From Octopus vulgaris (taxonomy: Eukaryota), in the NCBI GenBank assembly GCA_951406725.2, contig OX597817.1:44578001-44642000 (forward strand): a stretch of 64,000 nt of DNA. The letters are read 5' to 3'. Both the position numbers and the translations under genes were made by a program. The notes under the pieces were generated by a model, which made no database searches, was not told the origin of the DNA, and saw only the letters and a program-made list of their open reading frames with translations. Shown here piece after piece: positions 1 to 64,000 of this stretch (position 1 is the first letter of the stretch; the number at the start of each line of letters is the position of its first letter).

Positions 1-9
1 CCTCCGTAT

Positions 10-13
<4 letters not shown>

Positions 14-74
<61 letters not shown>
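14..74. repeat. (TA)n microsatellite
   Basis: Pure TA dinucleotide run; source of the spurious IYIYIY ORF at 8..217. Confidence 0.97.
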
Positions 75-76
<2 letters not shown>

Positions 77-78
<2 letters not shown>

Positions 79-281
79 GACCGCGTGTGTACCGTTGGCA
101 AATTTTTTTCCTCTGTCTTCCCTTCTCTGGATCTTTCCTTCTCCTATGTTTACGACGAAGAGCTCCGCTCGAAACGTTAAACCCTCCTTCTTTGCTTCTT
201 TCCTGAGCGTCCAATAATACTATATTTGTTCCACGTCCTCGCGTTGTTGTGTTTTTTGTGCTTTCATGTTTGGATTAACTT
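77..281 (+). mobile_element. Short HHR-bearing repeat island (family H1) between TA tracts
   Basis: About 205 bp homologous to 44374-44584 (+) and, more distantly, 52170-52320 (-); carries HHR-like GTTT-ACGACGA-A-GAGC-TCC-GCTC-GAAA-CGTT-AAAC at 148-182 with a mutated core (CTGACGA in the 44.4 kb copy). Confidence 0.75.
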
Positions 282-296
282 TATATATATATATAT

Positions 297-631
297 GGCG
301 CATGGCTCAGTGGTTAGAGCGTCGGGCTTACGATCGTGAGGTTGTGAGCTCGAATCCCGGACCGGGCTGCGTGTTGTGTTCTTGAGCAAGGCACTTTATT
401 TCACGTTGCTCCAGTTCACTCAGCTGTAGAAATGAGTTGCGACGTCACTGGTGCCAAGCTGTATCGACCTTTGTCTTTCCCTTGGATAACACTGGTGGCG
501 TGGAGAGGGGAGGCTGGTATGCATGGGCGACTGCTGGTCTTCCATAAACAACCTTGCCCGGACTTGTGTCTAGGAGGGTAACTTTCTAGGTGCAATCCCA
601 TGGTCATTCATGACCGAAGGGGGTCTTTACC

Positions 632-635
<4 letters not shown>
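297..635 (+). mobile_element. tRNA-derived SINE, family A (CORE-like central domain)
   Basis: tRNA-like head TGGCTCAGTGGTTAGAGC...TCGAATCCC, then GTGTTGTGTTCTTGAGCAAGGCACTT; second copy inverted at about 3465-3760. Confidence 0.85.
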
Positions 636-715
<80 letters not shown>

Positions 716-720
<5 letters not shown>

Positions 721-1265
721 TGAGTGTACAATATGTATAGACGAATACGTCTATATATCTACTATTCTAGAGGTGGGCGACAAACAAATGAACAAAGGAA
801 GAAAGTATGGAAGAGGAACGTTGTTTATTATTTACTTTATTAATACTGGATTCAAATTTTGGCACACGCACAGCAGTTTCAGGACTGGGTGGGTTATAAA
901 ATTGATGCCAATATTAATAAACTTGTATAAGCCAACGAGCTGTCAGTCTCGTTAGCACGCAAGGCAAAATGCTCAGTGCCATTTCGTCCGTCTTTTACGT
1001 TCTGAGATCAAATTCCACCAAGGTCGGCTTTGCCATTCATCCTCTCGAGAGTTGATAATTTGCGCTAGGCGGTCGATGTAATAGGCTTGGAACATCCCCC
1101 ACCACTCCCGAAACTGTGTTCGTGTGCTAAAGTTTGAATCCAGTATTATTAATAAAGTAAATAATAAATAACGTTCCTCTTCCATACTTTCTTCCTTTGT
1201 TTCTCGCCCACCTCTAGAATAGTTATATACATGTATTCATGTATACATGATGTACACTCACGTCT
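716..1265. repeat. Fold-back inverted duplication enclosing a degenerate family B SINE
   Basis: 716-895 is the reverse complement of about 1098-1265 (e.g. AAAGGAAGAAAGTATGGAAGAGGAACGTT vs AACGTTCCTCTTCCATACTTTCTTCCTTT); the SINE lies at about 935-1145. Confidence 0.85.
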
Positions 1266-1664
1266 ATATATATACAAACATACGCAGGAATACATTTACA
1301 TATATGTGCAGAAAATGGCACCGCATAAGCATACATAGATACATTCACAGTAACGCATACTATTTCCTGTCTAGCTTTCCCGTATATTTATGATTTCAGA
1401 ATGGCTTACAAGTACACACACAATATATAATTTTCATTTGTCTTTAATATACACGCATTACACTCTGCAGCACAAACATACAGTAATTTCTACAGTGCGT
1501 CTACACAACACTTAAACCTTGTACATTACACATAACCCTACATACAGCTGTCACTTTTATCCGAAATGCTCTTCACTCACGTCGGAAACATAAGAACAAA
1601 ACAGACCAAATGTAATACCAACTTATATTTCCACCCGTCGCCTTCAGACCAGCACGTGTTAGCA

Positions 1665-2110
<446 letters not shown>

Positions 2111-2240
2111 CTATATTTTCCAATCTATCTATAAATATCCATCGATCGATCGTGTGTGTATGCAATACATATACATACAAATAATGTTAATTTGCAAAGA
2201 CATACACAAACACATACGTGGGTATCTTGTGTGCATTTGC

Positions 2241-2275
<35 letters not shown>

Positions 2276-2659
2276 CATACATACGTACATAAATTCCCTT
2301 ACAAATATGTACATACACACATCACACGCATACACACACATAAACACACATATCTATGTACGTATATATGCCCAACTACATACGCATGCGCATAAACCGG
2401 AATCTATATACACGACCGACATCTTCACAGTCACTTTTTTTACGTATAATATTCACCGCATCGAAAGGAATATCTGTCAGCAGTATTCTGAACTATACAT
2501 TAATATTATGGTTTATTGTTTTCGTTTTAGTTATTTTAGTTATATTTTCTGTTTTCCTCTATTATTGATATTTATGGTCTGTTCTACGTATGGTTTGCAA
2601 TATGTTATATATAATTTTTAGTTTACAGTAATTGAAGGAACTGCATAAATATGATTTAT

Positions 2660-2661
2660 AC

Positions 2662-2728
<67 letters not shown>

Positions 2729-2730
2729 GG

Positions 2731-2761
<31 letters not shown>

Positions 2762-3050
2762 AGGTGTATATATATATATATATATATATTTGTAAATATA
2801 TATATGCATACATACACACACACATATATATATATATATGTATGCATGTATCTATATATATATATATGCATGTATATGCATGTATGTATAGATAGATAGA
2901 TAGAAGGATGAATAGGTATGGGTATAAATATATGTATATGTATGCAAGCACACACACACACACATTCACACATATATATTTTTATATATGTATATATATA
3001 TATTTATATACATTTTCATATGTACACTCACGTCTATATATATTTATATA
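2660..3050. repeat. Compound (TA)n/(TATG)n/(CA)n microsatellite
   Basis: Direct reading. Confidence 0.93.
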
Positions 3051-3464
3051 TTCAATATTTCTTATTTAAGTCACTTTATCAGAAACTATAGAGATTATCT
3101 AAACTCGCGCTGCCTAGATATATGAAGCAGTGATGAGGTTACACGTTTGAGAAGATAAGACATCGAAACAGTGGAGGCTGTAACAAGTGATGTAGAAACT
3201 ATTGTGACAATCGAAAAGAGTAATTGTGAATTATTCACCTGTTTTGTCCTAAACATCGTAGATATGTGTTGCTAAAATTTAAGATCACTCTTCCCAGCAT
3301 CAATTAGACTACAGAAGGATTTGACATTTTTTCCAATGTAGCCGCTCGGTCGATTTGAAATTCTCTACGTTTGCTTCCAAACCCTATGTTTTCGGGTTCA
3401 GTCTCACTTCGTGGCACCTTGAGCAAGTGTCTTCTATTATATAGCCTCAAGCCAGCCAAACAAG

Positions 3465-3760
3465 GCACCTAGAAAGTTACCCTCCCAGGCATAAGTTCGG
3501 GCAAAGTTGTTTATGGAAGACCAGCAGTTGCCCATACCGGCCTTCCCTCTCCATGATACCTGTGTTATCCAAGGAAAAGCCAACGGCCGATACATCTTGG
3601 CACTTGTGACGTCGCAATTCATTTCTACAGCTGAGTGAACTGGAGCAACGTGAAATAAAGTGTCTTGCTCAAGAACACAACACGCAGTCAGGCCCGGGAT
3701 TCGAACTACAACCTCACGATGGTAAGCTCGACGCTCGAATCACCAAGCCATGCGCCTTCA
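3465..3760 (-). mobile_element. tRNA-derived SINE, family A
   Basis: Reverse complement of the 297-635 element; abuts a degenerate family C head at about 3365-3460 and an (ATT)n run at 3763-3815. Confidence 0.8.
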
Positions 3761-3816
<56 letters not shown>

Positions 3817-3820
3817 GGCT

Positions 3821-4097
<277 letters not shown>

Positions 4098-4273
4098 ATA
4101 AATATTAGGGAATAAATCCAAATTTACAGGGAAAAAAATCAGATTTAGGATTAAATCCAATTTTATAGTAAAATATTATAAAATATTATTAGAGACAAAA
4201 CCACTATTTTGTAAAACAAACAAGGAAAGACTTAATCAATACATAAAATTTTAATAAATAGTCAAAAAAACCG

Positions 4274-4316
4274 CCACTACAATCGTTTCTTGTCTTGATC
4301 GACAATCTTCAGGTGG
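4274..4316 (-). ncRNA. Type-I hammerhead ribozyme, intact core (family H2)
   Basis: Minus strand CCAC-CTGAAGA-TTGTC-GATCAA-GACAA-GAAA-CGATTG-TA-GTGG: stem I CCAC/GTGG, 5-bp stem II, near-palindromic stem III ACGATTGT, GUA cleavage triplet; lies in an approximately 250-bp island between TA tracts. Confidence 0.8.
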
Positions 4317-4350
4317 ACTTCAATAAGTCAGTTTCAAATTATATATATAT

Positions 4351-4503
4351 ATATAAATATATGAAAGTATGGAGCTGAACGACGAATTAACAAAATTTCT
4401 TTATTTTCGACATATGTTTCGAAGGCTGCATATTCCTAATATGTCGAAAATAAAGGAACTTTGTTAATTCGTCGTTCAGCTCCATTCTTTCATATATTTA
4501 TAT
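4351..4503. repeat. Inverted partial pseudo-LTR (approximately 65-bp-arm hairpin) at the 5' end of the PLE
   Basis: Arms 4351-4415 and 4439-4503 are reverse complements; the left arm and loop hold the 3' half of the HHR found complete at 31161-31257. Confidence 0.85.
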
Positions 4504-4764
4504 TTTTAAAATAAACATTCAGTGGTGGTGCCCAGGATGGCCGCGGCCTTCGGGCTAAAATATTTTTAAGGATTAAAGGATTTATACAAATTTCCACACG
4601 AAAGCACGTAATCTATGCCCTAGGCACGTAACTTCAACCGTGTTTTTTCTGATGTGAATTTGCTACCCAGGTATCGAATTATCCTTAATAAGATAATTCA
4701 TTCAACTACTCAAATATTCATATACAGCCTCCTTGAGATCCTGCTACCTTAACCGATACCGCAA

Positions 4765-7403
4765 ATGGAGTTGTTCGAGATTAACGCATCCCTTAAGGAC
4801 ATACCAATACCACCAAAAGAAACCTTCCTTAAGGAAATTGTTAACGAAACAAATGCATTCATCAACCGAATTAGATGGCTCGCTTTCTTCCATGATAATG
4901 AGGACATAAAACAGAACGGTACCGAAACATCTTCCAAATATAAGATGTTATTCAAGTCGAGGGAAACCCCTCCACCTAATCCCAGACTGAAGAAATTTGA
5001 GGACGACCTATGGGACATTGTAAGGAGCATTAAATTCCGTAAATCGCCCCTTAGGAATAAACACCTTAGATACCTCAACAAAGTCACCAAAGATATAAAC
5101 AGTTTAGACGCTATCCTGGTACAATCAGATAAAACCAGGAACACTTATAAGCTAGCAAAAAACCAGTATTTAGAAATGCTCAAGAAAGAAATACAGAAGA
5201 ATTACAGAACAACAAATAAGAATACACCCAGACAAGCCAACTTGGAAATTAAGAAAATCATGGAAACTTATGGATTACAAATGAAAACACAACCGCTGAA
5301 CCCAAGACAACCAAGATTCATCGTCAAGGACCATAAACCAAACTTTCACACCAATCCAGCATTAAGGCTCATATGCCCCTCTAGTTCCGACATCGGTTCC
5401 ATTAGTAAGTACATTTTAGATAAATACATATCTAGATTAATCAATAAGTTAAAACTCAACATATGGTCTAACTCCACTCAAGTCGTAGAGTGGTTTTCTT
5501 CTATTTCTAATAAAAACAGCACAAAATTCATTCAATTCGATATTTCTAGTTTCTACCCTTCGATCAACCCTAGTGTACTCAATAAGGCCCTATGGCATGC
5601 ACATAATAAGGCAGGCCTCCCAAGGGAGGAAATTAATATAAGTTTAGCGGCTAGAAAATCCTTCATACAGTTCGATGATAAGTTATGGGTCCGTAAGGTT
5701 ACCCCCAACACGTTCGATGTGCCAATGGGAAGCTCAGACAACGCCCAGATAGCCGATTTGGTCGGAATCTATATTCTCTATGAATTAGCTGACCAATTCC
5801 CGGACATCTGCGGCGGTCTGTATCGAGACGATTGTCTATTTTACCTACAGAATGCTCCGAACAGTATGATACAGAAGACTAAAAACAGATTAGCTGGATT
5901 TGTTAGCAGAATGGGCATGAGCATAGTTTTCGACGACGAACTAACTAAAGCCAACTTCTTAGATGTTACCCTAAATCTGCATAACAATTCTTACTTCCCT
6001 TACCATAAGCCTTCTACTAACCTTAAATATGTCAGCAATTTCAGTAACCATGCAAAAACTATCACCGATAATTTAGTTAAAAATATATCCTTAAGACTAT
6101 CAAATTTATCTGCGAATGTCGACATTTTAAAACAAAAAGTGGAATTTTATAATGCCGCCTTGTCAAAAGCCGGTTATAGGGATAAGGTATCATATATCGA
6201 CCCGGCCCATTCTAAACTAATATTTGCTTCTCGGGATAAGAAAACTAATAACAATAGAAATAATGTAATTAAGGATTTCAGCTCTAGCAACGTCGACACT
6301 AATATAATTAACAAAAATAATTTACGGACCAGAGGAGGCAATCGAAAACCAACACCAATTCTACAACACAGAAATACTCCCTTTAATGTAAATGTTAACA
6401 CTCTGAGCCATTCTAAGTAAAAAAAAACTATATCTGGTTTGTATTTCCTTTCGGGAAACAAATCAGGTCTAACCTCCCTGTACAGTTCCGTGAAGCCGTA
6501 GCTAGGAACTTTCCCAGGAATTCTAGGTATTACTCTACTATCATTTCGCATAAGGTGAGGATTGCATTCTCCAACACTAGCAATCTATCGCAGATAATTG
6601 CCTCCCATAATAATAAGCTGCTAAATAAGGACTCATCACCCAGGAGTAGCGACACTGCCCTTACCAATTCCAACCTAACATACAATAATAATAATAATAG
6701 AAATAGTATTGATATTAGCAACATCCATAGCAGCATTGGCGTTAATAATAGTAATAATGATATTAACATTAGCCGGATTATTAACAGTGGTGGTGTTAGT
6801 GGTAATAGTAACAGCATTTCTAATAACAGTTGTATTATTGATGATAACAATCACAGCATTCCTATAGTCAGAGAAATTGCCGACGATATTACAATTAATA
6901 GTAATGATAATAAGATGAATAGTATCGTGGCCAATGCTAGCTACAATATTTACACCTATCATAACAATAAAAACTCTGTCTTAGTATCGGAAGTTAACCC
7001 CAACAGATTAAAGTTCTTATCCCAAAATTCCAAAATTAGAAACACCATTTACCAGTGCAAAATTTCTTCTGGAACCGATGTCTTCTACATTGGAGCAACT
7101 TCTTCTAAATTAGCTCAAAGGATCTCCAATCATTATTCAACTTTCTGAGATAAGAGAAAACAACACAGCACGGAACTAAGTAAATTAGTTTAGCGTCTGA
7201 AGGACAGCAATACAACTTTCAAGCTGGAATGGTCCATATTGTCGGTGTCCTTTCCGTTTGATAAGGGCAGAAAACTTTGTGGCATCTGTAATTCCGAACT
7301 TTTTCATATTTTGTTCGCCAAAGTCCCTTTAATAAATACAATCGTCGAGAGGTCCTACAGGTGCATGCATTGGCAAATACACACCTTTCACTCATATGAA
7401 TAA
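4765..7403 (+). pseudogene. PLE reverse transcriptase/GIY-YIG endonuclease ORF, disrupted
   Basis: 551-aa open RT frame 4765-6420; frameshift at about 6415-6427 (A-run); continues in the 6555..7148 frame; in-frame TGA at 7146-7148 and TAG at 7191-7193; reads through STELSKLV*RLK...WSIL...CGICNSELFHIL...RCMHWQIHTFHSYE* to TAA 7401-7403. Confidence 0.88.
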
Positions 7404-7834
7404 TGATTAATATAGATAACACCTTGAATTTTAATTAATATAACTTCTTTTTTTATATATGTCACCCCCATAGTCATAAAATTTTTTTTATACTTTCAAA
7501 GAACTACTACCCAATCCAGTGAGGTATGTGTTGACTTAGTCCCTCTACCTTGCCCTCCTCTTTCTCTCTCTATTTCCCTTTTTCTATAGTAAGCACAATC
7601 AAACACACAGACACAAATCTCTCACCTCACCACTGTCTGTTTTCTGACATCTACCCATCCACATACACAATCACGCACACACATACACACACACACATTA
7701 ATGCAGTTATATACAGTCACACACACAGGCACTCATTCACAAAAGAAATTAACAAAATCCACCATTCATATGACCTGCACCCTTTGACCTTCCTATTCTT
7801 ATGCCTCTCTCCTCCAACTTCGTTTGAACTCTTT

Positions 7835-8042
7835 TGTGTGTCTGTGTTTGACCCCCCAACATCACTTGACAACCGATTCTGGTGTGTTTACGTCCCCGTA
7901 ACTTAGCGATTCGGCAAAAGAGATCGATACAATAAGTACCAGGCTTACAAAGAATAAGTCCTGGGGTCGATTTGCTCGACTAAATGCGGTGCTCCAGCAT
8001 GGCCACAATCAAATGACTGAAGCAAGTAAAAGAGTAAAGAGT
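7835..8042 (+). mobile_element. SINE family C, 3' half
   Basis: CCCCAACATCACTTGACAACCG...CTCCAGCATGGCCACAATCAAATGACTGAAGCAAGTAAAAGAG matches the tail of the intact family C copies. Confidence 0.85.
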
Positions 8043-8947
8043 ATTATTATTAGTAGTATTAGTATTGTTGTTGTTGTTGTTGTTGTCAATGTTATTTTTG
8101 TTGGTATTATTTTTGTTGCTGTTGTGGTTGTTGTTGTTGTTTAGTCTTATACTTGCTCGACCAACCTATGATGAATATATCTTAATATGTATCAAATTTT
8201 AAAATCTTGTTTCGAGCAACATCAATAACAGGTATACTCAGTAACTGAAACGCATACGGCTTGTCTGTGCGGTATATCTTCGCTTCTAAAGAACATTTAT
8301 TTAATGTGTATAAAAATTATTACTTTAAGTACAGAATTTTAGAATAAGCTATTAAACTCGGATACGCAACAGACATTCAACAATTTTTTCTGTTGATATG
8401 CATAGAGATTATTTCGAAATGTGAGAAGTTTTAGTTTGGGTAACACACAGCAATATACGAATCGTTGTGAATTATTTTAGAACAGTGTTATAAATATTAT
8501 TTATCACTTTTGTTATGCTTAAAGACACATACATTCACCAGACATTTTAAGACCCACCGCGTTGCATTTGGTGTCATGAGAAAAGATAGAAAAACTTTAA
8601 TGGATATATGACTTCCTCAATATGCACAACTATCTTTCCGAACCGCAAACATACATATATGCATACATACGTTATACATATATGCATACATACATGCATC
8701 ATTTATACATACATACATACAACATGGTGTCGAACTCAGACGCGTTGGCATAGGGCCTATCCATTGCGTCGGGTAATGAATACTATCTCCAATAATATTT
8801 GCCATTAACGCAAGCATAGTAGAAGATATTGTTATTTTCTTTGCATTTACTCAAAGAAATATAAACCAATTAGAAAAATTACCGCACATACACTATGGTA
8901 GCGAAAGAAACCGGAGTCAGCTATCGCAGATCGCACAATTATGTATG

Positions 8948-9000
<53 letters not shown>

Positions 9001-9002
<2 letters not shown>

Positions 9003-9105
9003 AGAATGTACAAAAACAGATCAAAAACAAAAAACGAAGACGGGTGTGTAAACAACAAACAGATGTATTAGTTTAACGCTCGGGAAGTAAGAAAGTCTTT
9101 TACAT
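9001..9105 (-). mobile_element. Fragment of HHR-repeat family H4 (3' part)
   Basis: Reverse complement of about 15585-15690 (GTAAAAGACTT...CCCGAGCGTTAAACTAATACA...CTTCGT); abuts the (TA)n tract 8953-9000. Confidence 0.7.
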
Positions 9106-9199
9106 GAGGAGTTACTTTCCCAATGAAACTCGGTTTTTTCCCAAACTTTTTCTCAAATCTGCTATAATGTGATACATGTCCTTAGTGTGGTAATTGTAC

Positions 9200-9286
9200 G
9201 CGGCTGAAGAAGACTTTTGACCTACCTGTTATATCAATTATGCATTGATATAAGTTGTTCAATAAAGCCCGAAACATATGTACCGC
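9200..9286 (+). ncRNA. Type-I hammerhead ribozyme with extended stem II, intact core (family H3)
   Basis: GCGG-CTGAAGA-[60 nt including hairpin TATATCAAT/ATTGATATA]-GAAA-CATATG-TA-CCGC; stem I GCGG/CCGC; palindromic stem III ACATATGT; GUA triplet at 9280-9282. Confidence 0.75.
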
Positions 9287-9871
9287 AGAATCCTTTGCGT
9301 CCTGTTTTTCTTTTGATACATACATATATATATATAAAGTAGTATATGATTATTGAATTAAATGTAATGCTGTTGCTACTTCAGAGTAATCTTTATTTTT
9401 AATATTCTCAATATATACATGCGTATATAGATGTGTGCGTGCGTGCGTGCGTGTGTTGTGTTTACGTATATGTGTCTATTTTTGTGCATGTATATTTATA
9501 TGTACGTAAATACATGCAAATATGTGTATGTGTCCCAAATATATGCGTATGCAGCAACTTCAACTTAATTTCAAATGCTTTCGTATGTATAAGTTCATCT
9601 TCACTATCTCTCATTTAGTAATTTTACTGGTAATTTAAACTTTTGGTCTTAGTACTGAATAGAAATGAAGTTTGAAATGTGTTCAATAATAAACGATTTC
9701 ATTATTGACCTATGTTACAACTTATAACCACGATGATATTTAATATTTACATTTTCTGATATCCTAGACATAGTTACATTATTTTTTCAAAATCTTTGGA
9801 ACTAGACTGCAAGCACGTTAGAGACTGAGATAAAAATACACTACGCTATTTGGTTGCAACCATATTGTTGC

Positions 9872-10070
9872 CAAGGCGGCGGCTTGGTAGAAGCGTGCTC
9901 AAGGCCGGCAGAGTACTTAGCGACATATTTTCAAATACTTTTTGCGTTCAAATCCAGCAAAATAAATTTTTCCTATCACTCGACAAAATAAAGCACCAGT
10001 CAATAACTGGTCGATACAGGCGACTTGTCCATTCTTCAGAAAATTTCTCGGCTCCTACACTTGTTTATTT
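9872..10070 (+). mobile_element. Degenerate family B SINE
   Basis: AGGCGGCGGCTTGGTAGAAGCG...TTCAAATCC...GGTCGATAC, similar to the family B consensus. Confidence 0.55.
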
Positions 10071-10212
10071 CAAGTGGAATATTGTGATTTCTGTCAGCTA
10101 TACGACAGAGAAGCCAGATAGCCGACCTTATGAGATCAAGAAAATATACATTATTTATATTATTTACACTATTTATATTTGACGTATATTTGTCCTTATC
10201 TTGTTCGTTGTT

Positions 10213-10258
10213 AACACAACGTTTCGGCTTATATACCCGCCAGCGTTTATCAGGTGTC
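10213..10258 (-). ncRNA. Type-I hammerhead ribozyme, mutated core (family H5)
   Basis: Minus GACAC-CTGATAA-ACGCTGGCGGGTATATAAGCC-GAAA-CG-TT-GTGTT; stem I GACAC/GTGTT, stem III ACGT; CTGATAA departs from CUGANGA. Confidence 0.55.
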
Positions 10259-10732
10259 TTGGAGAAATTTCAAACCTGGGATCTCATTCCTAAGGTATTT
10301 GCGATAGACTGCGATAGACTGGCGTCCCGCCCAGCTGGGGAACACATGCGCCATAGAAACCGGGAAATCGGGCCCATGAGCCTGGCTAGGCTTTAAAAGG
10401 GCGCAGTTATTTATTTTTAATAGAGAGCAGTCTTTTAAAACATACCTACTCGTGCCGATTTTCTCGACCAATACTCTTCACCGTACTACTCCAGCATGGC
10501 TGCAATCAAATGAATGAAGCAAGTAACATGGTGAAACAAAGGATTAGTCAACGCTTGTCAACGCCATTATTGTTATTTGTTCTAACGGTCTCTTTTGCCG
10601 AACCGTTTTTTTACGGGACGGGGTCAAACACCGCTTGTCAAACGATGAAGGAGAAAAACATAAACAAAAGAGACACACATGCGAATTCACACAACACATA
10701 CACACATACACACGTACTCACATTTACACATA

Positions 10733-12361
10733 CAGTTGCGGCCAAAATGTTCAGAACGGCATTGTTTTCGTCAGAAAAGTAGATATAATTTTTTATCAAA
10801 GTTGTTTTATATTTTATAATTTTCACAGACAATAAATACAATATTGATTGTTATTGTCTGAGATTTTGGTGTAATTTTAGTGGATAATACAAAAGTGATG
10901 GATGATTTAGTGATTTACTGCAAGACTCATGGCGGCCAAACTGATCAGAACGGTTGAAAAAATAACAAAATAATCAAAAATGACAGAGAATACTGGAATT
11001 ATTTAATATTTAGTGTGAAGCCCTTTAGCTTCAATCACACTCTGACATCTTCGACTGCATGAGGAAATTAAATTTTCAATTTCTTGCTGGGTGATCTTAT
11101 TCCATTCTTCCTGAAGGGCATTCCATAATTGCTCAGTTGTTTTAGGATTTCTGGCTTTCGAACGTTCTCCTAGAATATTCCACACATTTTCAATAGGATT
11201 GAGATCTGGGCTTTGAGCTGGCCAATCCATAACAATAACCTTTTCAGCCTTGAGGAAGTTCATGGCCACCTTAGCCTTGTGACATGGGGCATTGTCCTGC
11301 ATGAATATGGGTGGTCGCTTAGTTGAATTTCTCAGCACAGGCAAGACATGATCTTTTACAAGTTGTTTATAAACTCCTGCATTTAACTTTCCATATAATC
11401 GCAGCAAAGGGCCCACACTATCTCCAGATATCATTCCCAAACCATGACACTTCCTTCACCGAATTTAACACTAGTCTTAAGGCATTTAGGCAACAATTTT
11501 TTCACCTACTTTTCTACGAACGTACCTTTTCCCATCTGCGCCAAATAACATAAACTTAGATTCATCACTGAAATGCACCGTTTGCCATTTTTCTTGAGAC
11601 CACAACACATGTTCGGTTGCAAAGGTAAGACGACACTTTTTATTCTTGGAGCTGATCAGTGGCTTCACTGCAGGTGCTCTTGCTTGTAGGTCGTGTTCAA
11701 CTAAACGACGAGACACAGTTTTTCGAGATAAAGTTTTCTTCAATATAATGCTAATTTTCCGAGAAACAGCAGCAGCAGTTTTAAATCTGTCCTTTTTAAC
11801 CAACTTTACTATAGCACGATCTTCTCTCTTGGTCGTGTTTCTTGGCCTACCTGTAGACTTTCTTGCTTCACACGAACCACAATCATCGTAGACCTTAAGA
11901 ATACCGTGTACAACACTTTTTGACTTGTTAACAATCTTTGCAATAGATCCAATACTTAAATTATCCTTCCTTCGAAGCTTAATAATCTGCTGACGAATTG
12001 GTAACGGAGTAAGTGGCATTATATTAACAAAGTACACTGTAAATATTCTTACTAATGTTTAGTAAACGAACCGTCACGTAAACAAATTCAAAACATTAGA
12101 GTTCGCCGGTTAAATATACTAAAACACGGAGTAAAAGCAACCGTTCTGATCATTTTGGCCGCCATGGAGTTTGCAGTAAATCCCTAAATCATCCATAACT
12201 TTTGTATTATCCTCTCAAATTACACCAAAATCTCAGGCAATAACATATCATATCGTATTCATTGTCTGTGAAAATTATAGAATATAAAACAAATTTGATA
12301 AAAAATTATATCTACTTTTCTGACGAAAACAATGCCGTTCTGAACATTTTGGCCGCAACTT
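10733..12361 (-). mobile_element. Tc1 (DD34E) DNA transposon with IR-DR long TIRs
   Basis: TA target dinucleotides at 10731-32 and 12362-63; TIRs about 224 bp (10733-10956 and 12138-12361) starting CAGTTGCGGCCAAAATGTTCAGAACGG, each with an inner direct repeat GCGGCCAAA(A/C)TGATCAGAACGG. Confidence 0.95.
11003..12019 (-). pseudogene. Tc1 transposase, single frameshift
   Basis: MPLTPL...GRPR...FSDESKF (11486..12037 frame) joins SVMVWGMIS...FMQDNAPCH-(34 aa)-SPDLNPIE...KGLHTKY (11003..11440 frame) across one frameshift at a T-run near 11496-11502. Confidence 0.92.
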
Positions 12362-13703
12362 TATACTCACATCCATATACATACAAATAGACACGCATAC
12401 ACATATATAAGACAGTCTTCCATGCAGTTTCCATCTACTAAATTCACTCGCAAGGCATTGGCCGAAGGTGCCACGCAGTGGTACGGAATTAAAGATCACC
12501 TGACTGCAAAGCAAACTGCATAGACATGTCTACCCCCAGCTTATTTTCTTTACTCACTATTTTGAACAACTATATACCAACTGGTTACTACTTCTACCAA
12601 CACTCAAACCAATAAACTGGTTTATACTCTTACTCTACGCAGCTAATTATTTATTCAAAATTCCCATTTTGTATCGAATCAAAGAAGGCAGAATCCGTAA
12701 CACAAATCAATTATATTTCTTGACATTTCGCGTTCACCTCCCATTCTTATTAAATTTTCTTTTTTCCTACTTCCCCATTGTATAGCACAAATAACATTTG
12801 ATAATGTGTATGACTTAAAGCTATTTATAAGAATTTGCCATAATATTTTCAAGTTTTAAATTTTCAAATTTTGAATTCAGAATTAGAAAATATATTCACT
12901 GTTATATATCTCGTTTCGATTACTTCTGTAATTTTTTAATTTGTTGGCTTTTGAAAGTGAATTTAAGTTGCGATGTTTCACTTGTAGGTAAGTTACCCTC
13001 AATGCGGGGTTGTTTGTGTTGTGATTCATTCAATGCTTTTGCAACTTAATGTGATATTAGATACGTCGTGTAAAGAATTTTGTTTTAAATATCTTACGGT
13101 CTAGATTCTTTTGTTATAAATTCAGTTCAATAGGCCTTTTAAAACGGCGGTGCATCAGCATGACCGCAGCTCTTAGCTGAAACTAGAGAGGAAAAAAATA
13201 TATATGGAATAACGTTATTGCAAGGAATCATCAACATACATTTTGCGACTTTCAAGACTAGACATTTCGAAAACACTTTTAGAACCTTGTTGCCAGATCA
13301 TATTCATAGCCTCCTGGCAGTCATAGTTGTTGTTGTAAGTTTTCCGTTTTCTTTTTCAGTGTCTGAAAAGTGTCAACCGTTTCGCTCAATCGACTGAGCC
13401 ACGTCCCTTTTTTTTAAAATTACAACTTATTCAACTTTTAAGCACGGTCAATAAGCCAGTAAGTTTGCCAGAATATACGAGACTTTTAACCATACTTTAT
13501 TATCGCATCTTATTTGTATTATCCAAGTTTCCTATATTAAATATATAAATATTATCCAATCCTCAAATACAGAAAGCCGAGGTGGCAGCTTCTGATAAAA
13601 AAAGAAAAAATGTGCAAGCCTACTTTGCGTTCCGACTGTATATACTTTACTATAGACCACACATCCCGAACTCTCAAAGAATATAAGAACTTCTTGCTAT
13701 GCG

Positions 13704-14110
13704 TTAAGTAGCTTGCTTATCAACCACATGGTTCTAGGTTCAGCCCCACTGCGTGGCACTTTGGGCAAGTGTCTTTTACTATAGCCTGGGACAGACCAAA
13801 GCCTTGTGAGTGGATTTGGCTGACAGAAACTGAATGAATCCTGTCGTTTATGTTTATATGTATATATATATATATATATGTGCGTGCGTGTGTGTGTGTT
13901 TGTGTGTCTGTGTTTGCACCCCCAACATCACTTGACAACCGATGCTGGTGTGTTTACGTCCCCGTAACCTAGCAGTTCGGCAAAAGAGACCGATAGAATA
14001 AGTACTAGGCTTACAAAGAATAAGTCCTGGGGTTGATTTGCTCAACTAAAGGCGGTGCTCCAGCACGGCCGCAGTCAAATGACTGAAACAAGTAAAAGAA
14101 AGTAAAAGAG
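13704..14110 (+). mobile_element. SINE family C, near-complete copy with internal microsatellite
   Basis: tRNA-like head, TTGGGCAAGTGTCTT core, (TA)/(TG) insert, CCAGCACGGCCGCAGTCAAATGACTGAAACAAGTAAAAG tail. Confidence 0.88.
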
Positions 14111-15149
14111 GCACTGCTGGATATCTTAAGTCACATGGCATTAACTATTTTGAACGAAATTATCACCTGAAAAGGTGATATGAATAAATATTTCTCGAAA
14201 ACTATGAAGATTATAAATATATGGCTAGATACCCACCGCAATGCAATCTAATCACTAATACGCAATTCTGCCTTCACCTACATTGTACAGCATGAACCTA
14301 TCTAAAACTACCTTAAAAACTAATATCATAGCTTTACATAAAAATATTTTATCTTACCCACAAGTCTCAAAATGCTAATAATCTCGGCACAGTGGTTAGG
14401 ACGACCACTGTATTAAAATCTTAGTCACTGTGCAGCTCAGTTTAAAAAGATACACATTTTACAACACAGATATTCATAGTTTCATATTCGCTGTAGCCAT
14501 AAAATACGTAATTCAGTTTAAAATATTCGAAACTATAAATTCTCACGAATGTATTAGACTATTTAACAGCCAAAACTTCATGTTGGTTTATATTGTTATT
14601 TCTGAATTCACTAAACAACGACAGTTTTATACTCCCTGCAAGTTTATTCAACGCTAATGTTGTCTTCTTCAGCTCAATTTGAATTATATGCAGGAAAGGA
14701 TTCTTGTGACTCTTTTGTTTCATTTCCAAAATATTTCGCTTGAATACAGTTGCCAAATTCTATAGTAATAATTTCATATTAGAAAATAGGTTTCTATTAT
14801 TATTCTGTAGTAATATATACAAAAGGATACGTTGCTTTTAATGATAACATTACAAATATGGATATTTTCTAGTGAATGAACATTCTCAACATTGCAACAT
14901 TGCAAAGATAGACTGTGTCTCAAACGCTGGTTTCCCACTTTAGTACCGAAAAATCATCAGGTCTCACAAGTATTAACTTTTTATTGAAATTTCCATTAGA
15001 AGACTGATTTAACAGCTTCTTATATTATACACGGGCATCCTAGATTCCACTAGAATTACAATGGACTTGGATATGATGTCAATCATAAATACAAAACAAA
15101 ATATACATGTTTTAAATTTGTATCCCTCTAAATGCTTTATCAGCGCACT

Positions 15150-15420
15150 GCTTTTTTCACTGCTGCGACAGAGACCCTGATCCTCCAGGTTGACCAAGCT
15201 CGTGTCCCAGACTCACATATAAACTGCCAGCTCTCTAGCTTTTTCTTCTCATACCACGCACATTTCTTCCGTCACTGAACTTCGGTTCTCTAAAATTCCG
15301 TCCATAGATATGCTCTTCCTCCGATAATCTACTGGTAACTCTTCAAGAACGATGTAGCTGCGCCAGTATCAATGTTTAAAGTATAGCAGGGGCTGCGAAG
15401 ATCATTGATGCAGTCCCGTT
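15150..15420 (-). pseudogene. Possible LTR-retrotransposon aspartic protease relic
   Basis: Minus-strand translation TLNIDTGAATSFLKSY at about 15335-15382; no other domain confirmed. Confidence 0.3.
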
Positions 15421-15509
15421 CACAAGTAAGAGATAAAATACAAAAGAAGCAAACAAATTCTCTTTACTTCATTTCATACGTATTTGAAAAATATACAAGT
15501 ACAAGTATA

Positions 15510-15690
15510 CATATATTTTCTATTTTCTATTTCCTCTCCCTGTTTATTTCTGTGTTCCTGTCTGTTGAAGAGCGTAGGCTCGAAATGTAAAAGACTTCTT
15601 CACTTCCCGAGCGTTAAACTAATACATTTGTTTGTTGTTTACACACCTGTCTTCGTCTTTTTCTTTGCTTTTTTTGTAAATTCTCACAAT
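15510..15690 (+). mobile_element. HHR-repeat family H4 with degenerate HHR at 15558-15593
   Basis: CTGT-CTGTTGA-A-GAGC-GTAG-GCTC-GAAA-TG-TA-AAAG; same architecture as family H1; partial copy at 9001-9105. Confidence 0.6.
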
Positions 15691-16486
15691 ACATACATGT
15701 ATGTGTGTGTAAGCATGTGTGTGTATGTGTGTGCGTGCGTGTATGATATTAGTCTCACGAACAAGGCCGGCGGGTCAATTTCTTGACCGAACGTAGCACT
15801 GCGCCCTTGAGCATAATGCTTATTTCACGCAATTATAGTCTACTCGATTTAGAGTGGGTTCTAGTTTAGACCTGGTACAGACATCGCTCCTTTCAACCCT
15901 TACGTCCATGGTGTTCATCCAATCGAAAGTGTAGGAGAAAAGTGATTATTCATGCTTGGTCGTGAAAACGCCGATATCTAACAATGGAGTAGCGTGGTAA
16001 ATGATTCTAAGTGACGTTATCGTTCGCCCAAAACACTGGTGAATGGTGTAGGAAGAATATGTAATTTCCCCAAACGATAGTGTAATCTTGTCAGATCATT
16101 TAACGAAACATAAGGATTTTTTATAAAACTTAAAATATCAATTGCACTTTCTGTATAAGCTATTAATACTATTAAGTTGATCATATTCCGCACACTACAC
16201 TGTCCTCTGGTTGATACCGTTCTGGATACACGAGTGGAGTGCTGGACTTAATTGAGGCCTAACTTTCGGTTACGTGTTGTGATTTCTAGTGCAAATATAT
16301 TTTATATATACACACAAATGTATAAAATTATATATTACATATTTTACATTTAACATGCACAAATATAGATAAATAGATAGATTGAAAGAGTGAGAGAGAG
16401 AGAGGAGGTAAGATAGTTATCAGTTTTATACATTATAAATGTTTCGTCGTATACATTTGGGTATGTGACAATGCCTTTACGCACAC

Positions 16487-16537
<51 letters not shown>

Positions 16538-17125
16538 CACATACATATGCATCTATATGTGTGTGTGTGCGCCAGCATCTGTTCGTGTAAGTAAGTATAT
16601 ATACCAGGTCGCTATTACATGAAGCATCGCAACTGTTAAAGTTATTAACTAATGTGGACAAGAAAACGGACTCGTATAATAACACTGGAATTTGAAGGCA
16701 GAACAAATGAAATTGCTTCAAACTTGTAGATAAAGTGGAAGAAGGACACCAGTGGCCACTGAAACATTTTGAAAGGAAAATTTCGAAAAACAAAAAAAAT
16801 ACACAGAAGGATTAGAGTAAAATGATCTTTTGTATGTACAGAAATCGGACAGGTTTACAGCGTTTACTCAAAGTGAAATGAAAGTTTTCTTACATCACAA
16901 GAATAATCCAGATTTTACGACGAAGAAAACAGTAAAGTTGTGACTTGTTTGAAGTTTTTACTGCGTAACAGAGGAGAAAACATCAGATTCAGAGGAGTAT
17001 CAATAGCTTTATGTTCCTGGATGTCAGTACTGTAGTATTTAAATACGTATGAAGTCTGTGATAAAGTATGTTATTGTCGTTGTTGCTGCTGTTTGTTTGT
17101 TTGTTTTGTTTATTTTGTTTGTTTG

Positions 17126-17518
17126 TTGAGCGAAGCGGTCTTCGTCCCAGAGCTGGCAAGATCGCGCCTCGGGATTGTCTGTAGTGGAAGAAGTCCGAAA
17201 CGTGGTCCTTTGCTATTCGTAAGACCCGCAGAAGAGAAAGCAGGTCAACCCCCGACACCGAGAGCATCGACGGATGGATGAATGTACATCCAGGCCCAGC
17301 GGTTGCGTAGGACGTCGGGGACAAGAAACAAGAAGGAAGAGTGAGAGAAAGTTGGAGCGAAAGAGTACAACAGGGGTCGCCACCACCCCCTGCCGGAGCC
17401 TCGTGGAGCTCTAGGTGTTTTCGCTCAATAAATACACACAACGCCCGGTCTGGGAATCGAAACCGCGATCCTTCGACTGCGAGTCCACTGCTCTAACCAT
17501 TGGGCCATTGCGCCTCCA
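17126..17518 (-). mobile_element. SINE family D head and body with an alternative 3' tail
   Basis: Head GGAGGCGCAATGGCCCAATGGTTAGAGCAG ends near 17518; 17126-17321 is not the usual family D tail; TGTTGCTGCT repeated on both flanks. Confidence 0.82.
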
Positions 17519-18574
17519 CTGTTGCTGCTATTTCGATCCCAGTTAGGTTTATCAAGCAGTTCTAATTGTGATTGTTACTGTATCTGGTGTCCGTAACCTC
17601 CGAAAGTGAGAGTTCCCTGTTTCGATTCTATTCCGTGATATCTTCGGCGAGTGTTGTACTTCACTATTCTCTTAGGGCAGCCATCGCCTTTTGAGTGACA
17701 TTGAGTACGAGGAAACTCTGTAGATGGGCATTCGATGAGCTGTACATATCATTTTAGGCTACAACCTTGTAACATTTTGTATCATAGTGCCTCTATCCGA
17801 AGATTCCTTCATGGTACACTTATTTGAGGAACACTCATCCACGTATACGCTAATTCAATGATTAATTAATTAAGTTGATTGAACAACTGAACTCTCACCA
17901 TCGCCTCCGACGGAAATCCAGTTACGTAACATATGCTGCAACTGAAAGCCTGCATGGTCATGAGTTGCTATTGATTTCAAGTAAAAAGCAGAAAGCAAAT
18001 AGATTCGGTCATGAAAAATGCAGTGCGTAGGATTGCTTTCTTAGTTTTGTATGATTGCTTTCAACACTTTCTGCTGAATGGTTACCTTAAAATGATGATT
18101 CTTATATCGGAATGTGACCAAGGTGTTTAACCCGAAGGTATAAGAAGTGTTGGTCTTTAACATTGTAATTGATATCTTCAGTTGTCTCATCAGTGTAGCA
18201 AGGATGTTAGTATAAGAATAACACGAATCACTTATGATATGAATATATTCATTGTCATACATGATTTTGGTGCGTTAGAAGATCCTTTCAGTTGAAGTGC
18301 GTGTTGGGGGTTAATTAGTTAAAGTCATGTACTGCATGATTCGGTTTCATGATTCGTTTAAATATTAAGTGGAAGTAAAACTGTAAGAGGAAAAAGTGAG
18401 GTAAAACGCAGTGAAAAGGGATCGGTATATAGTAAGAATTTGTAAGATGGGAAGGTTAGTAAATGGTGAGTGTTATTTTGGTGAAGAAAAACTGTAAGGA
18501 GGAGGAGGGAACACTGGAACTGAGGAGTGGAAATGGAGTAAGAAGAGTTAGAATTACAGTGAAGCTGGAATATT

Positions 18575-19000
18575 GGTTTCAAATTTTGGCACATGGCCAG
18601 AAAATTCGGGTGAGAGGATAAGTCGATTACTTCGATAGCAGTCATCAACTGGTACTTATTTTATTGATCCCGAAAGGATGAAAGGCAAAGTCAACCAAGG
18701 TGGAATTTGAACTCACAACGTAAAAACGGAAGAAATACTGCAAATATTTTACCTGGTGTGTTATCGATTCTGCCAGCCCGGCGCCTTAGCGGTATTTCGT
18801 CTGCCGTTACGTTCTGAGTTCAAATTCCGCCGAGGTCGACTTTGCCTTTCATCCTTTCGGGGTCGATTAAATAAGTACCAGTTACGCTCTGGGGTCGATA
18901 TAATCGACTTAATCCGTTTGTCTGTCCTTGTTTGTCCTCTCTGTGTTTAGCCCCTTTTGGGTAGTAAAGAAATAGGTATTTCATCTGTCTTTACGTTCTA
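18575..19000. mobile_element. Two family B SINEs head-to-head (- at 18575-18785, + at 18778-19000)
   Basis: Both carry the (GC)CTTTCATCCTTTCGGG central motif in opposite orientations. Confidence 0.8.
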
Positions 19001-19439
19001 AGGTAAAGTAACCAATCAAAAAATGAGCCTACAGTTCTTATTAAAGTTTTATGTGGAGAACCGGGTTTGTCATATTCTGTGGTTGTGCTTTACAAACAGA
19101 TGAAGTGAACTCATTGTGGGATAAATATCTTTAGCATATACTTGTAGTAGTTCTGTAGAGAAGATACACGTTGACCTCCGAATTTCAGCTGATTTCCTGC
19201 ATCCTGTTGACTCACCAAGCCAGCCTTCCAGCGTTATCACACTACAATTATATTATTCCGGAATAGATTATTTTCCTACTCCATCATTTCTCCAACACAT
19301 CATTTCTAATTATCTTCCCTAAAAGTATTTCCCCCGCTGTCGAATTACGTTGTTGTATCAAACTACAAAATACTGTATCACCCCCACATTAATATTATTC
19401 CATAAACTTAAAATATTTATTCAATAATACAAAAAAGTA

Positions 19440-19882
19440 GGCGAGCTGGCAGAAGCGTTAGCGCGCCGGGCGAAAATGCTTAGCAGTATTTCGTCTGCCG
19501 TTAATTTCTGAGTTGAAATTCCGCCGAGGTCGACTTTGGCTTTCATCCTTTCGGGGCCGATAAATAAAGTACCAGTTTCGCACTGGGTTCGATGTAATCG
19601 ACTTAATCTCTTTGTCTGTCCGTCTTTGTCCCCTCTATGTTTAGCCCCTTGTGGTGAGCTGGCAGTCACGTTAGCGCACCGGGCGAAATGCTTAGCGGTA
19701 TTTCGTCTGCCGTTACGTTCTGAGTTTAAATTCCGCCGAGGTCGACTTTGCCTTTCATCCTTTCGGGGTCGATAAATAAAGTACCAGTTTTGTACTGGGA
19801 TCGATGTAATCGACTTAATCCCTTTGTCTGTCCTTGTTTGTCCCCTCTATGTTTAGCCCCTTGTGGGCAATAAAGAAATAAA
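19440..19882 (+). mobile_element. Tandem/dimeric family B SINE
   Basis: Two units GAGCTGGCAG...GAGGTCGACTTTG...TTTAGCCCCTTGTGG. Confidence 0.88.
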
Positions 19883-20201
19883 TACAGCTGGTCTCTACTT
19901 CACGGAGCTGGCTGGGCTTGTGCAACCCCTTCTCAGGGATTCCAATCCTACACTTCTCTTTTATCCTCATCTCTATTTTATCCACATATCCCGTAGATTC
20001 TAAACTAACCAATACACACAATGCTTTCTTAACGAAACAAAAGGCAACAAAAACCGTTCCTTTAATAATTCCTCTCTTCACTCGTTTCTCTCGTGGGTGC
20101 TGTAGGAGGGACTGAAAAAAATAAAGAGCACTGCTTCTTCCTGCAGACCTTGGAAATGAAACACATTCCGTCCCTTTTTTTCTAATACTCAAATTGCAAA
20201 C

Positions 20202-20589
20202 TCTCTATATATAAAGCTGAAGTTGTCTGTGTATGGCAGGTTTGGTAGCCTTCAACTAACATTATATCCTCCGGGACCCTGCGGCGCAAGTTGACCAAAA
20301 TTGAGAGTATCATAGAAGGCTTGCTCTTTCTTCCGTAGAAGAAAAAATTCAAATCGGACCATATTAACACCAAAAATTATTTACATCAAAAAGGTGATTT
20401 TTTTCTATGCAAATCCCGATTTTTTACGATATTTTGACTGCTGTGTGGCCATTTTTCCGTGTATTTCAACCAGAAAAATGTTCACTTATGGAGAATAACA
20501 AGCTACATAATGCAAGACTTTTACTTTTCAAAACTTCCAATTCTAAAGGGTCGAAAACAAACCCGAGCAACGCCGGGCGATACTGCTAG
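20202..20589 (+). mobile_element. Non-autonomous Helitron
   Basis: 5' TCTATATATAAA start; subterminal hairpin CCCGAGCAACGCCGGG (20562-20577); 3' CTAG followed by T; no TIR or TSD. Confidence 0.8.
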
Positions 20590-21124
20590 TATACTATAAA
20601 TCTGTTACAAACATGGTTTTAATATATACATACATAATCTGATCTCCATCCGCTATTGTTTAGGGCTCATTTCCTTATTATGCTTGGTAGTTATGTGTAC
20701 ATCTGATTATTAAAACCATGTTTGAGGAACTGTATTTTCTGCGAAACTATCAATGTACTACATATTATGAGTCTCTTGCCATCTGCCAACTTTCCAATCA
20801 TTTTCCAATACGCAGATGATTCTGCCAGCTTCTAATATTCAAATATAAGAAAGTATAGAAATTAGTAAAAGTGTTCGAACCAAGGTGAACTTAGTCATGC
20901 AAATGACTTTTTTTGATTCATAACTTCATCTCGATCACAAAGGTGATACATTATTCGTAAATCTAGTAATAATACATCTTAATACTTAAAGTATTAAGGT
21001 GTATTAATACTTTAAATTGAAATACACCTTAAGCTATCATTACAACAGTATTTAAAAGTAACCATTCACATAGAAAGAGTTGAATGTAGATATGAAAAAC
21101 CAACAAAACCATTCATGATTGTTA

Positions 21125-22310
21125 CGAGGGTCGGCTGAAAAATTCGCAGGTTGAGCAAGTTAGTGTCAGTGATTATAATCAACTGAGGTTTATTTTTCAA
21201 CATAGCGATGAACACGCTTCTTCCATCGGTGTGGCAGTGCTTGGATCCCATTTGGGAAGAAGGTTTCATTCTGTTGGTCAAAAAAGTCATCAATTGCGAT
21301 ACTGGTTCTCAGTTACGAGTGTTCTTTCCATGTTGGTGAACAGATGATAGTCAGATGGGGCCAGATCAGGAGAATACGAAGGGTAATTAACCAGTTTAAG
21401 CCCCATAATCATGCACAGCAGCCCATTGAAGACAAGGACTTGTGTGCTGGAGCATTGTCCCGATAAAACAAAACTCCTTTCATCAGTTTTCCTGGGCGTT
21501 TCGTTTTTTGTAACTGCCTCAGCAATTTCGCATAGTACTCTCCATTGATGGTGTGATCTTTTTGAAGATAGCCAATAAACGAAGTGCATTTTGAATCCTT
21601 CAAAACTGAGACCATCACTTTCCTCGCAGATGAAACGACCATGACCTTTTCAGCAGGTGCGGTTGGTCAGATTCAACTGCAATGAGTATCTCTTTTGTCT
21701 ATGGTGCAAAATCGATGAACCCAACGCTCATCCTGGGCTAGGAAACATTCAAAGAAACCAATTGGCTCTACCTCAAACAACGTCAGATCTTCTCTTGATC
21801 TAATCAGCCGTGTGCACTTTTGATTAGGGTCAGAAGACGTGGCAACCACCGAGCAGAAACCACTGTCATGCCAAGTTCTGTGTGCAGAATATTCTCAGCT
21901 CTCTCAGAGGATATGCTATGATTTATTGTCAATCACCTGTCGTTTATTACTAAATGGTAAAAATCGTCAACAGTAGTAGCAGTTGCAGAAGCATCCAAAG
22001 TTTGGGTCAGGTTCAAGACCCAAACTTCCCGCCCAAAATTCAGCTGTCCTTATTTTCCCCGACGAAGCTGATGCATCATCCCCTAATGTAGCAACCATAT
22101 CAGCATGAATGTCCTTGGGGGCAAAACCTTTTTTCTGCAGGTTATTCATGACACCATGATGCCAAATTCTGCCAATTTTCTAGAGGAGTCGCTACTCGTT
22201 TCATATAAACGAAGTCTTCCACGAGCAGCAGATGTGGGTTTAGTCCCTTCCCCCCAGTTATTAGCAAGGAAAGCTGGAATTAATGCATGTAGAATTTATC
22301 AGCTGTGAAA
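21125..22310 (-). mobile_element. Mariner (DD34D) transposon relic
   Basis: TA-CGAGGGTCGGCTGAAAA terminus at 21123-21141; fragmented transposase LQKKGFAPKDIHADMVATLGDDA, SARKVMVSV, DNAPAH, YSPDLAPSDYHLF; several frameshifts; the far TIR is not clearly visible. Confidence 0.85.
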
Positions 22311-24786
22311 TGCACCAAAACATAGTGTCTATTTAGGCAGAGGGACTGGCATCTTTGCAATTCATATACAGTTGTAGTCGTCAGAGTATAGCACTCGTGT
22401 TAGTCAAGAAATCCTGAACGTAAAACTGGCTTTTTATATCTTAATATCCTAACCGTTAATCGGTTAGTCATTGAATTATACCTGTTTCAAAGCTAATAAG
22501 AATGACCCAGCATACATTATCCAATACCACACTGAACCCCGATTCATTAAACAATTATGGAACATTGTTTCAAAATCTCTCAGTAATGCAGTCTGTAAAA
22601 CGTCTTTCTACTATCTATAACATCATACTATGTAACCAAATAATGCCGAACATTACTTGACTAACTTCCAACTTAACATCCAATAGCCAGAATTATCTTA
22701 CACACCAGTATATATACGACGATATATTCATACCATCCTCCAAACGTACAAGTCTCTTCATACGTCATAAGTAACTAGAGGCCCACCATTTTCTTTTAAA
22801 TACTGTAATCAAGTTATTTCAAATAACTTCACACCATTAACTGGCGACTTCCGCCTTCTTAATGGAATCCTATCACATTTTCTGAGATCAATATCTGAGG
22901 ATCTGGCGTCCATTCCTGCAATCAAATCGAAAAACGCTCTGCCAACCGGAATCACCATCCTTCTTGGACAAGAGCAGCAATTTAGTCTTAAACATTGCAT
23001 TATTAATCATTTCCTTTTTGAATTAATATCTGCCATTTCCTCTGAAGGCATCATATCGCACCAACTATTGAAAGGTTTTATAACTATAGAATTATATTAG
23101 AATAGAATAGCTACATGATAGAACTTGAACAAAAGAACAAACACACACAATCGCATTTTGACATACATACAAATATAAAAACGCAGAAACACACATACCG
23201 AATTCCTTTTTGCAGAGATTAACATACATATCCATAGATATATTCATGTAGTAGAGGCTGAGAAACTTCCCAAGCAGATGTCGAAATACAGAATATCTCT
23301 AATATAGTTTATGTAATTTACATATGTAATTTACATTATGTAATTGAAAACAAACTTTTTACATTATTTGAGAACTCAAATAATAAAAAAGAAACTAGTT
23401 TTTCCTATTTTCCGTAAATGTTGCCAGCGTACTTCACTGCTTACTATTCATAAAAACTGTGGACATTAGCATGATGTAACCTTTACGAAGTAAGTTAGTT
23501 GCTAACATGTCTTTCGTTTAGGTCGCTATACTAGTATTTCTTTCACAAGAATATAGCATTGGAAACTGTATTCATCTTTAATAAGATATATACATTAATA
23601 TTCTAACGGAGAATATTTTCAAGGAAGACCATCCTACGTATACATTATGGTTTTATGATACTGTAACTACACAATTATAACTAACATTTGAAACTCATAC
23701 GTCAACGAGTATGATGTGGTAATTAAATATTTTGCTATAGTCATGCCTTGTAAATTACGTTTCTTAATCAATGTTAAATTTTTGTTGCGATAATTGATTT
23801 TAACTTCTTACTTTTGGTGTGGTAAACTGAACGAGATATTAGTTCCTTTCGTCTTCGTGTTGATTAATAGTTTGCAGTTTATACAGATATTTGAGATTTT
23901 CGCACTGCATGCTATTTCTTAAACGTGATTTTAGTATTAAAATCACTTCGTCTGATCTACTTTATATCATGTGATATGTCTGATCTCCTTCCGCTTATGT
24001 TTTCAATTCATTTCCTTATGGTACTAGGTTCGTAGTTCTCTCGACTTCCGGTATGGATAGTATTTTCCGGTGGATCGATGTAAACCGATATTAAGGAATT
24101 GTAAATCTTGAAAGTTGGATCATGTGATCTTAAAGCAGATATCTGCAAATACTCTCACAGTTTCGTAAACTATTCGCCTTACATTTACGTTCAAATTTAT
24201 CATTCATAGACATAAGTACTTTATCAGAAATATATTGTCCACCTAGATCTTCATAGTCCACCTTCATTCATCTTGTTGACATTTCTCAGTATTCTATATG
24301 GCAGATAACATTTTCTCGATAACTATGGAGTAAGTAACTGGTTACTCAGTCTGTGAAAACAACAACCAAATCTCTCTCACATCACTTCAGAGCCCCGTCG
24401 TCTTGAAAACGAAGCAGTATATTGGATGTTGTAAGTAGTAATTCTTAGAGAATATTTAGTCTGTTTTAGAAACACTTCATCGTCGTGTCACTCTCATCAG
24501 TAATAATTGGCTAGTGTTTTAGCATACCATCATTCTCTCTCTACACACTACTTCGATTAGTACATTTCTATGAAAACGAAAGACTCTCCATCATGTCAAA
24601 AGGTTCGATTATATTTGCATTTGTATTTTCCTGTTTATTTTGTTAAAAGCGAGTGTTTGCGATAAATATAATTTCTTTGTAAAATCCTTCTACAACAAAC
24701 GTTTAAAATAAAAGTTTTCATGTTGAAATAAATTATATTCTCAAGATGATTTGCATGAGCCAACTAATATAATATAACTCAAGTAG

Positions 24787-25320
24787 ACGGCGAGCTAGCA
24801 GAATCGTTTGCACGTCGGGCAAAACTGCTTGGCAGCAATTCATCCGTTCTGGGTTCAAATTCCACCGAGGTCGACTTTGCCTTCCATCCCTTTAGGTGTC
24901 GATAATTTAGTACCAGTTGAGAACTGTGGTCGATGTAATCGACATGTTTGTTTTTTCCTTCTCAAGCCTTGCCTGGCTCATAAGGGCCGGTTTCCCGGTT
25001 TCCCGGTTTCCTTGGCATATAGGTTCCCCACCTGGACGGGACGCCGGTCCGTCACAGGTGAGATGCAAGATGCAGGAGGAAAGAGTGAGAGAAAGTTGTG
25101 GCGAAAGAGTCAGCAGAAATTCGCCATGACTGACGGAGCCGCGTGGAGCTTAGGTGTTTCGTTCATAAGCACACACATCGCCAGGTTTGAGATTCGAACC
25201 CACGATCCTCTACCGCGAGTCCGCTGCTCTAACCACGAGGCCATGTGCCTCCACTAATCGACTTACCTCTCCCCTGAAATTTTTATACTTTTACTTGTAT
25301 CAATATTTGAAACCAATATA
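24787..25320 (+). mobile_element. Family B SINE interrupted by an inverted family D SINE (24944-25254)
   Basis: TAATCGAC duplicated at 24936-24943 and 25255-25262 around the inner minus-strand element. Confidence 0.85.
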
Positions 25321-26176
25321 ATAAATACCCAAACATCAGAATCCCTAGGAGATAGAGTAAGATTAGTTCTCGGAACCACTTAGCTAAATCATGCCACGTT
25401 CTATTACAAGAATAATTCGAAATTTTAGTGAAAGCCATCGAATTGAATGGCTTTTATGAATAAGTTACTTCAAAGTGTACAATTAAAGAAATTATTGCAC
25501 TTACACAAAAATCGACCATTATTTAAAGCTATTATTCTTTTGGTAAGTACTATTGTTGCGTTATTATTTTACGACAATAATCTCAAGTGTTGTAATTGGA
25601 ATTATTAGAACTTTCATTTCACAGCAGACTGCGTCTTTTCTTAACGAATTTAATAGATATTCTTAACAATGATGAAGCAAAAATATAAAATGAATAGTCT
25701 ACCAAAACACAAAGAAAATGAGTTAACATAGAAAACGTAAAATCGTCTGGTTTTACCTACTCCCCAGTGTTACTGCTCAACATAGTATGAAAATTTTCTT
25801 GAGTTAATAAGTTAATATTGCTTTTTTTGTCTACAAGTGTCTCAATATATTTAAGAGAAAAGTGTTTAGGTCAGTTATAGTCCAAATATCGATTATAGAA
25901 AGTGTCATATAAAAAAGTTAAAAAAAAATTATATATATTCAGGTTAGGTGAATGCAAATGTAATTGGCTAGCATATAGGTTGCCAAATGATAAATCGTTA
26001 ACAAAGGCGTAGGCTTAACAAGGATCCAAATTCTTCTTAAGAGATGGTACCAAGAAATTTGCCCTGCGTCAAAAACACATTCATACATATATACACACAC
26101 AAAAAATCTTTTGGATCGAAAGTTTCAGTTAGATAGCACAGTTGTAATCGAACAGTGCCAGGATGTGACACCATAC

Positions 26177-26840
26177 TGTTCTGAATTTTATTACCTCTGA
26201 TCAGCTATGCACTCTTGTATATTGGCGATATGCTTATGATAATAATCTTCCCTTCTCCCTACTTTCAAGTACACAAAAGGCATCTGCAAATAAGGTTGTT
26301 TGTTCCTTCTCGAGCTACGCCTAACTCACAAGGGCCGGTTTCCCGGTTTCCTTGGCGTATTAGTTCCCTACCTGGACGGGATGCCGGTCCGTCGCAGGTG
26401 AGCTGCAAGATGCAGGAAGAAAGAGTGAGAGAAAGTTGTGGCGAAAGCGTAAGCAGAAGTTCGCCATTACCTTCTGCCGGAGCCGCGTGGAGCTTAGGTG
26501 TTTCGCTCATAAGCATACATATCGCCCGGTTCATAATATGTAAAGTGATAGCTGAGGTAAAGATGAGCAGTGGAACATAAGAAGTCTGAATGAAAACACG
26601 TGTAACTTCTGCTGACTCTTTTGCCACAACTTTCTCTCACTCTTTCTTCCTGCATCTTGAACCTATACGCCAAGGAAACCGGCCGTTATGAGCCAGGCGT
26701 GGCTCGAGAAGAAACAAACAACCTTATTTGCAGATGCCTTTTGTGTACTCGGAAATAGGGAGAAGGGAAGATTATTATCATAAGCATATCGTCAATATAC
26801 TAGAGTGCATAGCTGATCAGAGGTAATAAAATTCAGAACA
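26177..26840. repeat. Fold-back inverted duplication of a family D SINE 3' part plus unique flank
   Basis: 26177-26460 vs 26605-26840 reverse complement, including about 120 bp of non-SINE flank (TGTTCTGAATTTTATTACCTCTGATCAGCTATGCACTC). Confidence 0.88.
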
Positions 26841-26954
26841 ATCGGAATATTATTGCCAAGATGCATACCAATGCCTTTAATATCATAAATAGAATCTTTT
26901 TCAGAGAGAAATAGAAATAGATTGATAGATAGATAATACAGATGAATAGATAGA

Positions 26955-27084
26955 TAGAGAAAGAGAGTGAAAGCGAGAAGAGAGCGAGAGAGGGAGGTTA
27001 AAAGTGAGGGAGGGAGGGAGAGAGAGGAATGCTGAGAGAGAGAGGGTGAGAGAGAGAGAGAGGAATGCAGAGAGAGAACGAGGA

Positions 27085-27130
<46 letters not shown>

Positions 27131-27145
27131 AGGGCGAGAGAGAGA
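26955..27145. repeat. (GA)n-rich purine tract
   Basis: Direct reading. Confidence 0.9.
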
Positions 27146-27524
27146 ATAACTGACAGAGAAATTCTAACTAAAATACCAAAGAAACCAAGATGGTTTTGCG
27201 AAGAACAAGGAGCTCAAGAAAGAGATACTAGTACTAGAAAATATTTAACAGAAAAAATTTCGAAAGAAGTCGATGATTTCGAGGGCTTGTATCATTGATG
27301 TGAAAGACCCCATATCCTAATAAATTCTCTTCACGTAACCTCAGGTTTGTTCATCTTGTGAAATTGTAGGAACACCGAACCTGCGCAAAAAAGAAAAAAA
27401 AATCTCTGTAAATAATATGTTATTATACAGCTGAAAGAACTGATCGAACAGTTTCCGTTGCTCCTAATTACTAGACAGTAATAACATGGAAGCGCAGTTG
27501 AGAAAATAAGTGAATCTGTCTCTC

Positions 27525-27930
27525 TTTTCTCTCTTTTACTTGTTTTAGTCATTTGACTGCGGCCATGCTGGAGCACCGCCTTTACTCGAGCAAATCGACC
27601 CCAGGATTTATTCTTTGGAAGCCTAGTACTTCTCGGTCCATCGGCCTCTTTTGCCGAACCGCTAAGTTACGGGGACGTAAACACACCAGCATCGGCTGTC
27701 AAGCGATGTTGGGGGACAAACACAGACACACAAACATATACACACCCATATATATATATATACATATATACGATGGGCTTCTTTCAGTTTCCGTCTACTA
27801 AATCCACTCACAAAGCTTTGGTCGGCCCGAGGCTATAGTAGAAGACACTTGCCCAAGGTGCCACGCAGTGGGAATGAACCCGGAACCATGTGGTTGGTAA
27901 GCATGCTACTTACCACACAGCCACTCCTAA
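27525..27930 (-). mobile_element. SINE family C, complete copy
   Basis: Reverse complement of the family C structure from head to tail. Confidence 0.9.
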
Positions 27931-28305
27931 GAAATAAACGAACTTCACTTACTAAATAAAAGCAAAAGATGCATTCTAGACAGGAAACGCTGTTTAAAGC
28001 GTATATACTAACTCAGAAAAGTGGTACAAATTGGGTGACGAGGTTTCATCCATTTTACACGTAAATATGTTTGGCATCACTGAAAAGCAATGTTGTTTTA
28101 AAGTGGCATGAACACGAGATGTGTTGCCAACTGAACCTAAAGAGATACTTTCTTCTCAGATTTCGAAGAACAGGAACGTTATCCTCTGAAGGATGTTCTA
28201 CTTACTGTTTGCCGCAGTCAACCGAGTCTGAAGCGCTTGTCTTCATATTTTTACTTGTCATTGAAAACCGCTGCTGGTTTTCATTGTGTTTAATATGCGT
28301 TTAAT

Positions 28306-28606
28306 GGAGGCGCAATGGCCCAGTAGTTAGAGCAGCGGACTCGCGGTTGGAGGATCGCGGTTTCGATTCCCAGATCGGGTGTTGTGTGTGTTTATTGAGC
28401 GAAAACACCTAAAGCTCCACGGTAGCGACCCCTGTTGTACTCTTTCGCTCCAACTTTCTCTCACTCTTCCTTCCTGTTTCTTGAGTAACGCTGCGTTTTG
28501 AGTTTCTGGCGTCCCGTCCAGCTGGTGGGAACACATACGCCATAGAAACCGGGAAACCGGGCCCATGAGCCTGGCTAGGCTTGAAAAGAGGCGCATAAAT
28601 AAAATA
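28306..28606 (+). mobile_element. SINE family D with 13-bp TSD
   Basis: tRNA-like head GGAGGCGCAATGGCCCAGTAGTTAGAGC; TSD AATATGCGTTTAA at 28292-28304 and 28607-28619. Confidence 0.9.
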
Positions 28607-29774
28607 AATATGCGTTTAACATAACAAAAGACTCATTGTCTTCTACGAATTCTTACATTCCTTGTGTGTCTGTTATAAGTATGGACGTTTCTCTGAATGA
28701 CAGAACGAAACTCGATGGTCATAGAATGTTCGAGATACTTCTTTAAACGGACAAGTTATATCAGATTTACTGTATGGATCTGTAACTTAGTAAATTAGAT
28801 CAATGTCTGTTGTATCTTGATCAGCTATGCTGCACATTTCCGACGATAAGGTAGGTCAGGTAGTAAACAACTCTGTTAATTATCCGAAGCTCCTATCGAT
28901 TTGTCCGTTTGGAAATCGCATTAGATTCCATCGTAAATTAACCTTATCTTTTTTCAGCATACTTGTATCTATTGATTAATCCATCACAAGAAAAAAACTA
29001 CACCAAGTCCTCATTCAAACAAAAAATCTAAATTTCATTTGATGCTGTGAAACCACGCTAGATGAGAGAGCGAAGTCGTTATTCGTCGAAAAAATTAACT
29101 TATAGAGATATAAGACTTTATAAACGCTGTTTTTGTGACAGAAAAAAAAGAAAAAGAAAAGAAAAACAGACTAAATGATGAGATTTTGCAAGTAATCTAC
29201 ACTTTGATTTTAATCAAATGGTAGAATCATATAAAATAATTGCCGTGTCGCACACAAAGCCTGTAATGAATGAAATATTTAATATTGTTCAGGAGTGGTT
29301 GCGTGGTAAGTAGCTTGCTTACCAACCACATGGTTCCAGGTTCAGAGATTTATGAGGTAAAGCTGCGGATTTTTTCGACGAAGAATTAGAAACATTTTTT
29401 CTGATGTCCCGCAGGAATCCCTATCAAAGCGAGAAGCGCAATAACCATTCATGAGAAGTGAATGTAAATTAAAAGAAAAAACAAAACAAATTACACAAAT
29501 AGTTGCTCTTCATCAAAGCATAGCAATCGTACAACTATATCCATCCATCCATCCATCCATCCATCCATCCATCCATCCATGTTTGTGCGTGTATACACGC
29601 ACATTAAAAACATCACTATATGCATATGTGCAGTGAGAAAGAGGAAGAGACAAGAAGGAAGCGAGAAGCGGGAGGCTGAGATGTGAAATACGTTGCATTA
29701 ACTATTACACGGCATAGATAACTATGAATGATTTGTCGATAGTAAGAGCCACAGAGGGAAACAAATTTGAGGAT

Positions 29775-30105
<331 letters not shown>

Positions 30106-30751
30106 ACATGTAGAAAGAGAAGGTTTGTATGTACGTATTTCTGAAAGACGTATAGAATGAAAAGGAATGAAGAATAAAATTACACGTTGATTGCGTGTGA
30201 AATTGTGTGACAGACTGAGAGAAAGAGAAAGAGAGAGAGAAAGAGATGAAGAAGGAATATCAAGAAGAAAATAAAGTAGAAATATACGAGCCTACATTTC
30301 AATATGTGTATGTGTCTATATATTTATATATGTATACGTGTCTATACGTTTGTATGATTGTCAAAATAGCAGAATGTTTTTCTAACTCTTTTGTATGGGA
30401 CATGAGCCAAATTCTTCATGTTCTGAATAGCCGCATCAATGTTCCTAGACTATACCCACGTGCAGCTCATAGTAACCAATTTAGTGAGACATGGCACTCT
30501 AAAAAAGACAAAAAATATTAAAATAAATAAATAAATGAATATATAAATGAAGACAAAAGTGAAGAAACAATTTTGGCAACACAGACATCACGACTGGTCG
30601 GAAGCCGATACGTGCCGATGTTATTCAAATTATAGTCTGGCCTGGCACTCTTGTAATCACATATCATGGAGTTGTAACACTTACAGACACAAGTGAATTG
30701 GAAGGGACAAACACATAGAAATAGTCATCTACATCAACACATTCTACCTAC

Positions 30752-30792
<41 letters not shown>

Positions 30793-30843
30793 TATATATA
30801 TATATATATATATATATACATACATTTATACACACACTCACAT

Positions 30844-30887
<44 letters not shown>

Positions 30888-30901
30888 CATACATATACAC
30901 T

Positions 30902-30957
<56 letters not shown>

Positions 30958-30982
30958 ATATTTATGTATATATTTATGTATA

Positions 30983-31391
30983 TATTTGAGTAGTAGAATG
31001 AATTATCTTGTTATGGATAATTGGTTAACCGATACCTGGGTAGCAAATTCACATCAGAGAAGACACGTTTGAAGTTACGTGCTTTCGTGTGGAAATTTGT
31101 ATGTTTTTTTTTTTAATATAAATTTATGAAAGAATGGAGTTGAACGACGAATTAACAAAATTCCTTTATTTTCGACATGTTTCGAAGGCTGCATATTCCT
31201 AATTGCAAAGGAATAAGGTGTATATTATGCCGCTTTCTCATCAGGAAAAGCAAGGAACTTATGTCAACATCAAGATGCACAAAAAACCTTTAGATGACTG
31301 CTCACACGGAGCCCATAGCGATAATGAGTGTCTCTTTAAAAATTCCATTATCGCTATGGGCTCCGTGTGAGCAGTCATCTAAAAGTTTTTT
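30983..31391 (-). mobile_element. Solo pseudo-LTR of the Naiad-like PLE with 5' inversion
   Basis: Reverse complement matches 4439-4716 (ATACAAATTTCCACACGAAAGCACGTAAC...TGAATTTGCTACCCAGGTATCG...ACTACTCAAATA); ends in (TA)n; 46-bp-arm hairpin 31281-31326/31346-31391. Confidence 0.88.
31161..31257 (-). ncRNA. Type-I hammerhead ribozyme in the PLE pLTR, intact core, extended stem II
   Basis: Minus TTCCTTGCTTTTC-CTGATGA-GAAAGCGGCATA...TATTCCT-loop-AGGAATA-TGCAGCCTTC-GAAA-CATG-TC-GAAAATAAAGGAA; stem I of 5+6 bp with a 2x2 internal loop; palindromic stem III ACATGT; GUC triplet at 31174-31176. Confidence 0.88.
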
Positions 31392-31427
31392 AGAACCATC
31401 ATAGCATCTGATGTGGCTTTTTAAAAC

Positions 31428-31467
31428 AATGTCCGACGAACGGGAACGTGAAACTCTGACTAACAGT
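31428..31467 (+). ncRNA. Degenerate hammerhead-like motif (family H6)
   Basis: AATGT-CCGACGA-ACGGGAACGT-GAAA-CTCTGAC-TA-ACAGT; substitutions in the core and in stem III. Confidence 0.4.
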
Positions 31468-31937
31468 TTATAGGAAAAAGAGTACTCAAATACCAGAGGT
31501 AGAGTAATATGCTTTATTTAACTCTTGAACCTTGCTAAATATTTAGATAATGTATTGCGTAATGCACAATTGTGCTGACTGACAGAAAGAACAGGTTCCA
31601 CAGTAGGGATTCTTTTAACATGTCTTTATAATCACTAACTAAGTAGCAAAGCTTTTCACAGGTTGCACATGTTCTATTCTGAACAATCGCCGTATCACAA
31701 TTTACAAGTTGTGGCTGACCAGGCTTGTCTGACTCAAGCATTTCCTCCTACAAATCATACACGTAAAAATCAACACTCCTTCATTTTCTATTGTTTCCTG
31801 CTTTCTAAGCTTCCTTTCGATCTTCTCGTGCTTCTTACTCTCTCTTTCAAACTTCGTACCATCACTGTGCATTCTTTTCCTTCATCCATTTCGGTCTTGT
31901 GCTTCTCCCTCTCAACATCTGAAATTCCATTGTCGAA

Positions 31938-31938
31938 C

Positions 31939-31996
<58 letters not shown>

Positions 31997-31997
31997 A

Positions 31998-32040
<43 letters not shown>

Positions 32041-32096
32041 GTATGTATGTATGTATGTATGTATGTATGTATGTATGTATGTATGTATCTACCTAC

Positions 32097-32163
<67 letters not shown>

Positions 32164-32180
32164 CCTACCTACCCATCTAC

Positions 32181-32266
<86 letters not shown>

Positions 32267-32290
32267 GTCTGTTTTTCTGTCTGTCTGCCG
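31938..32290. repeat. (TCTA)n/(TATG)n microsatellite inside the gypsy relic
   Basis: Direct reading. Confidence 0.96.
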
Positions 32291-33563
32291 CCTGTCTATA
32301 CACCTGTCTGTCTCAGAATCTGGCTCCAGAATCGTAAATGACAATTGGGTTCGTCAGTTTCTATCCAGTATCTTCAGCAGATATTTGTGCAGAATGTGCT
32401 TTGGAGTCTAAGTCGATGGTAAAAGAGTCGTGGGTAGAATTGCTTGCCATTCGTGTATGCCGTCATATACACCGTTTCCCCAACTTTAAAGAATCTTGTT
32501 ATATCTTCCCTGCCACTATTTCTTTTCTTGTTAGGGAGCGATTTATCAAAGATTGGTTTACTTTCTTCGCAAATATCAGCCTCACTGGGAAGCTATTTGC
32601 TGATAGATTCGGATTTTGGTGTTACACACTACACTCTTAAATATTGATGTAGAGTTACCTTAACCATGACTTCCTTATTCAATTTTCTAAGGGCTCTTTT
32701 GACGGTATCGACAAAGCCTTCTGCCTGCCCATTAGATCTGGGATGGCATGTTGCCATAGTTATATATTCTACCGCGAACGTTTCACAAACTGTTTGAAAT
32801 TCACTGGACACAAACTGCGTTCTTTTGTTAGATATTATCTTGTCGGGGATGCCAAATCTTGCAAACAATTCGTGTATAAATTTTATCTCACCTCAGGAGG
32901 CTGGTTTTCTACACTTAAATTTCAGGCCATGCCAGAAAACTATCAACTACCACTAAGTAGTAAGAACCATTTCACGGACCAGCGAAGCAGATTTGTAGTC
33001 TCGACTACGGAACATCTACATTTGAACAATGTTTACTTTTTATCATGGGCAATTTTTCATTTCGTTTTGTCTTACATACAAACGTTCCACTCCGTTTTAC
33101 TGCAAGTTTTTCTTTCAGTCCCTCAGCCGCATTCAAACCTTCGACTGAACCGACTATATCTCCACACAAAACACTTATGTGGATATTCCATATTTTGAAT
33201 AGTTCCATCCACACTGTGCCGAATAAATTAAATGAATTTTTTCACCCATATATCTTTGTCTTTTTCGTTGACCTCGAAATGCTACATTACATATGAATTC
33301 ACCGAAAATATATAATCTTTTTCCTGTAACGCCATGTGTTACCTCTTTAGATTTAATTAATTTTGCCTTAACGACATATTTCCAGTTTCTTTCGTTTATA
33401 ATGGTGATATCACTTCCAGTATATAATTCCATTTTAACACTGTATTTCTGATTTTCACCTTCACCAATTTCTTACAATGACATACTATTAATTCTCCTAC
33501 CTTTGTTTCTGACGTTTTGTCGTTAAACAGTGCGTCCTTATATGTTTGATATTACCACAACGA

Positions 33564-33777
33564 AAGGCGGCGAGCTGACAGAAACGTAAGCACGCCGGGC
33601 GAAATGCTAAGCGCTATTTCATCTGTCTTTACGTTCTGAGTTCAAATTCTGCCGAGGTCGACTTTCCCTTTCATCCTTTCGGGATCGATAAATTAAGTAC
33701 CAGTTGCGTATTGGGGTCGATGTAATCAAATGGCCTCATACCCCCAAATTTCGGGCCTTGTGCCTTGAGTAGAAAAG
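33564..33777 (+). mobile_element. Family B SINE with 16-bp TSD
   Basis: GATATTACCACAACGA at 33548-33563 and 33778-33793. Confidence 0.92.
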
Positions 33778-34191
33778 GATATTACCACAACGAGAATACT
33801 CCGCTTTTCTAAATGGACAATTTTTCCTCGCGTGTATACCTCCACATGCAAAACGGGTTTATTTCCTGACTTTTCTCAATTTTTTTTTTAGAAAACACTT
33901 TATCTCTTTTCTGATTATTTCGCACTTGTTTTACTTGGAAATAATCATTACGTTCAATTTCCTCTGTGTCGTGTCTTAATTTGACTATCCTTTCACATTC
34001 TCCTCACAATTGTTGCAGGGTTACATCCTGGTTTCGTTCCAGCTTTGCGAGAATTCTAGTTCTAACCTCTACGTCCTTTTCGACAGTAATTCCCTGTGTA
34101 AAAATCAGGCTTTTGAACATATCTGGCGTTAATTCGTTCAGTTTAGACTTCTAGCATTCCCTGTTTACTCCACCAGCATATGGGATGTAGT

Positions 34192-34449
34192 GGAGGCGCG
34201 TGGCTTAGTGGTTATATTGTCAGCATCATGATCGTAAGATTGTGCTTTCAATTATTGGACCGGGCGACGCGTTGTGTTCTTGAGCAAAACACTTCATTTC
34301 ACGTTGCTCCAGTCCACTCAGCAGGCAAAAATGAGTAACGCTGCGATGGACTGGCGTTCCATCCAGCTGGGGAACGCATACGGCATTGAAACCAGAAAAC
34401 CAGGTCCATGAACCTGGCTAGGCTTTAAAAGGGCGCATTTATTTATTTT
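34192..34449 (+). mobile_element. Hybrid SINE family E (own tRNA head, family A core, family D tail) with 15-bp TSD
   Basis: CATATG(G/T)GATGTAGT at 34177-34191 and 34450-34464. Confidence 0.9.
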
Positions 34450-35354
34450 CATATGTGATGTAGTCCTCATCGTTGTTTTTCATCTCATCGTCCCAATTTT
34501 TACATTCTAACTCGAATATTTGCTGCTATCCTCTCTAGCATGCTTCGAAGGTAACTCCTCCGTCAGGTTCGTATTTGAACTCTGTTATGGAGTTCGCGAT
34601 ATAGTCTGGAGAGAACACTTTTTCTAACTTTCCTGACGACTTCAGTAATTGCAGCATTTGTTGTTGTAATAGTGATCGTTGTTATTCTTCTTTCAGTTAT
34701 TGTTGCTGCTTTTGCAACTCGAGCAAACCGGCCAACAAATTTTCCATTATTTTCACGAATTTTTTTTGTAAAATTCACACAACAAAACTTCGTCAGTTTG
34801 TTAATTTCTTGTGCGCTGTTAATTCCTCTTAGAATTTATTAATTCCTCGTGAATGTTTAAATCTTCGTCATCCCTATTATAATCTTTAAAAATGTTGGAT
34901 TATAATAACGCCCACTTGGGTATACAGTTTACATAGTAAAACCAGTAAAATCACAACTATCTCTGACCGCCTGTGTACTCTCATACTTCACTTATTTCTC
35001 TTTACTTATGTCCAGGTTATTGCATTCGTCACGTGAGAGGAGTATACCGTTATTACTAATTCCCTACGAAATAGGAATTCGGGAGAATTCGTCATATGAG
35101 ACTAATAGTGCAGGGCAACGACATCCAGGTAATTATAGATGTGGTAGTAAGAGGCTTTTCAGATTTTGTCAGATAAAACTGGAGAAGCAAAGAAAGCTCT
35201 ACTGCGTAACACATTCCATTTCCTTGACTATTATTGATCGAACTTTTGAAACATTTGTGTCAGTATCAATGTCAGTCATATCACCAATTGCAGATCGGAA
35301 AGTGGAACGAGAGAAAACACTCCGGAAGTTAACGATAACAATTTTTTTCACTTT

Positions 35355-35542
35355 AAGCATAAGGCCTGAGATTTGGTGGCGGGGTCTAGTCAATTACATT
35401 AGCCACATTGCTTGACTAGTACTTATGATATCGACCCCGAAATAATGAAGGTCAATCATGGTGGTATTTGAACACAGAATGTTAAGACTGAAGAAAAACG
35501 TTAATATTTTGTCCAACGCGCTAATTATTCTGCCAGCTCGCT
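35355..35542 (-). mobile_element. Degenerate family B SINE
   Basis: TCGACCCCGAAATAATGAAGG...TTCTGCCAGCTCGC; GAAGTTAACGATAA repeated on both flanks. Confidence 0.65.
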
Positions 35543-35999
35543 ATTCGAAGTTAACGATAATAACAATACTTCACTAATTCAATAGTCACAGCTCCATAAT
35601 GTTGCGATTAAGACGAAGATATGAATGAAGGCAGAACGAACAAATTTCAAGAGGGATTACTGACACAAGCTGAAAAACATATATGGAAATAATACAATAT
35701 TTAAAATGATTATTATGTGAATACAACGGCACCATCACTCTCCCTCTGTGTGCGTTAGGTCTGAAGTGTGTAGGTTTTTGTGGTGGGGACGTAGATTTAC
35801 TTTCATACTCTACGCTAGTGTGTTTTATTGTGTTTGTTATATTGTTTCTCGCGATATTTTAGTGTGCAATGTGTTTTCTTAATTTTCTGAGGGGTAAGAT
35901 GTCGATTATTTAAGAGTATACATTGTTGATTGTTTGGTGTATATTTTGTCATGCATTGCGTAGTATTGATTCAATAGTGTATTAATTATGCAATTATTT

Positions 36000-37250
36000 T
36001 ATTTGACGTGGATTGTAGAAGCTCTGAGTTGTGTGCAGAAATGTTTATTTCAATGTGCTTTTGAATAAGTGTCTTGCATTGATTGTTTATCTATTTATCA
36101 CATATAAGCTTCCTATTATTATTCATGCTCTTCCCCGTTTGATGCTTCACTATTCAGCTGATTTCATTTGAAACATCCTTTTATATTTAACAGTTTTTCC
36201 TATTTACGTACAATACTTTGTTTAAAGAGGAACGCTATGTATACGAGCGTACTCCAGTGTATGATTGCTATATCTGTACATTTCTTTTGATTTTCGTGCT
36301 ACCTCCCATAGGTATACACCAGTTGACTGTGACTAAGCCGCCATATATTGTATCTGGTTAACTTTCTATCACCTCGTTGAAGGTTACATATGGGTGCATC
36401 TTTATATTGTCTCTTAACGCCACGATTATGTTTATGAGTAGAATCAAATTTGTTGGGAACTGGACTGTTTGAACTGAAGAGTCCCGTTGCTGAGGATGCA
36501 CTTGATGTTAGCATTACTTTTTTTATTTTTGCAGTTGTCTAATGCAGATGATAATAAATTTTGATCTTTTGTTATCTTCTCTGTCTTTTTCCATTTCACC
36601 GAATGTCATGAGATTTTCGCCATGGAGTGGTTTGCCATTTACCAAGTATCTTTCTTTTTCAGTGAAAATTAATTTGCACTTTATGAATACAATTAGATTT
36701 TAGGTTTCGTATGCTGAACACCTTATGCTTCCCTCTAATAATTTCTGTCCCCACTTGTGATATTATTTTTGTGGTAGACACTTTGTTGTAGACACCATCT
36801 ATTCGTGTGACAGTTAAATATATTCTTTCTATAGTTAGCCTTGAATTTGATGGATTGAAGTTTTGTTGGTAGTTTTTCGATCTTGACTGTCAAGTTATTC
36901 AAATTTCTTAGCTTAATTCTTTTTTTGTCTAGTGTATTTATATCTGATATTTTATTTCCAGCGATGAGTGTAGTTTCTAATATTATCCTGATTAGTCTGT
37001 GTCACATTTCTCATATTTTCCTCATCATCTCTATGCTCTATGGATGCTCCTCGTTATCCTCTCCAAATTTAATGTCTCTATCTTTTATAATATCTCCAAT
37101 TTTAGTTAATTTCCTTCTTCAAGTTGTAACTTCAGTACACTTGTCTAATCCCATATTCATGTCAATATTTCGACTCAGTATGCGGATAATTTTATGCTAT
37201 TTTCACCTGCGCTTAATTCTATGTAATTTAAAGCTAAATATATTAATCAT
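36000..37250 (-). pseudogene. R4/Dong-clade non-LTR retrotransposon relic (RT C-terminus to REL region)
   Basis: Minus translation IDMNMGLDKCTEV...RLIRIILETTLIAGNKISDINTL with stops, resembling the MxFGLDKC...ILKTELNAxNKIxAIN motifs of R4/Dong ORFs. Confidence 0.6.
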
Positions 37251-38619
37251 TCTTAAAATTTTAATACCTGAGGATTTGTCGGTTCGCCGAAGCTCTACGA
37301 GTGTAGCCGTGTCGAAGCTAATCTATCTGCCTGGGATGATCTCAGAGCGGTGGAATCGCTTGGCACTCACATATTCAGTGTCCTTGCTTTGCTGACATGC
37401 ATGTTAAAGCGGAACAGCTACCATCACGTGCGCTACGGATTAGCTTATCCACCGAATATTCGATGCAGTACTGAAAATCGCCCCACCACTTGTCATTAGC
37501 AAGAAACAGCAGTTAATATTTATTTGCTACGTGTCTATGCCGTCCAGTTAGTCAATGTTTTTAGCTCAAAATGTTTGCTACGTGTGATAGAAAGGGTTAA
37601 AATGTTTGAGGATAGACCTTCTTTTTGGCGATGTCCTCACTAGGGAAGGGAAGTATGAGAGCAAACGGGCATACTCTGCCCTCCAGTAAATGTTATCAGA
37701 AGTGTGTGTAAATGGTGAAATGCTCTGTGTAGCTGTATTGTTTGTGTGAGGGAATGAAAGGAGGTACTTATCTTTTGTATGTCAAGTGATATCGAATTAT
37801 GTGGGAGTTACCGTAAACTACCCTGTGTAGCTGTTAAGCATATTCTAATTTTCTTATCTTGTTCTACTCCTTTTGATATATATTGTTAATGCTATTTATT
37901 GTTATGCATCTGCTGTTTACACCTGTTGTTGGTCACAACTTTTGCTTAATGTAAATCTCCAACTGTGTTTATTTGCTGTTTGATTTTGTATTTCTATTTT
38001 GTCAATATAACCTTGGACCCTTGTAGTCAATGAACAGGCACACACACTAAACCATATAAATAAACATACATAAACAAAATCTTTTTGATTGACATATTCA
38101 AACGTACAACTATAAAATAAAAACATTACTTTAAATTACAAAACAGTTTGAACGAAAACGATACAACTCCACCATCAACAGCCTTATAATATCAATAAAG
38201 AATGTCGGTGCAGGTCATAAGAACTCGACCGAGGACTTAAGTATATTTATCTGAGGCCATAGTTTACAGAGCTGCAAGACTCTGTTGCTTACTTGTCCGC
38301 TCTGAAGAAAGATCACATTACAGAAGATTCTGGAGTCACCAGTTTTAAAAATACTTGGAGGAAGTAGAGTTAACCTTTGCAGAAGAGATACGCAAATATG
38401 TCTGTAATTTCCCAGATAAACGCAAGTAGATACAATTTATTCATATAGTTTAATACATTGTGATATTTATGTAACTATTAAAACTATTCTACAAAGATTT
38501 TTTTTGTATGCCTTTATACATTTGTAACTTGAATCCACATTTAATTATATAAAATCTTTCGTCTCTCATTGTTTTTTCCTTCTTCGTTTGGTTTGACTGT
38601 CTCATTCCATACATCAATG

Positions 38620-38815
38620 TAAGCAATGGTACCACCGAGAATAATTTTGTTTTGTAGTTCTGGTATTTTTGAACTTCCTGGTATTTGCCATAGAGTTTAA
38701 GTGTACTATTTAATAGTATACCCAAAGCTCCCATGATCATTGGTACAGTTCTCGTTCTTAGATGCCACATTTTTGAGACCTCTATTTCTAGGTACTTGTA
38801 TTTGCTTAACATTTT
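38620..38815 (-). pseudogene. R4/Dong-clade REL endonuclease C-terminal relic
   Basis: KYKYLEIEVSKMWHLRTRTVPMIMGALG within ORF 38489..39007. Confidence 0.75.
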
Positions 38816-40289
38816 AAAATATTTCATCATCATCGTCATTCTCCTCCTCCTCCTCATCATCATCATCATAATCCCCACCACCACCACAACCATCATCAAT
38901 TTTATTATTATTGTTGATGTTAATGTTATTTTTATTGAGGAAATAACTTGATGTCTCTCGAGGTCTGTGTGACATCGAGATGAGTTAGATTGTCTTTCAG
39001 AAAGCAATGCATTCGATTGTCGAATCTTAGGTTGTTAGTATTTATATTCTGAATTCCACCTTTGGGGCAGTAAAATCTCTACAACAATCTCATGGGGTTA
39101 TCGAGTCTTCATGTTTTAAGATTTATAAAACACGAGTGATTTTGTCGGATTTCTCTAAATAAATCTATTGCAATATTCCTGTCATACTGCTGGCATATTC
39201 ATGACAACTGTAGGAACATTTCAACAGAAACTTCGTTTGGAACCCAATATCTGAACTTGTAGAATATTTAACAATACATTATTTTCTTCTTCTCATATAT
39301 CTACAGTACAATTCGTTTTAAAATATCTATAATGTATTTATAATATCAGTGCGTCATGAAAAATGCGTGTATTTATATCTGTATATGAACCCACCCACAC
39401 ACGCATTGTTAAGTATGTTTGGATGTTTGTATATTGAAACAAAAAGAAGAGGATGATTCTTTGAGACGTTTATCTTGAATAAAAGATACAAACACTTTCC
39501 TCTCTAGTCAATCTCTCATCAACTTCTTCAAGTATCACTCGAAAAGGAAAGTGAGAGTAGAGAGGCAAGTTTTGTCTAGCGAATGTTTCAAAAAAAGATG
39601 GGTGAATGTAGCAAGGATGGCACGTATGAATGACGAAGCCACCTTGAGTATGATCCTATGAACCCGGAAAAATTTAAAACAAAGTTACTTACTTGCAAAT
39701 AAATGTGTTAACATGTGACATTATTGACCGAGGTTACCGTGGTCTTTTCCGTAGGCTCTTCTTTCCACGGATAAACCATATCTGTTTCCCCAATTACACT
39801 TTACATCATAACATTTCTGTGATACACGATCCCTATTGATCGTGTTTTTTCTTTCTTTTTTACGAATCCTTTTGATCGAAACCCTACTCCACTTTTTTTT
39901 TTTCCCCAAATAGAAAAGCTCTGCTTTGTAATTTGTCCCATCTGTGTTCATCCCTGTGTGGCTAATAAAGAAACATATATTGAATAAAAGAATGAAGTTA
40001 CATACATTTTTTATCCCAGATATACTGCTTGTTTCAATTTGTAGCTTTATGGTCTCTTTTCGATTCGATCGGTGGCCTTGTGTGAAAACAAAAATCCAAA
40101 AATTGCTCACAACATGTCGGTCTGTACTCAAGGTGTAACAGCCGGAAGCTTACGTGGCCTACCGGTGCGAAAAGAATCAACATGAGTAGAAATGGTGGCT
40201 GCATCTCCCACCCAAAGGATTTTTCCCACTCGGCAATAGTTTTGGCAGGAAAAATAAAATAGCATACTTTTTGAACGCATCACGTATAT

Positions 40290-40682
40290 AATCTTTTACT
40301 CTTTTACTTGTTTCAGTCATTTGACTGTGGTCATGCTGGAGCACAACCTTTAGTCGAGCAAATCGACCCCAGGACTTATTCTTTGTAAGCTTAGTACTTA
40401 TTCTATCGGTCTCTTTTGCCGAACCGCAATATTACGGGGACGTAAACACACCAGCATAGGTTGGCAAGCGATGTTGGGGGACGAATAAAGACACACAAAC
40501 ATATATATATATACATATATACGACGGTCTTCTTTCAGTTTCCGTCTACCAAATCCACTCACAAGGCTTTGGTCGGCCCGGGGCTATAGTAGAAGACAGT
40601 TGTCCAAGTTGTCACGCAGGTGGACTGAACCCGGAACCAGGTGGTTGGTAAGCAGGCTACTTAACACACAGCCGCTCCGGCG
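40290..40682 (-). mobile_element. SINE family C, complete copy
   Basis: Near-identical organisation to 27525-27930. Confidence 0.9.
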
Positions 40683-41300
40683 CCTCTATCGAAACTAACT
40701 GAACCTTCAATATATCAGTCGAATCGCTTAACAGTGACTGATACCCTGCATATAATATATACATTGTATATAATTTACACATTGAATCTAATATATTATA
40801 TACAGCGTATATGATTTACGCACAGTAGTGTGTATAATATATATCCTGGAATTTTGGATTTAGTGCCTGGAATGGGAGCATGTTGCACGTATTCATGAGC
40901 AAGGCTTTCAATACTTATCGTCCCCGTCAACATAGGTAGTATCACTGGGTATCCTCACCGCTGGTTGCAAATGCATCATTCTATAACAAATAGCAATTGG
41001 TCTAACTGTACAATTATTGTTGATGATATCATCTCACACCCTTCATGAAAACATCTTTGTCAAATGTAAATTTTCTGGTCCAGCTCAATCTGGTCTCTAA
41101 AATCGTTGCATTTTTCACCTCCAGGTATCGAACATCAGCAGCATCCGATCGATCCTACCATCTTGCTACAGCTTTGATAAATTATGGGCTCTCTCTCTAC
41201 TCCTTGGAAGCAGGAGTATATCTACCAGCTGGTATATATTTACAGCAGGAGTATATTTACCAGCTGGTTATATTTACCTGCTGGTATATATTTTACTATG

Positions 41301-41800
41301 GGGGCGCGTGGCTTAGTGGTTAGGGTGTCAGCATCATGATCGTAAGATTGTGGCTTCGATTCCTGGACCGGGCGACGTGTTGTGTTCTTGAGCAAAACAC
41401 TTCATTTCACGTTGCTCCAGTCCACTCAGCTGGCAAAAATGAGTAACGCTACGATGGATTGGGGTCCCGTCCAGCTGGGGAACACATACGCCATAGAAAC
41501 CGGGAAACCGGGCCCATGAGCCTGGCTAGGCTTTAAACGGGGGCAGTGGAGGTGCGTGACTTAGTGGTTAGGGTGTCAGTATCATGATCGTAAGATTGTG
41601 GCTTCGATTCCTGGACCGGGCGACGTGTTGTGTTCTTGAGCAAAACACTTCATTTCACGTTGCTCCAGTCCACTCAGCTGGCAAAAATGAGTAACGCTAC
41701 GATGGACTGGCGTGCCGTCCAGCTGGGGAACACATGCGCTATAGAAACCGGGAAACTGTGCCAATGAGCCTGGCTAGGCTTTAAAAGGGTGCATTTATTT
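41301..41800 (+). mobile_element. Head-to-tail tandem pair of family E SINEs
   Basis: Units about 41301-41545 and 41548-41795, highly similar to each other and to 34192-34449. Confidence 0.9.
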
Positions 41801-43447
41801 TATTTGTTTATATATTTTACTACGGGCTTGCACAAACAAAAATGCATATACAACACACACGCGCGCACGCACAGACACACACACGCACACACACAAGAGT
41901 ACATAGAACATAGTTACTGAAATTGCAGCATAAGCCCTCAGACGTACAATCGAACACCTGCATGCAAATTCGCAGGCGTATATAAGTGGTACATGCATAT
42001 GAATATTCGCTCATGATCAAACAACCACACACGCATACACATTAGTACACATTTACATGCGATCATTGTTATAAACAAATCGACAAACATCACAATGCCA
42101 ACTTAAGTACCAACATAAGTACGCATAAATTCACGCACACACATCTATTTGTGCATACACGCGTGTATAGACGTGTACATACAGATATTTATTCACACAT
42201 GGAACTACTCATGCACATATAAAATGGTTCTTTTAAGCATATAAATCTCTGCACAAATTCACACACATATAAGCTCAGACAGACACATACACACATGCAA
42301 TTATTCGCAAATATAAAGCTACATGTATGTATATATATATATATATATATATATACATACAAACACACTCTTGATATTGAATACCTAGACACATCTTTAT
42401 ACATATGCATTCGTATATACCTATACGCTTGTACTTACCAGTACGCTAAACTCCATTATACTCACATACAGACGCAGAGACGGCAAGTCTTACTTGCATA
42501 CAAACCGATATACCATCACATTGGCTCTATATAGTTGCTATTTCTGTCCAATTTCTTCGGTTGCGTTAAAGAACCATTGAAGCAACTGCAATTATTTCTG
42601 ACAAAGGTTTGCTTGTACGATGCAAATCGATTCTCGACCTCTTTCATTCGCTGGAGCATCATATCTACTCAGTGTTCTGGCTGAACAGCGGGTAACAGGG
42701 CATCATCTCTTCTTTTTCTAAATGTATCAGAAGAAGACCAAATTAGTCCAAATCAGTAAGGGTCCTAGTGTTTATAGTGTTATTGATCAGTAAATTACAG
42801 AAATACAAAAGAAATATATTAAAGGACGAGCAAATAAACAGAAGGAAATAATGAAAAATAGAAGTAAATAAAACAACTGTAACAATTACAGCAGCAACAA
42901 AATCAACGGAAAATATCGTCTTTATATATGTATAGTCCGGTCTTCAAAAATATGGTATTGATTTATAGATTTATAGACTTTAAGGTCATATTATCTATTG
43001 GTTTCCTTAACGTTCCGAATCAAAATGGCGATTGGAATTTTTTCTTTCTAATATACAGAATATCTACACAGTGGTAATACCGACTAATCGATTTGGATTG
43101 ATATGAAATTGTATTTCATTCTAATTAAATCTGCCGACAAGACCCATTGTTGCGACTGCTAACAAGGAAACTACAAGAGGCAGACACCAATTTATGGATT
43201 GATTCGAAACTATTTAGTATATACATTATGTCTCTTCTCTTCAAACGTAGTGTTCCTGCTTTAATTAGAACCAATTTCTGATGTATCACGAGCGAAGACA
43301 AAAACACGAACTCCAAAAACATTGAAGAGGTCGGATATAATTATCGTTACTGTCATTCAGCCAAAAGCTCTGATGTTCTGTCTAGCTCCAGTGTTGCAAA
43401 AAATAGCAACAGGGTTTCTATTCACTACATATATGTATTTCAATTTT

Positions 43448-43748
43448 GTGGAGGCGCAATGGCCCAGTGGTTAGGGCAGCGGACTCGCAGTCGGAGGATC
43501 GCGGCTTCGATTCCCAGACTGGGCGTTGTGCGTGTTTATTGAACGAAAACACCTAAAAGCCCAACCAGGCTCCAGCAGGGGGTGGTGGCGACCCCTGTTG
43601 TACTCTTTCGCCCCAACTTTCTCTCACTCTCTCTTCTTGTTTCTTGAGTATCGCTACGATGGACTGGTGGTAACACATACGCCAAAGAAACCGGGAAACC
43701 GGGGCCATGAGCCTGGCTAAGCGTGAAAAGGGCGACGTTTATCGTTTT
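43448..43748 (+). mobile_element. SINE family D with 12-bp TSD
   Basis: TATTTCAATTTT at 43436-43447 and 43749-43760. Confidence 0.88.
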
Positions 43749-44309
43749 TATTTCAATTTTAGTTGATACTTCTTTACAAGAAAAATAAAAAGTAAAAGAA
43801 AAAAATCATGGGTGCTGACATATGCGCGCTGTATATAAGCAATCTATCAGCCAGCCTTTTTAACCATAAACTTTATGATTTATGCATATAAAAATTCAGA
43901 TATGATGTACAAATTTACCTTAAAATCAATGTCGGCAGCTAAACTCGTGAATTTATAACATGTATGACTTGGTTGATAACAACTGTGCGAAGTTAGTTGC
44001 TTATACGTACACACATGCATGCATACATCCATAACCCCCCACCCCCAGACACACAAATACTGACGCACATACGATCAAACAGACTACAAAGAAACTGGTG
44101 TTTGCTGTATCAGCAAGACGTGTATTATTTAGGAAAATTGATGAAAAGATTTTCAAAGAAAATATAACGTTTCTGATTCAGTCCTTTTTCAGAAGAAAAG
44201 TTGACAAGAGAGAGAAATTAATGAAACAACAGGTTTGTTCGTCCTTTATGTTAGCAAAACTGGCTGTAACTGATAAGGAACGCACTACAGGGCGAAGAGT
44301 TATATATGA

Positions 44310-44340
<31 letters not shown>

Positions 44341-44373
44341 TGTGTGAGTGTGTGTGTATGTGGGTGTGTATAA

Positions 44374-44584
44374 TGTGACCGCGTGTGTATCGTTGGCGAT
44401 TTTTTTCCCTCCGTCTTCCCTTCCTTGGATCTTTCCTTTTCCTATGTTCCTGACGAAGAGCTCCGCTCGAAACGTTAAATGCCTCTTCTTTCTTTCCTTT
44501 CCTGAGCGTCCAATAATTCTATACTTGTTTCACGTCCTCGCGTTGTTGTATTTTCTCTTTGTGTTTTCATGTTTGGATTAACTA
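44374..44584 (+). mobile_element. HHR-repeat family H1 copy; minimal type-I HHR at 44446-44480
   Basis: GTTC-CTGACGA-A-GAGC-TCC-GCTC-GAAA-CG-TT-AAAT: intact core, palindromic ACGT stem III, weak stem I; flanked by (TG)n and (TA)n/(CA)n. Confidence 0.75.
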
Positions 44585-44585
44585 A

Positions 44586-44708
<123 letters not shown>

Positions 44709-45057
44709 AATTAGGGAATGGTGTTGATACATTCCAGGCTACATTTGTTTCACAGCTAGCTGAACGTCAGATGTAGAAATTACCCAAACGATGGGTAATC
44801 CGCGAGTTACTCTTCGCGCTAAAGATATCTTAATCAAATAAAGTTTATATTGTTGTCAAGGGATCCCATGTTAACTACGAACTGCTCGAAGCTTACTCAT
44901 TTCCTAAACCCTAATCCATGGACCTTACATTTGCACACACACGCATATATGTATATATATGTGTATAGAAATATTTAAGATTCAGTTGAATTAGGTACTT
45001 CATTTGAGGCACCAACTCAGTCCGGAATTATCCACACAGTTCAAAGTAATATGAGTA

Positions 45058-45645
45058 AAAAGCAAATAAGTAATAAAGATGTCAAGGTATTAGTTCATTA
45101 CAGTCGTTTCAGGCGGTTCCATGTAATCGAACAATGCAAGCATGACACCAATTTGAAATACACTGCCTTCCTCGGACGCATGAGACCATATAGCTTTTCA
45201 ACATACAGGATACTCCATTATAATTTTTTAGCAAATTTTTCAACAGAACTATGGAATGAAAGAGTTACGTACCTGTTGCTATTATTGTAGGAGAATGAAC
45301 TCACGGAGAAGATACCCCAACTATAATTTGGAGTGGTAGAAGAGAATAACAATGGGGGTCATGAGATGGTAATATGGCTACATTTATCTATCTCCTTATC
45401 AACATCCAAAGATCAAATGCAGCTGGTATACTACGTCCACAAAGAATTTAAACCATTGGGAATTGACAGTTAAGCTCTAGCTGCCGAAAATTAATGAATG
45501 TCAGATACTCTCCCAAACGCCTAATTTACTATGGCCTTACATTCGCTATGACTACATAAAGGAACAGATCTGAGAAGATGTATGTAAGATAGTGGCATAT
45601 GCCCCCAAATGGAGCCTATTTTATTATTATCAGTTAAAAAGGGCC
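45058..45645 (-). mobile_element. PLE pLTR-like repeat (family H7), copy 1; degenerate long-stem-II HHR at 45094-45180
   Basis: About 590 bp homologous to 47768-48357; minus TGCGT-CCGAGGA-AGGC...GCCT-GAAA-CGACTG-TA-ATGAA. Confidence 0.7.
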
Positions 45646-46399
45646 TAAAGTGGAAAACAAAGCAGGTGACAATAAGATCTAAATGAGTATTATGTGTACA
45701 GGGGGGAAATGTGTATCCAAAATTTAGCAAAATTTATATATTATTATATTTTGTATAATAAATAGTAAAATTTTATAATTTAGAAAGGCATATCAGGACC
45801 AAGTAGGAGAAGAAAAATATATACACCAATTTAAGCACTAAAAATGTAGGGTACTTTTATATGAAACAGAAGCCTCATAATACTTTATCCTAGTAAGCTG
45901 TTAAGATGGTCACGATAAAACTATTCAACAATGAACCCATAATTAAATTCCGATTTCATTCGAGAAAGAGGTATGCATATTCCATTGATCGGAAACCAAG
46001 AATTAAAGGCAAAAAATGTGAAAATTGCATCTATAACAGATAAACGTATTTAGAATATCTTGGGAAAATACAATTACATAAAAAAACTTCCAACATTATG
46101 AAAAGTCTAAAAGGATGTAGGGATATAAGAAGGTATAAAAATGCCGCATATATATGTATATGTATGTATATATAAAGAGTATATTATAATTGTAAAATAT
46201 AATTACAAATAACTAAAAATATACAAATATAAATACCATATTCTATTATATTTTACCATGACTCTTAGACTTTTTCACCAGTAAATACGAGGGTAAGTAG
46301 GTATACAAGATACAAAATTTACTAATATAATATAATATGAAAGGAAAAATAAAATACACCAAAAAATATATATAAAATTTCAATAAAGGACTTATAAAA

Positions 46400-46820
46400 C
46401 TCAGAATCTTTAAAAAACCTTCCCCTCATAACTTAAGACAAATCAGATGTTATTCTTTTAGCTAGGAGAACTATCATATCATTTAAGGGTAGGTTATGTA
46501 CGACGTGCGACACCCCTTATTACTTTGCTATTGCCATGGGTTCGAGTGACTCGGCTTAGGTTACTGATTTGGCTGGTGCTTATCTCAAAGTGCCTTAGTT
46601 GTGAAATCCTTGAACTGCAGGGTTATCTTTATAGGGATGATGATATGTTCATTATTCCAAGTAATATTAGAACCGTCATAGAAAGAATGCGGAAAAATAT
46701 CAGAAAATTCTTGAAAAATTTAACCTAGGACGCACTTTTAAATACGGCACGAAGGTAGCTGACTTCTTAGACACTACTTTAGATATAAACTCCGACTTAT
46801 ACTACCACTATAGAAAACTG
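46400..46820 (+). pseudogene. Second Naiad-like PLE RT relic
   Basis: VILLARRTIISFKG...FAIAMGSSDSA*VTDLAGAYL...GYLYRDD...ADFLDTTLDINSDLYYHYRK aligns by eye with the RT at about 5640-6010; stops and frameshifts present. Confidence 0.8.
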
Positions 46821-46944
46821 GATAGGTAGATAGATAGGCAGGCAGAGGGACAGACAGCCAGATAGACAAAGAGACAAAATTGCAGAGAGACAGACTGTCA
46901 GACAGACAAATTTATCACCAGGCTTACAGACAATTAGAAAGTAC

Positions 46945-47070
<126 letters not shown>

Positions 47071-47501
47071 CAGGCAGATAATAGATTGAAATCAAAGTGT
47101 GTCATGACACACATTGTATTTGCACCAAATTCTCTTCATCATTTGTTATTGTCTGACATAAAGGAATAAAGGAAAGCTTCTTATAGACAGATAATGAGAC
47201 ACGAAAGACGGAAAGATAGCCATAAAGGTCGGAGCAAGGTTGGGAGGAATTATGTGGTGGTAGGGGTCAAATTAGAGATGATAATAATGATAATCATAAC
47301 TGAAGTACCTATTCTCTCTTTCACTTCTACCGTCACTTCGGCGTTGTCGATGAATTTCATCGCCATCCTCCTTTTCCTCCTTCTCCTCTTCCTACTTATC
47401 ATCATCATCATCTTCATTGCCATCATAATCACCACCACTAATATCACATTTGTGTTTATCACCATATCTATGTGAATATATCTATAGGAATATATGTATA
47501 T

Positions 47502-47535
<34 letters not shown>

Positions 47536-47662
47536 TGTATGTATGTATGTATGTATGTATGTATGTATGTATGTATGTATATATATATATATGTAGGTCC
47601 CGGGTTGAGTCGGGGTTAACCACAGTAAATAAGGTACTCAATACATAGCAGAGTAAAGCTCT

Positions 47663-47715
47663 GAGCTTCCTGATGATTTCTTTTGAATGAAACAGTTCTA
47701 GTCCTGTAGAAGCTC
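47663..47715 (+). ncRNA. Type-I hammerhead ribozyme, intact core (family H8)
   Basis: GAGCTTC-CTGATGA-TTTCTTTTGAAT-GAAA-CAG-TTCTAGTC-CTG-TA-GAAGCTC: perfect 7-bp stem I, stem III ACAG/CTGT, GUA triplet; in an approximately 130-bp island between (TATG)/(TA) tracts. Confidence 0.88.
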
Positions 47716-47718
47716 CTT

Positions 47719-47764
<46 letters not shown>

Positions 47765-47767
47765 TAA

Positions 47768-48357
47768 AAGCAAATATGTAACAAGGATGTCAAGGTATTA
47801 GTGCATTACGGCCGTTTCAGGCGACTCCATTTAATCGAACAATGCAAGCATCACGTCAATTCGAAATATACCCCCTCAGATTCATAAGACCATATAAGTT
47901 TCAGCATACGGAATACTTCATTACAATATTTTAGCAAATTTCGCATCAGAACTAGAGTCTAAAAGAATTAAATGCCTGTTGCTATTATTGTAGCAGAATG
48001 AACTTAGGGAGAAGATGCCCCAACTATAATTTAGAGTGGCAGGAGAGAAAAACAATGGGGGTAGGGATCATGAGATAGTAGCATAACTACATTTATCTAT
48101 CTCCTTATAAACATCCAAAGATCTACTGCATCTAGTATACTACGTCCACTAAGAATTAAATCTATTGGAAATTGACAGTTAAGTTCTAGCTGCCGAAGAT
48201 AAATTAATGAATGTCAGATACTCTCCAAACCCCATAATTTAGTATGGCCTTAAATTCGCTATGACTACAAAAAGGAACAAATCTGAGATGTTAGTAAGTT
48301 ACTGGTATATGCCCCAAAAGGGGTGACATAAACTATTTTATTATTATCAGTTAAAAG
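47768..48357 (-). mobile_element. PLE pLTR-like repeat (family H7), copy 2; degenerate HHR at 47802-47884
   Basis: Minus TGAAT-CTGAGGG-...GCCT-GAAA-CGGCCG-TA-ATGCA; palindromic ACGGCCGT; directly follows an RT relic on the same strand. Confidence 0.72.
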
Positions 48358-48665
48358 TGGCCTATCCACAGTCCAGTATCTAGGACAGGTAATCTATGTC
48401 CGGGATGTTTAGAAGGATAGCCTACAATAACCTTTATACTGCTATGGATAGGCAACGAGTTGTATAGTTGGCATCATCTGTTCTTCATCTAGTAACGTGT
48501 TCATATGTGTATTTCTTTCACGACAAGATTAATGTCGTCGATATATCGAGAGTACATAGCTAAGTGGATGTTACGAGTCGCTAGGCACTGTTTAAAATGT
48601 CTGTCCCACCCTACCATGAAGAGGCTGGTAACCTCACTGGCGATTCCTATATCAATAGCACCTCT
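48358..48665 (-). pseudogene. PLE reverse transcriptase relic (Neptune-like motifs)
   Basis: Minus translation GAIDIGIASEVTSLFMVGWDRHF...MYSRYIDDINLVV...IHSSIKVIVGYPSKHPGHRLPVLDTGLWI; not in the ORF track; clade name is an inference. Confidence 0.75.
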
Positions 48666-48948
48666 GTATGTGATATATATTTAATATCGTATTGTTATAA
48701 GAATATAATATACTATTATGCTCATAAATTAAAAATTTTTGAATTCCCAATTTTTATACATCTCCAAAAATACACATACACATATATATAAAAGGTTCAA
48801 CGGGTAAATTGTCGCCATTTTATAATTTTAATTTTGCGCATGCTTACTGCTTGTTTTTGATTTTGTCGACTACACAGTATAGTAGGGTCAGTAGGGCACC
48901 TTCTGTGAGGAAAAAACAGCCCTATGACGAAATTCAATCTGCCAGATA

Positions 48949-49048
48949 TTTGGAAACGACATATTACTTGTCATTCGCACCATATGCGACACTCCTATTC
49001 GGAAACGACATACTACTTGACATTCACGCCATATGCGAGACACCTCCC
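48949..49048 (+). repeat. Two-copy tandem repeat of about 49 bp
   Basis: GGAAACGACATA(T/C)TACTTG(T/A)CATTC...CCATATGCGA repeated twice. Confidence 0.7.
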
Positions 49049-49314
49049 CAAATCCTTTAAGCCTTTCCCACAAGGGAAACCTTATGACCTCCACAGCTAT
49101 CTGCAGAGGCCATTCAGGATCCTGTGTGAAGGGCATATCTACTGTCTTTTTATGTTCTTTTACTATTTTCCACCTCCCCACCCTTGTAGTAAAATATAAT
49201 TAATTCATCATAATTTTTAAGCCACTCTTAAGCCTATAACTGATGGAGATTTATGGAACTTCTATTTGTCGCCCGTTCGTTTTTACATTCAGCATACGCC
49301 GTTTCTTTATACGG

Positions 49315-49382
<68 letters not shown>

Positions 49383-50219
49383 AATCTACTCAGAAGTTTC
49401 TGCTCTGCTCAAGGCCATACCTGATATTACTCATCCAATTTGTCGCGCAGTGGAACTAAAACAAGCGTCTCAACCACACAGCTATACCTCCATGTCGTGT
49501 AATCTAAAATATTGCACTTATGTAGACAATAAGGCCGTGTCTATGATAAAAAAAAAGCAACAACAATAACGGACATTGTATTATGGGAGACAAGCGAATT
49601 AGCACGTCGGGTAATTGTCATCTGTAACTATATTCTAGCATTAATTTAAGGTGAAATCACCTTTGTACAGTCTTTGTGATATCATTGTCTTCAAGTATTT
49701 TGCTTTCTATTCACCCAGTCAGTATGTTCAAGCAGTTTCTTGTAAAATATAACAAACTACTTCCATTGCCAAAGACGAGGTGATTATTAACCTGATTCCG
49801 CGTAGCTCTTCCTATGAGAAAAACCACTTAATATATTTCAGGTTAAGACTTTATTTATTGAAATAGAATACAGTTTGAAACGTCAGAACGGCAAACATAG
49901 ACATACAACTTTATAACGGAGAATTTTATAATCTCTAATGTCATGGAAAATAAGCAAGTCTGTACGCAAACACTTAAATACATACACATGCACAAAAACA
50001 CAGAATCACACGCGTACACACAGAGATACAGACACACACAGACACAGACACATACACAGACACAAACGAGCGGAGCAATATTTCATAATTCAGTCTTTTA
50101 TTACCTATGTACATATACAGGCACACACCCACACACAGACGCCACCCCCACGTCTGTGAGTTACGCAGACACGGATATACAAGGACAACCCTGCGTATGG
50201 AGACACATATACGTATAGC

Positions 50220-50419
50220 GATATATACACATACAAGCACATATATATATATATATATACTCACAACACACACACATACACACACGCACGCACACACACA
50301 CACATATATATAGACATATACATACATATACATACATACATATGTATGCATATATATATATATATTTACACACATATGTATACATACATACATATATATA
50401 TATATATACATACATACAT

Positions 50420-50454
<35 letters not shown>

Positions 50455-50481
50455 CATATATATGCATACATACATACATAC

Positions 50482-50528
<47 letters not shown>

Positions 50529-50654
50529 CACACAGACAGATATATATATATATACACACAGATACAGACATAAATATATGCATACATGTGTTTGTGTGTT
50601 TGTTTGTGTGTTTTGCGTATGCAAATGTGAGCGTCTGTGTATGTGTATGAGTGT

Positions 50655-50703
<49 letters not shown>

Positions 50704-51120
50704 TGTGAGTGCTGAAAACAAATCTATGTCGATGATGCAAAGATTTGTGACATTCTGAAATTTGCCCAGGAGAATCGATAAACGGACAGAAATTTGGAAA
50801 GAGATAAAAAAAAAAATTGACATAGAACTCAATCTCTATAGAGATAGGTAGAGACGTTTATAAAGACAGGCTGTAATCGCATCGCCACAACTTATAGACT
50901 ACATAGCAAATATGATAACGACAGCAAATTCCGTTGTTGTATATTTCCTAACCGATAACTTATTTATCGAAGAAGAATTTCCATTACATTAATAAAATAT
51001 TCCTCTCTCACCTTCTACATCATAGTCAACATTAATTTACGTGCAGATGCACACATACATGTTATTCTCAGACTGTGCATCCCTTTGTCCCACTTCATAT
51101 AGCTCTATGTATCTAAATAT

Positions 51121-51191
<71 letters not shown>

Positions 51192-51269
51192 TATATATAT
51201 ATGTGTGTGTATGTGTATATATATGTAGATGTATATAATTATACATGTATATACATATATGTATATATA

Positions 51270-51312
<43 letters not shown>

Positions 51313-51580
51313 ATATATATGTGTATATGTGTATATATATATATGAATATATGTGTATATGTGTATATATATGAATATATATTTATATGTACATAAATAT
51401 GTACTTATATAAACATGCATATATGCACATAAAAATGTGCATATATACACATGTATATATGTTTATATATGTGTATTTATGTATATAAAGAAACATCTAT
51501 ATATGCATTTAGGTATATGCATATCTCTCTCTCTCTATATATATATATATAATGTACACATATATGCATATTTATATGTG

Positions 51581-51656
<76 letters not shown>

Positions 51657-51902
51657 GGTGAAAAATGAGCTAAGCGAATTAATTCAGAGTGACCTGAGGT
51701 ATGAGTTTGTACAACAAAGACGAGGAAAGATTACTTAATGCTATACAAGATAAATTCTTGATTTATTGAAATGATCTTCGCTTCGACAGGAAAATTAAGA
51801 TAAAACTAGCGGCAATTGTAATCGATTCCGAATGGATGGTAAGGGGAGATAATCTGAAGGTATCAACAAATTTTCCAGTATAAACACCAAGTGTATACAT
51901 AC

Positions 51903-51955
<53 letters not shown>

Positions 51956-51973
51956 TATATATATATATGTAAG

Positions 51974-52051
<78 letters not shown>

Positions 52052-52057
52052 TATATA

Positions 52058-52123
<66 letters not shown>

Positions 52124-52170
52124 TATATATATGTATATATATATAAGCATATATATATATATATATATAA
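50220..52170. repeat. Large compound (TA)n/(CATA)n/(TG)n microsatellite field with short unique islands
   Basis: Direct reading; source of many IYIY ORFs. Confidence 0.93.
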
Positions 52171-52320
52171 TTAATCCAGCAAAAAGAATCGAGGAAAACA
52201 CAAAAAACAACAACGCGAGACGTGGTACATGCTCTTCGTCGGAAAAAAGAAAGGGATGAAAGTCCAAGAGGAAAGGAAGACGGAGGTAAAAAATCACCAA
52301 CGATCCACATATGGTTAAAT
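52170..52320 (-). mobile_element. Diverged, internally deleted copy related to HHR family H1
   Basis: TTAATCCA...ACAACAACGCGAGACGTGG...GCTCTTCGTCGGAAAA...GGAAGACGGAGG...CCAACGATCCACA matches the reverse complement of 44374-44584; the GAAA half of the HHR is missing. Confidence 0.65.
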
Positions 52321-53869
52321 TTGGAAAGGACCGGAAGGGAAAGGGTGAAGGACAATTTCTTTCTAAGATTGGAGAGTGTAAGAGAAGGAGGTATCTGTGT
52401 GTATGTGTGGGTATGTGTAATAGCATGTTTGTGTTTGTGTGTTTTTGTGTGCATGCGTGTGTGTGTGTGCTCTTTGCATTTTTTAAAAGGAAGTAAATAA
52501 TCTGAAAATCGGCTATAATGATGTAGCCTTTCAGTCTTATTGCTTTGAAGGTTTGACGTTGTAGAGAAAAATATTGGAGAAAACAGTTACAGAGATCTAA
52601 ATTTTAGCCAATTGCGAGACAGAAACTTTTTGCGTTTAGCTGAGTGGTGTCAACTTTAAGGCAGTACCCTGTGAAATTTATAGTTTAGCGTCTGACCTGT
52701 TCATCGTAGGTTTCTAAATAAGCAGAAACACCTAATAAAATCAACATGTATCGTCTTACTGCGTCTTTTGTCTCTTCATTGAGTGTATGTTTTTACCATC
52801 TTAAGAAATTTATTTTATCAATATATTTATCTGCATGTGTTTACTTCATGCGTACTTCAGTATTATGTATGCCTGCCATGTATTTATGCACCTCATTAAT
52901 ATATAATTACATGTGCGTGAAAAGTACATGTCTGTGTGAAAAGTACATGTGTGTGAAAAGTACATGTCTGTCGCCAAAGCTACAAAGTTGAGTAAGGGTT
53001 TCATGCTTGGATTTGTAAACTATGATAAGAATAACACTGGTTAACAAAGATATTATTCCAAAGAAAAAGAATATCTGTATCTTATATATTTTTCATGCAG
53101 AATTCAAAAATAATGTCAAGTTATCTGTATCATCCACAATTTTTCCGTTCCACAATATCCTTCTCAGTTCCTGTAACGTGGACTAAGTTTCAGTTAAGAT
53201 GTTGGAATGTGAAGCTAACGGTTTAAGAAATACTCCTAATTAAATTTTTTAGTGAACTCATAAATCCAGCTATCTGAGTCAGTGAGTTCCCAAAATACAT
53301 GAAATGAAAAATATGTTAAAATACTAACACACAGAAGCACAGAAAAATGTGTAATGTGTAATATACGAACACACAGAAAAATTAAAACAGCAGCACACAC
53401 AACAGTGAACCGCAATACAGCGTGCGGTTGTCATGGTAACAAGCTGCTAATGTCACGCTGTCTGTTGATTGGTTAAAATTGCCCAAATTTTCCAACTTTA
53501 ATTCCAAATAACATCGGATTCTTTAATTTATGAGATAAAGTAATTGGTTGATCGTAGCCAAAATTGAAACCAGATTAAATGAGGCTCATTTTGCGAATGT
53601 GAAAGACTAGATCCTACATGTACTATGTATGTATATGTAGTATGTATGTATCTATATGTAGTATGTATGTATACATATCTTGACTGATAGATAAATAGTT
53701 AAGTGTACAAGTAAGGTAAAAGAGCACATGACTTTTTCGTATGTTTGATATTTATTAATATTCATTCTTTGACTCAGAATGCCATTGAATAATGATTCTC
53801 AAACGTATTGGGACATTACATTAGGCAGTAGAAATCTTTCCATTATTTTATGGTATGGTATTGTGTAAG

Positions 53870-54075
53870 GTGGTTGAGTCGTTAACATGCCAGACATAAT
53901 ACTCAGCAGTATTTCTACTTGCTCTTTACTTCCAGTGTTCAAATTCCTGCGAGATCAATTTGCTGTTTATACAATCGGAGATGATAAAATAAGTACCTTG
54001 CTGAGCAATGGGGTCGAGGTAATCCAGGATTCTCGTCCCATCAAAACTGCTGGTTTTGTGTCAAAATTTCAAACA
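53870..54075 (+). mobile_element. Highly degenerate family B SINE
   Basis: GTTCAAATTCC...GATAAAATAAGTACC...GGGGTCGAGGTAATC. Confidence 0.5.
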
Positions 54076-55985
54076 GTTACTTTAAATGCTATTTTTCTCC
54101 CCTTCATTCAAGCCAACGTATTGTATCTAACTGACTATACATATATCTATCCATCCATCTACCCATCCATACATTTCTCAATTCATCTGTCTTTCTGTGT
54201 GTCTGTCTATATAATATCTCTATCAGTTAATCTATCTTTGTATCTTTTTCTCTCTCTTTCTCTACTTACATCCCTCCCTATACCTACCTACCTACCTACC
54301 TACCTACCTACCTACCTACCTTTTCATCTTAAAAGCTTTTCCTTTTCAGTTTAAAAGCTTTGAAGTTTTACCGCTACATATCAATTTTTAACATTCGTGT
54401 TTCTATGAGGGCGATGAAATTTCCAATTATGCACCTTGGCTATTTATCATGGAAAAAAGTCTACGATGAAATCTCTAGGTGGTTGCTTGAGCTGCTAGAA
54501 ATAGGAGCCGCACATTTTCAAAATTTAGACAATACATTATCTTGAAAAAAAGGGAAAAAAACTGAAAAAAAAAATAATTGCGAAGCAGAGTTGATCATAG
54601 ATCTGTCTCATCACAATGGATTTGCGATTTAATGGCAATAACAACCACAATAAAATAGTTTGTTTATAGTTTTTTTTTATTACATTTTTATGCTAAACTC
54701 AGCTATTATGTGCAGATGCATCATCGTCTGTTGATTGATAAGTTTCGTATAAGAATAATGACTAATATATTCAATTAGTGATAGATTACTGAATAGAACA
54801 ACTGAGATTAGACATAATGATATTGAAAACATTTTCAGGAGTGTCACCTGTATGAATAACGTAGTTAATTGCGAGTTAGCACTTAATGATATAAGCCAAA
54901 ATGAAAGTTTTATATCTCCAGAAATTGCACTCGCAAACAAATTCATTTGTTTTTGTTCTAATGACAATTCCTTTCAAAAGGAGCAAGGGTGAGAGCTTCG
55001 ACGTTTCATTTGCCTTGCAGTTAAATGGTGATATGCAGAAAGGGAAAATTTAATATATGATGAATATATAGTGAAACCTCCAACATGTCATCAATTTATA
55101 GCCTAACATAAAGCTGCTAGGTGCAGCGAACAACATTAAGAGTGCATTGTTCTGTTGTGAAAATTAGATAGTTATGCTTCCCTGGCAAGTTGAGATGTAC
55201 TTTAGCGTATTCATTACACAGGTTTCATTTCGATATATATATATGTATATATATAATAAAAGAGACACAAAGAAACTTGATAATATATTAATATTTCTAT
55301 TGCAGATTTCTATAATGCACTAAGCCGGAGCTTAATACAGGTTTTGTGGCATTAAGCGGTTGAGAGATAAAGCAGACACATTTGAATAGAAAGTCTGTCA
55401 GTTGCAAGTTGCAATTTTCTGAGATAAAAGTAATGCAAAAATAAAAACAAAAAAAGACCCAACAAAACAAAAGAAAAAACAAACCAACAAACTAACAAAA
55501 AATTTTTTATGAATGAGCGAGCTTCTACCTTGTCCCTAATTTACTAAAAACAGAATCTAAACCACCTTCAAAACATATCCATATTTTTAATAAGTGGCTT
55601 CTTGAAAATATGTCTATGCATTATCTGAAGAAGTCTATACTGATGGCGGATATTAAAATGCAGCGGTTATAATTGGGATACCTGTAAATAAATAGTCTGA
55701 TTCATAAACACTGACCTGAGGTTGAGCAAAAGAAAAGAAAGAACAACAAAAGAAAAACAATACCAAGACTGTTGCAGCTTATGTAGATAGAAACAATATA
55801 GTTTTACCATTCCTATAAGTAGTATCTTTGAGATTTAAAAACAAAAAAAAAACAAATGTTTAAATCCTATATTTTTTGTACGTGCCAAGCAAGCCCCCTC
55901 CAAAAATTGAACTCTCTAAGCATTACTGTTCATTGCACCAGGTCAGTTTAATATGCATTTCCTTGTCCTTATATTTACCCCAGTT

Positions 55986-56393
55986 AGAAGGCGGCGAGCT
56001 GGCAGAGCGTTAGCACGCCGGGCAAAATACTTAGCAGTATTTCGTCTGCCGCTACGTTCTGAGTTCAAATTCCGCCGAGGTCGACTTTGCCTTTCCTCCT
56101 TTCGGGGTCGATTAAATAAGTACCAGTTACGCACTGGGATCGATATAATCGACTTAATCCGTTTGTCTGTCCTCTCTGAGTTTAGCCCCTTGTGGGTTGC
56201 AAAGAAATAGGTATTTCGTCTGCCGCTACGTTCTGAGTTCAAATTCCGCCGAGGTCGACTTTGCTCTTCACCCTTTCGGGGTCGATAAATTAAGTACCAG
56301 TTACGCACTGGGGTCGATGTAATCGATTTAATCCCTTTGTCTGTCCTTGTTTGTCTACTCTATGTTTAGCCCCTTCTGGGGAGCAAAGAAATA
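55986..56393 (+). mobile_element. Dimeric family B SINE with 16-bp TSD
   Basis: TATATTTACCCCAGTT at 55970-55985 and 56394-56409 brackets both units. Confidence 0.92.
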
Positions 56394-56409
56394 TATATTT
56401 ACCCCAGTT

Positions 56410-56680
56410 CGTCTCTGTATGTGAAGCAAGGTCTTTCTCTCGATCTCTTGGAACGAGAAGACTGCCATAACAATAACTGGTGTCCTACGGCGTCCTTACC
56501 GTCAACAATAACCACCGTACCTTATCTCTGTTGTTGCTAGCAAGGTAGATTACTCTACAGTTCAGCATTGATTTCATGTCGTCTGTGGCTTGCTGGGTCT
56601 TTTTCGCAGTAATCCAACTTCTTTTGCGGTGGATGCTTTGTTAGAAGCCTTCTTTCAATCCCGTTCATCAGTGAGGCTTC
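56410..56680 (-). pseudogene. RTE-type LINE 3' relic
   Basis: Minus translation QLLLWQSSRSKRSRERPCFTYRD resembles the LxLWxPxxGKRxRGRP C-terminus of RTE ORFs. Confidence 0.5.
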
Positions 56681-57059
56681 TGTTTTTTTTTTTGAAGAAA
56701 CCAGACAACATATAAACCGCCAAATTTCAGGTCAAGTATCGGCTCACTCAAAAATCATCTAATTGAAAGTACAAGCATACACCACAACATAACATTCGAC
56801 TGTTTACCAATAAAATACAATTATTTATCGCCCTATTTTAAAGATATATTTGACATAATTAAATTATATCCTTGTCAAAAACTTCAGCTTTTCAGGCACT
56901 TGGTCCCGCCTGCGTCACTCTAATAGTTGTTTGATTAATCTCTCTCCCCACCTCTCTCTCTCTCCACACGCATAGACAACGCAGACACGCACACACAGAT
57001 ATATACATATACATAATACATACATACACATATATATGTATGTATGTATATATATATAC

Positions 57060-57107
<48 letters not shown>

Positions 57108-57113
57108 ATATAT

Positions 57114-57410
57114 GGAGGCACAATGGCCCAGTGGTTAGGGCAGCGGACTCGCGGTCGGAGGATCGCGGTTTCGATTCCCAGATCGGGCGTTGTGTTTGTT
57201 TACTGAGCGATAACATCTAAAAGTTCCACGAGGCTCCGGCAGGGGGTGGTGACGACCTCTGTTGTACTCTTTCGCCACAACTTTCTCTCACACTCTCTTT
57301 CTGTTTCTTGAGTAACGCTGCAACGGGCTGGCCTGTCGTCCAGCTTGGGGGAACACATACGCCAGAAAAACCTATGAGTCTGGCTAGGCTTGAAAAGGGA
57401 GACGTTTATC

Positions 57411-57412
<2 letters not shown>
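57114..57412 (+). mobile_element. SINE family D
   Basis: GGAGGCACAATGGCCCAGTGGTTAGGGCAGCGGACTCGCGG head; tail CTGGCTAGGCTTGAAAAGGG. Confidence 0.88.
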
Positions 57413-57450
<38 letters not shown>

Positions 57451-57618
57451 CATGAAACAAAATTCAGGAGGTGTGAGGGGAGAATATATTTATTCAACCA
57501 CTTGACATCCTTAAGGTCACGTCCGTTTCACAACCTTCTTCGTATAGTAATAAATTGAGTGTTGAAGAAATTATACTTACACACGCACACATCTATACGC
57601 ACGTACAGACATGTCCAC

Positions 57619-57650
<32 letters not shown>

Positions 57651-58069
57651 GAACACGCGCTTGCTTGCACACACACCTACACACATACTCATACATATAT
57701 AAGACATGTTCAATATTTTGTATTTCCACGAATAATTTGAAAGCCATTGACCTTTGTCTTCATTTTTTAATACTCCTCTCCCCACCAGCGATGCAACCGC
57801 AGCGGTATGGTTTACCCCACAACCATGTACATATCTTCATACATCTACGCATGTACATCTGTATCTACATATACAAATTATTGGTGGGAGGCACCAACTT
57901 CAAGACACTACCTCATATGTCGGTAATTCGCTGCCAATATGATATTGGCCTTCAAGTTTTATTAGGTTGAATTAATGGTGCAAATTCCTGATGCACAATT
58001 TTCCTTCATGCACCGTTTAACATCTTAATACATACATTAAATTAATATCATATTCATCAACGATACATC

Positions 58070-58430
58070 CGTATAGCTGTGCAGTAGGACGTTTGCTTCC
58101 CAAGTACATGCATCCGGTTTCCGTTCCACTGCGGGGAGACTTGGGGCAAGTGTCTTCTACTAGAATCTCGGTCCCACTAAAACCCTGTGAGTAGATTTGG
58201 TAGATGGAAACTGAAGGAATGTGTGTGTGTGACTTTGTGTCTGTCTGTCCCCCACAACCGATGATGGTGTGTTTACATCCTGTAAATGAGTGGTTCGCCA
58301 AAAGTGATCGATACTTTAAGTACCACGCATAAAATAAAGTACTGGAGTTGATTCGTCCAAGTAAAATTCTTCAAGGTGATGCCCCAGCATGGCCGCAGTC
58401 TAATGGCTGAAACAAGTAAAAAATAAAAAT
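58070..58430 (+). mobile_element. Older family C SINE copy
   Basis: TTGGGGCAAGTGTCTTCTACTAG core; CCCCAGCATGGCCGCAGTCTAATGGCTGAAACAAGTAAAA tail. Confidence 0.78.
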
Positions 58431-58814
58431 AAAAAAGTATATTGAAATAAAGCATCGTTTCTCAGACCGAGAAATTTTTGAGCTGTCAGTGTAGAATACT
58501 GAGCAATTTTTTATAAACTAAAGCTTATACAACACACAACATTCGTCGTCGAAAACAGACTTTGATGTCTCTGACTCAGAGGCATTGATGTAAAACAGCG
58601 AGGAGCCGACGTCTCGAACGACCTCGAATAACCTAGCCTCGGGATGAAACAGAAACGATGGACTTGGATGCACCGAAGGTCTCCTTTCATCCTAATATAC
58701 TTATTAATGATAATTAGAAAACACCATATTTCCGGAGAGAAAGAGAGTCTTTAATTTTGACAATGATGCGACTAATCAATCTCTTATACTTATTGAGACT
58801 GAAAGAAAGACAAT

Positions 58815-59234
58815 ATATATTTCTTTACTACCCACAAGGGGCAAAACATAGAGGGGAGAAACAAGGACAGACAAAGGGATTAAGTCGATTAAATCGACCC
58901 CAGTGCGAAACTGGTACTTTATTTATCGACCCCGAAAGGATGAAAGGTAAAGTCGACCTCGGCGGAATTTGAACTCAGAATGTAACGACAGACAAAATAC
59001 TTATTTCTTTACTACCCACAAGGGGCTAAACACAGAGGGGACAAACAAGGAAAGACAAACGGATTAAGTCGATTATATCGACCCCAGTGCGTAACTGGTA
59101 CTTATTTAATCGACCCCGAAAGGATGAAAGGCAAAGTGATCCTTGGCGGAATTTGAACTCAGAACGTAGCGGCAGACGAAATATCGCTTAGCATTTTGCC
59201 TGGCGTGCTAGCGTTTCTGCCAGCTCGCCACCTT
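58815..59234 (-). mobile_element. Dimeric family B SINE with 12-bp TSD
   Basis: AAGAAAGACAAT at 58803-58814 and 59235-59246. Confidence 0.9.
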
Positions 59235-60043
59235 AAGAAAGACAATCTTATATTCACACAATGATACTCACGTATAAAAATGGGCGAATTAAAGAAAGAT
59301 GCGCCGTAGCGAAGCAGATAAACTGTGAACCCAAAAGACTTCTTTAATTTCAAGTCTTGAAATAGAAAATAGGAAAAAATGAATGCCCAGGTGAGTAATA
59401 TACGATCAACAGCTCCCAGTATTTGTCATATAAATAAATACATAAATGAATAAATAAAATAAAGAAAAAGGAAAAAGTTGTATGAATGGCTCTTCTCACG
59501 ATGTAGGAAAACGACACAAATTGAATATCGTATTATATTATGCTAATCAACCATTTCTAAGAGCGATGCAATTCATTTGCGTAAACAGCAGCATAAAATA
59601 TCCCAAGTGGCAACTTGTCAGAGACGTACTCCAGTTTCAGAACTGGGTAATCATTTAAATCATATAAATCTCTAAAAAAAAAATAATAAAAAAAAAACCG
59701 AGTTGTTAAACCTTTCTAACCTCTGGAAAATGCCCTACAGCTTTTAGAATTAACAAATACTTAGTAAGAAACGATAGTGCAATGTGCAAAAAAAAAAAAA
59801 GAATAGCGTTGAGTGTCTTACAACATATACAGTTATTACTGTTGCTTACAACACACATTTCGAATATTTCGGAGAGAATTATAAGCATGATAGGCTGTCT
59901 AATTACGAAGGTCACTTTACAGCTACTAGCCTTTACCAAGTGAAGCACCAAAAAGATCAATCTGGAATGCATATTCTGTAATAAAGTAGAGAAAACAATT
60001 CTCTCTCCTCTTCACCAAATTTAAAAGTTTTAAATTATCTGTA

Positions 60044-60769
60044 GGATCTTTTCCTTTTGTACGGCAGTTTTCAATGCAATTTCTAGTTAACTAAATACTT
60101 TTAAAGTTCGTGTACTGGTAGAACGTGTCAAAATAAAACATTTTTTTTCTCTTGGCTTTCTTAAGAAAATTGTAATTTGTAAGTTTAACGTAGTTTAATT
60201 TTTCAAATTTTTACCAATCCTATGCCCTCTATTGAGCTAAAATCATTTGCTGCGTCTAAAACTGAGGCAACATCCTGTCTCTGTTATGTTTACGTACGGA
60301 AAGCGTGAGTATAAAATTATAGAATTATTTTGTTTGTAAATTGTTTAAATTATTTTCCATTGCTTTCGTTTTAGCCTTTCGTTTTTTTTTCTTAAGCAAT
60401 GGAAAATAGTTTAAACAATACACGCGTATCTCAAAACAAAAACAAAACGAATAATTTTAGACACACGCGTAACAATTAAATTAATTTAGCAATTAAGAAA
60501 AAAAACGAAAGTCTAAATTTTAGGGTTAGGGTCAGTGACAGGATGTTGTCTCAGTTTTAGACGCAGCAAATGATTTTAGCTCAATAGAAGCCATTGATTG
60601 ATTAAAATTCGAAAAATTAAACTACGCTAAACTTACAAATTACAATTTTCTCTAGAAAGCCAAGAGAAAAAATGTTTTATTTTGACACATTCTACCAGTA
60701 TGCGAAGTTTAATAGTGTTTAGTTAGCTAGAAATTGTGTTGAAAACTGCTGTTCAAAAGGAAAAGATCC
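60044..60769. mobile_element. Non-autonomous long-TIR DNA transposon (MITE), Merlin- or MULE-like
   Basis: TIRs of about 235 bp (60044-60279 and 60537-60769) with GG...CC ends; 8-bp flanks TATCTGTA / CATCTGTA; no ORF. Confidence 0.88.
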
Positions 60770-60944
60770 CATCTGTATTTTATTTCATACGGCAGTTTGT
60801 CCGCCATTCCAAGCGGAGTTCTGCTTCCCTTATGAGAAACAGTGATTTAATGAAAATCCGGCTGCTGTTTCTACCTCGATGAGTGAATGCACAAAGTTTT
60901 TTCTAATTAAAGAACCTATAATATGCTCAGTTATTTGTATATAC

Positions 60945-61322
60945 TTTTCTACTCTAGGCACAAGCCCCGAAATTTTTGGGGAAGGGGCCAGTCGATTAGA
61001 TCAGCCCCGGTGCGTAACTGGTACTTAATTTATCGACTCCGAAAGGATGAAAGGCAAAGTCGACTTCGGCGGAATTTGAACTCAGAACGTAGCGGGAGAC
61101 GAAATACCTATTTCTTTACTACCCACACGGGGTTACACACAGAGGGGACAAACAAGGACAGACAAACGGATTAAATCGATTATATAGACCCCAGTGCGTA
61201 ACTGGTACTTTATTTATTGACCACGAAAGGATGAAAGGCAAAGTCGACCTCGGCGGAATTTGAACTCAGAACGTAGCGGCAGACGAAATACTGCTAAGCT
61301 TTTAGTCCGATGTGCTAACGTT
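60945..61322 (-). mobile_element. Dimeric family B SINE (alternative final tail)
   Basis: Two GAAAGGATGAAAGGCAAAGTCGAC units; the last unit ends in the CCCCAAAAATTTCGGGGCTTGTGCCTAGAGTAGAAAAG tail also seen at about 33740-33777. Confidence 0.85.
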
Positions 61323-61339
61323 TTAAATTTTTCTATTAC

Positions 61340-62515
61340 TCACTACGGGGTGGACATAGAAGGGGCAATACACAACATGTGGGGACATACAGACAGAGAA
61401 AAAATGTGAACAAACGTATGGAAAAATGACATGGAAAGTGAAATGAAAAATGAAATGAAGCCACTCTGCTCCACTTCGTAGCGGCTTCATTTATACCTAG
61501 AATATCGATTTCAAATTCTTCCACCACTTCCTCGTATGTCATATACTGTGGTAATACGTCCCAATCCATCTTCACCTCCCAACACCTATGTCCGCTTTTA
61601 AATCCTATTATTTTTTCTTTCTGTTCATCCCAGCACAACACGCAATAGTACCATCCCTTTATGTTGTCAAAACTCGTTGTTCAAGTCTTCCCAAGATAAC
61701 ACTTCTTTACGCAGTCTGTCATTTGAGTCATATAATACTGCGTGGCATCTTTTTTTGTTTGTCTGGATGACGGGAGTTTGGGAGTTCTTGTCTGTTTGTA
61801 CATTTTTCTGTGTCAGAGGGGGATGGGCAAGTTTGGTGTCTGTAGGGGAAGGGTGGGTCGAAGAAGATGTGGGTGGGTGTTGGGTGGTTATGGGGTTACT
61901 TTTTTCTTTTTCTTTGTTCCTTTTCCCTATTGTTTCCTATTCGTTGTCTATTTCTTTCTTCTCTACTTCTGTTGATTTTTTTTCTTCCTTTTTCTTTTCT
62001 TGCTCTTTCTGAGGCTCTTCCTCTTGCATTTCCGTCTTTTTGGTCGATGAAGGGCAGTCCACTCTGATGTGGCCTTTGAGGCCACATTTAAAGCATCGAG
62101 GGATTCTGCCCTCCACCATTACCCTCATTATCACGTCGTCCATAATTATTGTTTCTGTAATGTTTTCTAGGTTTCAGTTGAAGCTTGAATAATCATGTCC
62201 AGTATCTGTCCCTTCCATATAACACGTTGCGTTTTTGTGGTCTGGAGAACCCAGAAGGACAGCGGCTGCTATCCAGGCTACATCTATGTCTGATGGATTT
62301 CCATCCACCCTAACTCTGGTCGCACGTTGTCCACGGTAAGTAGGCATAAGCACAACTTCCTCAATATTATGGTAGTCGCTGCGTTCTTTTTTGCTGTTGC
62401 CACGTCCTTGAATCTCACCTACACTACTCCAAACTTAATAGCTCTCGCAAGGTACACAATTTCATCCCAAATCGGCCCTACCGCCTTCTCCACTTGACTC
62501 GTGGTCATGACGTCA
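61340..62515 (-). pseudogene. Non-LTR (Tx1/L1-like) ORF1 relic with CCHC zinc knuckle
   Basis: VMVEGRIPRCFKCGLKGHIRVDCP followed by a K/E-rich stretch (61937..62143); upstream KFGVVxVRFKDVATAKK; no RT or endonuclease seen. Confidence 0.65.
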
Positions 62516-62525
62516 ATTTATATAT

Positions 62526-62707
62526 ATATATAATTTTTAAAGCGGACAACAAATGTTAAGGCAAGGCAAACATCTCAAGTCGTATACAATATTATTATTG
62601 GAAATATTTTTTTCCAATAATAAAATTTTTTCCAATAATAATATTATATACGACTTGAGATGTTTGCCTTGCCTTAATGTCTGTTGTCCTCTTTAAAAAT
62701 TATATAT
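62526..62707. repeat. Hairpin with arms of about 80 bp
   Basis: AAGGCAAGGCAAACATCTCAAGTCGTATA vs TATACGACTTGAGATGTTTGCCTTGCCTT. Confidence 0.9.
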
Positions 62708-62839
62708 CCGCTGCATCGGAAATCTGCAATGGCTCCATGACTACCGCCTCGTCTATAACCTTGGTGCTGTTACAGCACTCAGCTAGCGTACCTAATCGTT
62801 TAGAACACCTGTGAACTAAATCTCCGCACACACACACAC

Positions 62840-62869
<30 letters not shown>

Positions 62870-62873
<4 letters not shown>

Positions 62874-63035
62874 CACGACAGGCTTCTTTCAGTTTCCGTC
62901 TACCAAATCCACTCACAAGGCTTTCGTCGGGCCCAGGCTATAGTAGAAGACAGCTGCCCAAGGTGCTGCGTAGTGGGACTGAACCCGGAGGCATGTGATT
63001 GGGAAACAAGCTTCTTACAATAAGCCACTCCTGCG
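62870..63035 (-). mobile_element. SINE family C 5' half
   Basis: CTTTCAGTTTCCGTCTACCAAATCCACTCACAAGGC...GGGACTGAACCCGG...AGCCACTCCT. Confidence 0.85.
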
Positions 63036-64000
63036 CTTGTATATATATACACACATAAACACACACACACGCGCGCACACATACACATACACACACACAC
63101 ACATATATAGATATATATACATATATACATATACATGTGCCTGTGTGCGGACGTATGCGTGTGTGTACGTATGTAGGTATATATAAATATTATATATGTA
63201 TGTATGTATGTATATATATATATATATGCGTATATGTGTGTATTTGTGTATATGTGTGTGTGTGTGTACGTGTGTGTGTTAACCTACATTCATAGTTCTC
63301 TGCAAAGAAGATATATATTCATACAAGCATATAATCAGTTGCTCACATTCATCTCGACACAGATGTAAAGGCATCGACATCCTGTTAGGTTACGCTCTTA
63401 TGATAACTCATTCCAATCGGTTACGGATGAATATTTAGATATTCACCATTTGATAACAGTATAAAAATCATTTCGTCAATATTCTGCTCATTTGTAACTT
63501 CTTTTTCCTGTCTATCTCTCTCTCTCTCTATTTCCTTCAACTATTTTCAAACCTAAGCCACCGTCTCTACTAGCTATCGCTGCTACCTACTTAGAGTAAC
63601 CTACAAGCAACTCCACCTGAAAGACAGAAGCTTTGATAGCCAATATAATGAATATATAAATGCACAAGAATATATATATATATTTTTTTATCTGTCACAC
63701 GTTCTTAGAGCTGCGTTCTAAATTATTACAGCGTTAACCGCAGCCATCATATAGCAATATGAGAATAACTATAGAAATGAACACAATAAAGACTACAGCC
63801 ACCACGACAATCACGAACACACAACTGCTATTTCAATATCAGGAGACTGTTTCTCTAAAATAGCTACATCCCATTACAATTATAAGGATCAGTATTTTAA
63901 TGGCTGCCAATCTCAATCCACGACAAAGAAGCAGTAAAAACTCCAGATATCCAGACATCATTACGACCCGCATCAGAATCATCAACAATGGGAACACTAA

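Follow-up and report, generated by a model that had tools for sequence, protein, structure and literature searches.

Hammerhead cut positions and the 5' ends of Hydra-like Penelope retroelement copies in Octopus vulgaris

Whether cleavage by a hammerhead ribozyme (HHR) fixes the 5' ends of the copies that a Penelope retroelement (PLE) leaves in a genome is the question raised by a solo pLTR of Octopus vulgaris. The pLTR lies near 31 kb in a stretch of 64,000 nucleotides (contig OX597817.1, positions 44,578,001 to 44,642,000), here called the window. An earlier note on this DNA had linked it to a PLE near 4.4 kb, and had proposed that HHR cleavage defines the 5' end of the RNA that is reverse transcribed. 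Element positions are given relative to the predicted HHR cut, the first base after the cut being 0, and genome-wide searches refer to the 2.8-Gb genome containing the window.

The solo pLTR at 31 kb and the element to which it belongs

The following features were recognised near 31 kb.

30737..30984, no strand: (TA)n/(CA)n microsatellite target, adjoining the island at 30985
30985..31345, minus strand: sense arm of a solo pLTR of family 1, subfamily A, about -175 to +187, ending at 3' site 2 (TACTCA) in (TA)n
31100..31126, minus strand: 3' end site 1 (CTTTCAT, then a run rich in A and T), at which the family's inverted arms stop in (TA)n
31161..31257, minus strand: type I hammerhead with stem I, CUGAUGA (31244-31238), a long stem II, GAAA (31183) and a short palindromic stem III (ACAUGU); predicted cut after 31174
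31323..31327, minus strand: TCATT initiator-like motif, its A (31325) being family position -154, the mode of 5' ends
31346..31391, plus strand: inverted fold-back arm, element positions -155 to about -110

The description of this copy in the earlier note, as ending in (TA)n and carrying a 5' fold-back, was confirmed: the (TA)n is joined at 30985, and the fold-back comprises 46 bp of 98% identity (arms 31281-31326 and 31346-31391). Microhomology could extend the 5' end of the sense arm to 31351. The inverted arm begins at the C of the TCATT motif, where ends pile up across the family, and is atypical in that its end does not lie at site 1, as is also true of 7 of 69 partner arms in sample 1 (defined below). 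The stub lacks the TATAAA (-182) and TGACGTCA (-195) found upstream in long copies.

The HHR at 31 kb had been described as whole and intact. A type I HHR is indeed present on the minus strand, with the core CUGANGA, GAAA, UH and stems I-III of the definition, and its cleavage is predicted; loop III, however, has a 2-nt deletion that departs from the family standard, ACAUGU being 2 nt shorter than the family form. Loop III has the form GAAACATGTC in 4 of 168 arm matches and GAAACATATGTC in 142 of 168 (some loci overlap). A search for HHR cores found two real cores in the window, against none or one in each of 20 shuffled windows. When the window was scanned with Rfam, no hammerhead was matched at E<=1 and every hit was driven by microsatellites; on RNA folding of the 31-kb HHR the hammerhead was not the minimum-energy fold. 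Among 96 distinct copies of family 1 the core CUGAUGA is kept in 92 and stem I pairs 1-5 in 85-96. Stem changes are mostly absent or one-sided; in a subfamily, stem II has gained one pair and lost another. The palindromic form of stem III would suit cleavage as a dimer. One other locus (L190) seems to have lost its whole HHR by a deletion between direct ATAAAGGAATTT repeats that lie at -181 and +4.

The features of the ORF-bearing copy near 4.4 kb are as follows.

4351..4440, minus strand: inverted arm belonging to the 4.4-kb insertion; it covers -32 to +57, stops at site 1 and has only the 3' half of the HHR
4439..4716, plus strand: pLTR upstream of the ORF in this subfamily-B copy, running from -7/-5 to site 2 and interrupted by an insertion of 62 nt (4522-4583)
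4765..7403, plus strand: Hydra-like ORF with RT motifs (DKT, FDISSFY, YRDD), an Asn-rich linker and, at the C terminus, a GIY-YIG-type endonuclease with CxxC and CxH
7404..7833, plus strand: 3'UTR, interrupted by an unrelated repeat at 7833-8038

As the earlier note had stated, the reverse complement of 30982-31181 matches the sequence upstream of the RT gene (4438-4717), in three blocks of 89%, 100% and 87% identity that end 48 nt before the ATG at 4765; 31116-31203 also matches the inverted piece at 4351-4440 (93%). The link between the two loci is at the level of the family, not of parent and daughter, since they belong to different subfamilies (a 21-nt indel) and the 4.4-kb copy has the 62-nt insertion and no downstream (3') pLTR within the window. 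The interrupting repeat, where the downstream pLTR was lost, is a 205-nt SINE-like sequence with further copies at 13899, 27734 and 40499. Two frameshifts, near 6417 and near 7145, and a stop at 7191 disrupt the ORF in the window. That the pLTR belongs to this RT family, as had been supposed, was borne out at five other loci (L007, L023, L061, L063 and L086), where the endonuclease end is followed by the 3'UTR, the same HHR and the tail; L061 is a nearly full-length family-1 copy with one frameshift. The island at 31 kb is one of hundreds of short copies of a Hydra-like Penelope retroelement; it is 5'-truncated and dead, and by itself an ordinary relic of a known kind.

Family 1 was compared with a second family (family 2, described below), for which an intact element, L292, was found. 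RT motifs come first and endonuclease motifs last in the window copy, L061 and L292, and by motifs L061 and the intact L292 have a single ORF with RT followed by a C-terminal GIY-YIG domain without CCHH. In Pfam, no RT or GIY-YIG match was obtained for four proteins, and the Hydra-type domain call therefore rests on motifs. DKG is modified to DKT in both families (QSDKTRN), the motif at the N-terminal RWK position reads RIRWLA in family 1 and RIKWKA in family 2, CxxC and CxH surround a conserved E and N in both, and the RT3-RT4 spacing is, by eye, within 1 aa of that of Hydra-1_Obim. A CxCX5C linker is present in L292; none occurs in family 1 (window copy and L061), where the linker is Asn-rich and Cys-poor. 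The two proteins share 44% identity over 507 aa, and the units measure about 3.5 kb (family 1) and 6.0 kb (family 2). On these motifs family 1 is Hydra-like; the label goes no further because family 1 is without the CxCX5C linker and Hydra-1_Obim was compared by eye, not by an RT tree.

The account of the Hydra clade of EN+ PLEs in the available part of PMC8557442 (Craig et al., 2021) agrees in the order of RT and C-terminal GIY-YIG, in DKT, in the absence of CCHH, in CxxC and CxH, in a canonical HHR near the 3' end and in (TA)n targets, and the N-terminal and RT motifs found here follow, by eye, its text on Hydra-1_Obim. The present families are distinct from Hydra-1_Obim, with other HHRs, units of about 3.5 and 6.0 kb against <3 kb, Asn-rich linkers (CxCX5C being absent in family 1) and a tail of 70-140 nt against 30-40 bp; Hydra-1_Obim is listed in that part without pLTRs, which are abundant here. 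The same source gives Naiad elements pLTRs, inverted 5'-truncated partners, tails, (TA)n targets and a presence in cephalopods, all as here, but also an N-terminal endonuclease, CxC, DKA, an IFD and no canonical HHR, none of which fits. The earlier name "Naiad-like" was thus abandoned, a Naiad identity being ruled out by the C-terminal position of the GIY-YIG-type domain behind the RT, by DKT, by the lack of IFD-type RT3-RT4 spacing and by the canonical HHR.

Where family-1 copies end

Ends were recorded in two samples. Sample 1 consists of the first 100, in genome order, of 806 exact matches to the family-1 tail 28-mer, a selection blind to 5' structure. Sample 2 was drawn with the site-1 pattern (164 matches): 90 of the first 100 were used, after exclusion of 4 clustered matches and the last 6, and removal of 8 loci common with sample 1 left 82. 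The hotspot window (-172..-141) was picked in sample 1 after inspection of the data, whereas for sample 2 the cut and hotspot windows were fixed beforehand and identical to those of sample 1. Loci scoring highest in similarity searches are biased to full-length matches and were therefore kept out of the end statistics.

Copies have two fixed 3' ends in (TA)n, site 1 near +50 and site 2 near +190. In sample 1, 96 of 100 tails end at site 2, after the canonical HHR, and continue in TA-rich sequence. One locus, with a pair of tail arms, was set aside; 69 loci have a head-to-head partner, and 62 of these partners end some 140 nt earlier, at site 1. Sample 2 gave the converse arrangement: 60 of 82 loci have a partner, and 51 of the 60 end at site 2. 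None of the 100 tails of sample 1 runs into an ORF, and no duplicated 5' junction was found in that sample.

The suggestion that HHR cleavage sets the 5' end of the copies, which could account for at most a few percent of arms and is very improbable, drew on the sense pLTR near 4.4 kb, which was said to begin near the GUC cleavage site. It does begin within 5-7 nt of it, but upstream of the cut (4439-4441), and so keeps 5-7 nt that cleavage would remove, while its inverted partner keeps 32. This partner (4351-4440) had been taken for the rest of the ribozyme; an inverted fragment is there, but it holds the 3' half only, without the CUGAUGA core. The plot of breakpoints against the GUC site, proposed in the earlier note, gave no excess at the cut in either sample, where random breakpoints had been named as the outcome that would speak against the idea. 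Of the arms that reach +10, 8 of 119 in sample 1 end within 10 nt of the cut (9.9 expected) and 7 of 97 in sample 2 (11.8 expected); pooled, 15 of 216 stop there and 201 read through, a hazard of 0.0034 per nt against a background of 0.0045. At 0..+20 the family-1 excess amounts to 5.6 of 231 arms (P 0.16). The chance of any one arm stopping within 7 nt of the cut is about 6%. Ten ORF-linked 5' pLTRs of family 1 were found genome-wide, with ends at +169, +84, +48, -7, -14, -50, -282, -857 and -947 and one with almost no pLTR; five start further upstream and four downstream, which leaves the window copy as the only one with a start within 10 nt of the cut. As the main rule, the HHR cut does not set the 5' ends of family 1, or of family 2 (see below).

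The ends accumulate at another place. In the window -172..-141, 34 arms stop in sample 1 (5.3 expected, P 7e-17) and 27 in sample 2 (5.1 expected, P 1e-11). Of 102 arms that reach -141, 61 stop within -172..-141 and 22 at -156..-153, and the pooled hazard at -156..-149 is 0.056 per nt against 0.0045, about 12-fold higher. The mode is -154, the A of TCATT, 28 nt below TATAAA (-182). Both TATAAA at -182 and TGACGTCA at -195 occur in subfamilies A and B; we take TATAAA to be a TATA box, TCATT an initiator and TGACGTCA a CRE. The pile-up is seen in each of the three subfamilies, all of which include long copies. From these DNA ends, -154 is likely the transcription start. Subfamily C counts against this reading, in that a 13-nt spacer is missing and TATAAA lies only 12 nt above TCATT, yet ends still cluster in the same zone; so, for its own copy, does the 31-kb sense arm, which starts about 20 nt above -154.

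The base joined to the A at -154 points the same way as the mode. Of 30 loci inspected at -154, 29 are true ends, and among 37 exact matches genome-wide the non-genomic base before the A is G in 18, A in 11 and T in 8, whereas G occurs at 33 of 156 control ends (Fisher P 0.0015). An untemplated G has been read as a copied cap in L1 work, according to the available part of PMC9341517; against such a reading here, the partner arm could template the G in 7 of 15 inspected family-1 cases.

That the pile-up might mark a stall of the RT or a hot spot for microhomology, and not an RNA end, seems unlikely. Such a reading would be favoured by the AT-richness of the sequence immediately upstream, which resembles the target in this, and by a second cluster of 5' ends (-171..-165) within TTTAAAG; but the mode falls on one exact base, with an excess of G, and the matching pile-up of family 2 lies in a spliced first exon. 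RNA structure was rejected as the cause, since the pile-up region has no stronger local structure than the rest of the pLTR (40-nt windows of -6 kcal/mol against -7.7 and -9.2 elsewhere). An intron as the cause in family 1 was also rejected: the bases before -154 are not AG, and no shared upstream exon was seen.

A separate, apparent small cluster of 5' ends in family 1 (about 10 arms, -15..-11) lies at the start of an imperfect palindrome around stem III.

Spliced short copies in a second family

The earlier note had supposed that the other HHR islands are solo pLTRs of other PLE families. One such island, the only one traced to its end, was found to be so.

4098..4342, minus strand: solo pLTR of family 2, a spliced retrocopy in the (TA)n that ends the family-1 inverted arm; exon 1 ends at 4325, exon 2 starts at 4324
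Core CUGAAGA at 4312, minus strand: family-2 HHR in the window, predicted cut after 4278

Family 2 has the same two-site, head-to-head layout as family 1 and is young (99-100% identity, 434 exact tail matches genome-wide). Its intact parent, L292 (G000:C3:63974600-63984400, with L403), is a young Hydra-type element with an 838-aa ORF, a unit of 5996 bp and pLTRs that are 99.3% identical; a long inverted arm precedes it. L292 itself forms an arm of 1.4 units; its start lies 437 nt above the start site, and it retains both introns. The intron of the long copies measures 1816 nt (GTAAGT...TTTTAG) and ends 48 nt before the cut. L292 was the only copy of family 2 found with an ORF-linked pLTR (n=1), and none of 67 sampled family-2 tails runs into an ORF.

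In the short copies of family 2, that of the window included, a first exon of at most about 23 nt is joined directly to the acceptor. Typing covered 67 of the first 71 tail matches listed, the four left out being L292/L293 arms, all intron-bearing; long partner arms were also left out. The 67 tail-bearing arms comprise 23 spliced ones, 20 in which the intron is retained (16 called by rule, a further 4 by eye) and 24 whose end falls in exon 2. When partners are counted too, all of 39 spliced arms have 5-23 nt of exon 1 left (modes 16, 18 and 23); at least 256 spliced junctions against 73 unspliced donors were counted genome-wide. These retrocopies in DNA show the marks of a spliceosomal intron, namely GT-AG ends, exact removal and use of a second donor where the first is mutated: in the L268 subfamily the donor is mutated, and spliced copies use the next GT, 4 nt downstream. 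The evidence for splicing comes from family 2 only, and the family-1 leader shows no intron.

The base before the A at -23 of family 2, counted here from the donor, is G in 17 of 30 loci, 8 of which share one junction, or in 9 of 19 distinct junctions. Against a fixed start, three spliced copies extend 10-36 nt above the main one, and no TATA box was evident above the family-2 start. As to the cut, 65 of 72 family-2 arms pass it and 7 stop at +6..+10, which could be taken to favour cleavage as the source of ends; yet 0 of 106 arms end at -10..+5. Many end at +11..+34 and then almost none across the HHR body, and a minor pool of cleaved RNA, or a stall at the ribozyme, may exist in family 2.

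Contigs of four sequencing runs obtained with a family-1 query showed no starts or ends when set against the family-2 stub, and were kept out of the evidence. In one contig each of runs X5 and X12 (putative RNA) unrelated sequence is joined at the family-2 acceptor (window 4324), which could be splicing of a host exon or a DNA junction.

The short copies have also to be set against the possibility that they form a separate non-autonomous family or are remnants of full-length elements after deletion. They far outnumber ORF-bearing copies, which the sample-1 tails illustrate, and solo pLTRs are ascribed to recombination or deletion in the available part of PMC3846280. This origin is nonetheless improbable: the pile-up is found in subfamilies that all have long copies, sample 1 holds no duplicated junction, and deletion would not excise a GT-AG intron or track a donor mutation.

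Templates of short and long copies

Short copies, or stubs, probably arise when the RT primes at the two leader sites on capped RNA that the HHR has not cleaved, and runs off at its 5' end at -154. The enzyme would cut both strands of a (TA)n target and prime one cDNA from each site, and the two cDNAs would be joined by microhomology into head-to-head fold-backs. The pile-up would then be the start of the capped RNA, 154 nt upstream of the cut. On capped mRNA only the leader would be copied, because the priming sites sit in it, and the outcome would be dead solo pLTRs and fold-backs. For a copy to include the ORF, priming sites would have to lie downstream of it, and hence the template would be unspliced and longer than the unit, either a linear read-through RNA or a circle made by the HHR; long copies made from such a template would retain the intron and have, upstream, a pLTR whose length is random. 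The start of the 4.4-kb copy at -7 would be one such random end. That short copies of family 2 lack an intron which its long copies keep likely helps to explain intron retention in these elements. The HHR may still be of importance, but not by fixing the 5' end.

The step that supplies the long template could be taken by circles: cuts in two successive pLTRs and ligation would give a unit circle with an unspliced intron, and the RT would roll across the junction. This variant, which replaces only the long-template step of the reading preferred here, is possible rather than probable. Long arms are indeed longer than a unit, run past both the cut and the start site, and retain both introns; 0 of 3 ORF-linked family-1 arms reaching -140 stop at the start site; the core is conserved; the stem III palindrome fits dimeric cleavage; and circles were proposed for PLEs in PMC4209133, in its available part. 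Linear read-through RNA from tandem copies, however, predicts the same DNA products, the circle being known here by inference only, and in the available part of PMC11167929 HHR mutants still insert in vitro and no reads end at the cut. A fuller scheme, in which capped, spliced mRNA yields stubs and ribozyme-cut, re-ligated unit circles holding the intron yield productive copies, is put forward tentatively; if true, it would account in one scheme for the retained introns, the partial tandems, the solo pLTRs and what the hammerhead is for.

Priming from leader sites on uncleaved RNA has its closest counterpart in the green anole PAc Poseidon element (Frangieh et al., 2024; PMC11167929), for which the available text reports two internal RT start sites that define the tail, extension of both strands, AT-rich targets and insertion in vitro without need of HHR cleavage. 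In PAc the RT start sites lie inside the ORF, whereas here they precede the ATG; the study maps 3' starts in vitro, and the text available describes neither a pile-up of 5' ends at a start site, nor an added G, nor short copies that are spliced. Penelope of Drosophila virilis and Pen of Adineta vaga share, in the available parts of PMC2377424 and PMC3846280, a pLTR with promoter and start, a 5'UTR intron, partial tandems, inverted and solo pLTRs, TATA and Inr-like motifs and Asn-rich inserts. Those parts treat intron retention as general and unexplained, inversions as self-priming on antisense RNA and solo pLTRs as the result of deletion; here, by contrast, hundreds of stubs were copied from spliced sense RNA, and the intron is retained in long copies. 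Metazoan non-LTR retrozymes (available parts of PMC7229834 and bioRxiv 10.64898/2026.07.22.740005) are likewise short sequences with type I HHRs related to PLE pLTRs, but the present stubs are not tandem cut-to-cut monomers, their ends being the start site and the two priming sites.

Promoters in the pLTR and introns in the 5'UTR were already known, as were inverted partners, tails and solo pLTRs (PMC2377424, PMC3846280 and PMC8557442, in their available parts). No report of spliced solo pLTRs or start-site pile-ups was found in the literature searched, which covers the early PLE papers in part. The present results bear on two questions left open in the available part of PMC8557442, the role of the PLE hammerhead and the retention of introns after retrotransposition. 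In the genomic record the cut does not set 5' ends, spliced RNA appears to have been copied only into stubs, and long copies would derive from unspliced RNA longer than the unit. Exact coordinates for the start site, donor, acceptor and two priming sites, along with an intact young element, provide a basis for direct tests, and PLE start sites and introns may be read from DNA alone.

Further repeats were noted in the window. A transposase in two frames at 11003-12058 (minus strand), presumably Tc1/mariner-like from its motifs, has near-identical terminal stretches near 10774 and 12320. A fourth HHR-like island at 44370-44590 (plus strand) has CTGACGA and ends in (TA)n; its relatives, with CCGACGA, CCGATGA and TTGAAGA, occur at several other genomic loci and once more within the window. 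Further long fold-backs, at 18619-18911, 60044-60769 and 62526-62707, are possibly stubs of other PLE families. A third HHR family, at 47663-47725 (plus strand), has CTGATGA and a longer stem III and precedes (TA)n; in the flanks of six loci its copies are mostly head-to-head fold-backs whose arms begin just before stem I, upstream of the cut.
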